From Candidatus Poribacteria bacterium (lineage in GTDB: Bacteria; Poribacteria; WGA-4E; WGA-3G): DNA of 64,000 nt. The position numbers were made by a program, and so were the translations under genes. The first letter of the stretch is position 1, and every line of letters starts with the position of its first letter. The stretch is from contig CAXXUA010000005.1 in the NCBI GenBank assembly GCA_963663765.2, forward strand, positions 928,001-992,000, given 5' to 3'. This document shows positions 1 to 64,000 of the stretch, in pieces. A model generated the notes under the pieces. It saw only the letters and a list, made by a program, of their open reading frames with translations, had not been told where the DNA came from and did not search any database.

Positions 1-268
1 CTGCAATATAGTCAAGCAATTCCGGTTTTTTACGAAACCACTTGTTTGGATGTTTTAAATCCTTAAAGCGTTTATGCAGATCACGCTCTTTTTTATCTAC
101 TTCAGATTTACAGATAATGACACCAAGTATTTTTAACTTGACCGGATTTGTATGTTGCAACTGTGCCTTTCGACCAAAAAGATTTCGCAACTTACATCTG
201 CCAATCTTGATAAAATCTTTACATGCTATAAAATAGATGACGCTATCACTTTCCAACTTTTCGAACAT
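1..268 (-). CDS. GIY-YIG superfamily protein (T5orf172/MUG113-like), runs off the window start
   Basis: Not in the ORF track because there is no stop in the window. Hand translation from the ATG at 268 (GAGGAG RBS upstream): MFEKLESDSVIYFIACKDFIKIGRCKLRNLFGRKAQLQHTNPVKLKILGVIICKSEVDKKERDLHKRFKDLKHPNKWFRKKPELLDYIA. This fits the VYFI..IKIG..R..LQ..NP..E..LH.RF..WF pattern. Confidence 0.7.
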   Translation of the reverse strand, partial: MFEKLESDSVIYFIACKDFIKIGRCKLRNLFGRKAQLQHTNPVKLKILGVIICKSEVDKKERDLHKRFKDLKHPNKWFRKKPELLDYIA

Positions 269-297
269 ATCAAATATCTCCTCTTTTTTAGCAACAC

Positions 298-843
298 TTA
301 GTCCTTAACTTCATTAGTCTTTTTATCTGCTTCAAAAAGTTTCGGGATAGTATAGACGTGGAGGAGTTCTTCTTCGAAACCACCATCATGCGTGCCTTCA
401 AAAGATTCAATAAGAGCATACACTTGGCTTATTGGTCCTGTTAGTGTTACGTCAAACACAGGAAACGCATCATCGCCTGGACCGTAGCGTGCTGTCTGAT
501 TGTGAATACGAAGAGTTATCACTGTATCAGGTTTGAGTTCCATGCTTAACAGTTTCTCTCTGACATCTTTGCGATACGATTTTTGCAATAGTTTTATATC
601 ACTGGGTTTTAAGTTGGAACTATCAGCAACTCTATCCTTTTCTACCTGAGACGGTTTTCCCACTTGTGAGTCAGTCGTTGATTCAAACATAAAAATAACA
701 CCTGCTACTAAAAGTAATATAAACAGAATAAACAGAGAGACTTGCCCTCGGTTACGCATGTGGATCATCATGAAATCTCCTATTATTAAGGAGGGTATTA
801 ACCAAATAATGATGCACAAAAATGCAGGCCCTCTAAACAGCAT
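298..843 (-). CDS. Membrane-anchored hypothetical protein, probably the 3' part of a gene interrupted by IS982
   Basis: 181-aa ORF with hydrophobic segments at the N-terminus. A hydrophobic frame continues upstream across the IS (see findings). Confidence 0.5.
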   Translation of the reverse strand: MLFRGPAFLCIIIWLIPSLIIGDFMMIHMRNRGQVSLFILFILLLVAGVIFMFESTTDSQVGKPSQVEKDRVADSSNLKPSDIKLLQKSYRKDVREKLLSMELKPDTVITLRIHNQTARYGPGDDAFPVFDVTLTGPISQVYALIESFEGTHDGGFEEELLHVYTIPKLFEADKKTNEVKD

Positions 844-989
844 TGCATCATAACTAATTTAAAATAATGATACCTGGACTTATCAAATGCTATTGTAGCA
901 CATATCCAGGGGATATAAAACAAAAATTAACACAGGAATAAACAACAATGATTTACATAACGCTATTGGTGGAGATGTAGGACTACATC

Positions 990-2006
990 TAACGTGAGTT
1001 TGATAATTAAAAACTGGTAAATAGAGAACCCCTTTGTTATTATGAAGTATACCAAATACTTACATAAGGAGTTCTCTGATGGATATCATAACACTTTTCT
1101 GTATAATTGACGATTTTTTTCTTGCGTATCTACAATATAAAGCAAAACACCAGTTGCCAGAAATACCCGGGACAAGCAATACCCGTGGCAGACCCAGGCG
1201 TCTTCATCCTAGCGAAGTTATGACGATACTTATTTATTTTCATCAACATAAGTGTAAAAACTTCAAAACCTATTATCAAGAGCATGTCTGTAGCAACCTC
1301 CGTTGGGCGTTTCCAAACCTTGTCAGCTATAGTCGGTTTGTGCAGCTTGCACAAGAGGTTTTGATGCCGTTGTCTATTCTTCTAAACACCCGTTTCGGTG
1401 AATGTAATGGGACTTCCTTCATTGACTCAACGCCACTTCCAGTTTGCCATAATCGTCGGATTTCAGCGAATCGTGTCTTCGCTGATGGGGCAGAACGATC
1501 CAAAACCTCTATGGGATGGTTCTACGGGTTCAAACTGCATCTCGTCATCAATGATCAAGGTGAACTGCTGTCTGCTATGGTGACACCCGGAACACGGATG
1601 ACCGGAAACCTGTGCCACAGTTGACCAAAGGACTATTTGGCAAACTTTATGCCGATAAAGGGTATATCAACAAAAAGCTGCGGGATAAACTGCGGGATGG
1701 AGGTGTGTCACTCGTTTACAAAGTGCGTAAGAACATGAAACCCGAACCCTTGTCTGATGCTGACGCAGAACTCCTGAAAAAACGGATGCTCATTGAGTCG
1801 GTGAATAAAGAACTCAAAACTCAGACAGAGATCCAACATACACGGCATAGAAGTTATGCTAACTTCCAAGTCAATACAGTTGCTGCCTTGATCGCTTATA
1901 CCTATTTGAAGAAAAAACCCTCACTCAAACGCAAAGAACTCAAGGATATTAATTATCCATTTCCAATGATATGTAACAACTAAAACTATTTATCAAACTC
2001 ACGTTA
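990..2006 (+). mobile_element. IS982-family insertion sequence
   Basis: Perfect 17-bp terminal inverted repeats TAACGTGAGTTTGATAA (990-1006) and TTATCAAACTCACGTTA (1990-2006) enclose the transposase. Length ~1.0 kb. Confidence 0.9.
1079..1983 (+). pseudogene. IS982-family DDE transposase, frameshifted
   Basis: Motifs LFCIIDDF, IDSTPLPVC, GWFYGFKLHLVIN, ADKGY and KRMLIESVN. One A is missing at ~1591-1593 (gga ac acg gat gac instead of gga aac acg gat gac, PGNTDDR), which splits ORFs 1079-1624 and 1612-1983. Confidence 0.88.
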
Positions 2007-2273
2007 ATATATGTGAGATATAAATGTGCTATCACTATGATTCCGTAAATAATAAGTTTTAAAACTATAATACAAACATAGATTATTATGTTTTCCGGCT
2101 TATATTCAGTTTCAATATTCCAATTGATGAAAACGATAAAACCGATACATACAAGTATCAGCAAACAAAAGATTATGAGAAAACTTTTTATAGTTTAGAT
2201 GATCTTCACTATGAATTATAGTTTTCATGCTGTGTAAAGTACCCGTAAAAAAACAACTTACAGTTTACATTTG

Positions 2274-2909
2274 CTACCACTCCGCCTGTTTCAGAAACTC
2301 CAATGCCATCAAAGTGTGTCCTTCCGCATTCGGATGTACACCATCTCGCGTTGTCCACAATGTCCCAGGCCTCGCAGCAACCGCATTGTCAAACGCATCA
2401 TTTGTCTGAATTAACCGCGTATCAAACTCATCAGCAAGCTTATGAATACTGGCGTTATAAGCATCAACTGCTAATGGACGCGGATTTTCAACATCCTCTT
2501 CAATATAGAAGATCTCAAACAGAAAAACTGGAATCTCCAATTCATTCTTCACACGCGTAAGAATTCGCCGATAGCACTCTTCCCAACTCGGAAGATAGTC
2601 CTCATTTGAGATACCTTGTCCGTGTTGGCGACCCGCATTGTTAATCCCGATTTTCACTGAAAGCCAATCCGGTTTTTCATCTATAACATCGGTATCCCAA
2701 CGGTTCTCTAAACCTTCAACCACATCCCCACCAATCCCTTTGTTGACATAGGTAATATCGCGTCCGGGGTATTTCGCAGTAATCAGTTCTGTTATTTTGC
2801 GCACATACCCATGTCCATACGGTGCGTGGTCACCTCGCCTACCGCAATCCGTAATACTATCCCCAATGAAAAGCACCTTATCTCCTGATTGAAACAACAA
2901 ATTACTCAC
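2274..2909 (-). CDS. SGNH/GDSL hydrolase (esterase)
   Basis: FIGDSITD, NKGIGG, GINN and DGVHP blocks; GGAG RBS. Confidence 0.9.
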   Translation of the reverse strand: MSNLLFQSGDKVLFIGDSITDCGRRGDHAPYGHGYVRKITELITAKYPGRDITYVNKGIGGDVVEGLENRWDTDVIDEKPDWLSVKIGINNAGRQHGQGISNEDYLPSWEECYRRILTRVKNELEIPVFLFEIFYIEEDVENPRPLAVDAYNASIHKLADEFDTRLIQTNDAFDNAVAARPGTLWTTRDGVHPNAEGHTLMALEFLKQAEW

Positions 2910-2987
2910 AAATGATCTCCTTTATGTGATATACTATCTATAGACATTTTCTTTCAATTTACATCTTAACTCAGAGTTCTAACATTC

Positions 2988-3086
2988 CATTAACTTACCA
3001 CATTTTCAACAGATTGCCAACATGAAAATAATCGGAGTTCTACACGTCATAACAGACACAACACTTCAATCCAAATATACGCATCC
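2988..3086 (+). repeat. 99-bp direct repeat of the thiE upstream region and first ~21 codons (other copy 4659-4757)
   Basis: Aligned by eye: 4 mismatches in 99 bp. The ATG at 3022 corresponds to the thiE ATG at 4693. Confidence 0.92.
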
Positions 3087-3164
3087 TCTAAAATGGCTTT
3101 TTAGCGAATTACCTGATATTACGGGGTGTCATTCCGTATAATCTGTAATAAATATTTCTCACAT

Positions 3165-3232
3165 GGTAGACGAGCTTTGTATGCGCGCTGTTTGGACTTG
3201 ATGTGCAAGCGCGCTTACAAAGCACACCTACC
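3165..3232. repeat. REP-like inverted doublet (GGTAGRCGWGCTTTGTAWGCGCGC family)
   Basis: Inverted pair. Related half-sites at ~58409-58433 and ~62361-62392. Confidence 0.7.
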
Positions 3233-3379
3233 AGTGTGGGTTAGATAGAATTACCTAATTTATTTATTAAACTTCATACGGGACTAAATATGAAATCAAC
3301 TCTTGAGAAAACTAAGAAAACATCTGTAATTGTGAAGCAATACATTACAAATAGTCATTTAGCACAAGTCGTTTTATTT

Positions 3380-3455
3380 GGTAGGAGGAACTCCTGGTCG
3401 CGACTGTTTTGAAACATGGTGTCCATACGGTCTCGACCAAGTGGCCGCTCCTACC
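3380..3455. repeat. REP-like doublet (GTAGGAG...GTCGCGAC...GCTCCTAC family)
   Basis: GTAG-started imperfect palindrome, same family as the 49-bp tandem array at 56742-56985. Confidence 0.65.
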
Positions 3456-3493
3456 TGTGCAAGTGTGTAATTAATTCCATAATTTACCATAAT

Positions 3494-3595
3494 TACAACC
3501 AATCTCATAAATCGTAGCAGGTTTTTCTGACTTCGATTTACCGTACACGCGATTCGGTGAATTTGGACAAAATTACATTTATGAGATTCGCTGTA
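3494..3595. mobile_element. ~100-bp MITE-like element with TA ends
   Basis: TIRs TACAACCAATCTCATAAAT / ATTTATGAGATTCGCTGTA (17/19 match). Confidence 0.55.
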
Positions 3596-3607
3596 TAAAC
3601 ATCCATC

Positions 3608-3724
3608 AGGTGTGTAAAGTTCTCGGTATTAACCGTTCTTTCTTCTGTAGGAGGAACATCTTGGGCGATCCTATAGAAGAAGTATAATTCATGAACAAAT
3701 ATTTACCAAAATATTTACACACCC
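3608..3724. mobile_element. MITE, GGTGTGTAAA-ended family (second copy 19520-19863)
   Basis: TIRs AGGTGTGTAAA / TTTACACACCC, degenerate flanking direct repeat, internal GTAGGAG REP remnant. Confidence 0.55.
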
Positions 3725-3769
3725 TTCCATTAATTCTTTTGATAATCGGTTTGAATTGTGGTATACTTT

Positions 3770-3813
3770 TTTCTACTGTTTATAGGAAAAGTTTCTACTG
3801 TTTATAGGAAAAG
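3770..3813 (+). promoter_or_regulatory. Tandem 22-bp quasi-palindromic repeat, probable TA operator
   Basis: TTTCTACTGTTTATAGGAAAAG x2, immediately downstream of an extended -10 (TGGTATACT) and overlapping the antitoxin RBS region. Confidence 0.6.
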
Positions 3814-4050
3814 GTGGTAACTATGAAAACACTCGCTTTGGAGACCGATTATAAGATCAAATTACCTCTTGACTGGGTGAAAGAATTTGGGTTGGAATCG
3901 GGGATTGTAATTGAAAGGACAGATGATGGCATACTAATCCGTCCTTGCACTGTCCAAACATGGGACGAGGTATATGCCGAGAAACTCATTATCGGGAACA
4001 CTTCGGCATTGGACTTGTCCGAGGTAAGTGGTGATGACCTTATTTTCTGA
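3814..4050 (+). CDS. AbrB/MazE-type antitoxin
   Basis: 78 aa, KIKLPLDWVKEFGLE..IVIERTDDGILIRP swapped-hairpin pattern; overlaps the PIN gene. Confidence 0.75.
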   Translation: MVTMKTLALETDYKIKLPLDWVKEFGLESGIVIERTDDGILIRPCTVQTWDEVYAEKLIIGNTSALDLSEVSGDDLIF

Positions 4051-4624
4051 TCAGACCACACCGCGTGGTCTGGACGCGATGCTGATTGTCTACTCCTTGC
4101 TTGATGGGCATCCCGCATCCGCTGCGTGTGAGTCGTTCATCCGAGACCACTCCAGTTGGTTCACGACAACGCTTACGCTGCTTGAAGCAAAGGCAATTCT
4201 CTCAAAGGTTTATGCTATAGATGCTAGTCTTGCCTCACAACAGCTTACCCAATTTTCCACAGGTCCTATAGAAATTATTGAAGTAGACTTACCAATAATC
4301 CTTGAGGCGATGCAGATTGCTGATACTTTAAAAATTGACATCACTGATGCGGTTCTGGTGCAAGCAACACATATCCGTAGTGCTAACATCCTTGCAACTG
4401 ATGACCGTAAACTAATTCAAGCCTGCCATCAAATAGATATTAGAGTTGAAAATCCCATTGAAAATTCGCTACGTAGGCAAATGGCAAATTGTGAAGCATC
4501 AAACTTGCCGCAAAAAGGATTACCTTGCATTCTAAGGCGAATTCACCTTTGGCTGAATCAGAACCATCAACAAGTCGCCGAAGAATTCTGGTCTCAAACC
4601 GGCAGTGGAAGTCATCTACCCTAA
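4028..4624 (+). CDS. PIN-domain (VapC-like) toxin with C-terminal extension
   Basis: LDAMLIVY, LLE, DITDAVL and LATDD acidic PIN residues; ~50-aa extra tail. Confidence 0.8.
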   Translation: MVMTLFSDQTTPRGLDAMLIVYSLLDGHPASAACESFIRDHSSWFTTTLTLLEAKAILSKVYAIDASLASQQLTQFSTGPIEIIEVDLPIILEAMQIADTLKIDITDAVLVQATHIRSANILATDDRKLIQACHQIDIRVENPIENSLRRQMANCEASNLPQKGLPCILRRIHLWLNQNHQQVAEEFWSQTGSGSHLP

Positions 4625-4692
4625 TCCCTCTTACAATCATCTAAAAAATCTGACAATGCATTAACTTATCACATTTTCAACAGATTGCCAAC

Positions 4693-5328
4693 ATGAAAAT
4701 AATCGGAGTTCTACAGGTCATAACAGACACAACGTTTCAATCCAAATATACGCATCCGCAACTTGCGGAACTTGCAATACATGGTGGTGCAGACACAATC
4801 CAATTCCGACACAAAAACGGAACAACACGCGAATTGATTCAGATAGCACAGCAAATGCAGACGGTTTGTGCAAATCATGACGTGCCGTTGATTGTGAACG
4901 ATAGAGCGGACATCGCACTGGCAGTCGGTGCAAGCGGAACACATTTTGGACAAGATGATATGCCTGTCACCATCGGGCGGAAAATACTCTCTACAAAAAC
5001 CATCATCGGTGCATCAGCGCGTACCGAGGAGAAGATACTTGAAGCAATTACAGAAGGAGCAGATTATATCGGGTTTGGTCCCATCTATCAGACATCCTCA
5101 AAGCCTGATGCCGAAACACCGAAAGGGTTAGAACGTTTGCAACGCATGTGTGAAATAGCAAAATGTCCAGTGATTGCTATTGGTGGCATCACACTCCAAA
5201 CCGCTGCTGAAGTAATTGCCGCAGGAGCACACGGCATTGCAGTCATTTCTGCCGTATGCTCCCAACCCGATCCCCTCGCAGCAACACAACACCTCATGAA
5301 CGAAATCCAAGATGCCAAGCCAGCATAG
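4693..5328 (+). CDS. thiE: Thiamine-phosphate synthase
   Basis: IQFRHK, LIVNDRADIA, HFGQDD, GADYIGFGPIYQTSSK, VIAIGGI. Confidence 0.95.
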   Translation: MKIIGVLQVITDTTFQSKYTHPQLAELAIHGGADTIQFRHKNGTTRELIQIAQQMQTVCANHDVPLIVNDRADIALAVGASGTHFGQDDMPVTIGRKILSTKTIIGASARTEEKILEAITEGADYIGFGPIYQTSSKPDAETPKGLERLQRMCEIAKCPVIAIGGITLQTAAEVIAAGAHGIAVISAVCSQPDPLAATQHLMNEIQDAKPA

Positions 5329-5353
5329 AGACTGCACGAGGAATTAGCACAAT

Positions 5354-6862
5354 ATGAGCGAATACAATCAAGTTGATGAGCCTGGTATAAACACAATAGA
5401 ATTTATACCAAATGAATTTCGGGAAGTTAACCAAGTTTATGAACCAGATTTTGAGAAAATTGACGAAAATTTCGTGCAGAAATTATGGAATGGACAACGC
5501 TTTTTCAATGCAAACCTTACCGCAATTGACGGTAGAGAAATTCGCGTCCTTAAACAAGGTATCTGGAACCATGAAGAAGGTCCAGATTTTATGCACGCAG
5601 AGGTTGAGATCAATGGAAAACTCCATGTCGGTGACATAGAAATACATGTAAAATCTTCCGAATGGTACGCACATAAGCATCACCTCAATTCAAGGTATAA
5701 CCGCGTTGTTCTCCATGTGGTTCTCTATAATGATGACTTCAATTTACGAACACGACTACAGAATGGTAAACGCATATCAACACTGGAACTTCTCAAATGG
5801 ATAGATGCACCTATCGGGGACCTTTATGACGAAACAAAGCAGACAGAAACCGACGCAGCCAATTCCTGCAGAGTCACAGGCAATCGTCTAAACATAGATA
5901 GCCTTAAAAGCACATTTGAATCGTTAGGTACTGAAAGGTTCTTAGAAAAGTCGGATGCTATCCGACTTTTACGGACGCGTCTCGATTTTGAACAAATTCT
6001 ATATGAAGGTATAATGGAAGCGTTGGGGTATTCCCAAAACAGCAAACCACTGCGGGAGTTAGCACAGCGCGTGCCTTTTGCTGATTTGGATCATAAGTCC
6101 GAACACGAAATCCAAGCTATCCTTTTTGGCATTGCCGGTTTATTACCATCGCAATCAGAAAAACCAATACCCAATCATGTCAATGACGATCCGTTCATTG
6201 TAGCATTAGAGACACTGTGGAAAACATCGGAGTATGCAAAACGATCAGATCGCATGAACACAACTAAATGGCAGTTTGGAAGAATCCGTCCATATAACTA
6301 TCCAACAAGACGGATTGCAGCAATCAGTCAGTTGATCTTTCGCAGTAAAGGGAGTTTGATGTTGTACTTTCTCCCTATCTGTGAAAAGGCAGCAAATGTA
6401 GATACACCCAAACTGCTACGTACTATCAGAACCGAACTTCTTAACCTTTTGACCCTGGAACCCGCCGGTTATTGGGAAACACACGCTAACTTTGGGAAGG
6501 GTGGAACACAAAAAGCTAATCTGATTGGAGATGCCAGAGCTTTGGACATCAATGTGAACAAAATACTTCCTGTCGCATATATTTGGGCAGTAGAGTCAGA
6601 AAGCAGAAAACTACAAAATGCAATTCTGAGTCTCTACAGTTACTTTAGAAAAACGGACGAAAATAGTGTAATTCGCCAGGTGAAAGATCAGGTCTTTACA
6701 GATGCACAACCAATACAATTAATCAAACCTACAGCGCAGATACAGCAAGGGATCATTCGTCTCTACAAAAACTACTGCGCTGACCAACTTTGTGACTTAT
6801 GTCCTATTATTGAAAATAACGCGGTCTTGACAACAGAAAATTCTTACATTAAAAATTCGTAG
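5354..6862 (+). CDS. DUF2851 family protein
   Basis: N..GPDF..A, GDIEIH...SEWYAHKHH, YNRVVLHVV, RPYNYPTRRI and C-terminal YC....C..CP. Confidence 0.85.
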   Translation: MSEYNQVDEPGINTIEFIPNEFREVNQVYEPDFEKIDENFVQKLWNGQRFFNANLTAIDGREIRVLKQGIWNHEEGPDFMHAEVEINGKLHVGDIEIHVKSSEWYAHKHHLNSRYNRVVLHVVLYNDDFNLRTRLQNGKRISTLELLKWIDAPIGDLYDETKQTETDAANSCRVTGNRLNIDSLKSTFESLGTERFLEKSDAIRLLRTRLDFEQILYEGIMEALGYSQNSKPLRELAQRVPFADLDHKSEHEIQAILFGIAGLLPSQSEKPIPNHVNDDPFIVALETLWKTSEYAKRSDRMNTTKWQFGRIRPYNYPTRRIAAISQLIFRSKGSLMLYFLPICEKAANVDTPKLLRTIRTELLNLLTLEPAGYWETHANFGKGGTQKANLIGDARALDINVNKILPVAYIWAVESESRKLQNAILSLYSYFRKTDENSVIRQVKDQVFTDAQPIQLIKPTAQIQQGIIRLYKNYCADQLCDLCPIIENNAVLTTENSYIKNS

Positions 6863-6912
6863 TATGGTAGAATTTAAGAAAATGAATGTTAACATTCAAA
6901 AGGAGAAATATC

Positions 6913-7635
6913 ATGAGAACCTTGTGTGTTATTACGATGACATTGCTTTGTATTTCTGTTGCTGTGGCAACGGAAACTTTTTACTCTGCACTTGAAAGTC
7001 AGGCAGAGGTTGAGAAGGAGGGAGGTACTGTTGACGGCGGTAGCTTCGTCCCAGGTAAGTATGGAAATGGTTTTATTAGTGAGGAACAAGGGGATGTCAT
7101 CCATTTTCCAGTGGAGGATCGCTTTGTCAACCTTGATGAAGGCACCGTTGAATTATGGGTAACAATGGGATTTGATACTTCAACAATTACAGGCGAACTT
7201 TTTATGTTTATGACCTACAATCGTCCAACCGATGCCGTTTTCTTGCAATTTGACAGCGGAGGAATAGCTCGCATGCGGATTAAAAGCGCGAGCAGTTGGA
7301 AAAATGCAGATAGTGCCGCGCTCAATTGGAAAGAGGGTGAACATCATCACATGGCGGGTACATGGGGACCAGATGGATTGAAACTCTACTTGGATGGTGA
7401 ACTGGAAGGAGAAGATAGTTTTAGTGAAGGACCAAAGGTTTTCGCTGAAACATTTGAAATTAACAATACTTCTCCACCTTCTAATTTCGCAGTCCCGACA
7501 AATTGCGTTGTGGACAGTCTTCGTATTTCTGATCATCAGAAGGAAGCGAATGAATTGATACTTGAAGAAACCACACCTGTTCAACCACTTGGAAAATTGG
7601 CTACAATTTGGGGACAATTGAAAACAGAAAAATAA
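6913..7635 (+). CDS. Secreted LamG-like jellyroll protein with C-terminal KLATIWGQLK motif
   Basis: AGGAG RBS, signal peptide, EGTVELWV, HHMAGTWG..LKLYLDG, VDSLRISD. Confidence 0.85.
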   Translation: MRTLCVITMTLLCISVAVATETFYSALESQAEVEKEGGTVDGGSFVPGKYGNGFISEEQGDVIHFPVEDRFVNLDEGTVELWVTMGFDTSTITGELFMFMTYNRPTDAVFLQFDSGGIARMRIKSASSWKNADSAALNWKEGEHHHMAGTWGPDGLKLYLDGELEGEDSFSEGPKVFAETFEINNTSPPSNFAVPTNCVVDSLRISDHQKEANELILEETTPVQPLGKLATIWGQLKTEK

Positions 7636-7648
7636 GTGAGGAACAACA

Positions 7649-8716
7649 ATGTATAAAACAGAAAAACCCCTTTTCGTTGCGGGAACAGAAGGATATAATA
7701 CATTTCGTATTCCAGCACTTGCCGCATCAAACAAAGGTACACTGCTGGCATTCTGCGAAGGCAGACGCAAAGGTGGCGGTGATTCAGGCGACATAGATAT
7801 CGTTTTGAAACGGAGTTTTGACAATGGTGACACATGGCAACCGATCCAAGTTGCTGTTTCCACAGGTGCAGATACAGATGGTAATCCAGCTCCCGTTGTT
7901 GACCGAGATACTGGCACCATCTGGTTACTTTTCTGCAAAAACTTTGCCGATGGCGGAGAAGGTAAAATCATTGCTGGAGAAGCACCGCGGACTGTTTGGG
8001 TGACCTCAAGCACTGACGATGGAGAAACTTGGGCAGAACCGAAAGACATCACTGCCGACACAAAATTGGATACATGGACATGGTATGCAACAGGACCTTG
8101 CCACGGAATCCAATTGGCAAGTGGCAGAATGGTTATCCCGTGTGATCATGTGCTTGGAAACAGTCGCAACTATGCTGAAACAGGCTATTCGCATCTCATC
8201 GTGAGTGATGACCATGGCGAAACGTGGCGGATCGCAGGGGAAGCGCAACCCGGCACAAACGAATCTGTCGTCGTTGAGACTGTGGATGGCGATCTCTATT
8301 TCAACTGCCGAAACTATGTCGCACCGAAACGACGTGCTTATACGTGGAGTTCTGACGGTGGTGATACGTTCACTGAGTTCGGTTACGATGACGACTTAAT
8401 TGAACCGATCTGCCAAGCCAGCATGATGCGTTATACAGATGCTAACTCACACGACAAAAACCGTGTTCTGTTTTCAAACCCAGCAAGCACTGGACGCGAA
8501 AAAATGACAATACGTTTGAGTTATGACGAGTGTCGCAGCTGGAATGCTGGCAAAGTCCTGCACGCAGGTCCCGCTGCCTATTCCGACCTATGTATAGACA
8601 CAGACATGAATATATGCTGTCTCTATGAACGCGGTGAGCGCGGTGCTTCTGAAACGTTGTCCTTCGCAAAGTTCGACTTAGCATGGTTAACGGATGGAGA
8701 GGATACGTTGACTTAA
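7649..8716 (+). CDS. Sialidase (GH33 exo-alpha-sialidase)
   Basis: FRIP motif, Asp boxes (SFDNGDTW, STDDGETW, SDDHGETW, SSDGGDTF), AYSDL...LYE. Confidence 0.92.
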   Translation: MYKTEKPLFVAGTEGYNTFRIPALAASNKGTLLAFCEGRRKGGGDSGDIDIVLKRSFDNGDTWQPIQVAVSTGADTDGNPAPVVDRDTGTIWLLFCKNFADGGEGKIIAGEAPRTVWVTSSTDDGETWAEPKDITADTKLDTWTWYATGPCHGIQLASGRMVIPCDHVLGNSRNYAETGYSHLIVSDDHGETWRIAGEAQPGTNESVVVETVDGDLYFNCRNYVAPKRRAYTWSSDGGDTFTEFGYDDDLIEPICQASMMRYTDANSHDKNRVLFSNPASTGREKMTIRLSYDECRSWNAGKVLHAGPAAYSDLCIDTDMNICCLYERGERGASETLSFAKFDLAWLTDGEDTLT

Positions 8717-8814
8717 TAAAAGGTTCACGTATTTCTTTACCGTATAGCGGTTGGAGCTTTTTACACCGCGGATGCTGTTTTTGCGAATATCTGATTTGAA
8801 AAACACGTTATTCT

Positions 8815-9546
8815 ATGTTAAAATATAATTCTATCAAACCGAAAGTCTATGTTGAAGCAACAGTTGTTAGTTACTTAGTAGCAAGACCCAGCAATAATCC
8901 AATAATAGCATCTCGACAATGGGCAACCCAGCAACTGTGGAAAAGTTATACCGATAGATTTGAATTCGTTATTTCAGAAATAGTCCTTACCGAAATTCAA
9001 CGGGGGGACGCAACCGCAGCACAGCAACGAATTAACGTGGTTTCAACTCTTCCAGTACTTGAGAACAAACCAGAAACTAATGTGCTTGTACAGAAAATGT
9101 TAGATGATGGGGCAGTACCACCAAATTCTGCACCTGATGCACAACATATTGCAATTGCAACGGTGCACGGTATTGAGTATTTGGTGTCATGGAATCACAA
9201 ACATATTGTAAATAAACACAAGCGTGAACATATCAATCAAGTTTGCCAAGAAGCAGGATTTGTACCAATAACTTTATGTACACCCATTGAACTGATGGAG
9301 CAAAGTCAGATGAAAGAAACACAAGAAAAACAACAAGAATTTGATCCTGAAACATATACAGATCCTATTCTTGAGGAATGCTATCGAATTAAAGCAGAGA
9401 TTAGCGCACAATTCAAAACTTTGGACGAATTTTTTGCCTATCTAAAAGATAAGGAAGAAGAGGGTAAACGGAACGGGATAAAATATGTTTCGTATTATGA
9501 TCCATCCAAACATAAAGCACAGGAAAAATCTGAGGACGATATCTGA
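8815..9546 (+). CDS. PIN-domain toxin fused in-frame to a short helical partner domain
   Basis: KPKVYVEATVVSYLVARPS, DAQHIAIATVHGIEYLVSWNHKHIVN, LCTPIEL, then MKETQ..DPILEECYRIKAEISAQF. Confidence 0.8.
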   Translation: MLKYNSIKPKVYVEATVVSYLVARPSNNPIIASRQWATQQLWKSYTDRFEFVISEIVLTEIQRGDATAAQQRINVVSTLPVLENKPETNVLVQKMLDDGAVPPNSAPDAQHIAIATVHGIEYLVSWNHKHIVNKHKREHINQVCQEAGFVPITLCTPIELMEQSQMKETQEKQQEFDPETYTDPILEECYRIKAEISAQFKTLDEFFAYLKDKEEEGKRNGIKYVSYYDPSKHKAQEKSEDDI

Positions 9547-9582
9547 ACAATCGCACAATTTTCAAAAATAGGTGGAGTAATA

Positions 9583-10428
9583 CTAACGCACATATTCTTC
9601 GCCACGATGCTCTGCTATCCATGTCTTTAACGGCACATCGGCATCTGTCGGTTGCCACCAACCTTTGATGTTCACACCATCCCCTAACAACTGCCGTCTA
9701 ATTGGATCGCATTTCTCAAGTATCTCTTGTGGCATCAGGTTGTAATCCAATCCACGCAACCAACGATAACTATACCCCATAAACAATACCTTCCGCGTTG
9801 CATCGGAATAGTTTCTGCCTCTTGAGTGCCACATCCTTCGGTCGAATAGCACAGCGGTTCCTCGTTTAACGAGTAGATCCATTTCACCCTCAGGATCGCC
9901 TTCAGGATCATGTCGTGGTGGTAATTTGTCAAGTTTGTGGCTACCGGGAATAAGCCGCATTGCTCCGTTGTCACGATGCATCACGTCGCTTAGCCAATAA
10001 CTCACCTTCAGTGAAAGTCTGGGATGTGGACGTTCCATCTCTGGAATTGGTCTGCCACCGTCTTGATGCCAACCTGCTCCTTTTACAATACGTTCTGCAT
10101 CGGTAGGTTCTGGTGGATACATAATCAGATGTGAGATGTAGAGTTGGATATTCCAACCCAAAATATCCCAGAGCAGCGGAAACACCTTTTTATTGTCAAG
10201 CAATTCCAACAGTAGATCGTCTTCAATGACAGTGCGGAATTTGGCTAATATTTTGTGTGGAGCTAATCCGGTTTTCATGCGTTCTTCAGCATCAATACGA
10301 TCAGCGACATTCTCTAACGCATCTGTCATCTCAGAACTTATTGCGTCCTCAACAATGAGGTAGCCGTTATCATTGAATGCTTTGAGTTGTTCATCAGTAG
10401 CACAGTATTCAAGCCAAGTCGTATCCAT
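9583..10428 (-). CDS. Phytanoyl-CoA dioxygenase (PhyH) family
   Basis: FNDNGYLIVED, WHQD, NGAMRLIPGSH, MWHSRGRN. Confidence 0.9.
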   Translation of the reverse strand: MDTTWLEYCATDEQLKAFNDNGYLIVEDAISSEMTDALENVADRIDAEERMKTGLAPHKILAKFRTVIEDDLLLELLDNKKVFPLLWDILGWNIQLYISHLIMYPPEPTDAERIVKGAGWHQDGGRPIPEMERPHPRLSLKVSYWLSDVMHRDNGAMRLIPGSHKLDKLPPRHDPEGDPEGEMDLLVKRGTAVLFDRRMWHSRGRNYSDATRKVLFMGYSYRWLRGLDYNLMPQEILEKCDPIRRQLLGDGVNIKGWWQPTDADVPLKTWIAEHRGEEYVR

Positions 10429-10471
10429 TTGTTATCTCATAGAATAGTTCTGCAGTTTATGAGTCTGAAGA

Positions 10472-11686
10472 CTATTCATCTTCAACACGTTCAATAATCT
10501 CACCTGTTTCACGGTCTCTGTAGATGCGTTTCATCCTGCCGTCCGGCATCCGTTCATCCTTGAGATGAGCATAACGTTCATCCTCGTCAGATTGACCTGA
10601 ATGTACGTCAACAGTTTCATCTTCAGCTCGCCAGTCATCCAGTTCAACTGCTTCCCACTGTTTAGACTTCGCGGATTTGTAGCAAGCATCAATGATCGCA
10701 TTCACGACATAACCGTCGTAGAAGGTTTCCATTGGTTCTCTACCTTCGTCCATTGCATTGAACATATCAAGGAACATATCCCGATACCCGAGTTCAGCGA
10801 CCTCATCACCGACAGGAAAAAGCCAACCCGTGTCTCCTTCTGCTTTTTCAGCGACATAGCCACCTTGTCCGACTGCGGTGAACATCTCAAAACCTGTTCG
10901 GAGCCAGTGATTGAGCCAAATTGTGCCTTCGCTGCCAGAGACTTCATCGCGCAGATCCATACCACCACGAAATGCCCAACCGACCTCAAACTGTCCCATT
11001 GCACCGCTTTCAAACCGAATGAGCGCGATACCGTGATCCTCTGCATCAATTGGATGCACAAGCGTATCTGCCCAACACATCACTTCAAGCGGTTTGTTGT
11101 TCTTACCAACGAAATTCCGTATAATCTCTATACAATGGCATCCCATATCAACGATCGCACCGCCACCCGCTTGCTCCAAATCCCAAAACCAATCGCTATG
11201 CGGACCAGGATGTGTCTCACGAGAACGCACCCATAGGATTTTCCCGAGCGCTCCATTTTGAACAGACTCCAACGCCTTTATGGTTTTCGGAGGATACACT
11301 AAGTCCTCAAGATAACCACCAAAAACGCCTGCATTTTCAACAAGGTCAAGCATCGTTTTCGCTTCTTCCGCAGTGCGTCCGAGTGGTTTCGTGCAGAAAA
11401 TCGCCTTTCCCGCTGCCGCCGCAAGTTCAACAGCCTTCAGATGCAGGTTGTTCGGTAATCCGATAACAACTACATCCGTTTCTGGATGGTTGATCGCTTC
11501 TGCTAAATCTGTTGTTGCATTCGGAATGTCCCACTCTTTCGCAAAATCCATTGCGCGTTCCTCGCGCCGAGAGTACACAACATGCACGCGATCGGCACCA
11601 CGTTGATTGTGTAACGTCATCGTGTAAAACATTCCGATTAAACCCGACCCGAGCATAGTTACTTTATGGTTTTTATGTTCTGACAT
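10472..11686 (-). CDS. Gfo/Idh/MocA oxidoreductase
   Basis: [22 protein letters not shown]. Start moved to MSEHK, which has a GGAG RBS. Confidence 0.9.
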
Positions 11687-11751
11687 GCATTTCTCCATTA
11701 GAAGTGTTATTGTAAAGAGAAAGGGAAGGTTGTTGGACCTTTCCCACAATA

Positions 11752-12825
11752 TTATTCTGTTTTGTAGGTTGCAATCACACCCCAATCGTCTACCGTCCAG
11801 CAGTGGTTCTTATCTGTAGCATGCACTCCTTTGAGAGCACCACTCCCGCCAGCTTTCGTAGCAGTCCAGGTCATCCCACCATCTGTGGTATTCAAAACAG
11901 CACTATATTCTCCGACTGCCCAACCCACCATCTTATCCACAAACATAATATCATAGAGATTGTCAATTGAGTCAGTTTTCTGCTGTTTCCAAGTCTTTCC
12001 ACCATCGTTGGTATGCAGGATCAATCCCTCCTGTCCTGAAATCCATCCAGTTTTTTCATCGGCAAAATGGATACCGAACAAGTTGTTATCAAAACCAGCC
12101 TTCCGTTTTTCCCAATTTTCACCACCATCATTAGTATGCAAGAGTGTTCCATAAGAACCAATAATCCAACCTGTGGTCGGTGTAACAAACAATACATTCT
12201 CCAGATTGTTCCGTGTTTCCCCAACGCGCGCGCGTTCAGAACTACCGACCCATGTTTCACCACCATCGGTCGTTTTCAAAATTGCGTTTTCTGTTCCTAC
12301 GATAAAACCGACCTTTTCGCTGATCATCTGTATCCCCATCAAACTGGAACGTATACCACCTCTACGACGGTTATTATTATTTTGGTTTGCTGCTTGAGTT
12401 CTCGCCATTTTTCGATTCCAAGTTTTTCCACCATCTTCAGTTTTTAGTATCGTGCCTCTTGCACCTGTAAGAAAACCTATCTTCTCATTGACAAAATAGA
12501 TATTGTAAAGTGTTGGCAAACCACCTGGGGGACCTCCACCACCCGGTCTCTGTTCTGTCGTAGCACCTGCCGGACGCGTATTTATCTCTTTTTTCGTCCA
12601 AGTTTTCCCACCATCCACAGTAACAAGTATCAAACCTTTGTCTCCAACGACCATACCGTTTTGATTGTCCATAAAATGAACATCATGTAACATCCCTTCA
12701 ATACCATCACCACGAATAATATCGTCTTCTCTGAGTATCATCCACTTCCCATCAGCCGTCACAAGTAGAATCGGAATCGTGATGCCGACAATTACTAACA
12801 AAACAACAATAACTTTTCTGTTCAT
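11752..12825 (-). CDS. YCF48/Hcf136-like BNR-repeat beta-propeller, exported
   Basis: Repeated G.IL.T.DGG.TW units; N-terminal hydrophobic helix. Confidence 0.88.
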
Positions 12826-12884
12826 GATTATCTCCTTCGTATATCCATTGCATATAAACTTTATGTCTATTTTAGAACTTACAA

Positions 12885-15071
12885 CTAAATCGCTTGAAAA
12901 TCTTCATATATCTGTCGTGCTTTGTTCTCAACATCTCTTAAATAAGTTTGACCAATTTGCGTTTTGTAAAGTTCGGTAAGCTCTCCACTGGTTTCACCAA
13001 AAGCTTTGGCGTATCTTCTGCATTCGTTTTTGTCAGGTCCTGAGGCGTAAGTTTTAGTTTTAGCATCTGTTCCAGACTTGCGGATTTCAACAAACATCTC
13101 TGCAAACTTTAGGTACGTGCCATCTCCAACAAATGTAACATTTTCAAGCATCGTGAAATCAAGCCCCGGCAGCGCATCTGAAAGGATAGCACGCGCTTCT
13201 TCCAAATCTATCTTTCCCTCACGCAGTGCAATAGCAATTCCGAGAAAGAATAGATCGTTTTTATCGCGTTTTGCTTCGCCTTCCTGCTTGGATGCGCGGA
13301 GTTTTTCTGGATTCGGTTCCGACTCATTGTAATAGGTAATATCTTCTCTCACATCACATCTTGCAGTGATTTTGCTCTCTTCAAAAATCGATGCAAGATA
13401 CTCAGACAAAGGTATATCCGCTTGTTTGCAGTGCGCAGCAAGTGCCGTGACTAACACCATAGACTCACCTGCAGATTTCTCCCGCATCGCTATAGCAGTC
13501 CTACCACCTTGGCTACGGATAAGTTCTTCAGGTCCGGTAATCATGCCGCCACTCTCTTCACCAGCAAAGATGAGACGTGGCTGCACACCAAGCGAAATCG
13601 TCTCACCGTAAACATCTTGGACAACAACGGGGGTATCTGGTTCATCGGCTATCTGCTTCTCAATTTTCTTCATGATTGCAGCGATCTCTTTGAAACCTAC
13701 AGGCACGTTAATCACATTCACCTCATTTGCAGCAGCCCATTGGTCCCAAGCAAGTGCGGATGGTGTGGTCTTTATCATAAACCGCGGATGTTCTCCCCAA
13801 AGACCAGCAGTTTTCAACTGTTTGGTATGGAAGTCCATTAACATCAGAAATGCTTGATTAGGCGTATAAATCGTAAGCAGTCGGTCATCATCAAACGTCA
13901 GAAATTCCACTCCGAGTTTTTGGAGATGTTCAGCACGCGAGGTCTCTTCTAATTGACACACAATTAACCGATCCCCATCCGGATCGGTCACTTCAACAAT
14001 TGTACCAATAGGTTGGTCCTTGAGTTTGGAAGCATAATCAGCAGATTGGACGACATCCAGAATGCTAAAATCGCATCCGAGGTCGTAAAATTCCTTCTCA
14101 CCTGTTTTCGGATTTCTGTCCAGTTTGCCGATGTTGTGGTAGAGTGGATCCGCTTCAACGTGAAGCCAACACACAGCGTTCGCTATCCCTAACCGCTCAA
14201 AAATCGCACGCATCGGACGATACATACACCCACCCACACAATCAACAACAATCGGAGGTTTCGTCTCGCGAATAAGGCTCAGGTTGGCATCTGTGGCAAC
14301 ACCGCTTTTGAGATAACCGACATATAGCTGCACGCCGTCGTGAAGTTCATCTAACCGTTCAAAGTCAATATGCTCATCGTTGACAGCACTAAACCGAATC
14401 GGATACCCATCCGTTTCTGCGATCTTGAGAATTGTCTCAATCTTCTTGACAAACTGCATAGACTCTTCGGGTAGGTATTGACTCCCTTGATTATTTAGGT
14501 CCTTGGTCGCATTCTTGGTGCTAACAGAATGGCTTGATGTGACATGCTCACCCCCATCCAAATCAAGCATGAATATAAGGAACGATGCCATCCAAATCGG
14601 CAACGTGCCAAACCCTTTCGGTACATAAGTCCGTATCTCTTGTGCTGCTTGAACCCGAGCAATAAACTCAACATATTTCTGTGAGTTATATCGCACCTCA
14701 CAACCCGCAAGTTTCTCTACGGTTTTCCCATCGGATTTCTCCTTCGCAACGAGACTTTTTCCAAGTGTCGCTAAGATGATACCAACCTGATTGATCGGAA
14801 AGCGCGTATCCCACGGATACAGAATGTTTTGGGGACCACGTATACCTGCGGTTGATACTTGTGCCTCTTTCGCATAGTTGCCAAACCATTCCCATAGATT
14901 CAACCGTTCAATCAATTCCTTGTTGAGTAGGAATGTAAATGCATCGGGTTCGTCCTGAAGAAAAAGTGGAGATTTGATTGAGTCAGGGGTGTTTTGTTCA
15001 ACAACTGCCAAGAGTTGCTGTTCTGTTCTGTTTCGTTTTTCAAGGGACGCTGCGTCTACAGCAATAACCAT
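12885..15071 (-). CDS. Alpha-D-phosphohexomutase superfamily protein (PGM/PMM-like), divergent
   Basis: TAGIRG, TSSHS (phosphoserine loop), DPDGDR (metal loop), VGFK, GEESGG, RKSGT. Confidence 0.85.
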   Translation of the reverse strand: MVIAVDAASLEKRNRTEQQLLAVVEQNTPDSIKSPLFLQDEPDAFTFLLNKELIERLNLWEWFGNYAKEAQVSTAGIRGPQNILYPWDTRFPINQVGIILATLGKSLVAKEKSDGKTVEKLAGCEVRYNSQKYVEFIARVQAAQEIRTYVPKGFGTLPIWMASFLIFMLDLDGGEHVTSSHSVSTKNATKDLNNQGSQYLPEESMQFVKKIETILKIAETDGYPIRFSAVNDEHIDFERLDELHDGVQLYVGYLKSGVATDANLSLIRETKPPIVVDCVGGCMYRPMRAIFERLGIANAVCWLHVEADPLYHNIGKLDRNPKTGEKEFYDLGCDFSILDVVQSADYASKLKDQPIGTIVEVTDPDGDRLIVCQLEETSRAEHLQKLGVEFLTFDDDRLLTIYTPNQAFLMLMDFHTKQLKTAGLWGEHPRFMIKTTPSALAWDQWAAANEVNVINVPVGFKEIAAIMKKIEKQIADEPDTPVVVQDVYGETISLGVQPRLIFAGEESGGMITGPEELIRSQGGRTAIAMREKSAGESMVLVTALAAHCKQADIPLSEYLASIFEESKITARCDVREDITYYNESEPNPEKLRASKQEGEAKRDKNDLFFLGIAIALREGKIDLEEARAILSDALPGLDFTMLENVTFVGDGTYLKFAEMFVEIRKSGTDAKTKTYASGPDKNECRRYAKAFGETSGELTELYKTQIGQTYLRDVENKARQIYEDFQAI

Positions 15072-15197
15072 TACTATACTCCGAAATAGGTTTTGCGGTT
15101 ATTATAGCATATACTGTAGATTTTGTGGGAGATAATTTGATGGGATTTATTGGGTTGGTATCAGTTGAGGGCAGTTTGGCGAGATGCCACTTTTTCG

Positions 15198-15614
15198 TTA
15201 GTTTTTCCAATCCTCCAAACGCAATCCCAACTCAATTATTCTTTCGTAATCGGAATCAGAAGCAACAAGAATTGCATCAAGAGTTAAAGCTGTCGCAGCA
15301 ATCCAAAGGTCGCCTTCACCTAAAGGCGTCCCTTGTTGTTCAGCAGCAACTTTTATCTGTGCATAGACCTCGCTAACCCTCTCTGGAATTGGGTCACACG
15401 GAACTGTAGCAAATAGTTCATTTGCTCTTTGTTCAAGGTCTTGTTTTCTTTTTCCTGCGGGTAGTCGACCAATTCCGAATAGAATTTCACCCTTAACGAT
15501 GGGACAAGTAAAATGGTAATCCGACTCAGTCAGAGAATCAAAACGCCCTTTTACTCCAGGATTATCCTGCATCAACAAACTACATGTTGATGTATCCAAG
15601 AGATATTTATTCAT
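15198..15614 (-). CDS. vapC: VapC-family PIN toxin
   Basis: YLLDTS, GEILFG, GDLWIAATAL, LVASDSDY..I..L.LEDW. Start overlaps the upstream stop (TAATG). Confidence 0.9.
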   Translation of the reverse strand: MNKYLLDTSTCSLLMQDNPGVKGRFDSLTESDYHFTCPIVKGEILFGIGRLPAGKRKQDLEQRANELFATVPCDPIPERVSEVYAQIKVAAEQQGTPLGEGDLWIAATALTLDAILVASDSDYERIIELGLRLEDWKN

Positions 15615-18289
15615 TATTTATTACTTTTATCCGAATCAAAGGGCGAATCAAACTTTATAGGTATTTCCCCCTCTTTTATTGACTGATTGAGTGCTTCAAT
15701 GTCTCCATCAGTGAGATACGGTGGCTTATCCATCGCTTTGATGAGACGTTGTGCTGTAGGATTTTTTCTTTTTGTATGGTCCTGATTCTGATCTGATTCT
15801 GTCCAAGTGCGGAACTGCTGTAAAATTTCAGGTCCCACTCTGACTGAAACAGCGGGATGTACTGCAAGTAGAATCTGACCGATTTTTTTCTTACCAGTTT
15901 CACTACTCTTACAGACTTGTTCTATTTCTGGCACTGTAACCATAGGCATTTTTAATGCTGCGCGAAATTTTATTTTTTCAAGCCACTGTGCAGAAAGTAG
16001 TCCTGCTAAACCTGTCACAACAGGGTCTAGCCATGTTAATTTATTAATGACAGCTTGTGCAATGAATGCATGTGCATAAAAAAGGTGTTTTGGATCCGTT
16101 TTGCTATTATAAACGATCTTAAATGCTGCTACAAGCCGTTCCATAGGTTCGGTATCTTGTGCTTCTATCATTGTTAAAACGTTGTTTTGTTCTCTCAATA
16201 ACGTCGTTTCAATCAAATCAAGAGCAGAAAATACTTTTTCTTTTATAGGTAGTTCAGACGAATTTGTACGCCATATAGATAGCATTTCATGTGTATCACT
16301 GTCTGTCCGCATTCTAACAATAAGCGCAGCAATAAAAATTGCAATGATGTTATCAGCAGAGGCAAAGTCGGACAGATCAGAATTAGTTATAGGATAAGTT
16401 CCTTTTTCCGCAGCTCCTCTATCGCTTTGTTGGTGTTTCTTCATTGAACTAAATACTTGCGCTAACTGATATATTTGTTGTGGTAGATTATCAAAAGTCT
16501 TGTTTTTAAAATCATATTGTGCTTTAAGGATAACAAGGGAAAAGTCCAATATTGGATGTTTTTCTTTGTCTTTCATTTGTAAGGCATGTTGAAAAACTGT
16601 CGTCTCATGCCCAAATCTGTACTCAATTTGCGCTAAAGAGAGCCAAGAATATCCTATAGGAGAATCAGGTAAATCTAAAACTTTTTCGTTAGTCTCCGTA
16701 TTGCTACAGAAACCTGCAGAAGGTTCAGTAAGTTCTGAAGATTTATTTTCAAGTCCGCACCATATCATCCATATCCATTTTATAGTGTAATCTAATCGTT
16801 TCTTTAAAGTGAAATACTGAAGGTCTGTATTGTCTTGAGATAGTGTCTCAAAATCTCGCAACGCAAGATGCATAAATTTTATGCAGTTCAACATATTACC
16901 TGACTTAAAGTAAGCAAATCCCGCATCTGTATACAAACTGATATATCTTTCGGTGTTTTCAATCTCTTGAGTTTTATTAGCTCCCTCTTCAAAAAAGCGA
17001 GCTGCTTTCTTCCAATCGTCCAAGTAAGCTGCACATATAGCGGCTCTGCGATATTCCTCTAAGGGGCCAATGTTTACTTGACCTGAAGGTGGATTCCATT
17101 TTGGAAGAATACGTTCGTAAATATTGAGCGCGTCTTTGTAATGTTTCTGATTAAAGTATACGACTGCTTGTGCTTCTTCTATCGTTGGTAAAGTACCAAG
17201 TTTTAATGTAATATCTTGAAGAACTTTATGAGCGGTATTTGGGTCGCTCAATTTTTCGTCATGGGTGATGGCTTTAATTCTTGCTGATGCAGCAGCAATA
17301 TATGGATAACCCCATGCAATAGTTTTTTCAATTACTTTATCAAAAACTTCAAGGCATCTTGTCCAATTAGGATTTTCAAGTTTTTCCTCTGTTAACCAAA
17401 TTCCATTAATCAAAAGTTGGGATTCAATGTTATCATTCTCAAAGTCAGCCAATAATAACGTTCTAATTCTTGGATCAAGTTCATCCAGTGTATCAATAAG
17501 TTCATTGAGGAAAACAGCGTTGATTTCTGGACGCATATAGATAAAACTAAATAGGAAACTGAAATAGTTTGATTTTTTAATGTTGTATTCTTCCAATTGT
17601 CCCATGGAAATATGATATTCTTCCCAGAGCTCTTTATCCCTGTCTCTGATATCGATCATTTCTTTAAGGTAACCTACCAACTTCTTGGCTGGTAGTGTCA
17701 CTTGATTATATTTTAATATCTCTGTTGCCAGCATTAGACGAGATAGAAGATATGACTGGTGTGGTTCATAAGGTTTGGTTTCCTTATCCCAAATTTCAAG
17801 TATCTTTGGAACTAATTCTGGCTTCACCTCAACGGCAATGCGATATTGCATTGACCGAAATAGTTGATTTACAAACGCATAGCCAGGGAATAATTCTTCA
17901 GGAGGATTGGTTTTAATGTTTGTAATCCATGAGAATTCTTGACAAATATTTTCCCAATCATCCTCTGGAGCGGTTAGTAATGATCTTATGGCAGCTATAA
18001 TCCTTTCTTCATCTTGATCATGTGTGCTTTGTATTGGAGATTGGATAGCAATATCAGATAAACCACTAATAAATAACATATTAGTAGAATCAGGCAATTT
18101 AGTATGAGTCGCGTGCATACGCGGATGTTGTAAATACTGACTAGAAATCCTTTGTGTTGTTTGTTCCTCACCTTTCAGATAAAGGAATTCATCACCAGCA
18201 CAGTCTAACTGCACATTTGCAAGGACGACAAGTGGATAGTCCCCTTGTAAAGGATAATTTACTTGATGCATAGTATCTGCATGGTGCAT
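15614..18289 (-). CDS. Large TPR/alpha-solenoid protein with C-terminal antitoxin-like tail
   Basis: TPR-like segments (AVVYFNQKHYKDALNIYERIL; AAICAAYLDDWKKAARFFEEG; AGFAYFKSGNMLNCIKFM). Low GC. Start placed at the ATG at 18289. Confidence 0.65.
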   Translation of the reverse strand: MHHADTMHQVNYPLQGDYPLVVLANVQLDCAGDEFLYLKGEEQTTQRISSQYLQHPRMHATHTKLPDSTNMLFISGLSDIAIQSPIQSTHDQDEERIIAAIRSLLTAPEDDWENICQEFSWITNIKTNPPEELFPGYAFVNQLFRSMQYRIAVEVKPELVPKILEIWDKETKPYEPHQSYLLSRLMLATEILKYNQVTLPAKKLVGYLKEMIDIRDRDKELWEEYHISMGQLEEYNIKKSNYFSFLFSFIYMRPEINAVFLNELIDTLDELDPRIRTLLLADFENDNIESQLLINGIWLTEEKLENPNWTRCLEVFDKVIEKTIAWGYPYIAAASARIKAITHDEKLSDPNTAHKVLQDITLKLGTLPTIEEAQAVVYFNQKHYKDALNIYERILPKWNPPSGQVNIGPLEEYRRAAICAAYLDDWKKAARFFEEGANKTQEIENTERYISLYTDAGFAYFKSGNMLNCIKFMHLALRDFETLSQDNTDLQYFTLKKRLDYTIKWIWMIWCGLENKSSELTEPSAGFCSNTETNEKVLDLPDSPIGYSWLSLAQIEYRFGHETTVFQHALQMKDKEKHPILDFSLVILKAQYDFKNKTFDNLPQQIYQLAQVFSSMKKHQQSDRGAAEKGTYPITNSDLSDFASADNIIAIFIAALIVRMRTDSDTHEMLSIWRTNSSELPIKEKVFSALDLIETTLLREQNNVLTMIEAQDTEPMERLVAAFKIVYNSKTDPKHLFYAHAFIAQAVINKLTWLDPVVTGLAGLLSAQWLEKIKFRAALKMPMVTVPEIEQVCKSSETGKKKIGQILLAVHPAVSVRVGPEILQQFRTWTESDQNQDHTKRKNPTAQRLIKAMDKPPYLTDGDIEALNQSIKEGEIPIKFDSPFDSDKSNK

Positions 18290-18692
18290 TATCTTTCTCT
18301 CCCGACACAAACTAAATGGTTTACTCGGCAATTAATATTTGTATTTTGGACACCCTAAATTCACCCACCTTTATCCCCCTGAAAGCGAGGGGAAGGGACT
18401 TTTTGGTTTTTTCTGTCCGTTCTATATATAATAAAATATAATAAATGTTTAGCGAGTAAATCACTAAAGGGTGTGAAATTAGACATTATACAAACTATTT
18501 ATACATTGGCAACTTGAGTATATCACATTATCAGGCAAAAATCAAGACACCCTGCAGACTATATCTACTCCAAAATCAGATTCTCATACATATCAACTAT
18601 CCTTAAACATTAAGATTTCTTGATTTACTTAGCAAAATTATGTACAATATCTTATCAGTAACATGACAAATTCAAAGGCAAAAATGGAGGTC

Positions 18693-18887
18693 ATGATGAA
18701 GACTTTAGTGGTAACAGAAGAAATTTGGAAAGAGGGTAATATGTACACCGCCTATTGCCCAGAATTAGACGTTGCAAGTTGCGGAAAGGATATTGAAGAA
18801 GCGCGAAATAACCTTCTTGAAGTAATTGAAATTCAGTTAGAAGAAACAGCAAAACTCGGCACACTCAAGGCTTTTTTTAACATATAA
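18693..18887 (+). CDS. HicB-like antitoxin (short, orphan)
   Basis: IWKEGNMYTAYCPELDVASCGKDIEEARNNLLEVI; GGAGG RBS; upstream TTGATT/TACAAT promoter-like site. Confidence 0.8.
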   Translation: MMKTLVVTEEIWKEGNMYTAYCPELDVASCGKDIEEARNNLLEVIEIQLEETAKLGTLKAFFNI

Positions 18888-18894
18888 AAGCTTA

Positions 18895-18982
18895 TACCAA
18901 ATTAACGTAATTTATCTTTTTCCAACGGTAGGTGCGGTTTCCTAACCGCACACTTAGCAAGACGACTCACGTTAATTCGGTA
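18895..18982. mobile_element. ~90-bp MITE-like shell around a GGTAGGTGCGGTTTCCTAACCGCAC REP
   Basis: TIRs TACCAAATTAACGT / ACGTTAATTCGGTA. Confidence 0.5.
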
Positions 18983-19004
18983 TTAGTCCCTCCTACACGT
19001 TTCG

Positions 19005-19212
19005 GAGAACGGTTTTACTACCTCATAATTGCTTTCGGTTCAGTAAACTGCCTTTTGCGAGTCATATTCTAAGACTTCAAGAAGTGTGACTCTCAACGTT
19101 TCATGCTATTCTTCCGTGTCCTTTCTTGACAAGGGACACCAGATACCTCTTGTATCCAACCGATCCACCACTCAACACGGCGTTGAATTTGAGCAGTATA
19201 GGATGCTTGCAT
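19005..19212 (-). pseudogene. HicB-like antitoxin pseudogene
   Basis: AGGAG RBS; MQASYTAQIQRRVEWWIGWIQEVSGVPCQERT, then a frameshift into EE*HETLRVTLLEVLEY with internal stops. Confidence 0.7.
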
Positions 19213-19282
19213 GACAATCTCCTATTGTTAATATTGATTTAGTGTTGTTGACGATTTTCTAAATTATACACGCTAATAATCC

Positions 19283-19484
19283 AAATCACGGATGACACAG
19301 ATGACACGGATAATACCACTACCAACGATTATCTTGCTTAGAAAACGCCTATCCTACGGAAGACAATCAAATGCAGAACTCTTATCCGCGCACTCCACGT
19401 AATCCGTGTAATCCGCGATTCCGAACACCCTCCGCACACTCCGCGTAATCCGCATAATCCGCATAATCCGCATAATCCGCGATT
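19283..19484. repeat. 9-nt periodic repeats arranged as an inverted pair (ACACGGATG... / AATCCGCAT...)
   Basis: CACGGATGACACAGATGACACGGAT faces AATCCGTGTAATCCGCGATTC and (AATCCGCAT)x3. Confidence 0.7.
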
Positions 19485-19519
19485 CTATACGGAAAAATAT
19501 ATACACACCCAAACATCAA

Positions 19520-19863
19520 GGGTGTGTAAAGTTTTTGTAAAAAGCTTGATATTAAAAGAAGTCCGTCCAGTTTCTATCAAATATTGCTTGACGTTAGGGA
19601 ACTGTGGACATCGTAGGGGCGAGGTTTCCTCGCCCGCATTAGCCTCTATTCGGGTGGGGAGACCCCGCCCCATAGGCGTCAATTTAAGAAAATATTGTTG
19701 TCATTTTTCTTGTGGGAGGGTTTTTCAACCTTGATTTGAGAGGAAAAGCGCATAAATTCGGGGTTGAAAACCCCTCCCACAAGAGGTCAAAATCCTTAAA
19801 TTGACGCTTATGGGGCGGGGAGACCCCGCCCCTACGGTACAGCAACCAAAACTTTACACACCC
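19520..19863. mobile_element. MITE with GGGTGTGTAAAGTTTT TIRs and 9-bp TSD (IS256-like ends), containing a nested MITE
   Basis: Perfect 16-bp TIRs; TSD AAACATCAA at 19511-19519 and 19864-19872. Confidence 0.8.
19671..19812. mobile_element. CATAGG-ended MITE (IS4-like ends) inserted in a REP hairpin
   Basis: TIRs CATAGGCGTCAATTTAAG / CTTAAATTGACGCTTATG; 19-bp duplication GGGYGGGGAGACCCCGCCC on both sides. Confidence 0.8.
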
Positions 19864-20054
19864 AAACATCAATCTTCGGTTGACCCAATGATAGAGTTTC
19901 GGTTATTATAATATATGTGTCAAATTTGGGATAGGCAGCAGCGTGAAAATGAATTACGGATTATCACAGTTTCGTAAAGTCAACACAGGTTAGTCATTTT
20001 GCGTTGAACCGTTCAGTCAAAATATATTTACGCAACTTACTTTATGAGGCAAAT

Positions 20055-21950
20055 ATGAAAAAACTAAACCTATATGTAATACTGATTTTTATCTGTTTTC
20101 ACCTTTTGTTAGCATATAGTTTTGCACAGGATTATACCCGTTTGCAACTACCAGAAGGAGCCATCGCACGTTTGGGAAAAGGAAAATTATTTGAGATAAA
20201 ATATTCACCCGATGGCAACCAAATTGCAGTTGCAACTGCAATCGGAATCTGGTTTTATGATACTGCTACCGGTGCCGAATTAGCACTCCTCACCGGACAC
20301 ACAGAGAGTATTGAATGCATTGCCATTAGTCCAGATGGAAAGACTTTGGCGTCAGGCAGCAACGACAACACCATCATGCTATGGGACATAGAGACACGCA
20401 CACGAAAAGCAACCCTTGTTAGACATTTAGATGATGTTCGGTCCCTTGCTTTCAGTCCAGATGGAAATACCCTCGCAAGTACCAGTGAAGATGCAACAAT
20501 TAATCTGTGGGACGTTCAGACTGCAAAACATAAAAGAACAATAACCGGACATGCCAATTGGGGTAGGGCAGTTGCTTTCAGTCCCGATGGAAGTATCCTC
20601 GCAAGTGCAAATCATGATGCTACCATCCGACTTTGGGACGCAAACACAGGAACACATCTAAGAACGTTCTCAGGACATGAACGAGCTGTAACCTCTATCG
20701 CCTTTAGTCCGGATGGAAAAACGATCTGCAGTGGGTGCGACGACGGCTCTGTCGGCTTGTGGGAAACAAGTACTGGCAAGAATATACAAATCATGATGAA
20801 GCATACATGGTACGTCGTTTCGGTCTCGTGTTCACCGGATGGAAAGACATTCGCAAGTGGTAGTTGGGACAATGAGATTTATATGTGGAACACCGAAACA
20901 GGTGAACATGTGAAGACACTATCTGGACATACAAATCATGTCGTATCGGTCGCATATTCACCGAAAGGTGACACGCTCGCAAGTGCAAGTTACGACGGTA
21001 CAGTTCGCTTGTGGCATCCTCGCACCGGCAATGAAAAAAATATATTTGTTGGACATACTCGTGATGTGAAAACTGTCGCATTTTCTCCTGATGGAAACAC
21101 ATTGGCAAGTGGAAATTCTGCAACCACCATACATCTATGGGACTCAACCACAGGTGCATATAAAAACACGCTTATCGGACACTCACAGACAGTTGGTGCA
21201 ATCGCATTTTCTCCCGATGGATCAACACTCGCAAGCGGTAGTTGGGATAATACGATTCGTCTATGGGATCCTCAAACCGGACGAGAAAAACAGGTAATCG
21301 CTGAACATTGGAATAATGTCGCATCAGTAGCTTTTTCCCCTGATGGCACCATGCTCGCGAGTGGAAGTTATGACCAGACAGTCCGTTTATGGAACGCACA
21401 CACAGGTGAACCCTTGCAGACACTCAATGGACATATTGCTAATGTTAGGGCTGTCGCATTTTCACCTGATGGCAAGACACTCGCAAGTGGCGATGGAGCT
21501 AACAAAATCCTCTTTTGGGATCCAAAAACAGGACAAACGCAGTTGATGTCGTCTGTTCAACGCATACTCAATAGACCTGTGATGCATTCTGGGGATATTA
21601 CGGGACTCGCCTACAGTCCTGATGGATCAACACTTGCAAGTGCAAGCGATGACCAAACAATCGGTTTATGGAACGCACAAACAATGAAAAATAAACAGAT
21701 GTTACGTGGACACACAAGGTATGTCTTATCTGTGGCTTATGCGCCGCAAGGAGATATGATCGCAAGCTGCAGTTGGGACAAGATTATACGTTGTTGGGAC
21801 CCAAAAACTGGAAAGCACAAAACCGGGTTCATTGGACACACTGGCTATGTCTTGTCGGTTGCGTTCTCACCTGATGGAAAACTCCTCGCAAGTGGAAGTT
21901 CTGATGGAACGGTGCTATTATGGGATATGTCAAAATTAAAAACCAAATAG
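20055..21950 (+). CDS. Secreted WD40-repeat protein
   Basis: Signal peptide, LPEGAIARLGKG leader, many GH...FSPDG..LASGS.D..LWD repeats. Confidence 0.93.
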   Translation: MKKLNLYVILIFICFHLLLAYSFAQDYTRLQLPEGAIARLGKGKLFEIKYSPDGNQIAVATAIGIWFYDTATGAELALLTGHTESIECIAISPDGKTLASGSNDNTIMLWDIETRTRKATLVRHLDDVRSLAFSPDGNTLASTSEDATINLWDVQTAKHKRTITGHANWGRAVAFSPDGSILASANHDATIRLWDANTGTHLRTFSGHERAVTSIAFSPDGKTICSGCDDGSVGLWETSTGKNIQIMMKHTWYVVSVSCSPDGKTFASGSWDNEIYMWNTETGEHVKTLSGHTNHVVSVAYSPKGDTLASASYDGTVRLWHPRTGNEKNIFVGHTRDVKTVAFSPDGNTLASGNSATTIHLWDSTTGAYKNTLIGHSQTVGAIAFSPDGSTLASGSWDNTIRLWDPQTGREKQVIAEHWNNVASVAFSPDGTMLASGSYDQTVRLWNAHTGEPLQTLNGHIANVRAVAFSPDGKTLASGDGANKILFWDPKTGQTQLMSSVQRILNRPVMHSGDITGLAYSPDGSTLASASDDQTIGLWNAQTMKNKQMLRGHTRYVLSVAYAPQGDMIASCSWDKIIRCWDPKTGKHKTGFIGHTGYVLSVAFSPDGKLLASGSSDGTVLLWDMSKLKTK

Positions 21951-21966
21951 ACTAAAGAGTGTGATT

Positions 21967-23871
21967 ATGAAAAACCTAAAATGCATTACGCTGCTAATAA
22001 TCGTTGTTTGTCTAATATCGGGAACATTCTGTTATTCCCAAGAATATACAAAATGGCATTTACCTGAAGGGGCAAAACAACGTTTTGGAAAAGGAATTAT
22101 AAGAGAAGTCGCATTTTTCCCTGATGGGAAAAAACTTGCTATCAGTAGTTCAATCGGTATCTGGATTTATGATGTAAATACAGGTGAAGAACTTGATCTG
22201 CTTACAGATAGTTGGCACGATACCGATTCAATTGTGATTAGTCCGAAAGGTGATATACTCGCAACTGCAATTGGAAACAAAGTCCAACTGTGGAATACAA
22301 CCGAAAAGAACCTAATTGATACATTCATAGGACACAGATCTGATATTTATTCATTGGCAATGAGTTCAGATGGGAAAACACTCGTAAGTGGAAGTGCTGA
22401 TACGACTATTCGAATATGGGATACAACGACAGGAAAAGCAGGTTCCGCACCTATAGTAAACACCGAAGCCGTCCGTTCATTGGCATTTTCACCAGCAGGG
22501 AACACACTCGTAAGTATATCAGAAACGGATGAAAGCACAATACAATTATGGAACTTAGACAGCGGAGAGAATGTGTTAAATATCTTTCCAAGGATAGGCA
22601 GAATCTATTCAATTGCGTATTCTCCAGAGGGTTCCATAATAGCCACTGGAAGTTGGAACGGTAGAATCCATTTATGGAATCCGAGTACTGGCGAACTCCT
22701 AAACACCTTATCAGAACATGCAAGCCGTGCAACGACATTAGATTTCTCACAGGATGGCAAATACTTAGTCAGTAGCGGATTAGACTTTAGAATAAATGTG
22801 TGGAATTTAGAAACCAATATGTTGGTGAATACATTCAGAGACGTTTCAATTTTCTTCAATAATGTTGCCATTTCACCTGATGGCAAACTGATAGCCGGTA
22901 CAAGTAGTTTAAATGGGGTAATTCGCTTGTGGGACATGCAGACCGGGAACATCGTTAAAACCATCACTGGACATACAAAGTACATCAGATCCGTCGCGTT
23001 TTCACCAGATGGAGCATCTGTCGCTTATCCCAATAGAGTTGATAACGTCATCATTCTCCGGGATGTCCAAACTGGAGAAATACAAAAAACACTAACGGAA
23101 GGGACAGGTACACCCTATTCGGTTATGTTTGCACCTAATGGTGAAATACTTGCATCGGGTAATTGGTATGGACAAATCGTTTTATGGAATGTGCAAACAG
23201 GAGAACCAATAAAGAGACTCATTGGACATACAAGGAATGTACCTACCCTTGCATTTACGCCTGATGGATCAACACTGATAAGTGGCAGTTGGGACTATAC
23301 AATCCGATCTTGGGATGTTCAAACCGGTGTTGTCAAAAAAGCAATCCCTGTATATCAGTCAAATATTGATACGGCCAACTACAAGGTACAATCCATAGCC
23401 ATCAGCCCAGATGGTAATACATTCGCCTACGCCTCTGAGGCACAAAATATACGGTTATGGGATATACTCATGAAAGAACCAAAAGAAGAGCTAATAGGAC
23501 ATAACGGAGCTGGCGCAAGCGTTGCGTTTTCTCCAAATGGAACTATCCTTGCAAGTGGTAGTTTTGACGATACTGTAATAATTTGGGAAGCAGAAACTGC
23601 GAATCTGTTAAATACCTATAGAGAACCAACTTCATATAACGTTTATAGTGTTGCGTTTAGTCCAGACGGCGACACAGTTGCAGGTGGTAGTAATAAGGTT
23701 ATACGAATGTGGGATACCATGACAGGAAAAAACATGCTATCACTAACAGGACACACAGATTGGGTGCGTTCTGTTACATTCAGTCCTGATGGTCGTACCC
23801 TTGCCAGTGCATCTTCAGACGGCACAGTGATTCTTTGGGATGTGTCTAATAACCTACACACAAAAAACTGA
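21967..23871 (+). CDS. Secreted WD40-repeat protein
   Basis: Signal peptide, LPEGAKQRFGKG leader, WD40 repeats. Confidence 0.93.
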   Translation: MKNLKCITLLIIVVCLISGTFCYSQEYTKWHLPEGAKQRFGKGIIREVAFFPDGKKLAISSSIGIWIYDVNTGEELDLLTDSWHDTDSIVISPKGDILATAIGNKVQLWNTTEKNLIDTFIGHRSDIYSLAMSSDGKTLVSGSADTTIRIWDTTTGKAGSAPIVNTEAVRSLAFSPAGNTLVSISETDESTIQLWNLDSGENVLNIFPRIGRIYSIAYSPEGSIIATGSWNGRIHLWNPSTGELLNTLSEHASRATTLDFSQDGKYLVSSGLDFRINVWNLETNMLVNTFRDVSIFFNNVAISPDGKLIAGTSSLNGVIRLWDMQTGNIVKTITGHTKYIRSVAFSPDGASVAYPNRVDNVIILRDVQTGEIQKTLTEGTGTPYSVMFAPNGEILASGNWYGQIVLWNVQTGEPIKRLIGHTRNVPTLAFTPDGSTLISGSWDYTIRSWDVQTGVVKKAIPVYQSNIDTANYKVQSIAISPDGNTFAYASEAQNIRLWDILMKEPKEELIGHNGAGASVAFSPNGTILASGSFDDTVIIWEAETANLLNTYREPTSYNVYSVAFSPDGDTVAGGSNKVIRMWDTMTGKNMLSLTGHTDWVRSVTFSPDGRTLASASSDGTVILWDVSNNLHTKN

Positions 23872-23939
23872 TAAAAACTGTGTGGATAGTACAATCTTCC
23901 AAAAAATAGTAACTTCAACATAAAAAGGTATATTATATC

Positions 23940-26900
23940 ATGAAATACAAACACTGGTTTTTCGTAATGATGACACTTCTGACTTTTCTACTTCCTGCTT
24001 TCGCACAAGAACCTGAAACACAAAATTATACAGTTAAACCCATCTATTTTCTTCCAAAAGACCGTGAACCACAAGCAGACATAGATGCAAAAATGGACAA
24101 AATGATAAAACGCGTCCAAAAGTTTTACGCTGACGAGATGGAACGACATGGATTTGGAAGAAAAACTTTTCAGTTTGAAACAGATGAAAACGGAAACGCT
24201 GTTGTTCACCATGTAATTGGGAAACATAACAATGAACATTATCTGGATAAAACAGGAAGGTCATGGAGAGAAATCCATAAACAGGTCAAACGATCAAAAT
24301 CTGTTCTGTTCAATGCCATCGATGTTAGCAACAAAAGAATAAAAAAAGGTATTTGTGGATTGGGTGGCGGCGGACAAAATTCTGGCCAATTCATACTTCC
24401 TGCCTCTGGTGGTTGTTTTAACTTCGTAACCATAGCCCATGAACTTGGACACGCTTTCGGTTTACCCCATGATTGGCGAAACGGTGCTTTTATCATGTCC
24501 TATGGGCCTGGTCCACAAAACAAGATTTCACTCGCTGCTGCACAATGGTTAGATATTCACCCATTTTTTAACACTGACAGACCCGACGCAATGAAGACTA
24601 TCTCTAAAACCCGACCAAAAATAAAAAGGTTACCAGTGATAGCGTACCCACAAGGACTGTTTCACGTTTTTTTTGAGGTGACCGATACCGATGGACTCCA
24701 TCACGCACAGTTCAAATCCATGACACCTGGACGTAGTGGTTTGTCAATGCAAAAAAGTCAGACATTAAATGGGGAAAATGAGATTGTTGAGTATATTTCA
24801 ACAGGAAAGGGGACAAGGTTGAGCATTCTTGATATACATGGAAATATCACATCAAAATGGATTTCGTTCAAAAACCTGAAACCAAATTTGACAATAAGTG
24901 TTACTCCAAGCACTGTTGATGCACAAGAAGGCTTAATCGGTCACTGGAATTTTGATGAGGCTAATGGTGGAATCGCATACAACAATTGCGGAAAAGATAC
25001 TTACGCAGTACTTGAAGACGGGGCAAATTTGCAACTTAATAGTGGAAAAATTGGAGGCGCATTAGAACTTGACGGTACACAACGTGTTAATATACCTAAT
25101 GGGGGAAACCTAATAAACGGCCTTAAGGCATTTACCATCGCATTTTGGGTGAAACCTGAGCAAATTGGTAATGACAAAGGTTTTATTAATCCTAAAAACC
25201 CTAATAACAAAGATGAAGTCTTTACCATACGCTATGATGCAAAAGGTTATAAAGGTGGTGGGAAGAATGTCGTCAAAGCAAGCATTTCCACAACACAAGG
25301 CACTCAAGCTTATGAGAGTGCAAGCGATGCACAAACTACTGCGTGGCAACACATCACATTGACTTGGAAAAGTGGTCAAGAATTATCTCTTTACTTGAAC
25401 GGTATACTTGATAAACCAACATTTAACTCGCCAGCAGCCGAAGGTGAAATTATTGGTGTCGAAAAGTTGGTAATTGGTAGAGGCAGCAAAGACAGAAGAA
25501 ATGCAATGCGGGGATATATAGACGATGTCCGACTATATAACCGCGTGCTAAACATAAAAGAAATTGCTGATTTATCACTAACGACTACTAACACAAACAA
25601 AGTTTATGGGGTGGCATTAACAGCTGTAGCGAATTTAACACCAAAAATCGTAGACCCCACCGAAGATGTCAACTATACCCTAACAATCACAAATACGGGG
25701 GATTTGGAGGATACAATAAAACTAACAACAAACAGCAGTACTCATGCAAAATTAAGTGAATCTTCTGTATCACTCGGGGCAGGTAGATCAGCAGAAGTAA
25801 CTATGACAGTAACAAGAGATTCGCTTATCACTGCAGGAGAGCATGATATTGAAATAACAGCGACTTCTGCAGGTGATAACACGAAAACTGCTAATCTAAA
25901 AACAAAAACAACGATTACACCTATTCATGGCGTTGAATTAACTGCTGTCGGAAAACTTACCGCTGAAACGAACAATGCAGATAAGGGGACAGAATATACG
26001 CTCTTAGTTACCAACACAGGTAATACCGAAGATACAATAAAAATAACGACTGTAGGAGACGCGAATACAAAACTAAGTCAGGATTCGGTATTACTTGAAC
26101 CAGGGGCTTCTTCAAGAGTGAAATTAATGGTGACGGGTACAGGGCATGCCCAAGGGGCAGATTATATTGTAAGAGTCACTGCTACTTCAGAAAGGGATAG
26201 CACCAAATCGTCTCATATCGCTACACTTACGACAATTTATCAAGGTCGTAATAAACGAAAAAATATACAAGACGATCTAATTGCTCATTGGACATTTGAT
26301 GAAACAACTGGTAAAACCGTACCAGACACAAGTGGTAAAGGCAACAAGGCAAGTCTTACAGGGAATGCGGTATTACAACCCAATAGTGGGAAAATAAAAG
26401 GCGCATTGCAACCTAATGGGACTGATGCTGCGAATGTAACTCACGGTGCTGAATTAATAAATGGACTTGAGGCGTTTACTATCGCTTTATGGATAAAATC
26501 AAATAAAACCGGTACCGATGAAGGTTTTATATATTCAAAAGAACCTAATGATAAAGATGAAACGTTTGCTATTCGCTATGATTCTGAGGGAGCAGCAGGT
26601 GGCGGTAATAATGTCATCAAAGCTGCCGTTACCACAACAGAAGGCATTCAAATATATGAGAGTGCAAGCAATGTACAAACGACTGAGTGGCAACACATTG
26701 CATTGACATGGCGCACTGGTAGACAACTAATTCTCTACATCAACGGCGTCCTTGATACATCAACATTTAGTAGTAAAGCCAAATTTGGAAAAATAATCGG
26801 GGCTGAAAAATTACTTATTGGGAAGGGCGCGAAAGACCTTAACGGTTCGTTTAGCGGACTCATAGACGATGTCCGACTCTACGACAGAATTCTCAACGGA

Positions 26901-26951
26901 AATGAAATTGCAAAACTACTGAAAGTTTCTGCAGATGCAAGCAACAATTAA
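23940..26951 (+). CDS. Secreted metzincin metallopeptidase with two LamG domains and two Ig-like repeats
   Basis: HELGHAFGLPH plus IMSY Met-turn; two HW.FDE...IDDVRLY LamG units; two TNTG..EDTIK Ig-like units. Confidence 0.85.
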   Translation: MKYKHWFFVMMTLLTFLLPAFAQEPETQNYTVKPIYFLPKDREPQADIDAKMDKMIKRVQKFYADEMERHGFGRKTFQFETDENGNAVVHHVIGKHNNEHYLDKTGRSWREIHKQVKRSKSVLFNAIDVSNKRIKKGICGLGGGGQNSGQFILPASGGCFNFVTIAHELGHAFGLPHDWRNGAFIMSYGPGPQNKISLAAAQWLDIHPFFNTDRPDAMKTISKTRPKIKRLPVIAYPQGLFHVFFEVTDTDGLHHAQFKSMTPGRSGLSMQKSQTLNGENEIVEYISTGKGTRLSILDIHGNITSKWISFKNLKPNLTISVTPSTVDAQEGLIGHWNFDEANGGIAYNNCGKDTYAVLEDGANLQLNSGKIGGALELDGTQRVNIPNGGNLINGLKAFTIAFWVKPEQIGNDKGFINPKNPNNKDEVFTIRYDAKGYKGGGKNVVKASISTTQGTQAYESASDAQTTAWQHITLTWKSGQELSLYLNGILDKPTFNSPAAEGEIIGVEKLVIGRGSKDRRNAMRGYIDDVRLYNRVLNIKEIADLSLTTTNTNKVYGVALTAVANLTPKIVDPTEDVNYTLTITNTGDLEDTIKLTTNSSTHAKLSESSVSLGAGRSAEVTMTVTRDSLITAGEHDIEITATSAGDNTKTANLKTKTTITPIHGVELTAVGKLTAETNNADKGTEYTLLVTNTGNTEDTIKITTVGDANTKLSQDSVLLEPGASSRVKLMVTGTGHAQGADYIVRVTATSERDSTKSSHIATLTTIYQGRNKRKNIQDDLIAHWTFDETTGKTVPDTSGKGNKASLTGNAVLQPNSGKIKGALQPNGTDAANVTHGAELINGLEAFTIALWIKSNKTGTDEGFIYSKEPNDKDETFAIRYDSEGAAGGGNNVIKAAVTTTEGIQIYESASNVQTTEWQHIALTWRTGRQLILYINGVLDTSTFSSKAKFGKIIGAEKLLIGKGAKDLNGSFSGLIDDVRLYDRILNGNEIAKLLKVSADASNN

Positions 26952-26960
26952 ACAGTGTGC

Positions 26961-27011
26961 AATATTAACCTTCTCAGTAATTATTACCATTTGATTGAGG
27001 GGGTTGATATT
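26961..27011. terminator. Probable bidirectional hairpin terminator
   Basis: AATATTAACCTTCTCAGT ... ATTGAGGGGGTTGATATT between convergent genes. Confidence 0.5.
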
Positions 27012-27029
27012 GTGTGTTGTTAAGACCCG

Positions 27030-28436
27030 TTAAAATGGTGTGTCACGTGTTGATAACGCACACCACCTTGTAGAAAACAGGTGACTGAATAGTACCTCTC
27101 TCGCCTCTGGTGTATCAATTTGTTTCAATGCTAATGCAGCGTTGAAACGAACATATCGGTTCTCATCTTCCAATTGTGCCATCAGGTCTGGCAGTGCTGG
27201 TTCAGAAAGCGGTCCTAAAATAGCCAATGTCCGAGCCGCATTATACCGAACCCAATAATACTCATCACGTAGACCTTCCGTTATCACACTTACCGCCTGC
27301 GATAAATCAGTACCCTCTTCCATCTGCTGCCCGATTATCCCCAGACCTTCAATCGCATGCCTACGCACCCAAGGAGATTCGTCCTTCGCAGCACGCGTTA
27401 ACGCTGGCACTGCTTCCTGTGCCACTTTACCCATATCTGCTAACGCGTATGCTGCAGTTGTGCGAACAGATTCATCTGATTCCTGTAAACCGTCTATGAG
27501 GACTGAAACTGCGGAGGAACCGACAAGGCTTAACGCATATCCCGCATAGTTCTGAATTGATGCATTACTACTATATAGTGCTTTCTGCAAAACTGGAACA
27601 GCATCTACACCAACTCTCCCTAAACGATACGCAGCATTTAACCGCATCTTTTCATTATCATGCTGCAAAGTATCAAGCAAATTAACTAATTCGTCATATG
27701 GAACACCGTTGGCACAACCGTTCTCATTTCCGTAATACCAATCCCACTGTGATTCCCACAGTTCTGGATGCTCAGGTTCCACACCGTCTGCCACAGTTTG
27801 CCAGTCAACGTTGTCGCTTTGCCAAGTAGGTGTTCTCGGCTCATCAAGTCGTGAGAATAGAAACTTCAACATATACCGTTTTTTATCACTTTCATTTGCC
27901 ATAGCACGATGCCACAAATCGTAGTGAACGATAGTTACAGTACCTGCTTCTCCGCACAGAGAAAGTTCTGGATGTTCATGCGCACTTTCACCGCTATCGT
28001 AATATTGTGAACCGGGCAGCACAGCGGTAGGTCCCATGTCTTCCGTCACATCCTGCGGGTAATAGAACCCCATCGACCAACGGCATCGGTGACGACGTAC
28101 CTGCTCATCGCCTTCATAAGAATCCTTATGATGACCTTGTCCACCACCACCTATCGGATTGTAATGGCAGAAACGGTGTGGATGCATGATATAGTTTGTT
28201 CCAAGTACACCCCGCATCGCACCGTCAACTACTGGGTGGTCAAACACCTGCTGAATTTCAGGGATTAAGGGAAGAACATTATTCCCCAAGTTGCCAGTGT
28301 GTTCAAACATAACGTCTAAATGTTGGTAAATCTGCTCATGAAAACTTGGTGGAAAATCCGTTTTCACCTTGATGAATCCGTTGATGATAAAGTCCCGCAT
28401 CTGTTCATCGGTGAGTGGAATTGACTGATTTTGCAT
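27030..28436 (-). CDS. PhyH dioxygenase fused to HEAT repeats
   Basis: HHKDSY, GPTAVLPGSQ, LWHRA, then PBS-lyase-like HEAT repeats (VR..AA.AL). Confidence 0.88.
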   Translation of the reverse strand: MQNQSIPLTDEQMRDFIINGFIKVKTDFPPSFHEQIYQHLDVMFEHTGNLGNNVLPLIPEIQQVFDHPVVDGAMRGVLGTNYIMHPHRFCHYNPIGGGGQGHHKDSYEGDEQVRRHRCRWSMGFYYPQDVTEDMGPTAVLPGSQYYDSGESAHEHPELSLCGEAGTVTIVHYDLWHRAMANESDKKRYMLKFLFSRLDEPRTPTWQSDNVDWQTVADGVEPEHPELWESQWDWYYGNENGCANGVPYDELVNLLDTLQHDNEKMRLNAAYRLGRVGVDAVPVLQKALYSSNASIQNYAGYALSLVGSSAVSVLIDGLQESDESVRTTAAYALADMGKVAQEAVPALTRAAKDESPWVRRHAIEGLGIIGQQMEEGTDLSQAVSVITEGLRDEYYWVRYNAARTLAILGPLSEPALPDLMAQLEDENRYVRFNAALALKQIDTPEAREVLFSHLFSTRWCALSTRDTPF

Positions 28437-28464
28437 CTGATACCCCTCCTTATTTCATTTCTTT

Positions 28465-28493
28465 AGTCTAACAAAATCATTTGTGAATGTCAA
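28465..28493 (-). promoter_or_regulatory. Sigma70-type promoter
   Basis: TTGACA-17bp-TAGACT upstream of the PhyH-HEAT gene. Confidence 0.6.
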
Positions 28494-28510
28494 TTCATAT
28501 TAATCCAAAT

Positions 28511-28940
28511 CAAGGTTATTCAGTTTTAAGAGTTTTCTGTTCTTGAGATTTACTGAAAGTTAATACCCAGGTTCGGTTTTCTAACCGAATTTTACGCATC
28601 AATTTTAATTTATTGAAAACTGAATATCGCTCTTTAGTCCCGACAAATGCCATACGGGGAATGCCTTAATGGCATTCATACCGTTGATTTGGCGCATTTG
28701 GCGTTGATTTGGTAGGGACGATATGTTTATAGATAACGAATACCCTCCCCATGTCTTTAGTCCCGTAGGGACGATATGTGTATTCTTCTATGTCGTTCCT
28801 ACGGAACTCTATTGGGGTTGAAAACATTTTCTATAAACATATCGTTCCTACGGAACTAAAGACATGGACAAGAGGGGTATTACAACATATTAACGGTATA
28901 ACAAAATACTATCAAAAATATTGAAAACTGAATAACCCTG
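28511..28940. mobile_element. 430-bp MITE with 9-bp TSD carrying TCCCGTAGGGA REP units
   Basis: TIRs CAAGGTTATTCAGTTTT / AAAACTGAATAACCCTG (16/17); TSD AATCCAAAT at 28502-28510 and 28941-28949; a solo end at ~46309-46329. Confidence 0.8.
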
Positions 28941-29019
28941 AATCCAAATATTTCCACTTGTTTACAGATCGTGTTAATGCTAAAATAATCGCTTAAATGC
29001 ATCTAATAGGAGAACTTAT

Positions 29020-29901
29020 ATGAGACTAACACAAGAACAGAAAGACACTTACCGTACCACTGGTGTGCTGGTAGTCAAAAATGCCTTGACAGATGAAGAC
29101 ACGCAACCGGTGATAGATGAAATTGAAGATTGGATTTCTGAACGCGCAAACGACTTACATAAGCAGGAAAAAATTGAGAACCTATATGTAGATGAACCCT
29201 TTGATAGAAGGTTCGGAAAACTCCTTGCGCAGTCAGGTGATATTGGACGCGGATTAGACATCATGCACTATCGCGGGAAAGCCATCTTTGATTTTATGAG
29301 AAACAATAATCTGCTTGATGTCATTGAGGGAATCGTCGGACCCGAAATTACCTGTAACCCAATTCAACATGTCCGCGCGAAACCACCGGTCGTTGATGGA
29401 AACGCAAGTTGGGCTGGCGGTGTACCGTGGCACCAAGACGCTGGTGTTATGATGGAGGAAGCAGAAGATTCAAATATCGTCACATGTTGGTTGCCATTAG
29501 GTGATAGCAACATTGAAATGGGATGCCTTGAAGCATTACCTGGTATTACCGAAGACATCGGATACCTTACACATCAAAAAGCTGGCGGTACGATGATTGT
29601 ACCAGACCTCATGCCAGATGTTGAACCGATGATGTTGGAATGTTATCGTGGGGACATCATTTTACTCAGCCGTTTTACACCGCACCGTTCCCAACCTAAT
29701 AAATCTGATCGATGCAGATGGTCATTAGACCTACGTTTTCAGACGACAGGGCACCACACAGGCAGAACCGCACATCCAGATTTTATTGTCCGTAGTAGAA
29801 AATATCCTGAAACTGTTCTGAAAGACCACGATGAATGGTGTCACTTGTGGGCGGACGCATTTGAAAACCCGCGCGGTTTTGCTGGACACCGTTCCATATA
29901 A
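29020..29901 (+). CDS. Phytanoyl-CoA dioxygenase (PhyH) family
   Basis: VPWHQDAG, TCWLPL..MGCLEALPG, TPHRSQPN..CRWSLDLR. Confidence 0.9.
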   Translation: MRLTQEQKDTYRTTGVLVVKNALTDEDTQPVIDEIEDWISERANDLHKQEKIENLYVDEPFDRRFGKLLAQSGDIGRGLDIMHYRGKAIFDFMRNNNLLDVIEGIVGPEITCNPIQHVRAKPPVVDGNASWAGGVPWHQDAGVMMEEAEDSNIVTCWLPLGDSNIEMGCLEALPGITEDIGYLTHQKAGGTMIVPDLMPDVEPMMLECYRGDIILLSRFTPHRSQPNKSDRCRWSLDLRFQTTGHHTGRTAHPDFIVRSRKYPETVLKDHDEWCHLWADAFENPRGFAGHRSI

Positions 29902-30050
29902 TACAAGATGTTTACACCATAACACAATTCTGTTGCAATTTGATATCTATTTTGATAAAATAAGTCAATTTTACAAGTCTAAACAGTGTTAAATAACCAA
30001 CGAAACACATTGATTATTCTGTTATTTTGTATATACATGGGAGATAGATT

Positions 30051-30818
30051 ATGTTTAGATTTAGCACATTTGCCATAAGTCTATTACTTATACTGGGAAT
30101 TAATATGGTAGGTTTGGCAGAGATCACCGATGATATGATCGTCGCAGCGTGGCTGTTTGACGGTGATGCCAATGATATTTCAAAAAATGGTTACAACGGT
30201 GAACTACAAGGTGGAAAATTTGTTGCTGGACAGTTCGGACAAGCACTTGAATTAAACGGTTCCAGTGAATGGGTTGCTATTAATCAAAAGATGGGTTCGT
30301 TTGAGGAGTTAACCTTCGCACATTGGCTCAATTGCACAGGTAGAGACGGTCAGTGGCGAACTTTCTTTAACAACAACGCATGGAAACCAGGTGATATTCA
30401 TTATCAGTTGCATACAGACAGTAGAGTAGAATTTTCAATCCATAGTAACCCCGGTGGAAACGATAAGTTTGCTACATACAAGGTGACAGGCGGGGAATTG
30501 AATAAATGGATTCACATAGTTACCGCCTATAGCGCGAAAGAAGGCAAGATCTGGTTTTACATCAACGGAAAACTAAATGCAGAACATGACTGGGGAAACA
30601 ATCCTGCTGTACTTGACGTCGGACAAATCGGGGCATGGAAAAACAACGCTGGTAACCAAGAACGACACATGCAAGGCCTTTTTGATGAGTTTGTCATCTT
30701 CAATACCGTGCTAACCGAAGATGATATTAATGCGCTCATGGACGGTGGACTGGAAGGCGGACTTGCTGTTGATCCCAAGGGAAAATTAGCTGTTACATGG
30801 GGTAGTCTCAAAAAATAA
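30051..30818 (+). CDS. Secreted LamG protein with C-terminal KLAVTWGSLK motif
   Basis: Signal peptide; AAWLFDG, WIHIVTAY..FYING, FDEFVIFNTVL. Confidence 0.87.
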   Translation: MFRFSTFAISLLLILGINMVGLAEITDDMIVAAWLFDGDANDISKNGYNGELQGGKFVAGQFGQALELNGSSEWVAINQKMGSFEELTFAHWLNCTGRDGQWRTFFNNNAWKPGDIHYQLHTDSRVEFSIHSNPGGNDKFATYKVTGGELNKWIHIVTAYSAKEGKIWFYINGKLNAEHDWGNNPAVLDVGQIGAWKNNAGNQERHMQGLFDEFVIFNTVLTEDDINALMDGGLEGGLAVDPKGKLAVTWGSLKK

Positions 30819-30824
30819 ATATTA

Positions 30825-30980
30825 TAACTTAAGTTGCCACCTACTTTCAGAATACTCTTGTGGGAGGGGTTTCTAACCCCGATTTATGAAAACTTGCATC
30901 AGAATTCGTTGTTTTTATGTTTTCTGTTATCAATCGGGGTTAGAAACCCTCCTACAAAAAATAGGTTGCAACTCCGGTTA
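30825..30980. mobile_element. MITE-like shell around a GTGGGAGGGGTTTCTAACCCCGA REP doublet
   Basis: Imperfect TIRs TAACTTAAGTTGCCACCTA / TAGGTTGCAACTCCGGTTA. Confidence 0.5.
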
Positions 30981-30981
30981 T

Positions 30982-31099
30982 TATAGTAAAGTATAGAATT
31001 AAAAAGACATTCAATGAACTTTAAACTCCCACAAGACCTGTAGGGGCAGGGTTTTCCCGCCCGTTGTAATATGTCCCATTAATTGTAAATTCCACTATA
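30982..31099. mobile_element. TATAG-ended MITE (Correia/RUP-like, IS630-type ends); second copy 62576-62922
   Basis: About 110 bp are highly similar between the two copies; TATAGT...ACTATA ends; internal GTAGGGGC REP. Confidence 0.75.
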
Positions 31100-31416
31100 T
31101 AATGATTTTATCAATCTTGTAGGTCGGATTTCGTTCCTCTACCCGACTTTGCTGTGGAAATTTGGTTTCTTGTCGCGTATCGGTCCTCTACCCGACCTAC
31201 AAGTTTAACGTGGACTATCCAATAAAATCTTGTGTTGAAACGCTTCAGCGGTTTATGTAATAGTAATAGCCAAAACATGTGAGTAAACTCAAAACTACAT
31301 GAGGCGTTTAACTATCTTAAGGATGGATTTCCGTATCCGCTCAATAAATTGGCAAATAACGCTGATGCAAATTCTACAAAACTTCAACACAATACATGCT
31401 GTTGATATATTACACT

Positions 31417-31585
31417 ATGAATAAAGTTCTACTGGTCATTTTAGGTATTTTTATCGCAGTTATCGGTATAGTGGATTCTTGTTGAAGTCTTGCAGATACT
31501 TTTCACGCTTGTGATTTCTGTAGCGTTGATAATCATTATTGTCGGTGGTGCGTATTTAATCCTTAGGAGTATACTTAAAGGATAG
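31417..31585 (+). pseudogene. Small two-TM membrane protein, frameshifted
   Basis: MNKVLLVILGIFIAVIGI / WILVEVLQILFTLVISVALIIIIVGGAYLILRSILKG* lie in adjacent frames. Confidence 0.45.
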
Positions 31586-31638
31586 ACAGTTAACTATAAG
31601 AATATCAAGACATCACCCTATTCAAAAGGAAAATTACC

Positions 31639-32424
31639 ATGAAAAGATATGCAAAATCTCTAATTACTATTCAAAACATAGTTACGATCATATTAAGCCT
31701 TGTTCTGATAGTGTGTATGACGAATTTGACATCTGCTGCCCGCGAAAAGCAATATATTGCAAAACAGATTTCTAATTTTAGACCCGACGGTGACATCAGT
31801 GAATGGGAACACGTTGAAGCTGTCCCTTTTAATCAACTAAAAGATGCAGGAAATGGACTACCAGATTCAGAAGACTTTACCGGTAGTGGACGCGTAGCAT
31901 GGAGCTCAATAGAACCCAACATGATTTACTTCCTCGTCGAAGTCACAGATGACATAATTCAAAATATCCATCCGCCAGATAACAATTGGTGGAACGATGA
32001 TAGCGTTGAGTTTATGTTTGATTTTGACAACACGATGAACGAAGACGATCTCGTTCAGTGGACACTCGGTACCGAGATAACAGAAATTTCCGGTGCAGCA
32101 TCAGACGACAATACACTTTGGGTAATTTCAAGGACTTTCACTAATTATTTTTTTGAAGTCGCAATTGACCCGACAGCACCGAGAGGACCCAACCCAGGAA
32201 ACAATGAGAGAGGAAAAGATTTTAGTGCTCATGACGGTTTGACCATTGGGTTAAGTTTCCACATGAATGATTGTGAAAACAATGTCCGTGAACATCAGAT
32301 CGGGTGGACAGCAGGCCGCGCATGGGACCCCCTTACCTTTGGCGATCTTATTTTTAGCAAGGAATATTGGGGTGTGGAACCTTCAGGGAAACTCGCGGTA
32401 ACCTGGGGAGAACTCAAGCAATAA
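31639..32424 (+). CDS. Secreted CBM9-like/DOMON sugar-binding protein with C-terminal KLAVTWGELK motif
   Basis: DGDISEW, IYFLVEVTDD, W..DSVEFMFD, YFFEVAI, IGLSFHMNDC. Confidence 0.82.
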   Translation: MKRYAKSLITIQNIVTIILSLVLIVCMTNLTSAAREKQYIAKQISNFRPDGDISEWEHVEAVPFNQLKDAGNGLPDSEDFTGSGRVAWSSIEPNMIYFLVEVTDDIIQNIHPPDNNWWNDDSVEFMFDFDNTMNEDDLVQWTLGTEITEISGAASDDNTLWVISRTFTNYFFEVAIDPTAPRGPNPGNNERGKDFSAHDGLTIGLSFHMNDCENNVREHQIGWTAGRAWDPLTFGDLIFSKEYWGVEPSGKLAVTWGELKQ

Positions 32425-32429
32425 TCAAT

Positions 32430-32470
32430 GACCATACCTTATCAATATGAGGTATGGTCTTTCTAATTTT
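32430..32470 (+). terminator. Rho-independent terminator
   Basis: GACCATACCTTAT-caat-ATGAGGTATGGTC followed by a T-rich tract. Confidence 0.7.
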
Positions 32471-32572
32471 ATCAGAACCATTTCCCCGTCTAACTCAAAT
32501 CGCATTTAGCGGTAGAATTCACAAACTACCCAATCTCAGCAAACTATCACAGCTATTAAAGTAACTTCCATC

Positions 32573-35056
32573 ATGAAAAATAAATATTATTTCGTGCTTA
32601 TCCTTTCAATTGTCTTATCCATAAATTCAGTTCCTGTTTTCAGTCAATATGAACCACATACACAGATAGATCTACCTGCAGGTGCAAAAGCAAGGTTCGC
32701 TGGAGGTCAGGTTAATATGTTCACCTACTCCCCTGATAGCAGTAGGATCGCTGTAGCGACGAATATCGGGACATGGATCTATGATGCACAGACCAGAGAA
32801 GCAATTGCGTTACTCGGGGCACATCAGTCAAGAGTTTCATCCGTAGCATATTCTCCAGATGGAAGCACTCTCGCCATAGCTGTCAGAAGTCTGAATAGAT
32901 TCAGTAGAAGTATCGGTAGCACCCTGCATTTATGGGATACATCTACAAATAAACTCAAAACCACTCTTACAAGATATTCGTATGTTATCAATTCTATTGC
33001 ATATTCACAGGATGGGACAACAATCGCAACGGGGGGCATGAACAATAAGGTGTGGTTATGGGATACACGAACAGGCAGCAATAGATTCGCTCTCTCTGGA
33101 CATTCGGGTATGATTAATATTGTTGTCTATTCACAAGATGGATCAACAATTGCATCTGGAAGTAATGACACCACGGTGCGATTGTGGAATGCCAACACAG
33201 GCAGATGTAAAGCAATTCTTATAGGACACACGGGATTTATCACATCAATTGCGTTTTCACCAGATGATACAACAATCGCTACGGGTAGTAGGGACAACAC
33301 TGTACGACTGTGGGATACTACGACAGGACAACATAAAATTACATTCCAAGAACATTCAGAAGGTGTAGTTTCCGTTGGGTATGCCCCCGATGGAAATACA
33401 ATCGTTAGCACTTCAATGAATGGGGAAGTGAGATTCTGGGATTTAGAAACGGGTAAATATCATAACTCTCTCAAAAATGAGGATGGGACACCTGCCACGA
33501 CTAATGCACCGATAGTTTATTCCCCAGATGGAACCACAATCGCTGCTGGCAGACGAAGTGCAATACGTTTTTGGGATGCTACCACAGGTAACTACAAATC
33601 TAAGATCGCGGAACATGACGGTCCAAAATATCAACTCGCATATTCTCCCGATGGTACTATGATCGCAAGTGGAGCAAGTATAGGTTTTCAATTATGGGAT
33701 GCTAAAACAGGAAAACTGAAATCCACTTTTGGTGAACATTCCAATTTACCCACAGCCATAGCCTTTTCTCCTGATGGCAACACTATCGCAACTGCAGATA
33801 CGGATTATAAGGTAAGATTGTGGTCAGCCACAGGTCAAAACAAAATCATATTGGAAGGACATACGCAGGAGATTCGTTGCATAGCGTTTTCCCCTGACAG
33901 TATTACAATCGCAAGTGGGGGCATGGGTAACACAATACGATTATGGGATACAATCACAGGCGAACAAATAACTACACTCAAAGCACAAAGAGGTTCTATT
34001 TCTTCTTTAACCTTTTCTCCAGATGGCACTACCCTCGTTATCGGAGCATTAAATGAACCTGCACATTTTTGGGATGTTAAAACGGGTCAACTCAAAAACA
34101 CCCTCAAAGGGGATGCAGGACGCAACTCCTCTAAAGTCTGCTATTCTCCTGACGGTTCCATTCTTGCAGCGGCAGGAAACAGGGAAATACATCTTTGGAA
34201 TAATGAGGCAGAACAACCTATAGCAACGCTCAGAGGACATACAGATTTTAATCGAGCTTTAATGTTTTCACCAGATGGGAGAATGTTAGCAAGCGCTAAT
34301 CAAGATGACACAGTGCGGTTATGGGATGTTGCAACAGGTGAATCTATAGCCGTCCTTAAAGGGCATACAACCAGCGTTGGAACTGTCGCATTTTCACCTG
34401 ATGGAAGCACACTGGCAAGTGGTGGGTACGATGGCGCATTACTACTATGGGAAATCCCAAACATTGACGCACCTACACTGAACATTGAGCCTTCAAAAAC
34501 ACAATCTCCTCCTATCGGTGAAAATTTGACGGTTGCCATTAACATCACAAAAGGAAATTATATTACAAAATATCAGGTAACTGTTCAATACGATAGTTCA
34601 ACACTACGATATATCGGTACTGATCACGAAGAAAACACGTCTGATGAGCATGCTGTTATTTCATTAACCACCGATGGAAATAAAATAACGATTAGCGGTT
34701 CCAAGACATCCGACGTAAAAGACAGAGTCAGCACACTTGCTAAATTAACCTTTCAGGTAATTGCAACACAAGAATCAACACTTACAATAAATAAAGTACT
34801 GTTGACAGGTAATAATGATACAACTATCACGCCTTGGTTAGGACATGCTGAAATCATGTTCATGTCATCTCAAAGCAGAAAAGAGGATGTCAATACTGAT
34901 GGGGTTGTAGACACGCAGGATTTAATGATTGTCACCTCAAACTTTGGGATGACCTCCGCGCGTCGGGCAGATGTAAATGGAGACAAAATCGTTGATATTG
35001 TGGACGTTATGTTGGTCACACGCGCGATAAGCACAACAACTCATCAAAAGAAATAG
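32573..35056 (+). CDS. Secreted WD40 protein with cohesin-like and dockerin domains
   Basis: WD40 repeats; YQVTVQYDSSTLRY..LAKLTFQV; EDVNTDGVVDTQDL..ADVNGDKIVDIVDV. Confidence 0.88.
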   Translation: MKNKYYFVLILSIVLSINSVPVFSQYEPHTQIDLPAGAKARFAGGQVNMFTYSPDSSRIAVATNIGTWIYDAQTREAIALLGAHQSRVSSVAYSPDGSTLAIAVRSLNRFSRSIGSTLHLWDTSTNKLKTTLTRYSYVINSIAYSQDGTTIATGGMNNKVWLWDTRTGSNRFALSGHSGMINIVVYSQDGSTIASGSNDTTVRLWNANTGRCKAILIGHTGFITSIAFSPDDTTIATGSRDNTVRLWDTTTGQHKITFQEHSEGVVSVGYAPDGNTIVSTSMNGEVRFWDLETGKYHNSLKNEDGTPATTNAPIVYSPDGTTIAAGRRSAIRFWDATTGNYKSKIAEHDGPKYQLAYSPDGTMIASGASIGFQLWDAKTGKLKSTFGEHSNLPTAIAFSPDGNTIATADTDYKVRLWSATGQNKIILEGHTQEIRCIAFSPDSITIASGGMGNTIRLWDTITGEQITTLKAQRGSISSLTFSPDGTTLVIGALNEPAHFWDVKTGQLKNTLKGDAGRNSSKVCYSPDGSILAAAGNREIHLWNNEAEQPIATLRGHTDFNRALMFSPDGRMLASANQDDTVRLWDVATGESIAVLKGHTTSVGTVAFSPDGSTLASGGYDGALLLWEIPNIDAPTLNIEPSKTQSPPIGENLTVAINITKGNYITKYQVTVQYDSSTLRYIGTDHEENTSDEHAVISLTTDGNKITISGSKTSDVKDRVSTLAKLTFQVIATQESTLTINKVLLTGNNDTTITPWLGHAEIMFMSSQSRKEDVNTDGVVDTQDLMIVTSNFGMTSARRADVNGDKIVDIVDVMLVTRAISTTTHQKK

Positions 35057-35111
35057 ATACAACAGATTACAAGAAAAACAGTGTAAGTTGCTCTTTCATG
35101 ACAGAGGAAAA

Positions 35112-37409
35112 ATGAAAACCAAATTTATCTGTATGCTGCCATTTGTAATATTCGTATTACTTTTTATACCAACATATACCGCAGCTGAAGATTACACACA
35201 AATAGCGATACCAGAAAATGCAAAAGCTCGATTAGGAAAAGGGACAATAAAGGGAACCGCTTATTCACCTGACTTAACTCGTCTCGCGGTAGGAACCAAC
35301 ATCGGAATTTGGATATATGACGCACAGAGTGGTAAGGAATTAACCTTGTTCCCAATGACGGAACCTATCTTATCAATTACTTATTCACCCGACGGTAATA
35401 CGATTGCAACTGGCGGATTCAATAGCGTGAATTTGTGGGATGCTTCCACCGGTAAACCAAAATCAAAATTTATAGTACATGCAAAGATAGTTCCAACTTT
35501 AACGTATTCTCCCGATGGAACTATGATTGCCAGTGCAAGTAATGACCAAACAGTCATGCTGTGGAATGTTGCTACCGGACAAGCTAAATATACACTTAGA
35601 GGACATACACATAATGTAAAATCTGTTGAGTTTTCTGCTGACGGCAGCACAATCGCTAGTGCAAGTTTTGATAAAACTGTACGTTTGTGGGACGTTGAAA
35701 CAGGTAAACACATTACTACGTTCAAAGAACATGACTGGATTGCTGAAGCCATAGCACTCTCACCTGATGGAAATACAATCGCAATTGGAGGTGGCACCCC
35801 ATCTCTGTTTTTATACGACGTTACCACAGGACACGAGATAGCCAGGATACATAACAATCAAAGAGGTATTACTGCCATTAAATATTCACCTGATGGCACT
35901 ACAATAGCAAGCGCATGTAGGGATGGACAAATTCGCTTATGGGATGCGAAAACAACACTACCCAAAAAAAGACTCACAGGTCATATAAGGCGAATCAATT
36001 CCTTAGTCTATAGTTCAGATGGTAATACTATTTTCGCTACAACCTATGAAGATGGCACAGTGTATTCATGGGATCCAATTACAGCACAACGCAAAACTGC
36101 TTTCACAATCACAGGACATCCGAACCTTTTATTCTCGGTGGTGTTTTCACCTGATGGCAACACGATCGCAACAGGAGAGCGCAACACAATACGTTTGTGG
36201 GATGCAAATACAAGGCGGTTCAAAGCAAAATTCAGAGAACATACTGGATATGTTGTTACCTTAGCATACTCACCGGATGGCAAAACACTCGCAAGCGGAA
36301 GCATAGACAAAACCGTCCGACTCTGGGATGCTGAATCACTGCAATTAAAGACGGCACTTGTTGGACATACAGAATCAGTCAATACTTTAGCATACTCGCC
36401 TGATGGCACTACAATCGCAACGGGAAGTAAGGACAAAACGGTGCGGTTGTGGGATGCTACCACAGGCAAACACAAAACCACGCTTTTAGGACATACGGAC
36501 GCAGTACATTCTGTCGTTTTTTCTCCAGATAGTACAACCCTCGCAACTGGTAGTAGCGACAAAACATTGCGATTATGGGATGTCGCATCAGAAGAACAGA
36601 AAATATCTTTTGCAAATAATACGGACAGGATTTCTTCTGTCGCGTTTTCACCTAATGGAACAACAATCGCAATTGGAAATTGGTACGAAGGGATAATTCT
36701 GTGGGATATTACCAAACCAGAAACTATAACCAAATTTTCTGGAAGCATCAGCGGCGTGTCTTCTATGACTTTCTCACCAGATGGGAGAACCATAGCGAGT
36801 TCAGGTGGTGATAAAACAGTGTATTTGTGGGATGTTGACACTCTACAACTTATTGGAAAATATATAGGACACTTAAGCTATGTCTCTTCCATAGCATATT
36901 CACCAGATGGAAAAACACTCGCGAGCGCAAGTCACGACGCAACAATCTTTCTATGGAATCTCCCAACTCCTACTAAAACAAGGTTGACCTTTGTGCCTAC
37001 AATAGAACAGAATCCGAGTGAAATTGGGCAAAAACTAACTTACTCCATCAATATTCAAAACGGTGAATCCATCACAGGTTTTCAGGTTACTTTGACGTAT
37101 GATAGCACTAAACTCCGTTACATTGAAAGTGCTGACGGCAGCTATCTCGGAGGATTTCTGCCCGCAGGGGTTTTCCCGATTCCTCCGAATGTCTATTCTA
37201 AGAGTGTAACACTTGCTGCATTTACGCTGTCAAGCGGCAGTTCAGGAGATGGCACACTCGCAACCATCACATTTGAAGTGATTGATACCAACGCTTCCGA
37301 ACCAACTTTATCCACTGCTCTTGTCACCAATAACAAAGCAAAAGGCGTTGTCCCGATAATAGAAAATGTATCAAGAGTTGTCTTACAACAGAAATCATTG
37401 AAGCAATGA
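35112..37409 (+). CDS. Secreted WD40 protein with cohesin-like domain
   Basis: WD40 repeats; GFQVTLTYDSTKLRYIES..SGDGTLATITFEV. Confidence 0.88.
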   Translation: MKTKFICMLPFVIFVLLFIPTYTAAEDYTQIAIPENAKARLGKGTIKGTAYSPDLTRLAVGTNIGIWIYDAQSGKELTLFPMTEPILSITYSPDGNTIATGGFNSVNLWDASTGKPKSKFIVHAKIVPTLTYSPDGTMIASASNDQTVMLWNVATGQAKYTLRGHTHNVKSVEFSADGSTIASASFDKTVRLWDVETGKHITTFKEHDWIAEAIALSPDGNTIAIGGGTPSLFLYDVTTGHEIARIHNNQRGITAIKYSPDGTTIASACRDGQIRLWDAKTTLPKKRLTGHIRRINSLVYSSDGNTIFATTYEDGTVYSWDPITAQRKTAFTITGHPNLLFSVVFSPDGNTIATGERNTIRLWDANTRRFKAKFREHTGYVVTLAYSPDGKTLASGSIDKTVRLWDAESLQLKTALVGHTESVNTLAYSPDGTTIATGSKDKTVRLWDATTGKHKTTLLGHTDAVHSVVFSPDSTTLATGSSDKTLRLWDVASEEQKISFANNTDRISSVAFSPNGTTIAIGNWYEGIILWDITKPETITKFSGSISGVSSMTFSPDGRTIASSGGDKTVYLWDVDTLQLIGKYIGHLSYVSSIAYSPDGKTLASASHDATIFLWNLPTPTKTRLTFVPTIEQNPSEIGQKLTYSINIQNGESITGFQVTLTYDSTKLRYIESADGSYLGGFLPAGVFPIPPNVYSKSVTLAAFTLSSGSSGDGTLATITFEVIDTNASEPTLSTALVTNNKAKGVVPIIENVSRVVLQQKSLKQ

Positions 37410-37436
37410 AACTAAAGATATAGGGAAAATTGAGCG

Positions 37437-38273
37437 ATGTATAACCTAACAGGCAAAACCGCCTTGGTCACAGGCGCAGGTGGCAGGAACGGTATCGGTC
37501 GCGCAATCGCTACACGTTTAGCAAAGGATGGAGCAAATGTCGCTGTCAACGACATACATGAACACCCTTATGCAGAAGAAGACCCAGAGTGGCGGGGTTT
37601 GCCAGATGTTGTACACGAAATTGAAGCGATGGGGAAACAAGCAATCTGTATTGTTGCGGATGTTTCAAATGCAAAACAGGTCAATGATATGGTAGAGACA
37701 ACCGTCTCACATTTCGGAAGAATTGATATCCTCGTTAACAATGCTGGCACAAAAGCAGGAAAAGATCGTGTCCCTGTCGTTGACCTTACCGAAGAAGATT
37801 GGGATAGGGTGCAAAATGTCAATATAAAAGGTGTGTTTCTCTGTTGTCAAGCCGTGGCACGTCATCTTATTTCACAAAACTCAGGGGGTAAGATCATCAA
37901 CATCTCATCAGTCCGAGGCAAACAAGGTGCAGCATGTTATGCTGCGTATAGCGCATCCAAATTTGCTGTCATCGGTTTGACACAGTCGCTTGCACACGAA
38001 CTTGCCCCATACAACATCAACGTCAACGCACTCTGTCCAAGTCTGGTAGATACTGAACGTGTCACGCATTTAGCATCTGCATTGATGCCAGAAAATCTCT
38101 CAGCAGCGGAACAACGCGCAGAATTTGCTTTGCATGCTGAAACTGCCGTACCATTAGGACGACTCGCAGAAGGGGTGGATGTTGCAAATATGGCAGCATT
38201 CCTCGCTTCGGACGAAGCTGCGTATCTAACAGGGTTGTCTGTTACCGTCGCAGGTGGTTCACTGATGGATTAG
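37437..38273 (+). CDS. SDR family oxidoreductase
   Basis: TGAGG..GIG, NNAG, YSASK. Confidence 0.92.
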   Translation: MYNLTGKTALVTGAGGRNGIGRAIATRLAKDGANVAVNDIHEHPYAEEDPEWRGLPDVVHEIEAMGKQAICIVADVSNAKQVNDMVETTVSHFGRIDILVNNAGTKAGKDRVPVVDLTEEDWDRVQNVNIKGVFLCCQAVARHLISQNSGGKIINISSVRGKQGAACYAAYSASKFAVIGLTQSLAHELAPYNINVNALCPSLVDTERVTHLASALMPENLSAAEQRAEFALHAETAVPLGRLAEGVDVANMAAFLASDEAAYLTGLSVTVAGGSLMD

Positions 38274-38493
38274 TTTATTGAAAACCAATAATATGTCTAC
38301 ACTCCCTGGTAGGTGCGGTTTCTAACCAATGCAGAATACCATACGCGTATTCTGCCGTATTTATACAGGTACGACTATTAAACCAAACCTACCGTCGTAT
38401 CCAAGTAATTATGGATTTTACTATAATCAATACATGCTTAAATCACATTTCCGTTGTGTGTTCAAAGAGTTTTAGCGTTATCTGATCTTTACG

Positions 38494-38660
38494 GTGATAC
38501 TCACGACGACTAAAGTCATGTGCTTCTTTGAAACACATAACTCTCCTCTGTGTGATTCCTGCTTCCGTCTCTCGTGCCTCTATCCAGAACTGCGTGAGGT
38601 CTTATTCGGACTCCACAAGCGTTTATGCTCTCTGTCTATCCGACAGCGAGGGTTTTTAGG
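38494..38660 (-). ncRNA. Predicted TnpB omega/reRNA scaffold
   Basis: Overlaps the tnpB 3' end and right end; AACGCTTGTGGAG...GAAGCAGGAA pattern is typical of these ends. Inferred from position, not folded. Confidence 0.55.
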
Positions 38661-39712
38661 TTTATTGCAGCATTTATGTCTCTATCTATTTGATAGTCGC
38701 ATTGACTGCAATGATACGTTCTCTCTGATAGCGTCAAATCATCTTTCTTGTGTCTACAACGACTACAAGTTTTGCTTGAAGCATAGAATTTCGGTGCTTG
38801 TAATACAGGTATTCCGAAAGCATCTGCTTTCGTTTTTAGCTTATTGAGAAACCCACCTAACGCTGAATCCGATAATGCCTTTGCGAGTTTTCTATTCTTT
38901 AGCATGTTCGTTATTTTTAGTGTCTCAATGCTGATAGTAGATGCAAGGTTGACGATCTCTGTCGTTGCTTTGTGGTGTGCATCATTTCGGATACAAGCGA
39001 TACGATAGTGGATACGTTCTAACTTGCGTTTCTGCTTGAACCAGTTTTTTGACTTGAAAACACGCCGACTCAACTTGCGTTGTTCCCTCTTTAGTTTTCT
39101 CTCATAGCGTTTCAGAGGTCTTGGATTATCATATTTCATACCATTACTCAAGGTGGCAAGGGTGTTGATGCCTACATCTATACCGATAACAGGGTGCGTT
39201 GAATTGTCAACGACTTCGGTGTCCTCTGTTTCTACAGTGATAGATATAAACCAACGATGTGCTGTCCTTGAAATCGTCACGCTGATAATCTTCCCTACAA
39301 AACGCAATGCTTGACGCATTTTGACCCAACCAACCTTAGGCAACCGGACCTTCTTGCCTTCAACTTTCACAGATTGTTCGTCTGTTGTCCATGTATCCCT
39401 AATCCCACGCTTTTTGAACCGAGGAAACCTCGCACGTTTGCTAACCCAATTCGTAATCGCTTGACCCAAATTCTTGATAGCATTTAACGCTGCACGTTGA
39501 TCTTGGGAACGTGTCCAATCATACTCTTTCTTCGTTTTATTGAAGTTTACGTTTAATGTCCGCCATGATTGGAAGGTGTCCTGATCTAAACCCGCCTTAA
39601 AATCTGATAACGCTTGATTGTAGGCAAACCTCGCATAACCGCATTGCTGAGCAAACCATGTGCGTTGTTTGTTGTTCGGATTCAATGTAATCTTGTGTGT
39701 TTTGTAGGACAT
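38636..39712 (-). CDS. tnpB: RNA-guided endonuclease TnpB
   Basis: N-terminal HTH, RuvC D (GIDVG), E (IETL), D (DRDINAAIN), and CxxC..CxxC zinc finger; AGGAG RBS. Confidence 0.93.
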   Translation of the reverse strand: MSYKTHKITLNPNNKQRTWFAQQCGYARFAYNQALSDFKAGLDQDTFQSWRTLNVNFNKTKKEYDWTRSQDQRAALNAIKNLGQAITNWVSKRARFPRFKKRGIRDTWTTDEQSVKVEGKKVRLPKVGWVKMRQALRFVGKIISVTISRTAHRWFISITVETEDTEVVDNSTHPVIGIDVGINTLATLSNGMKYDNPRPLKRYERKLKREQRKLSRRVFKSKNWFKQKRKLERIHYRIACIRNDAHHKATTEIVNLASTISIETLKITNMLKNRKLAKALSDSALGGFLNKLKTKADAFGIPVLQAPKFYASSKTCSRCRHKKDDLTLSERTYHCSQCDYQIDRDINAAINLKTLAVG

Positions 39713-39860
39713 ACCTAACTCCTGTAGGGTGCTGACTTCCATTGACGTGGTGTGATAGGTGCGTCAACACCTATCACGGAGTCAGTCCTATAAGGATACC
39801 ATAGAAGACATATAAATGTCAACGTTTTTTGACCCAAGCATAAATGCTTGGGATTGTCAG

Positions 39861-40751
39861 TTAATTCCCTTCATATTCCAACCACTTCATTGCAAAATCA
39901 GCGAACTCAGGATTAATCTCTATACCAAGATATTCAACCCCTAATGCTTGTGCTACGACACACTCTGATCCGGAACCTGAAAATGGGATAAACACCTTAC
40001 CCCTTTTCTCATTGATACGTGATAGGATGAGCCGTCTCGTTAACTCCATCGGTTTTTGCGTGGGATGTTTCAATATATCGTGTTCACGGTGTTCAGATAG
40101 ATCAGCAGGTGGGAAAATTTGGGACTCACATGTCTTACAGACGAACCATCTTTCAGAACGACCAGCACCACCAGCTAATGCTGGAATTTTGATAACATCT
40201 CTCGGCAGAGCACCATTTGCATGCGCGTTATAAATGGTCATTTTACCTTGTGTACCATAACGGGAAGGTGTGTCCTTTCGAATTTTGCCTGCAGCGTTCT
40301 TTAGGAAACTTTTGGTATAAGGTTCTCTAATCTGGTCAATCTCCAGATTGGTACGCGGCTTATTCGGTTTCCAGAGACACAGTATTGTCTCGTGTGACCT
40401 TTGCCAGAACTTCAATGATGGCACCGTTTTGTTGGTATAATGCCACACCAACCAACGTTGTTCATGGATAGGGAAACGCACAGATATTCTTGCAATTATT
40501 TCGGGGAACCCATAAAGGTAAAGTAATCCATCATCTGTCAGCAGGTAAAGACAGTCTTTTATCCACGCCTCTGCCCATTCAACGTAATCGTCTATCGGCA
40601 TCACTTCAGTATCGTTCCCAAAATCTTTACCGATATTGTATGGCGGATCGGCAATAATCACATCGTACTGCTTCTCCGCATTGATGAGTTTTGGTAATAC
40701 TTTCGTAGTATCTGCAACGATAATTGTATTAGTGAATGTGTTAGTCTTCAT
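39861..40751 (-). CDS. Site-specific DNA methyltransferase (N4C/N6A, beta class)
   Basis: IADPPYNIGK, then HPTQKP and PFSGSGS in beta-class order; CxxC..HxxH insert. Confidence 0.88.
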   Translation of the reverse strand: MKTNTFTNTIIVADTTKVLPKLINAEKQYDVIIADPPYNIGKDFGNDTEVMPIDDYVEWAEAWIKDCLYLLTDDGLLYLYGFPEIIARISVRFPIHEQRWLVWHYTNKTVPSLKFWQRSHETILCLWKPNKPRTNLEIDQIREPYTKSFLKNAAGKIRKDTPSRYGTQGKMTIYNAHANGALPRDVIKIPALAGGAGRSERWFVCKTCESQIFPPADLSEHREHDILKHPTQKPMELTRRLILSRINEKRGKVFIPFSGSGSECVVAQALGVEYLGIEINPEFADFAMKWLEYEGN

Positions 40752-40831
40752 TGGATGATCTTGCAAATGTTGTAGTTGGTCGGTGACCGGGGGTGAAATC
40801 AAACAATCACTGTAAAACGTTTTTACAATTA

Positions 40832-42844
40832 CTAAGTTGAATTCAAAGCATCAATATTAATGTTATTGATAAGTTCACATAGTCGTCCCGCTTCTTTTTT
40901 GATTTCTAGAAACTCTTTGTAACTCTGAATAGCATCATTAATAAGTTCATCATATAAAACAACACGAATATCATCATCAGCTAATGTCTTAATTGATCTA
41001 GCGCGTTCTCTTGAATTTGTCCACTCCCTTAAAGTTTGTCCTATAATACAAACAATTTCAATTGGTTCATCTACAATATTAACTTTCGCAAGTTGTTTTT
41101 CCATACCAGTTCTATATTTATGAACTTGTTTTGCTAAATCGTATTGACTGATTATAACACTTGGACGTTTCAACTCAATTATAACGTGTAGTCCAGCCAT
41201 CTTTTTATACCTGATGTCAATTCTTCCATTGCGTTCTTCGGTTGACAACTTCTCATTTATTTGTTCAAAAGCAGTTGTAACTCTTTCTTCTACATGTATT
41301 TTATCATTTACTCGTTCCCATGAAGGATCAAGTAACCAAAATTCTTCAGGTAAAAACTCTTGTATCATTTTTTCAATAACGTTGTCATCAACCATTTGTT
41401 TGAAAGCTTCAATCACCGTTAGTCTATCGTTAATTGTTTGATAGTAACGTGCTGCTTCATATTCATCTAAATCTTTGAAAATCATAGCAACCTCACCAAT
41501 ATTTTCAGGTGTCAAGTTATCAAGGAATGAAAGCCGTTCTTTATGCATTAGATTTTCAAATGCTAAGACGCAGTACTTATACAAATCAATCCGTTGGACA
41601 TCATCCAATTCAAGTTGACCTATCTTGCCCAACAGAACGTTTGCATGTTTTTTCCTATCACCTTTCAAGTTATCTAACCATTTGGCAATTGCAGGTATCT
41701 TTCTTGCGTCAATTACACCTTTTTTCTTTTGTCGTTCTAACCACTGCTTTTCAATAATTTTTAATGTGTCATTAACCCATTTGCGAAGAGCTCTATAACG
41801 TGGGTCATCCTTGATAATTTCTTGACGGTTGCTTGTGGCAATATCACGTTTATCATTCTGGTCAAGAAAATCTGCGTGGATCTCACCAATTAGGTATTTC
41901 GTATAAAGACCACCTTCCCTAAAGTCTTCAAGAATATCTTCTTGTGCCAGTTTTCCACGAACCATAATGACAATTTTATTAAGATTTTCTTCTCCATCTT
42001 TGTCTGTAAGATCCCCGGATTTCTGCACAGTTCCAATCCATCCTGTAACTTTTTCCGTTTCCTTTACTTTTCCACCTTCACCGAGTACCTCAACTTTGTC
42101 ATCTACTTTTTCTGCGAATTGGGGATCTTCCAATTCACAGTAATCAACAAATTTCTTGCTATCTTCTCCAAAGTGCCATATATACCGCATTTTATGAAAA
42201 TAATCTCTATCTGTGATCTGTATCGGTTTACCGTTTATCTTAACTGTAAAATTATATTCCTCACCAATAATACTAAATCTCCGTGCTATACGCTTACGCA
42301 AATAGGTTTCAAGATTTGAAATACGTTTCTTTAAATCTGTTAATACAATTTTTGTACCTTTGTTGTCCAAAGTTATATCAGCATCATATAAAGATTCTGG
42401 ATAGTAAGGCTTATTCTCTTTTTTCTTATTATTCTGTTTTGTCAGTATTTCAATATCCTTGGCAGACATCCGAAATCCGCACTTATTTCCTGATTTCATG
42501 GTATGTATTTCTATAGTATCTGCAATAGAGAAAAGCGAGAGTTTACCTATACCTTTCCTGCCCATTACTGGACGTCCGTGTATAATGGTTTTCTTAGAAT
42601 CATCACGCTTCTTGTATCCAACATTGAGATACTTTTTATTAATATCCTCTTCATCCATGCCATGACCGTCGTCTGTGATGATAATTGACTTATCTTCAAT
42701 CTCAATGTTAACTGCTGAGGCATCTGCATCCCAAGAATTAGCTACAACTTCGGACAGGACAGCGGGAACATTACTGTAAAGGTTTATACCGAGGTGATTC
42801 AAGACATTAAGAGTAATACTCATCTCATACTTATGTTCACTCAT
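40832..42844 (-). CDS. GHKL-ATPase plus PD-(D/E)XK restriction endonuclease (HgiDII/BbrUII-like)
   Basis: LNVLNHLGINLYSN, EVVANSWDA, DDGHGM, GRKGIG; C-terminal RIDI...IIELKRP. Confidence 0.85.
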   Translation of the reverse strand: MSEHKYEMSITLNVLNHLGINLYSNVPAVLSEVVANSWDADASAVNIEIEDKSIIITDDGHGMDEEDINKKYLNVGYKKRDDSKKTIIHGRPVMGRKGIGKLSLFSIADTIEIHTMKSGNKCGFRMSAKDIEILTKQNNKKKENKPYYPESLYDADITLDNKGTKIVLTDLKKRISNLETYLRKRIARRFSIIGEEYNFTVKINGKPIQITDRDYFHKMRYIWHFGEDSKKFVDYCELEDPQFAEKVDDKVEVLGEGGKVKETEKVTGWIGTVQKSGDLTDKDGEENLNKIVIMVRGKLAQEDILEDFREGGLYTKYLIGEIHADFLDQNDKRDIATSNRQEIIKDDPRYRALRKWVNDTLKIIEKQWLERQKKKGVIDARKIPAIAKWLDNLKGDRKKHANVLLGKIGQLELDDVQRIDLYKYCVLAFENLMHKERLSFLDNLTPENIGEVAMIFKDLDEYEAARYYQTINDRLTVIEAFKQMVDDNVIEKMIQEFLPEEFWLLDPSWERVNDKIHVEERVTTAFEQINEKLSTEERNGRIDIRYKKMAGLHVIIELKRPSVIISQYDLAKQVHKYRTGMEKQLAKVNIVDEPIEIVCIIGQTLREWTNSRERARSIKTLADDDIRVVLYDELINDAIQSYKEFLEIKKEAGRLCELINNINIDALNST

Positions 42845-43934
42845 GATAATGATCCTTTACGTGATTTTGAATATGATGACCAATAACAGCTGCGAGTTTA
42901 ACAGGAACAGCGTTTCCGATGTGTGTTCCCAATTGGTAAATCTGAACAGGTTTCTCTTTCTCAACGAATTCATAATCATTTGGGAATGTTTGCAAGAGTG
43001 CCGCTTCTCTAACTGAAAGGGCACGATTTTGTTCAGGATGCCCAAAACGACCACTACCATAATTATGAAATTTTGTGGTGATTGTAGGTGAAGGTTCATC
43101 CCATTTCATACGGCCATAAACGGACTTAAAAGTTTGTCCTGATGCTTTTTTATGGCAGGACGCAAGCAGATGTTCTTCCCAATCATCCCATGTTCCACCT
43201 TGTTTTGATTGTTTAATGCGTTCCAAATTTTTTTCAAAAAGTTTTGGTGTAACATGTAGCCTATCAGTTTCGCATGCTTGTCCAGAAACAATTTCAGGCA
43301 GTTGTCCAATTGTTTCCTTAACAGTAAGATAAGGTTTAAGACCGTTCTGCCCATTTCGTGAATGTGTTTTACGAAGTGGTGCAACTTCTCCCAAGGTAGA
43401 GGCAATAATAACAAGGCGGCGACGTATTTGTGGGATTCCGTAGTTGGGGCAGTATACTACCTCAGGTTCACATTTATAGCCAAGAGATTTTAATTTATTA
43501 AGGAACTCTAAATATATGTTCTGATTTCGTATAGGTGGAACATTTTCAAAGGTAACAAGTTCTGGTTCTACTTCTTCAACCAATCTCCCAAATTCAGACA
43601 GAAGATTCCATTTCTCATCATCTTTGGCAGGTTGTCTTCTATTTTTAGGTACTGATGAAAATGGTTGGCAAGGAGCACATCCAGCGAGCAATTTGACATG
43701 GCCTTCCGGATAGTAATCGTTTAGATCATTGACTGTAATGTCACGAATGTCTTTCTCAATAAACTCAGCTTCGTTATTTTCGTTGTATGCATACATGCAC
43801 GTTGTGTCAACGTCAATTCCAGCAGTTACTTTTATACCTGATTTTTGAAGACCGTAAGTCAGACCACCTACACCACAAAACAGATCTACTGCAGAAATAA
43901 CTATTGACTTTTTTTCTATTGCTAACTTTTTCAT
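42837..43934 (-). CDS. C5-cytosine DNA methyltransferase (M.HgiDII-like)
   Basis: DLFCGVGG, GCAPCQ, ENV, YGIPQ.RRR, REAALLQTFP, GNAVP; overlaps the REase start by 8 nt. Confidence 0.93.
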   Translation of the reverse strand: MKKLAIEKKSIVISAVDLFCGVGGLTYGLQKSGIKVTAGIDVDTTCMYAYNENNEAEFIEKDIRDITVNDLNDYYPEGHVKLLAGCAPCQPFSSVPKNRRQPAKDDEKWNLLSEFGRLVEEVEPELVTFENVPPIRNQNIYLEFLNKLKSLGYKCEPEVVYCPNYGIPQIRRRLVIIASTLGEVAPLRKTHSRNGQNGLKPYLTVKETIGQLPEIVSGQACETDRLHVTPKLFEKNLERIKQSKQGGTWDDWEEHLLASCHKKASGQTFKSVYGRMKWDEPSPTITTKFHNYGSGRFGHPEQNRALSVREAALLQTFPNDYEFVEKEKPVQIYQLGTHIGNAVPVKLAAVIGHHIQNHVKDHYHE

Positions 43935-44079
43935 AACAAGAACCTTACTTCAAACTAATACATCACCATTTTTTATATTATACAAGGAAACGATTTAGAA
44001 CACAACTTACTTTTGCTTATCTTAAACTACCCTAAACTTTGATATGAAGTGAAGACAATATAACCGTTGTGTAAATACA

Positions 44080-44108
44080 ATATTAACACATCATGTTCGG
44101 TTTGTCAA
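44080..44108 (-). promoter_or_regulatory. Sigma70-type promoter for the RM operon
   Basis: TTGACA-17bp-TAATAT. Confidence 0.5.
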
Positions 44109-44290
44109 GAAAATATATTGCATCAAGTATTTGGCTTTCTGAATGCAGAATTGCATAGGAAGCGTTTCAAATCTTTCCCATTTGAGGAAATTGAGGAATA
44201 ATCCTTGACTTGCAAATCAAAGAATGCTAAAAAAGAGTGAGTAAAGTTTTTATTGTTTTTAATTTTCTGGCGTAATTTATCATAAACCTT

Positions 44291-46201
44291 CTATTTAATG
44301 CCCCATAGTTTCACAATCCAATCAGCACTCTGACTTACAAGCGTTTTGCCATCTGCAGCGAACGCGACTTCGCGAACCCTATCCCAATGTCCCGAGCACC
44401 TCCGCAGAACCGCACCAGTACGTGCATCTATAATTTCCACAATCCCACTCGTATTACCAGCAGCAAGCCGTTTCCCATCCGGACTGAAAGCAACACACAA
44501 GAAACTTGAACTATACCCACTGAACATTCCCTTTTGTCCACCTGTACGCGTATCCCACAGATAGATTCTGCGCGTGTTATCTACAGCAGCGAGTGTTTCT
44601 CCATCCGGACTGAAGGCAGCACTTAAGACCTTTAAACTATGTCCTTTGAGAACTTTCTGCTGCTCACTTGTATCAGCATCCCATAAACGAACAGTCTTAT
44701 CCTGACTCCAGCTTGCCAATTGTGAACCATCCGGACTAAATACAACATTTCCGACAAGTGCCTCATGTCCAACGAAAACTTTACTCAGTTCACCATTGTC
44801 CACATCCCACAAACGCACAGTGTGATCCTTACAACCGCCAGCAAGTGTTTTGCCATCTGGACTGAAGGCGATACCATATAAACGGGTATCATCCTCTTTT
44901 TTTAGGGATTTCAGTTTCATACCAGTGTCTACATCCCAGAGATGGATAGGATCATCATAATGTGCAGTTGCGAGCTCCTTCCCATCAGGATGAAACGCAA
45001 AGTTACTGACAGAATCTAACTGTAACTGCTCTATTCGAATTGTTTTCTGTAGTGCACCCGATGTTGTGTCCCATAGACAGACATTCTTATCTCTACCCGA
45101 AGTTGCAAATGTTTTTCCATCCGCACTGACGGCAATCCGACCGAATACACCATAATGTTCGGAAAACACACCTTTCTGTTTACCGGAGATAACTTCCCGA
45201 ATACGGATATTCCCATCCTCACCACTACTCGCAATCGTCCGCATATCCGGACTAAAGGCGACAGCACTAACTTTTCCGATATGTCCTTTGAGTGTTTTCC
45301 AATGTTCACCTGTGTTTGCATGCCACATACCAACAGTTCCATCAGAGAAACCGCAGGCTAACAGGCTCCCATCAGGACTTAAGACAACACTTCGAACACT
45401 CGTTAAATTTTCAGCAAATACCTGCTTCTGTTCGCCTGTGTCTGTATCCCATAGCCGTATGCTCCCGTCCCAACTCCCGCTTATGAGTGACTTTCCATCT
45501 TGACTGAAGACGATGCCACGTTTATTAAAAGCTACCTCGTGTCCTTTGAGTGTTTGTTTAACCTCTCTTGTAACCGTATCCCACAGAAAGATTGTGTTGT
45601 CGTGATTCGCACTTGCCAGTATCTTCCCATCCGAACTGTAGGCGAGACCGTAAGCCACAGGCTGATTTCCACCCTCGTTAGTGAGTATATTCTGTCTTAT
45701 GCCAGTGTCCGCATCCCACAAATGGGTATGTAGTTCACCGAAATGGGATACCGCGAGTGTTCCTCCATCCGGACTAAAGGCAATACACCTAACATAGTTC
45801 CCAGTATAAAGTGTCTGCTTATGTTTGAGGGTGTCCGGATCCCAAAAATGTATGACACCTTTTTTATCACCACTGGTGAAGGTGCTGCTATCCGAGTTAA
45901 ACGTTATACAATTAACAGACGTTTTGTGTTTGTTCAGAATACGGATCAGTTGAAAGTTAATTACATCATATATACAAATACCTATAGTAGTTGCGACAAT
46001 GAGACGTTTGCCGTCTAAGGTATACTGCATATCGTTGACAAGTCCCTTACCAGGTCGGGCAATAAGAACATTTTCAAATGGAATTAGTGCAGGAGCAAGA
46101 GCAGATCCAGAACCGAAGGTATCACTGAAAACAGTGGATGGATAGAACATTAAAGCGAGATAAAGTGTCAGTAAGATTAAGAGATGTCCTTTTCTTATCA
46201 C
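44291..46201 (-). CDS. Secreted WD40-repeat protein
   Basis: Signal peptide, ARPGKG leader, WD40 repeats; GTG start with AGGAG RBS. Confidence 0.92.
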   Translation of the reverse strand: MIRKGHLLILLTLYLALMFYPSTVFSDTFGSGSALAPALIPFENVLIARPGKGLVNDMQYTLDGKRLIVATTIGICIYDVINFQLIRILNKHKTSVNCITFNSDSSTFTSGDKKGVIHFWDPDTLKHKQTLYTGNYVRCIAFSPDGGTLAVSHFGELHTHLWDADTGIRQNILTNEGGNQPVAYGLAYSSDGKILASANHDNTIFLWDTVTREVKQTLKGHEVAFNKRGIVFSQDGKSLISGSWDGSIRLWDTDTGEQKQVFAENLTSVRSVVLSPDGSLLACGFSDGTVGMWHANTGEHWKTLKGHIGKVSAVAFSPDMRTIASSGEDGNIRIREVISGKQKGVFSEHYGVFGRIAVSADGKTFATSGRDKNVCLWDTTSGALQKTIRIEQLQLDSVSNFAFHPDGKELATAHYDDPIHLWDVDTGMKLKSLKKEDDTRLYGIAFSPDGKTLAGGCKDHTVRLWDVDNGELSKVFVGHEALVGNVVFSPDGSQLASWSQDKTVRLWDADTSEQQKVLKGHSLKVLSAAFSPDGETLAAVDNTRRIYLWDTRTGGQKGMFSGYSSSFLCVAFSPDGKRLAAGNTSGIVEIIDARTGAVLRRCSGHWDRVREVAFAADGKTLVSQSADWIVKLWGIK

Positions 46202-46403
46202 GGTTGTGTCTCCTGAATTTGGATTGTGAGGGTAGGATTTTATCGCAAGACAAGTAAGAATAGTATAACAAATCTATATTGGGTTTTCAATGAGAGTTAG
46301 AATTGGACCATGGTTATTCAGTTTTCAATTTATTGTGTAAATTCTATCACATTCGTTAATCCTTGAGTTAGTTAATTTTTATGGAGTTAACTCTTTCTTT
46401 GAC

Positions 46404-46543
46404 TGAACCAGGATTTTCAGGATTACCAGATTAGCAGGATTTACCTCGTCAAGGGTTTTTGATATGCGTTTATGCTCTCTTTTGGAATAGGATTTGATGA
46501 GAAAAATCTTGATAATCTACTAATCCTGAAAATCTTGGTTCAA
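46404..46543. repeat. Inverted pair of 9-nt periodic repeats
   Basis: TGAACCAGGATTTTCAGGATTA ... TAATCCTGAAAATCTTGGTTCA. Confidence 0.65.
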
Positions 46544-46586
46544 ACAAATGCCAACACTTCTCACAACTCCAGAATGCCAAAATCAC

Positions 46587-46615
46587 TTGACAAAAACACG
46601 ATAACGGGTTAGAAT
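46587..46615 (+). promoter_or_regulatory. Sigma70-type promoter
   Basis: TTGACA-17bp-TAGAAT upstream of the epimerase gene. Confidence 0.65.
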
Positions 46616-46643
46616 CCACTAAAAATATTGACTGGAGATAAGA

Positions 46644-47453
46644 ATGAAACTCGCAATATGCAATGAGATGTTTGAAAAATGGAAAATAGAAGATGTATTT
46701 TCTTATGCTGCTGAACTCGGTTACGATGCGGTGGAAATTGCACCATTTACTTTGGCAGACTCGGTTTTGGACATCAGCGAAACAGAACGGACACGCATCC
46801 GTAAAGCAGCGAAAGATACCAATATAGAAATCGCAGGACTGCACTGGCTACTTGTCTCACCCCCTGGACTCTATATCAACCACCCAGATGCAGATATTCG
46901 GAATGAAACACGCGACTATTTACTTGCACTCATTGAACTCTGTGCTGATTTGGACGGTAAGATATTGGTATTTGGATCCCCACAGCAACGCAACGTTATG
47001 GAACCACTCACCTTTGAACAGGCATGGGATTACGCACGGGAGACCTTCACTGCGGGGGCGGAACTTGCTGGTGAAAAAGATGTGATTTTGTGTATGGAAC
47101 CACTGTCAAGTGACCAAACAGACTTTATATCCCACCCCGACCAAGCCGTTGAAATGGTCAACGCAGTCAACCATCCAAATTTTCAGATGATTTTGGATGC
47201 ATGTAGCACAGCGAAAGAGGGGTTAGATATGCCCACGCAGATCCGTAACTGTGCTAAACACCTCGCACATTTCCACTCCAATGACGACAACGGATACCTG
47301 CCCGGATCTGGCAATGTGGACTATCCACCCATCATTGAAGCGTTGAAAGAGATTGATTATAGCGGGTATCTCTCAACAGAGGTATTTGACTTTAAACCCG
47401 ACCCGAAAACGATCGCTAAACAGAGCATTGAGTTTTTGAGACCCCTTATATGA
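46644..47453 (+). CDS. Sugar phosphate isomerase/epimerase (xylose isomerase-like TIM barrel)
   Basis: GYDAVEI, MEPL, LDACS, HFHSND, YLSTEVF. Confidence 0.88.
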   Translation: MKLAICNEMFEKWKIEDVFSYAAELGYDAVEIAPFTLADSVLDISETERTRIRKAAKDTNIEIAGLHWLLVSPPGLYINHPDADIRNETRDYLLALIELCADLDGKILVFGSPQQRNVMEPLTFEQAWDYARETFTAGAELAGEKDVILCMEPLSSDQTDFISHPDQAVEMVNAVNHPNFQMILDACSTAKEGLDMPTQIRNCAKHLAHFHSNDDNGYLPGSGNVDYPPIIEALKEIDYSGYLSTEVFDFKPDPKTIAKQSIEFLRPLI

Positions 47454-49045
47454 AAACAGAAATCAGAGAATGCTATAACGCATATAGTGCACTGAAATCG
47501 GAGATGGGTCGTTGGCTCAAACAGAGTATGATGCTTGACCCACCCGGACCGAACCAAGGTGGCGAGGATGAGGCGAACTACGCACTTGCATGGTTTCCAC
47601 ACTATCTCATCACAGGTGACACAACCGTCCTCAAACACTTTGATATGCTTAAAAACGCACTTCACGGTTGGGTTGAACGCGATTGTGTGCATGGATATGA
47701 ACCAAAAGCAGAAGCACATCACGGAACAGAACCTTTCCTGCTTTTCCTACCTCGTTATATAGGATTAAAACCTGATGATGCAGAGGCTATCTCCATTCTA
47801 ACCGATGCAGCCGAACATATCGGAAATTGGATCTCCGAAATACCTCCTTGGTATGATTATACACGTGACACCTTTATCGGTTACAATATCGGGACTCGCT
47901 ATGTTGAGAATACCGAAAAAGATGCTTATGAACTTGCGGAGCATTTTCGCTTTATCCACATTGCACTTGCAGCGTATAGCGTTACTGGTGAAGACCGATA
48001 TGTAGAGTGGGGATTGCGTTATGGACGCAAACGAGCTCAACGTATCATCAACGCTCCGAACCCGATGCCACTTCTATGGGATCTCAATGAAAATGGACTT
48101 GATGAGGCAGAAGTCAACGCAAAGAATCTACACCGACTTGTCGCCAGTTCCCACCACATTCCGGGTGATCCGTTAGCTGGAATTGAAAACCTGCTTGCTT
48201 CTGGTGCTATCTATGCTTTAGGCGATCTGTATCTCTTATCTGGAGAAGCAATTTTTCAAGAAGCAGCAAAACGCATTGTTGAACCACTTGTGACATCCCT
48301 CAACGACCCGTATAATGACCCTGCGGCAGCAGCACTCAGTTATTATCGTTGGACTTTTGACGATACCTGCTTTGATACCGACCTGATTGGTGGCTTGCAG
48401 GAACTCCCATCGGCTTCCCCTGAATTACTGGCACTGGTTTTCCCGCAGGAAAATCGTCGTAGGGAACCAGGTGTTGGCAAGAGAGCGGATATGGCATATT
48501 GGGGTGAATGGTCTGATGATGGTTCTGTGAAACCGATACATGAACCTTCAACTGCTACGTTAACGCTTGCTTATCAGCTAACAGGTGACGTTGCTTATGC
48601 TGTAAGAGCATTGCGGAATGCGTCTACACGACTGAAGATCGCACGACGTGTGTTGCGTGGTGGTCGTGAACATGCAGATATGGGTGGAGCGGTCTGTTCG
48701 GTTGCTGCAGGACACGGACGCAATTGGGGACAAGGTGCGGTCACCGCTTGCTACGGTCCGTTACTCCTTGGCACACGGGAAATATTGGGTAAAGTTTCAA
48801 CGCTTATCAATATCAAAAATGAAAACGGCAACAGACAGATACCGTCAACACTTCTCTCTTTAGTCCGACCTATAGTTGGCTCTGAAAACACAGCAGAAGT
48901 GGTCTTCTACAATAGTGGTGGTTCAGCGATCACATTCTCTTGGCAGCCACAAGACTACACCAATCTGTCAGACACCCAAGTTGAAGATATGCATTGGCAC
49001 GAGGAGTGTTTGGAAGCAAGCCAAATTCAGAAACGAATTTTGTAA
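47450..49045 (+). CDS. Hypothetical protein, possibly an alpha/alpha-toroid glycosidase-like fold
   Basis: ATGA overlap with the epimerase; recurring Y.(L/V)TGD/E..Y helical-hairpin motifs. Confidence 0.55.
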   Translation: MKTEIRECYNAYSALKSEMGRWLKQSMMLDPPGPNQGGEDEANYALAWFPHYLITGDTTVLKHFDMLKNALHGWVERDCVHGYEPKAEAHHGTEPFLLFLPRYIGLKPDDAEAISILTDAAEHIGNWISEIPPWYDYTRDTFIGYNIGTRYVENTEKDAYELAEHFRFIHIALAAYSVTGEDRYVEWGLRYGRKRAQRIINAPNPMPLLWDLNENGLDEAEVNAKNLHRLVASSHHIPGDPLAGIENLLASGAIYALGDLYLLSGEAIFQEAAKRIVEPLVTSLNDPYNDPAAAALSYYRWTFDDTCFDTDLIGGLQELPSASPELLALVFPQENRRREPGVGKRADMAYWGEWSDDGSVKPIHEPSTATLTLAYQLTGDVAYAVRALRNASTRLKIARRVLRGGREHADMGGAVCSVAAGHGRNWGQGAVTACYGPLLLGTREILGKVSTLINIKNENGNRQIPSTLLSLVRPIVGSENTAEVVFYNSGGSAITFSWQPQDYTNLSDTQVEDMHWHEECLEASQIQKRIL

Positions 49046-49068
49046 GTAAGATTTTCTTTTTTGTGTTC

Positions 49069-49875
49069 CTATGAATTAGTAAAGTTCTTTGCAACGAGTA
49101 CCAAGTCAAGGATATTCACAGTTCCATCGTTGTTCACATCCCCCTCTCCATCCACCTGACCGAAACGGGCAGCTACATAAACAAGGTCGCTGATGTTCAC
49201 AACACCATCATCAGTTACATCGTAGAGTAGATTAGAACTGACCAACTCATAGACGATATCTTGAGTATTCACAAACTTAACAGGACCGAAATTCGGTGCG
49301 AGCCATTGATAAGAAGTTGAACGGGTGATTGATAAAGTTGAGACAGTTCTAGTCTCGATTCGGACTTTTACGCAATTCTCAAATGTTCCTGCTGGGGTTA
49401 CAACATCCTCTATCACTACAACTTCGTTCGTACTTGTGAAGGTGATGGGTCCGACTAATATCACCTCTGATTCAGCCGTAAGTTCCCATGTGTCTCCAAG
49501 CTTGAGTGTTGCGGGATAAAAAAGACCGGGGGGATATAAAATAGCCGTTGCCTCGCCGAATGTCTCATCAAGTTCCACCACCAGTTTATAAAGTTGTATG
49601 CCTTCTTCGTCAAAATCCACATATAAAAACTGGGACGAGGTAACATCTGTTCCCAAGGTTTCATTTGTGATTTTGAGTAATGTTAGATTAATATCGTTAA
49701 TGACTTCATCAGATACTTCAACAGTATAAATGATGTGTTCAGCTTTATCCTTACTTTCCAATATCCATGAATTGCCGATACTTGTCGGATAATAAGTCTG
49801 TGATACTGCTGGAATGCTGAGAATAAAGGTTAGTAATGATGCGAAAAGAATCGTCAAAGTCGTATTTTTTGACAT
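49069..49875 (-). CDS. Secreted YYP..IGN.W beta-domain protein with dockerin
   Basis: SQTYYPTSIGNSW, EDVVTPAGTFENCVKV, WLAPNFGPVK; DVTDDGVVNISDL..GDVNNDGTVNILDL. Confidence 0.75.
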   Translation of the reverse strand: MSKNTTLTILFASLLTFILSIPAVSQTYYPTSIGNSWILESKDKAEHIIYTVEVSDEVINDINLTLLKITNETLGTDVTSSQFLYVDFDEEGIQLYKLVVELDETFGEATAILYPPGLFYPATLKLGDTWELTAESEVILVGPITFTSTNEVVVIEDVVTPAGTFENCVKVRIETRTVSTLSITRSTSYQWLAPNFGPVKFVNTQDIVYELVSSNLLYDVTDDGVVNISDLVYVAARFGQVDGEGDVNNDGTVNILDLVLVAKNFTNS

Positions 49876-49962
49876 CAAATATTCCTTGTAAAAAGAACTG
49901 TGGGAAGGCAAAAACGCTAAGTAGTATCGTAGGCGTAGGTTGGGTTATGTGTTCAATATACC

Positions 49963-50062
49963 TATTGGTGTCAACTTAAGAAAAAATTGTTTGCATTTTC
50001 TCTTGTGGGAAGGGTTGAAAACCCCTCCCACAAGAGGTAAAATCCTTAAGTTGACACCTATA
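49963..50062. mobile_element. CATAGG-family MITE inserted in a GTAGGTTGGG REP hairpin
   Basis: TIRs TATTGGTGTCAACTTAAG / CTTAAGTTGACACCTATA; 20-bp duplication GGTTATGYGTTCAATATACC. Confidence 0.8.
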
Positions 50063-50110
50063 GGTTATGCGTTCAATATACCCAACCTACACCTATGAGT
50101 AACTACGAAA

Positions 50111-52408
50111 TTACTTGAGAATAACCATTCGACGGGAAGCAGAGAAATCCTCAGTTTGGAGCGAATAGAAATACACACCGCTTGAAACATGTTCACCTGT
50201 ATCGTTCTTGCCATCCCAATAAGCTGCTGTTGAATTTGTCATGTATGAACCAATTGATTTGCGACCCAAGTTTAGCGAACGAATTGTACTACCGGAAATA
50301 TCGTAAATCTTAATCATGACATTGGTGTCACGGTTTAGTTGATAAGGTATCCATGTTTCTGGATTGAACGGGTTCGGGAAATTCTGTCCCAACATCGTCT
50401 CTTTGGGACGTATATCCCCTACTCGCATTTGCACCGCAATATATGCGTTGTAAATATCCGATGTTTGGACTGTGCGTTCATAAGGTCCGGATACAATCGT
50501 ACCGTGCTCATCAACGAGTGCGATCTCAATCTTATCCCCGACTTCAACGACACTGTTGCGGTTCAGATCTGCCCAAACGGCAGAAACCTGTTGCTTATCA
50601 GTGCTAACCTTTTCAGATGTGACAACACCTGTGCGTAAGTTTTTTGCCACTATGGTGTATGTTGTCTCTGCGGTTTTATCTTGTATATCGGTAGTGACGA
50701 CAAATGCCCATGCACTATTTGCAGTAGGGATTTTGGGTGCTGCAGCAGCATCCTCAGTTGGAATGTTTTTCCATCTCGTACCTGTGAATGTGAATTCACC
50801 TCCGGCTGGGGTATTTACGATATAACCACTGCCACCATCAATACCGAAACCATCACCTTCTTCAGCTGCGGAGTAACCGACATAACTTTGTATTTTCGCA
50901 TCTAACTTGATGACAACCGTTGCACCTAACTTTGTTGCGAGTGATTTCGCTGTGAAGGGTTCTGCTGGCATCAATGGAACAGAAATCATATTCAATCCAG
51001 TACCAAGCGTCACATCAAAACTTGTTGGGATTTCAGGTTCTTCAATAGGAGTGATTGTTAGCGTTGCTACCGGTTCTGTCCAAGCAAATGCTTCACTCAC
51101 ATCCCCAACACCTTGAATGCCGGGATGTGGACTGATGACACCACCTTCTGTTTGAACACGAGCGTTGCTATCCGCCGGATCCGCTTCTGCATCTAAACCG
51201 AGTGGACCAGGAATATCGGATGCAAGTTCTGTATTGTCTTCACTACCCGCATCGTAAGACATCAACTCTAACGTTGTTGACATAGGCATACCATTTTCAT
51301 CAAACAAGGGAACATTCGAAGCAGCAATGAATGCATCATTCGTTGAAACTAACATTGAAGCGAATGTTAACGCATGGTTTAACACATTACCTCTTAACCT
51401 AACGGTAACAGAACCACCAGGAACGACAACGTTTTCTGCAACAACGGTATCTGCACCAATAGAAGTCGCAACTGCTAATATGCCAGAGACATCTCCATTT
51501 TCAGCAAGGTCAACAAGCACAGGGGCAGCGGGTTGACCAACAGGGGCAAGATCATCCACAGTTTGAAAGTGTGCTGCAAAAAATGGATGTGAGAATATTT
51601 GTCCACCCATGCCAGGTTCACCCGTGGTCAGATTGGTCAACTTAATCTCAAACATGTGCTCGCCAACAATTGGGGGTATCTCCGGAAGGGGGACATCATC
51701 CGGTCCTTGACCAGTACCGTCAGGAGGTAGTCCTGTGGCAGAATCACCAACAAGGTTGTATCTTTCCACTTCATATACGATACCTTGATCGTCTTGATAC
51801 TTCACTGGACCAATATCCGGTCCTAACCATTGAAAAGATTCGGATCGCAGCGTTGTAAGTGCGGTAACGGTTTTTCTGTTTATTTGTAGTTTAACGCAGT
51901 TCTCAATTGTATGACCAGATATCATAACATCTTCAATTGCGACAACTTCTATGGTACTTGTCGTAGTTGCTGTTCCGACCAAATTCAGTTCAGTAACCGT
52001 CGTAATATCCCACGTTCTTCCGAGTGGTAAATCTGCTGGAAAGAACAGAGCAGGCGGGTCAAGCATTGCTGCTGCAATGCCAAATGTGCCTTCTTCCAAA
52101 TGTGTGCGATGAAGTTTCAGATCACCTTCATCATCAGAAATATAATAAACATCGTCATCTACTGTGTCAGTCCCAAGTGTTTCAGTTAATATTCTCAGGA
52201 TGAAAATACCTTCATCTCCATCTGTATCTGTATCAGATTCCTCAATAGTATAGGTGCGACGTTCAGCACCATCCTCACTCAGGAAAACCCACGAATTACC
52301 GATACTTGTCGGATAATAATCTTGTGCTGTTGCTGAAAGTGCAAAAATACAGATAAGGCTTAGAACTAAAGAAAGTTTTAGCCAATTTAAATGTCTGTTC
52401 TTATTCAA
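50111..52408 (-). CDS. Secreted protein: YYP domain, Spondin_N-like domain and FlgD-Ig/CTD-like tail
   Basis: AQDYYPTSIGNSW; LAENGD..ASMLVSTNDAF..YDAGSEDNTE; QNFPNPFNPETWIPYQL..WDGKN..SGVYFY..RRMVILK. Confidence 0.82.
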   Translation of the reverse strand: MNKNRHLNWLKLSLVLSLICIFALSATAQDYYPTSIGNSWVFLSEDGAERRTYTIEESDTDTDGDEGIFILRILTETLGTDTVDDDVYYISDDEGDLKLHRTHLEEGTFGIAAAMLDPPALFFPADLPLGRTWDITTVTELNLVGTATTTSTIEVVAIEDVMISGHTIENCVKLQINRKTVTALTTLRSESFQWLGPDIGPVKYQDDQGIVYEVERYNLVGDSATGLPPDGTGQGPDDVPLPEIPPIVGEHMFEIKLTNLTTGEPGMGGQIFSHPFFAAHFQTVDDLAPVGQPAAPVLVDLAENGDVSGILAVATSIGADTVVAENVVVPGGSVTVRLRGNVLNHALTFASMLVSTNDAFIAASNVPLFDENGMPMSTTLELMSYDAGSEDNTELASDIPGPLGLDAEADPADSNARVQTEGGVISPHPGIQGVGDVSEAFAWTEPVATLTITPIEEPEIPTSFDVTLGTGLNMISVPLMPAEPFTAKSLATKLGATVVIKLDAKIQSYVGYSAAEEGDGFGIDGGSGYIVNTPAGGEFTFTGTRWKNIPTEDAAAAPKIPTANSAWAFVVTTDIQDKTAETTYTIVAKNLRTGVVTSEKVSTDKQQVSAVWADLNRNSVVEVGDKIEIALVDEHGTIVSGPYERTVQTSDIYNAYIAVQMRVGDIRPKETMLGQNFPNPFNPETWIPYQLNRDTNVMIKIYDISGSTIRSLNLGRKSIGSYMTNSTAAYWDGKNDTGEHVSSGVYFYSLQTEDFSASRRMVILK

Positions 52409-52626
52409 AGTTTTTCTCCTTGTTTAGAATTAAAATCTATGTGAACTAAAAAATGGTGGAATATCACGTCAACTGTTTGGAATACAGTATTCGGTGTCGT
52501 ATCCTGTGCATCATAGCGGATGTCGTCCTGTTCAGATATGTAACGATATCCTAACCACATACCGATTGCCATAAACAGGATACCAATGGCTACGACAATT
52601 AATACCACTTTCCAAGAGGTCACCAT
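52405..52626 (-). CDS. Small single-TM membrane protein
   Basis: 73 aa with an N-terminal hydrophobic helix; its stop overlaps the next start. Confidence 0.55.
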   Translation of the reverse strand: MVTSWKVVLIVVAIGILFMAIGMWLGYRYISEQDDIRYDAQDTTPNTVFQTVDVIFHHFLVHIDFNSKQGEKL

Positions 52627-52765
52627 TTAATCATTCCAAGTGTTGGTTGATGGTAATTACATTTTATCAAATTTGTTAACGTCGTTTCAAGATGAATTAC
52701 AGGGATATTTATTATTAAGTATGTATTTTCCGTTTGCTCTACCCAACCTACGATACTCCTCACAG

Positions 52766-53788
52766 TTACCTCACATTAATAGTTACTGTAATAGTTACTG
52801 TAGATTTACCTATATTATTTTCTGCAAAAAGCGTTATTGTACCTACTATCGGGGCATTTTCAAAACTACCCGCAACCCATAGGTCATGCTTTTTTTGCGC
52901 GTTGGTTGAAAATCCTGTGCCGTCACCCGGTTTAACAATTTCTCCAGATACATTTTCTATGCCTAAGTTATGTACTTCCGATGCATAGTCTTCAACATTT
53001 GCGAGTATCTTTGCATTAAGTATTCCACCGAGTCGCGATCCAGTGACTTGAAACTCAAGGGATGGCAGCTGCCACACTGGACGATTCTGAGCATTGATCA
53101 CAGGTTTATCAAACTTTTTCAAACTGACTAACTCAAACTCTTTTCCGTCACTACCTTCATATTTAACGGGTCCGATATCAGGTGCTAACCATTGATAAGA
53201 CGTGGTTGGGTCAACATTAAGAAATGTGCTCATGATCGATACTGTCAACTTCACTTTAGCACAGTTCCGAAATGTTCCAGATAGTGTCACAACATCTTCA
53301 AAATCAACAACTTCAAAATCGCTGGTGCTATCTATAGTAATATCAGTTCCTGATAGGTTTACTGTTATTTCGGCAGGTATCTGCCATTCATCTCCTGGCT
53401 CTAATACAATTGGGAAAAAAGTAACTGGTGTTGGAAAATTCGCTGATACGGCTGTTTTTTGATTTAAAAAGTCAAATTCCAAGTCAGTTTTGTGCAGTTT
53501 AAGTGCTTCATCATCAACAGTCACAAAATACTTGTCAGTATCAACGATTTTGTCGGTGCTAGTATTTTGTGTTTCAGTTTTCAGCAGAATAAGGTCTTGA
53601 TCAGCTATGTCTTCTGGTTGTTCAAGTGAATAAGTAATTCTTTGCACATTGTTAGTTCCATCTAAAACCCATTCATTACCTATTACAGCGGGATAATAAT
53701 TCTGTGCCATTGCTGTATACGTGAAACTACAGGTAAAACATAACACTAAAAGTGCTTTGAGTGAAGTCCAAAATATTGTGTTTTTCAT
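52766..53788 (-). CDS. Secreted YYP..IGN.W beta-domain protein with Ig-like tail
   Basis: AQNYYPAVIGNEW, EDVVTLSGTFRNCAKV, WLAPDIGPVK. Confidence 0.72.
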   Translation of the reverse strand: MKNTIFWTSLKALLVLCFTCSFTYTAMAQNYYPAVIGNEWVLDGTNNVQRITYSLEQPEDIADQDLILLKTETQNTSTDKIVDTDKYFVTVDDEALKLHKTDLEFDFLNQKTAVSANFPTPVTFFPIVLEPGDEWQIPAEITVNLSGTDITIDSTSDFEVVDFEDVVTLSGTFRNCAKVKLTVSIMSTFLNVDPTTSYQWLAPDIGPVKYEGSDGKEFELVSLKKFDKPVINAQNRPVWQLPSLEFQVTGSRLGGILNAKILANVEDYASEVHNLGIENVSGEIVKPGDGTGFSTNAQKKHDLWVAGSFENAPIVGTITLFAENNIGKSTVTITVTINVR

Positions 53789-53834
53789 GACGGTGACGTT
53801 CTATGCCTCGGTTATTTTGACTGTTGTGACTTTA

Positions 53835-53863
53835 TTGACTTTTTCAAAAATACGTGTGATAAT
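53835..53863 (+). promoter_or_regulatory. Sigma70-type promoter
   Basis: TTGACT-17bp-GATAAT upstream of the SDR gene. Confidence 0.55.
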
Positions 53864-53957
53864 GTATACATGTTACACAAATTACAATAGAATTACAAGT
53901 TAAAACAACGAAAATTACTTGGTTTTTTCTGCATTTGCTAAGAATTCGTAAAGGAGA

Positions 53958-54695
53958 ATGTTGATGCGGTTGGATGGACGCGTGGCAATTGTAACGGGTG
54001 GGGGTGGCGGTATTGGAAAAGCAACATGTTTAACGTTTGCACGCGAAGGCGCGGATGTTGTTATCCCAGAAGTAAATATGACAAATGCTGAGGAAGCATC
54101 AAAAGAGATAATTGCACTCGGAAGACGGTGTATCGTAATTGAGACAGATGTTGCAGATGGTGAATCTGTGCGCGCAATGGTGAACAGAACTCGTGAAGAA
54201 TTTGGACGGATTGACATATTAGTAAATAACGCAGGTATCTTCAGTTATACTCGGATAGACGCATGCACGGAAGCGGAGTGGGATAGGATGTTGGCAGTTA
54301 ACCTCAAAGGTCCCTTCCTCTGTTCACAGGCAGTGATGGAGACGATGAAGGAGCAAAGGTTTGGTCGTATTATCAATCTCGGTTCGTTAGCAGGACAGGT
54401 AGGCGGATTAGTTGCGTCTGCGCCTTATTCCGCATCAAAAGCAGGGGTCATGTGTTTAACAAAATCCTTTGCACGTGTCTTAGGTGAGTATGGAGTTACG
54501 GTCAACTCCATCGCACCGGGAATAGCAGCAACTGATATGGCGAAGAACCACCCCGACATGACAGACCAAATCCCATTAGGACGCGTCGCAGACCCATCAG
54601 AAGTAGCAAACGTTATTCTCTTCCTTGCTTCAGAAGAGGGACAATATATAACAGGGGCAACATTGGATGTCAACGGCGGCATTCGAATGGGATAA
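53958..54695 (+). CDS. SDR family (FabG-like) oxidoreductase
   Basis: TGGGGGIG, NNAGI, YSASK, ITGATLDVNGG. Confidence 0.92.
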   Translation: MLMRLDGRVAIVTGGGGGIGKATCLTFAREGADVVIPEVNMTNAEEASKEIIALGRRCIVIETDVADGESVRAMVNRTREEFGRIDILVNNAGIFSYTRIDACTEAEWDRMLAVNLKGPFLCSQAVMETMKEQRFGRIINLGSLAGQVGGLVASAPYSASKAGVMCLTKSFARVLGEYGVTVNSIAPGIAATDMAKNHPDMTDQIPLGRVADPSEVANVILFLASEEGQYITGATLDVNGGIRMG

Positions 54696-54730
54696 TCAAG
54701 ATAATCTATCCCAAAAAGGACAATCGCCTC

Positions 54731-56635
54731 ATGCAAAAAACACTGTTTCTGATTTTAGCGATTGCGTTCTCAATATGCATTGTACCCCAATACTCATCCG
54801 CACAAGACACGCAAGATTGGCAGTTGCGGAACTTACCTAAAGGTGCGAAAGCAAGACTCGGTAAAGGTGCAATAACTGGAAATGTAACGTTTTCCACCGA
54901 AGGTAAACGTATAGCAGTCGCTTGCAGTACCGGTATATGGATTTATGACGCAGAGACAGGTGAACCACTCAAACTACTGACTGGACATACGAAGAACGTC
55001 ATGAGCGTTGCGTTCAGTCCTGACGGGACACTGTTGGCAAGTGCAAGCTACGATAGCACCGTGCGTCTGTGGGATGCACGCACCGGCACTGAACTTCAAG
55101 TATTGCGAGGTCATAAGGACGGAACCAGAACGGTAGCGTTCAACTCGGATAGTTCTTTGTTAGCAAGTGGCAGTGATGATAAAACCATCCGTTTGTGGGA
55201 TGTGCAAACCGGAACACACCTGCGGACACTGACAAGGCATGAAGAACATGTCATAAGCGTTGCATTTAGTCCTGATGGACAGACGCTGGCAAGTGCAAGT
55301 GATGACCAAACCATGCGACTCTGGAATGTACAGACGGGGACGTTGGTGCGAATGGCCAAACTATATGAAACAGATAGAATCAAAACCGTTACTTTTAGTC
55401 CAGACGGTAAAACTGTAGCGACTGGCAGTAATTACAAAGCCGCTTATCTGTGGGACGCACAGACAGGTGAATTTCTCAGTGCGTTAGAAGGACAAGATAA
55501 TTCAGATAGTCATAATGCTGACGTTATGTCTGTTACTTTCAGTCCGGATGGATCAGAACTGGCAACTGCAAGCCAGGACTATACCGCACGACTGTGGGAC
55601 GCACAGACAGGTAAATCGGTAATGGTGTTAAGAGGACATACCTCTTATGTCCATAGCATCACATTCAGTCCAGATGGGAAAAGGTTGTGGACTGGTAGTT
55701 GGGACGGCACCTTATGTTTGTGGAACGCAAATACTGGCACGCAGCTTCGGACGATAAAGGGACACACGTATCATATTAATAGTATCGCATTCAGTCCGGA
55801 TGGAAAAACTTTAGTAGCAGGAAGTTCAAGCAATAGCGTTCATTTATGGAATACACAGACAGGGGAAATACAGCAAGAACTCAAGGGACACACGATGAGA
55901 GTCGAAGCCGTTGCATATAGTCCTGATGGGAAAACCATAGCTACTTCCAGCGGAAGAGAGACTATTCGTTTATGGAACGCACAAACAGGAGAATTAAGTC
56001 TAGAACTCAAAAGACGTACAAGCTCAATCAATAACATTGTTTTCCATCCAGACGGTATACAACTCTTCAGTGCGGGTTTTGGGGACAGCGACGTGCATGT
56101 TTGGGATCTGCAAAAAAACGAAATAAAAAATATTCTGTTAGAAGACACGGTAATGGTTAACAACGTGGCGTGTCATCCAGCAGGAGAACAATTAGCGGGA
56201 GGCCGTTGGGATGGAACTGTACTGATTTGGGATATAAACACCAATAAAGTAGCCTTTCGTTTGAAAGGTCATAGGAGGCATGTGGAAGCCGTTGCGTATA
56301 GTCCAAATGGGTCTCTGTTAGCGAGTGCTGCGGAGGATGGAACTGTGCATCTGTGGAATCCGCAGACAGGTGAATCTGTACGGATACTCCATACAAAAGA
56401 CAAAAGGAACCGTTGTGTTGCCTTCAGTCCAGATGGCAAGATACTGGCAATTGGTGGTTGGGATGGAACCTTGTATCTGTGGGATGTACATACCGGATCC
56501 CCTATTATTGAGTTGAAAGGACATACGTATTATGTAAATAGTGTTGCGTTTAGTCCTGACAGAAAAATCCTCGCAAGTTGCAGTGATGATGGCACCGTGT
56601 TGTTGTGGGATCTCACCGGTGGTGTTGTGGATTAG
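54731..56635 (+). CDS. Secreted WD40-repeat protein
   Basis: Signal peptide, LPKGAKARLGKG leader, WD40 repeats. Confidence 0.93.
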   Translation: MQKTLFLILAIAFSICIVPQYSSAQDTQDWQLRNLPKGAKARLGKGAITGNVTFSTEGKRIAVACSTGIWIYDAETGEPLKLLTGHTKNVMSVAFSPDGTLLASASYDSTVRLWDARTGTELQVLRGHKDGTRTVAFNSDSSLLASGSDDKTIRLWDVQTGTHLRTLTRHEEHVISVAFSPDGQTLASASDDQTMRLWNVQTGTLVRMAKLYETDRIKTVTFSPDGKTVATGSNYKAAYLWDAQTGEFLSALEGQDNSDSHNADVMSVTFSPDGSELATASQDYTARLWDAQTGKSVMVLRGHTSYVHSITFSPDGKRLWTGSWDGTLCLWNANTGTQLRTIKGHTYHINSIAFSPDGKTLVAGSSSNSVHLWNTQTGEIQQELKGHTMRVEAVAYSPDGKTIATSSGRETIRLWNAQTGELSLELKRRTSSINNIVFHPDGIQLFSAGFGDSDVHVWDLQKNEIKNILLEDTVMVNNVACHPAGEQLAGGRWDGTVLIWDINTNKVAFRLKGHRRHVEAVAYSPNGSLLASAAEDGTVHLWNPQTGESVRILHTKDKRNRCVAFSPDGKILAIGGWDGTLYLWDVHTGSPIIELKGHTYYVNSVAFSPDRKILASCSDDGTVLLWDLTGGVVD

Positions 56636-56664
56636 TTTGCTGGTAGGATGAGTAACGCGAAACC

Positions 56665-56715
56665 CATAGGTGTCAATTTAAACAAAATTTGCAGTCCTTT
56701 CTCTTGTGGGAAGGC
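56665..56715. mobile_element. Truncated CATAGG-family MITE (left end only) in a GTAGGATG REP
   Basis: CATAGGTGTCAATTTAA...CTCTTGTGGGAAGG matches the left parts of the 19671 and 49963 copies. Confidence 0.65.
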
Positions 56716-56741
56716 TTTGTAAGACCTATTTCTTTGTAGGA

Positions 56742-56985
56742 GCGACGGTATTCAAAGACGGTCGCGACCAGGAGGTCGCTCCTACAAAGGGCGACGGTAT
56801 TCAAAGACGGTCGCGACAAGGAGGTCGCTCCTACAAAGGGCGACGGTATTCAAAGACGGTCGCGACAAGGAGGTCGCTCCTACAAAGGGCGACGGTATTC
56901 AAAGATGGACTCGACAAGGAGGTCGCTCCTACAAAGGGCGACGGTATTCAAAGACGGTCGCGACCAGGAGGTCGCTCCTACAAAG
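56742..56985. repeat. 5 x 49-bp tandem REP array
   Basis: GCGACGGTATTCAAAGACGGTCGCGACMAGGAGGTCGCTCCTACAAAGG at 56742, 56791, 56840, 56889 and 56938; no unique spacers. Confidence 0.92.
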
Positions 56986-57017
56986 AGGGGGTAACACTGC
57001 AATTCAGACAAATAAGA

Positions 57018-58364
57018 TTAAGACAAGTCTTTGAGGCTACCCGTGCTATCCCCTAACTGTCTCACATTCACATCCATTCTGTTTAGCATAGATACCCAAA
57101 GGTTGTTCAATGGGGTTTCCTTCGGATACTTGATATGTCGTCCACTCTTGAGTGTACCACAACCTTGACCTGCTAATATAATTGGCAAATCATGGTGGCT
57201 GTGCCGATTCCCATCAGAATTTCCGCTACCGTATAAAATCATGGAATGGTCAAGTAAGGAACCTTCTCCCTCAGGAATGGAGTCAAGTTTTTCCAGTAGA
57301 TATGCGAGTTGCTCTGTATGGAAAACATTAATCTTCCGAATTTTTTCTACCTTCCCTTTATCGCCACCGTGATGTGACAGATTATGGTGTCCTTGCGTGA
57401 CTTTGATAGATGGATATGTTTTGTTGCTACCTTCGTTTGCCAATGTGAAGGTTGCAATTCGCGTTACATCTGTTTGGAATGAAAGCACGATCAGGTCTAA
57501 CATCAGACGCACATGCTCTTGGAAGTTGGCAGGTATCTTCTCAGGTGCAATATATTCAGGATTTTCTAATGCTGGAAACTTTTCTGCAGATTCAATCCGC
57601 ATTTCAATATCCCGAATAGCAGAGAAGTATTCATCAAGTTTTCGAGCATCGTTTCCGCTGACTTGTTGGATGAGGTCTTTTGAATCCTGCTGTACAAAGT
57701 CCAAAATACTCTTTCGTTGTTCATCGCGCTGTCGTTTCTGTGCGTTAGGTTCAGTGATGAACATACGTTCAAAAGCAAGTTTCGGATTTACCTCTTTCGG
57801 CAGAGGTTGCGTAGCAGACTTCCAAGCCATCGTTGCTGAATAAACGCAGCTATAACCTGAATCGCAATTCCCCGCTCTGTAACCGGGTTCAATCCCGAGT
57901 TCAAGCGAAGGTAAACGCGTTTGCTTACCGATATGTGACGCCGCTGCTTGGTCAACAGAAATCCCCGCGTGAATGTCAGTGCCGCTGGTTTTGCGCGGCT
58001 GTGCACCTGTCAAGAACGCTGCCATCGCTCTGGCGTGGTCACCCCCGCCATCTCCATTTGCGCGTGCCTTATCAGCTGTCAATCCGCTCAGAACCAACAT
58101 TTTCTCTCTTACATTTGCAAGCGGTTTTAGGATGTTTGTGAGTTCATAGTCCGCACCCACCTGTGTCGGTGTCCAGTTCTCCATTATTTTCCCATTGGGA
58201 ACATAGAGAAATGCCATCCGATTTGGTATCATTTGCTTGGTCGCACCTGTAGTAGCTGCGGTTGCCCAGTTTGTAAGCGGACCCATAGTTTCTAACCACG
58301 GTAAAGCAATACTGACACCTAACCCGCGCAAAAATGTACGTCGTGAAAGTCTTGGTGTTTCCAT
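57018..58364 (-). CDS. DUF1552 domain protein (Tat signal)
   Basis: SRRTFLRGLG..LP.LE, FLYVPNG, SVDQ, CDSGYSC.Y, HHNLSHH, SDGNRH.H.DLP, NLWVSML. Confidence 0.88.
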   Translation of the reverse strand: METPRLSRRTFLRGLGVSIALPWLETMGPLTNWATAATTGATKQMIPNRMAFLYVPNGKIMENWTPTQVGADYELTNILKPLANVREKMLVLSGLTADKARANGDGGGDHARAMAAFLTGAQPRKTSGTDIHAGISVDQAAASHIGKQTRLPSLELGIEPGYRAGNCDSGYSCVYSATMAWKSATQPLPKEVNPKLAFERMFITEPNAQKRQRDEQRKSILDFVQQDSKDLIQQVSGNDARKLDEYFSAIRDIEMRIESAEKFPALENPEYIAPEKIPANFQEHVRLMLDLIVLSFQTDVTRIATFTLANEGSNKTYPSIKVTQGHHNLSHHGGDKGKVEKIRKINVFHTEQLAYLLEKLDSIPEGEGSLLDHSMILYGSGNSDGNRHSHHDLPIILAGQGCGTLKSGRHIKYPKETPLNNLWVSMLNRMDVNVRQLGDSTGSLKDLS

Positions 58365-58446
58365 AACTATTGTTCTTTACTCCTTTTCATCATTTCTATA
58401 AGTTTCCAGCGCGCTTACAAAGCACGTCTACCGTTCCGTTTTCTTG

Positions 58447-59442
58447 TTACATTTGTAGTAGAGTATTCTCTCCATCAATGATTGACCTTGCCAATGCCCA
58501 ATCCAATCGGCGGCGATAATATCTATCTCGACGTAATCCCTTGAACGCTGTCAAAAACACATCGTGTGTTTTCTCACGAATGTTCGTCAATTTCGCGTTG
58601 AGTTTATCTATATCCACATCCCAAGGTACACAGATTTTCGTAATAGAACGGCAATGATCACATACACGATACTCACCTAATTCTGCAGGCGGGCAGAAAC
58701 GGATAGAGGCAGAAACGGTGTTATCTATGGCGAAAAGTCCCAAATTACCTTTCGGGTCATTGAACACAATACTACGATTACGAGAACGCGGTGGTAGATG
58801 CCTCTGCAGCTCACTGATTGTACCGAGAAATTGGTTGTTACGCCACATCCTAACATCCGATGTCATATTCGGATCAAACAGGGCAAGACCTACCGGATGT
58901 TCAGTATCTTCAAACATATAACTTGTGTTTCGGGTTTTATCCTCCTGAGTTGTTGTTCCATTTTGCGTCTGCGGTACTAAAGAGATGAAATCACATAACC
59001 TGTGCAGGAACAATCCACTCCGAATAAACGCCTCAGGGATAATCGCTGCGACCCATTTGCAATTTGTTAAGCATTGTTCAAGTGCATACTTATAGAGATC
59101 ATCATAGCGCGTTGCTTCAGGAAACGGTAATCCGCGTCGTGTTGCGGAGTTTCGAGCCAACCACGGTGGATTGGTAATGCATACATTATATCCAGTTGGA
59201 AAGTCCGTAAGTGTATCCTGTTGTACAATCCCTTTTGCTCCCGGCTCAATGTCATAAAATTCCCAATTCTGACACACTAAACCCGCTGAATCAATCAATT
59301 GTGGAATGTCCTTTGCACCCGCAAAAGGCTCTAATATAGTCTGTTGTTCTAACTTTACCTCTTTTGTCCATCTTTGGAACGGTTCCCATTGAAAGGGGTT
59401 TCCACGCGTGTAATACCGTCCATTTGCACGTTTTTTATCCAT
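58447..59442 (-). CDS. Orphan amino-MTase-fold protein (gamma order)
   Basis: GRYYT, LEPFAG, then ITNPPW, DLYKYALE, AIIPEAF. Confidence 0.72.
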   Translation of the reverse strand: MDKKRANGRYYTRGNPFQWEPFQRWTKEVKLEQQTILEPFAGAKDIPQLIDSAGLVCQNWEFYDIEPGAKGIVQQDTLTDFPTGYNVCITNPPWLARNSATRRGLPFPEATRYDDLYKYALEQCLTNCKWVAAIIPEAFIRSGLFLHRLCDFISLVPQTQNGTTTQEDKTRNTSYMFEDTEHPVGLALFDPNMTSDVRMWRNNQFLGTISELQRHLPPRSRNRSIVFNDPKGNLGLFAIDNTVSASIRFCPPAELGEYRVCDHCRSITKICVPWDVDIDKLNAKLTNIREKTHDVFLTAFKGLRRDRYYRRRLDWALARSIIDGENTLLQM

Positions 59443-59480
59443 TTGCTTATGTTATGTTTGATAGAGATTCCACAGAACTG

Positions 59481-60530
59481 TTAAAACATTGGTGCACCTT
59501 GTGCTTCAACAAATACAGAATAAAGCGATTGACTCGCAGTCATAAAGAGTCTATTTCTTTTAACGCCACCAAAGCAGATATTAGAACAAATTTCTGGTAA
59601 ATGTATCTTACCGATGCGTTTTCCATCAGGTGCAAAGATATGTACACCATCAAAACCTTCACCGACCCAACCCGCACCAGCCCACACATTGCCATCGGTA
59701 TCGCACCGAAGTCCGTCAGCAGCACCGGGTTTCATCTCGTGGAACACCTGTTTTTTACCTAACCGCTCACCGTCTACCACATCAAAGACAACGATGTTTT
59801 TGGGTGTTCCAGTGTCAGCGACATAGAGTTTATCATATTTCGGGGAAAAACATAACCCATTCGGTTTTTCAAGCACATCCGTAACGACTGTGGCGTTGCC
59901 AGTCTCAGGATCAAGGCGATAAACATTTGTAGGCAGTTCAAATTCGGCTTTATGTCCTTCATAATTGAACATAATACCGTAACCTGGGTCTGTAAACCAG
60001 ATATGTCCATCAGGATGGACGATTGCATCATTCGGGGCGTTGAACGGTTTTCCGTTGAACTTGTCAATCAGGACAGTAATTGTGCCATCATATTCGGTTC
60101 GTGTGACGCGCCGTGTGCCGTGTTCACAACTGATGAGTCTGCCTTGCCGGTCGCGCGTATGTCCGTTGGTATAATTTGATGGTTTGCGGTAGACGTTAAC
60201 TTTTCCAGTAGCTTCCTGCCATTTCAGGATACGGTTGTTTGGAATATCACTCCAAAGAAGAAATCCACCATCACCGAACCAGACAGGACCTTCCGACCAA
60301 CGCGCACCTGTCCACAACCGTTCCACAACAGCGTTTCCGATCTTGATTTTTTCAAAACGCGGATCAACAACTTCTACTGCCGGGTCAGGGTAACGTTTGA
60401 TAGTTTTACCGTCGGGGAATGTGTCTGCCCAACTGGTCAATGCGCCTAATGTACCTAACATCGGCAATGCAGCACCGATCCCCACGTTTTGAATAAAAGA
60501 TCGTCGTGAAAGCTGTTCTGTTGTCTTCAT
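59481..60530 (-). CDS. SMP-30/gluconolactonase family, Tat-exported
   Basis: SRRSFI Tat motif; WSEGPVW, NAPND, PNGLCFSP, ADGLRCD, NICFGG. Confidence 0.92.
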   Translation of the reverse strand: MKTTEQLSRRSFIQNVGIGAALPMLGTLGALTSWADTFPDGKTIKRYPDPAVEVVDPRFEKIKIGNAVVERLWTGARWSEGPVWFGDGGFLLWSDIPNNRILKWQEATGKVNVYRKPSNYTNGHTRDRQGRLISCEHGTRRVTRTEYDGTITVLIDKFNGKPFNAPNDAIVHPDGHIWFTDPGYGIMFNYEGHKAEFELPTNVYRLDPETGNATVVTDVLEKPNGLCFSPKYDKLYVADTGTPKNIVVFDVVDGERLGKKQVFHEMKPGAADGLRCDTDGNVWAGAGWVGEGFDGVHIFAPDGKRIGKIHLPEICSNICFGGVKRNRLFMTASQSLYSVFVEAQGAPMF

Positions 60531-60553
60531 AATAAATCTCACCGTTTAGGAAT

Positions 60554-60582
60554 AGTCTACCACACGCGAAGGTAATTGTCAA
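60554..60582 (-). promoter_or_regulatory. Sigma70-type promoter
   Basis: TTGACA-17bp-TAGACT with a TG extension, close to the start codon. Confidence 0.6.
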
Positions 60583-60597
60583 GCAATTTCACCTACT

Positions 60598-61650
60598 CTA
60601 CCTTATATCAGGTGGAATATAACGATTTCCATACATCAAAATAATTTTCTGATGAATAAAGTTGTATTTTGCCATATTACAGGTGCGTAGTTTATCTGGA
60701 TATACAAGATAATATCCCAGACTTTCTGCCATATCTTCATTTGGATTATGCATAAAAGCATAGTCTGTTACGAATTCTGATCGCTTTTTATTAGTTGACC
60801 ATCCATGATCACTCTCTACATTTCTATGCCATCCTCCAAGTTTTATCCATTCATTTTTTAGATGAGTTGGAAATAGATGAGACCATAAGAAATGTGCCTT
60901 TTCATGAGCTAACAACCTCTTGATTTGACTGGCATGACCATTATCAAGAAAAGATGTTTTAAATTCAATAAAACCACTGCTTGTCCATGCTTTCGCTGCA
61001 GCACCCCCTCCTAATTCCTCATCTCTACTAACAATATGCTTTAATTGTGGAAACTTGTGCAGTACTTTCGGGAATGCCTCAAGTATTGAGATAAAAGTCA
61101 TTAAGTCTTCGTTATCAATCTCACTAAAGCCTTTTGGAGATACATTTGCTGCAGCATAAGTAGGCATTAGAATATAATCTTTTACATCTTCAGTCACATC
61201 TACGCTTACACCATACCTTTCCTGCAATATCCGTATTAGCGCAGGTCTGTTCGTCCCATGTTCTGATATGAATTGCACGACAGCCTTAAACAAACGTTTG
61301 TCAGATGGCAATGCCTGCTCAGACTCGTCAACCTGAAATACATCTCTGCTAATGGTAACAGATTTCATACCCGCTTGCGTTTCTATTTTAATGTCATTGC
61401 CTAAATCCTCATTGCTTATTTTCCACACTGAGTGCTGGGTAGGTTGGTCTGGTGATATGGAATTAAATATTTTCAACAACTTTTGTGCTTGTTCTGTTGT
61501 CCACGTAGCGTCTAAACGCACATAGTGGCTATCTCCAAGTTGTGAAATAGGATCATCTTTCTTTGGCTCATATTGCAGATATGATAGACAACCAACTTGA
61601 GAAATAATAATAACGGCAAAAAGAATGTTCTTTACAATTCCTTTTTTCAT
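60598..61650 (-). CDS. Lipoprotein with HExxH zinc-peptidase motif
   Basis: Lipobox QVGC; AHEKAHFLW; FVTDYA..NPNEDMAES. Confidence 0.75.
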   Translation of the reverse strand: MKKGIVKNILFAVIIISQVGCLSYLQYEPKKDDPISQLGDSHYVRLDATWTTEQAQKLLKIFNSISPDQPTQHSVWKISNEDLGNDIKIETQAGMKSVTISRDVFQVDESEQALPSDKRLFKAVVQFISEHGTNRPALIRILQERYGVSVDVTEDVKDYILMPTYAAANVSPKGFSEIDNEDLMTFISILEAFPKVLHKFPQLKHIVSRDEELGGGAAAKAWTSSGFIEFKTSFLDNGHASQIKRLLAHEKAHFLWSHLFPTHLKNEWIKLGGWHRNVESDHGWSTNKKRSEFVTDYAFMHNPNEDMAESLGYYLVYPDKLRTCNMAKYNFIHQKIILMYGNRYIPPDIR

Positions 61651-61879
61651 GGGTGACTCCTTTTCCAAGCCGTAGTTGGAAGTGATCTACTGATAATCTT
61701 TGCAGTTAGGACAGAACTTCTGTAATCATTAACTTCAAGTAGAGAAGCATCTGATCAACGGTTAACGGTTGGTCTGTTGCAGACTCGCACACTCTCCCTA
61801 AAGCAAAATCAGCATTTCACCGTTATACATAGTGTTTCTTATTGTGTATCTTATTTTTTCCTTGTTTATTATAGTATAC

Positions 61880-62579
61880 TATAGTTTGGACAATTTTCAT
61901 CTTGTAGAAGTTGATTATTCAACAGAACGTCTATTTTTCTACGAGTTTCGTATATGCGTGAAACTGGAGTAAATGCTGCACTCCAACGGAGTGCCATGTT
62001 TATAGAAGACGGAATATCCGCATTCTTGCTCTCCAGCGGAGTTGTTAGTTGACAATTTGGCTAAAAACATATTGCTCCGCTGGAGCAAAGAGGGATTCCG
62101 TTTTGTTCGTTTTTCGTGATTTAACGAGTTGTGCTAAATAACTATATGTTAATCATTGTTTCACATAAGCATGACGTTTTGCAGGTGTCCTTCATAGTTT
62201 GAAACGATCTTCAGTCCCGACAAATGCCATACGCGCATTTGGCGTTGATTTGGTAGGGACGATATGTTTATAGAAAAACGTCATAGTACATCATCTTTAG
62301 TCCCGTAGGGACGAAATGTGCGCATTATAAACCTAATATATGCAGGACTTACGCACCCAACGGTAGGCGTGCTTTGTAAGCGCGCCGGAAACCTGTAAAA
62401 ATGCTGATAATTACATCATTTTCATCATAATTCATGATTAAATCAAGAAACTGTGTAAGTCCTGATATGTAAAAACTTTGAAAACAATGGGTTAACTGGC
62501 ACAAGTCGTTGATTTAGTAACATAAGCGGTGAACCGATTTCTTATCAACTCATGTTTGGAAAAAACTGTCCAAACTATA
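61880..62579. mobile_element. ~700-bp composite MITE containing REP clusters and a nested MITE
   Basis: Inverted ends TATAGTTTGGACAATTTT / AAAACTGTCCAAACTATA; internal CTCCAGCGGAG and TCCCGTAGGGA hairpins. Confidence 0.6.
62343..62464. mobile_element. CAGGACTTACGCA-ended MITE with 5-bp TSD
   Basis: TIRs CAGGACTTACGCA / TGTGTAAGTCCTG; TSD ATATG. Confidence 0.75.
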
Positions 62580-62587
62580 GTATAGAT

Positions 62588-62810
62588 CCTACACTCCGCA
62601 CTTGTTTTAATACATTTTTATAATATTGGGATAAACCCGTATCACACAAGGATTCGCACAAAATAATGGTGATTTTGAGTTCTATATTTTGAGACAAAAC
62701 CGAACTTGTTATTTTATCATTTTAAATTGAAATTGTTTGCTAAATATAGTCTCCACGCGGGTTTATCAAATTATTATCGAAAAACGCAAATCAGAAGTGC
62801 GGAGTGTCGG
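62588..62810. mobile_element. MITE with IS1634-like ends and 6-bp TSD, inserted into the left end of the TATAG MITE
   Basis: TIRs CCTACACTCCGCACTT / AAGTGCGGAGTGTCGG; TSD ATAGAT at 62582-62587 and 62811-62816. Confidence 0.75.
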
Positions 62811-62951
62811 ATAGATTAGAATTAAAGAGACATTCAATGAACTTGAAACTACCACAAAATCCGTAGGGGCGGGGTTTCCCCGCCCGTTGTGATATGTCCC
62901 ATTAATTGTAAATTCAACTATAGAATACGTTAGTGCTTTTGTCAAATCAAT

Positions 62952-63983
62952 TTACCTGCTTATCAATACATCAGGTGAAATATAACGACTGCCAAACGTT
63001 AGTATTATTTTTTCATGAATAAACTTATATTTTTCCATAGAACTGGAGCGAAGTATATTAGGATACACCAGATAATACGCGACACTTTCTGCCATATCCT
63101 CGTTGGGATTCCTTTGATATGCGTAATCTGATACAAATTTACTGCGGTCATTCGTTGTTGACCATCCAAATGGGGCATCTGGGTCTTCATGCCATCCACC
63201 CAGTTTAATCCATTCCTGTTGTAGTTGTTCTGAGAAAAGATGCGTCCATAAAAAATGTGTCTTTTCGTGTGCAATGAGTCGGCGAACATCATCTACATTT
63301 GATAAGCCAAAAATAAATTCGGCAAACTCAATATAACCCCTTTGTTCCCATGAAAACGCTGGCGGTCTGATGTTACTGTCAATTCTACGAATGAAATATT
63401 TTAACTGTGGAATTTTGTGTAAGGCTTTAGGGAATTCCTCAAGTATTGATATAAAGAGCATGAGATCTTTGTTCTCAAATTCTGAATAGTGTTGGGCTGT
63501 CTCATTTGTCGTGTATTGTGTCAATATATCATAAGAAGGTATGTCTACACTAATGCCATATCTTTCCTTCATTATCAGTTTGAGTGCCTCTCTGTTTGTA
63601 CCATTCTCCGTCATGAAATGAACGAATGCATAAAAAAGTCGTTTTTCTATTGTCGAACTGTTTTGCGTTCCATCTATTGTAAATACATCCCTACTCAAAG
63701 TGACGGAAGCTTGTCCTGTTTGAAATTCAATTTTAATTTCATTTTGTAATTCATCACTGATGTTCCATATAGATATAGGGGTATTTAAAGTTGGTGCTAT
63801 AGATTGTAGTATTTTTAGAAGTGTCTGCGCGTGGTTTGCCGTCCAAGTAGAATCTAAACGGACAGAATAATTCTGTTCCAGTTGCAGAATAGGATCGTCT
63901 GTCTTTGTTGCAAAACGAGAGGTCGCACAACCTAATTGTAAAACAATGATTGAAAACAGAAGAAGAGAGATTGTTTTTCGCAT
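62952..63983 (-). CDS. Lipoprotein with HExxH zinc-peptidase motif (paralog of 60598-61650)
   Basis: Lipobox QLGC; AHEKTHFLW; FVSDYA..NPNEDMAES. Confidence 0.75.
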   Translation of the reverse strand: MRKTISLLLFSIIVLQLGCATSRFATKTDDPILQLEQNYSVRLDSTWTANHAQTLLKILQSIAPTLNTPISIWNISDELQNEIKIEFQTGQASVTLSRDVFTIDGTQNSSTIEKRLFYAFVHFMTENGTNREALKLIMKERYGISVDIPSYDILTQYTTNETAQHYSEFENKDLMLFISILEEFPKALHKIPQLKYFIRRIDSNIRPPAFSWEQRGYIEFAEFIFGLSNVDDVRRLIAHEKTHFLWTHLFSEQLQQEWIKLGGWHEDPDAPFGWSTTNDRSKFVSDYAYQRNPNEDMAESVAYYLVYPNILRSSSMEKYKFIHEKIILTFGSRYISPDVLISR

Positions 63984-64000
63984 GATTATAATTTACTCTT

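Follow-up and report, generated by a model that had tools for sequence, protein, structure and literature searches.

A putative NTPase-less derivative of a STAND receptor with a candidate antitoxin tail upstream of VapC in Candidatus Poribacteria

We analysed a stretch of 64,000 nucleotides (hereafter the window; positions 928,001 to 992,000 of contig CAXXUA010000005.1, assembly GCA_963663765.2) from a Candidatus Poribacteria bacterium, a sponge-associated bacterium with a genome of 6.35 Mb. On the minus strand of the window, a gene for a putative toxin of the VapC type directly follows a large ORF, and the features of this locus are listed below.

15198..15614, minus strand: vapC, 138 aa, putative PIN-domain RNase toxin
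15612..15616, minus strand: TAATG overlap between the stop of the large ORF and the start of vapC
15614..18289, minus strand: large ORF, 891 aa, stop codon within the coordinates; STAND-derived TPR-like protein with a candidate antitoxin tail
15617..15772, minus strand: candidate antitoxin tail, aa 840-891 (homology, AF2 model and co-fold)
15773..15793, minus strand: polar disordered linker, aa 833-839 (AF2 model)
15794..18013, minus strand: all-alpha TPR-like solenoid body, aa 93-832 (AF2 model, Foldseek, alignment to long forms)
18014..18289, minus strand: N-terminal remnant, aa 1-92, predicted disordered (AF2 model, alignment to a long form)
18297..18303, minus strand: Shine-Dalgarno-like GGGAGAG, 8-14 nt upstream of the ATG at 18289
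18485..18512, minus strand: promoter-like TTGCCA-16-TATAAT, 11/12 matches, consensus match only

The stop codon TAA of the large ORF (15616-15614) and the ATG of vapC (15614-15612) share bases to make TAATG, as an initial annotation of the locus had noted at 15614, and this stop/start overlap implies translational coupling of the large ORF with vapC, which is a separate ORF in another frame. No minus-strand ORF of at least 40 aa was found between the two genes except overlapping alternative frames, in agreement with the earlier statement that this VapC has no small antitoxin gene upstream. The large ORF starts with the ATG at 18289, and an in-frame TTG at 18331 would give a protein of 905 aa; promoter-like sites are not in excess over the region as a whole. 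The protein, previously described as a low-GC product of about 890 aa, has 891 aa, and the GC content is 0.34-0.39 over 15500-18500 versus 0.42-0.50 in the flanks. In the neighbourhood lie a phosphoglucomutase-like gene and a HicB-like fragment, the ORF of which is truncated relative to its counterpart in L004. Because 118 of the 120 best-matching homologues have the tail fusion too, and because the reading frame of linker and tail is identical, with no indels, in public-run contigs from two studies, the fusion is neither an assembly artefact nor a chance feature. The initial annotation had allowed for an accidental fusion, and this no longer holds; fusions in other genomes, which it had proposed to look for, are among the places described below.

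VapC matches the Pfam PIN family (E=9.9e-12) and also the NCBIfam models of tRNA(fMet)-type VapC, the latter with scores under the model cut-offs. A profile search against the PDB returned VapC and FitB matches, and the closest solved toxins are 6nkl, 3zvk, FitB 2h1o and 3tnd, the last of which is a tRNA(fMet)-specific VapC. The acidic residues E43, D102 and D122 never vary among 49 homologues, D120 hardly varies, and position 7 is always D or E. We infer that VapC is toxic.

The AF2 model of the large protein is an all-alpha solenoid over aa 93-832. Foldseek against the PDB returned generic TPR superhelices only (TM 0.1-0.2) and no match of the solenoid to an Avs sensor structure, and the ESM Atlas scores (0.87-0.89, under the lead level of 0.9) all belong to generic TPR clusters. 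The earlier description as a TPR/alpha-solenoid protein is therefore right as to the solenoid, but the Pfam TPR match (aa 374-435) is sub-threshold only. Neither a Walker A motif nor a Pfam NTPase match is present in the 891-aa protein, as the initial annotation had seen, and searches of Pfam and NCBIfam gave no RHH, AbrB, HTH or PHD match, and the protein accordingly has no domain by which it could bind DNA and autoregulate its operon. No NCBIfam model matched the large protein or its tail significantly, and PADLOC had no match for any of the four queries (VapC, large protein, tail and HicB-like ORF). An N-terminal effector domain is also absent, and the disordered remnant of 92 aa stands in its place.

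Poribacteria encode a family of STAND receptors of 1430-1510 aa, in which a Cap4 nuclease, a NACHT-like NTPase, a TPR-like solenoid of ~740 aa and the tail follow each other, with an optional DUF4926 domain at the start. Aa 92-891 of the window protein align without gaps to aa 631-1430 of one long form, P0005, at 80% identity; the solenoid (aa 93-832) is collinear with aa 631-1370 of the long STAND forms, aa 32-79 align with aa 231-284 of P0005, and the NTPase region of P0005 (aa ~285-630) is missing from the window protein. Walker A is found in 0/15 short forms versus 91/91 long forms. These results support an origin of the 891-aa protein from a Poribacteria STAND receptor by in-frame deletion, with loss of the NTPase; two such deletions would have taken out the NTPase completely and the nuclease for the most part, and by alignment the N-terminal remnant is the putative leftover of the Cap4-like nuclease region. 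The earlier proposal of a STAND origin with loss of the effector is thus supported by its homologues. The same proposal held that a toxin-antitoxin module had replaced the lost effector, which the comparison does not support: full-length relatives with Cap4 and Walker A already have the same tail and VapC, so that the pair is shared with the receptors and has replaced no lost effector.

VapC lies directly after 29 of the 32 intact fused STAND genes, in three families of the phylum. Counted by position, long STAND genes occupy 48 places in 176 Poribacteria genomes; VapC adjoins 29 of these places, all of them uninterrupted into the tail, and 15 of the 19 places without VapC are interrupted or end before the tail. 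The short forms comprise 15 protein clusters of 879-898 aa with 59-73% identity and the same junctions, and a short form with VapC is also present in a second genome (L007). They do not group together in a tree of the C-terminal 800 aa, where their most recent common ancestor takes in the whole set of 117 tips. Because the short forms are scattered in the tree and short and long forms have identical 3' ends (for example P0004 and P0020), we read the forms as mosaics produced by recombination. Both ends, native start and tail, have also been retained by further in-frame derivatives: L115 (545 aa), L116 (587 aa), P0241 (130 aa) and mini-proteins of DUF4926 and tail. At the opposite end of the receptor, relatives of ~1505 aa have DUF4926 as first domain and a DUF6883 gene that overlaps the receptor start, and a DUF6883 gene is upstream of long forms in 3/3 loci with upstream DNA; the long forms appear to bear antitoxin-type modules at both ends, each beside its own toxin gene.

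The tail is predicted to form two short helices (844-852 and 861-873), followed by a conserved IPxxFDSPF end. In 50 of 51 other, non-STAND Poribacteria loci (VapC at least 52% identical to the window VapC; from 60 places retrieved of 118 listed), the ORF immediately before VapC ends in a homologue of the tail, and the gap between the two ORFs in the non-STAND loci is -20 to +14 nt. These ORFs encode small antitoxin-type proteins, which agrees with the earlier impression that the tail resembles short stand-alone antitoxins; the source names of the small proteins, where given, are 'hypothetical protein [Candidatus Poribacteria]'. That annotation was also right that no Met stands at the start of the tail, yet there is a Met inside it, at aa 853. 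The tail family has 144 cluster representatives among 1.84 billion, and a scan of 135 representatives identified as N-terminal fusion partners AF2212-like (8), DUF4926 (4), RHH_1 (3), DUF2281 (3), DUF433 (1) and HicB-like (1), all of them typical antitoxin domains. The tail type tracks the VapC type and not the N-terminal domain, and the correlation between tail and VapC (Mantel r=0.77, reached in 0/2000 permutations) has shared ancestry as a confounder. A tail profile run over the whole genome has one real match, the 891-aa ORF itself. None of the Pfam, NCBIfam and PDB families covers the tail, and a search of PDB sequences with its profile yielded nothing beyond noise and a low-complexity repeat match (6h9l).

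The tail is also found in other contexts. An unrelated canonical TPR protein of 589 aa with 13 TPR_1 repeats (L093/P0249) bears it upstream of VapC; the large frame of L110, considered as another TPR fusion, was on inspection not one. At 10 of 15 retrieved stand-alone tail loci VapC is lacking, so that tails also persist as orphans. At two loci (L035 and L036) a CAP12/Pycsar-type TIR protein takes the place of VapC after a separate tail ORF, and the N-terminal half of the L035 TIR protein shows no profile similarity to VapC (hhalign probability 0.2). Conversely, L055 has kept VapC with a mere 16-aa remnant of the tail. Taken together, the sequence comparisons support the ~50-aa tail as a portable antitoxin module of this VapC subfamily, and it defines a putative VapB-type family that was previously unannotated.

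Prediction of the complex between tail and VapC, another check proposed earlier, is in line with this. VapC co-folded with the last 60 aa scored 0.76, compared with 0.21 for the best control; the score mark used is reached by 116/157 solved complexes and 2/215 mismatched pairs. The runs share at least 93% of their contacts, with partner pLDDT of at least 70, and the modelled tail contacts VapC at residues 8-9, 43-51 and 99-101, flanking D7, E43 and D102. The model supports binding of the tail beside the catalytic residues, although VapBC complexes have already been solved and the pass may partly reflect likeness to those; against such likeness stands the lack of a meaningful PDB sequence match for the tail profile. 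Selection also differs along the locus. The tail (dN/dS 0.12-0.14) and VapC (0.15-0.17) are its most constrained parts, followed by the body with 0.26-0.31 (0.31 between two short forms) and the N-terminal remnant with 0.61, and codons 821-840 in the linker region have a dN/dS of about 1.3, calculated from 20 codons only.

It is probable, in our judgement, that the large ORF and vapC constitute a type II VapBC-like toxin-antitoxin pair, in which the last ~50 residues of the 891-aa protein would be the antitoxin and the order of the parts would produce a frame lock. Homology, gene order, portability of the module and selection come directly from the computations, and the co-fold is supportive. 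Both proteins would be made from one operon with coupled translation, and the tail would neutralise VapC by lying over its active-site groove and keeping the RNase silent. As the antitoxin is translated last, a nonsense or frameshift mutation anywhere before it would leave VapC unrestrained, from which we infer that the toxin keeps the upstream reading frame open. Such a frame lock would explain why a crippled receptor has lasted as an intact ORF of 891 codons, and why decay in its relatives proceeds mostly by deletions that preserve the frame. The deletion derivatives keep tail and VapC whatever remains of the body, which fits a plain addiction pair equally well. Moreover, the frame lock is not absolute, since VapC is intact at L114 despite a frameshift and at L118 despite an insertion, with a tail obtainable only from a 3' ORF with a TTG start, and since L055 has VapC with its 16-aa tail remnant.

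A different role of the large protein would be that of a sensor. In the full version of this idea, which we regard as rather doubtful, the solenoid has kept the ability to bind a ligand from phage or stress, and binding, or a conformational change or proteolysis that results from it, detaches the tail from VapC, leading to tRNA cleavage and abortive infection; in full-length relatives, NTPase-driven oligomerization would free VapC, fire the Cap4-like nuclease and, in the DUF4926 forms, free the DUF6883 RNase. The narrower claim that the solenoid still binds some trigger and gates toxin release has a somewhat better chance, if still short of even. Purifying selection on the body and the uniform length of the 15 short-form clusters with their common junctions argue that the body is more than a spacer, and the same direction is indicated by the independent acquisition of the tail by the unrelated TPR protein upstream of VapC, by the paired antitoxin-type modules of the long forms with DUF6883 upstream, by the retention of VapC beside nearly all intact fused receptors in three families, and by the precedents of CapRelSJ46 and the proposed ParA-sensor systems with captured toxin-antitoxin units. 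However, the window copy has neither the NTPase switch nor the nuclease and its N-terminus is predicted to be disordered, PADLOC gave no match, and the structure search turned up no known Avs sensor. Tail and VapC persist behind very different body remnants, including none (P0241, the mini-proteins, L115 and L116), which indicates that the body is not needed for neutralization, and recombination between the mosaic short and long forms may have brought in the low dN/dS of the body from functional long alleles. Tentatively, and with no more confidence than in the full sensor version, the full-length family could be pictured as an NLR-like receptor that leashes free toxins, the tail holding VapC and DUF4926 holding the DUF6883 BECR RNase in the ~1505-aa forms, in addition to its Cap4-like nuclease; oligomerization would free up to two RNases and fire the DNase, the tail would also act as frame lock, and the window form would be a simplified, trigger-responsive sensor-antitoxin.

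Two other explanations appear very improbable. The tail could serve as a localization or oligomerization peptide, with VapC next door a legacy of gene order that is neutralized otherwise or inactive. The lack of a Pfam, NCBIfam or PDB family for the tail, the stand-alone tails without VapC and the tail ORFs that precede a TIR protein would be compatible with this, but when counted from VapC the tail is almost always beside it, the co-fold passes its controls, the catalytic residues of VapC are invariant or nearly so under low dN/dS, and the genome offers this VapC no other tail and no small upstream antitoxin gene. It is equally hard to believe that the locus is a decaying relic in which both genes are being lost and neither is expressed nor active: the receptor is truncated, its N-terminal remnant is relaxed and the neighbouring HicB-like ORF is shortened, but both ORFs are intact, their most constrained parts are precisely tail and VapC, the short form recurs in 15 clusters and with VapC in a second genome, and a promoter-like site and a Shine-Dalgarno-like motif are present.

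In a full-text literature search, with supplements outside its scope, no account of a STAND receptor bearing an antitoxin tail came up. The architecture links toxin-antitoxin modules to NLR-like immune receptors in one concrete form, in which a short, portable, putative antitoxin peptide is attached to the end of a receptor and the adjacent gene encodes the toxin. Should the peptide do no more than neutralize VapC, the locus would be a clear example from nature of a toxin that guards the intactness of the reading frame upstream; a frame lock, if true, would offer addiction modules a new means of stabilizing costly defence genes and would account for the decay of the family by in-frame deletions. 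If instead the receptor gates release, it would show receptors acquiring detachable effectors from toxin-antitoxin systems. The tail could also serve to annotate orphan VapC genes in Poribacteria.

Like VapBC modules, the locus has a PIN toxin with conserved acidic residues, an antitoxin position directly upstream with overlapping stop and start (the upstream arrangement recurs at 29 STAND and 50 small-antitoxin loci), and a C-terminal segment that is modelled over the toxin active site; the small relatives of the tail have RHH, AF2212-like or DUF2281-type N-termini, as in ordinary VapB-type antitoxins. Unlike classical VapB, the segment ends a TPR-like protein of 891 aa (1430-1510 aa in relatives) that has no DNA-binding domain, and it belongs to an unannotated family with no Pfam model. 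In comparison with Avs and other STAND NLR-like receptors, the long relatives have the canonical order of effector (Cap4-like nuclease), P-loop NTPase and TPR-like repeats, whereas the window protein lacks NTPase and effector, has no PADLOC Avs match and gives generic TPR matches only; the family differs further by its extra antitoxin-type modules at one or both ends, beside free-standing toxin genes. CapRelSJ46 (PMC9712102) is similar in that an antitoxin element on a larger polypeptide could double as infection sensor over a tRNA-targeting toxin, but CapRel is one chain in which the antitoxin domain is the sensor, and here the toxin is separate and the peptide sits on a putative sensor. In two further sources, an NTPase with a TPR/NACHT sensor is likewise coupled to a type II toxin-antitoxin pair: the ParA-sensor systems (bioRxiv 10.64898/2026.10.19.760177) are proposed to unleash a captured toxin on sensing, and a DUF397 toxin was recruited as co-effector (PMC7159879). 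The ParA and vWA-MoxR systems, as described there, consist of three separate genes, whereas here the antitoxin module is covalently attached to a STAND terminus and the window copy lacks an NTPase, with no ParA/SIMIBI or other NTPase domain found in the operon. Finally, DUF6883 (BECR-Tox3) and DUF4926 are reported in bioRxiv 10.64898/2026.08.28.747851 as a toxin-immunity pair; this pair is absent from the window copy, and DUF4926 in the ~1505-aa relatives is not a small downstream gene but is fused to the whole receptor as its first domain, right where the DUF6883 gene overlaps the receptor start.

The initial annotation described a large gene coupled to vapC in the position of the antitoxin, and both ORFs, their overlap and the low GC content of the large gene were found as described.

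18512-18485, upstream of the large ORF: promoter-like site, TTGCCA-16-TATAAT
8-14 nt upstream of the ATG at 18289, minus strand: GGGAGAG, preceding the large ORF
18289 (ATG) to the stop at 15616-15614, minus strand: large ORF of 891 codons (ORF call)
15198-15614, minus strand: PIN/VapC ORF of 138 codons (Pfam PIN, E=9.9e-12)

The stop codon of the large ORF overlaps the VapC start in TAATG, and the GC content is 0.34-0.39 in the operon versus 0.42-0.50 in the flanks. Promoter-like sites show no enrichment across the region as a whole. The nearest NCBIfam models to VapC are of the tRNA(fMet) type, with scores below the model cut-offs, and a profile of 49 homologues matches solved VapC and FitB toxins (6nkl, 3zvk, 2h1o and 3tnd). 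E43, D102 and D122 are invariant in these homologues (n=49) and D120 is almost so, with either D or E at position 7. VapC is present in 89 of the 176 Poribacteria genomes searched. The window's genome has 11 PIN matches in total (Pfam), one of them in an ordinary VapBC-like pair (3814-4624, plus strand). Other features of the window are as follows.

3814-4050, plus strand: 78-aa ORF, AbrB/SpoVT-like by eye from its sequence appearance
4028-4624, plus strand: PIN-domain ORF (PIN match at 4073-4423, Pfam search of the window's genome)
18663-18887, plus strand, divergent from the large ORF: 74-aa HicB/UPF0150-like ORF (weak Pfam matches)
19431-19480: 9-bp tandem repeat TCCGCATAA, 5.6 copies, in a ~1-kb stretch (~19000-20000) without a long ORF
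20004-23871, plus strand: two adjoining large WD40 beta-propeller proteins of 648 and 636 aa (the first by Pfam, the second read from the sequence), both with hydrophobic N-termini

The HicB-like ORF looks C-terminally truncated, and no HicA partner was seen for it; its homologue in L004, a locus of another Poribacteria genome (2089-2403, minus strand), has 104 aa.

To characterize the large protein, we searched 5.8 billion proteins and found 436 relatives; the few with a source name are from 'Candidatus Poribacteria'. The best 120 of these fall into lengths of 1400-1494 aa (n=56), at least 1495 aa (n=35), 879-898 aa (n=15) and other (n=14). The long forms consist of a Cap4-like nuclease, a STAND NTPase (nSTAND3/NACHT/NB-ARC matches at aa ~307-540), ~800 aa of helical repeats and the C-terminal tail of ~50 aa, with an additional N-terminal DUF4926 (E=2e-20) in the ~1505-aa forms. 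Residues 92-891 of the window protein align with aa 631-1430 of the long form P0005 at 80% identity with zero gaps, and aa 32-79 align separately with P0005 aa 231-284. These alignments indicate that the window protein is a long form minus most of the nuclease and the entire NTPase, via two in-frame deletions, in agreement with the proposal of a STAND-derived protein that had lost its N-terminal effector. As also anticipated, Walker A is absent from the large ORF; among the best 120 relatives it is found in 0 of 15 short forms versus 91 of 91 long forms. The 15 short forms all have one and the same N-terminal junction sequence, and the window's genome bears a single copy of the large protein. 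The large ORF has no match in NCBIfam or PADLOC, and its TPR matches are all sub-threshold (Pfam, aa 374-435). In an AF2 model (mean pLDDT 73, pTM 0.68), aa 1-92 are disordered, aa 93-832 form a confident all-alpha solenoid, and a coil then leads to two short low-confidence helices (844-852 and 861-873). Foldseek returned only generic TPR superhelices (among them Ski3, Ctr9, designed CTPR and OGT; TM 0.1-0.2).

The fusion of this solenoid body to the tail is genuine, since the junction has no indels in public-run contigs from two studies (X1 record 2, 15403-17180; X2 record 12, 15659-17558; X3 record 20) and the tail is found in 118 of the best 120 of the 436 relatives, both long and short, the two exceptions stopping just short of it. 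The suspected likeness of the tail to antitoxins is also evident. In a sample of 60 of the 118 listed VapC places away from receptors, a tail homologue (tblastn E 5e-5 or better) occurs at 50 of 51 places where VapC shares 52% identity or more with that of the window, in each case as the end of an ORF whose stop is offset by -20 to +14 nt relative to the start of VapC; the exception, L055, has just a 16-aa tail remnant before VapC. The tail was undetected at all nine more distant VapCs (31-39% identity). The small proteins that carry the tail have AF2212-like, DUF2281-like, DUF4926 or HicB-like N-termini. In a library of 1.84 billion representatives, the tail was found in 144, most of 40-160 aa with the tail C-terminal; Pfam on 135 of them gave AF2212-like (8), DUF4926 (4), RHH_1 (3), DUF2281 (3), TPR (2), DUF433 (1) and HicB-like (1). 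Matches to the tail include 282 small proteins of 33-105 aa, the few source names being 'hypothetical protein' and one 'primase-polymerase-like protein'. In the 6.35-Mb genome of the window, the only real match of the tail profile is the large ORF (E=3e-29; next 0.54).

Tails before VapCs of 75-91% identity, whether on AF2212-like, DUF4926, HicB-like or receptor carriers, are 56-80% identical to the window tail, and those before VapCs of 54-63% identity are 31-47% identical to it. Tail type thus tracks VapC type rather than the N-terminal domain; tail and VapC distances are correlated (Mantel r 0.77, reached by 0 of 2000 permutations), with shared ancestry as a confounder. As a module of antitoxin type, the tail is portable. 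A TPR-tail fusion has arisen independently in L093 (166-2348), where the tail ends an unrelated protein of 589 aa that has 13 canonical TPR_1 repeats; the VapC after it has 57% identity to that of the window, and P0249 is a 247-aa relative of the L093 protein. Among 48 long receptor matches in 176 Poribacteria genomes, a VapC homologue (72-91% identical) starts at most 11 nt from the tail end in 29, all uninterrupted into the tail. The other 19 lack a VapC next to them: G097, G133 and G152 run on without interruption, G041 has a shortened tail, and the remaining 15 are interrupted or end at aa ~836-850. Receptors ending before the tail have an adjacent VapC in 0 of 14 cases.

VapC and the tail were also modelled together, as the initial annotation had advised. 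Co-folding of VapC with the last 60 aa scored 0.78, 0.76 and 0.76 (best control 0.21). This passes a mark that 116 of 157 solved complexes attain, as do 2 of 215 mismatched pairs; the pass may partly reflect likeness to VapBC complexes, because these are already solved. The runs share at least 93% of contacts with partner pLDDT of at least 70; the predicted contacts join VapC residues 8-9, 12-17, 43-51 and 99-101, beside D7, E43 and D102, to residues 9-44 of the segment (aa 840-875 of the protein). Nei-Gojobori dN/dS values are 0.12-0.14 for the tail, 0.15-0.17 for VapC, 0.26-0.31 for the body, 0.61 for the N-terminal remnant and ~1.3 for the linker (20 codons only), the constraint being strongest on the tail and VapC. 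Very probably, the 891-aa protein is translated together with VapC and neutralises it through its tail.

Because the antitoxin would be the final part translated, an upstream stop or frameshift at any point would free the toxin, which would in this way act as a 'frame lock' on the upstream reading frame. This fits the decay pattern of the receptor family. Five derivative classes retain the native start and an in-frame run into the tail, a count biased because out-of-frame deletions are harder to recognise: the window type and the following.

L115: aa 1-14 fused to the part from aa 909 on, 545 aa in all; VapC intact
L116: DUF4926 fused to the part from aa 940 on, 587 aa in all; VapC intact. This join recurs in L120, where the deletion extends into VapC
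P0241: tail attached to 73 aa of the nuclease, 130 aa in all
DUF4926-tail mini-proteins: 132-168 aa

In L120 (678-2423) the deletion leaves only the final 19 aa of VapC, fused in frame to the tail end, so that the toxin is destroyed and one long ORF kept. A strict lock is at odds with L114 (frameshift) and L118 (insertion), where VapC is intact and a tail could be made only from a TTG-initiated 3' ORF, and with L055, which retains VapC with the tail remnant alone.

The window's copy is the degenerate member of a full-length family that is itself more striking. In all three DUF4926-type loci with upstream DNA (L003, L034 and L038), a 116-aa DUF6883 gene (E=4e-29; 3536-3886 in L003, equivalent positions in the other two) overlaps the receptor start by 4 nt. 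A 2026 preprint places DUF6883 among the RNase toxins of BECR fold and names DUF4926 as the conserved partner encoded downstream (10.64898/2026.08.28.747851). The ~1505-aa receptors are therefore flanked by two RNase toxin genes, and each of their ends bears the antitoxin-like module for the toxin next to it. The neighbourhood resembles a defence island: in L004 the Mod and Res genes of a type III restriction-modification system (8889-13106) follow VapC. N-terminal fragments of the L004 methylase lie directly after VapC or the tail in L002, L023, L039-L041 and L053, as though through repeated erosion of a single ancestral island. In a receptor clade that stops short of the tail, a separate 64-66-aa tail ORF directly precedes a 304-313-aa TIR protein of CAP12/Pycsar type, not VapC (tail and TIR ORFs at 4509-5645 in L035 and 4569-5684 in L036; the TIR type was assigned by Pfam in L035 and from sequence likeness in L036); in L037 the separate tail ORF precedes an AAA_15/AAA_21 ATPase.

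Could the solenoid of the window's copy still sense a ligand and release VapC? The body is under purifying selection, the short form stays at 879-898 aa across 15 clusters with 59-73% identity to the window protein, and an unrelated TPR protein acquired the tail independently. Long forms are built as though holding two toxins, and sensor-coupled antitoxins exist or are expected, as CapRelSJ46 and the proposed ParA-TA systems show. However, the window's copy has lost the NTPase switch, and the tail and VapC persist whatever remnant of the body precedes them. The constraint on the body may moreover be imported through recombination: in a tree built from the shared 800 C-terminal residues the 15 short forms are scattered despite their common N-terminal junction, and the last 100 aa are identical between P0004 and P0020 (short versus long forms), which suggests that the two forms are mosaic, with frequent recombination between alleles or paralogues. 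We regard sensor-gated release by the window's copy as a tentative and somewhat doubtful reading.

Full-text searches of the main texts of papers gave no account of the tail family or of any STAND receptor with an antitoxin tail at its end. By function the window pair is a VapBC, with the toxin and gene order of that system and a predicted antitoxin-toxin binding from the model, but the 891-aa protein is not a DNA-binding antitoxin. It is a derivative rather than a member of STAND/Avs, because it has neither NTPase nor effector. The pair also differs from CapRel, in which toxin and antitoxin are in one chain, and from the ternary ParA-TA systems, in which three genes are arranged around a ParA core.
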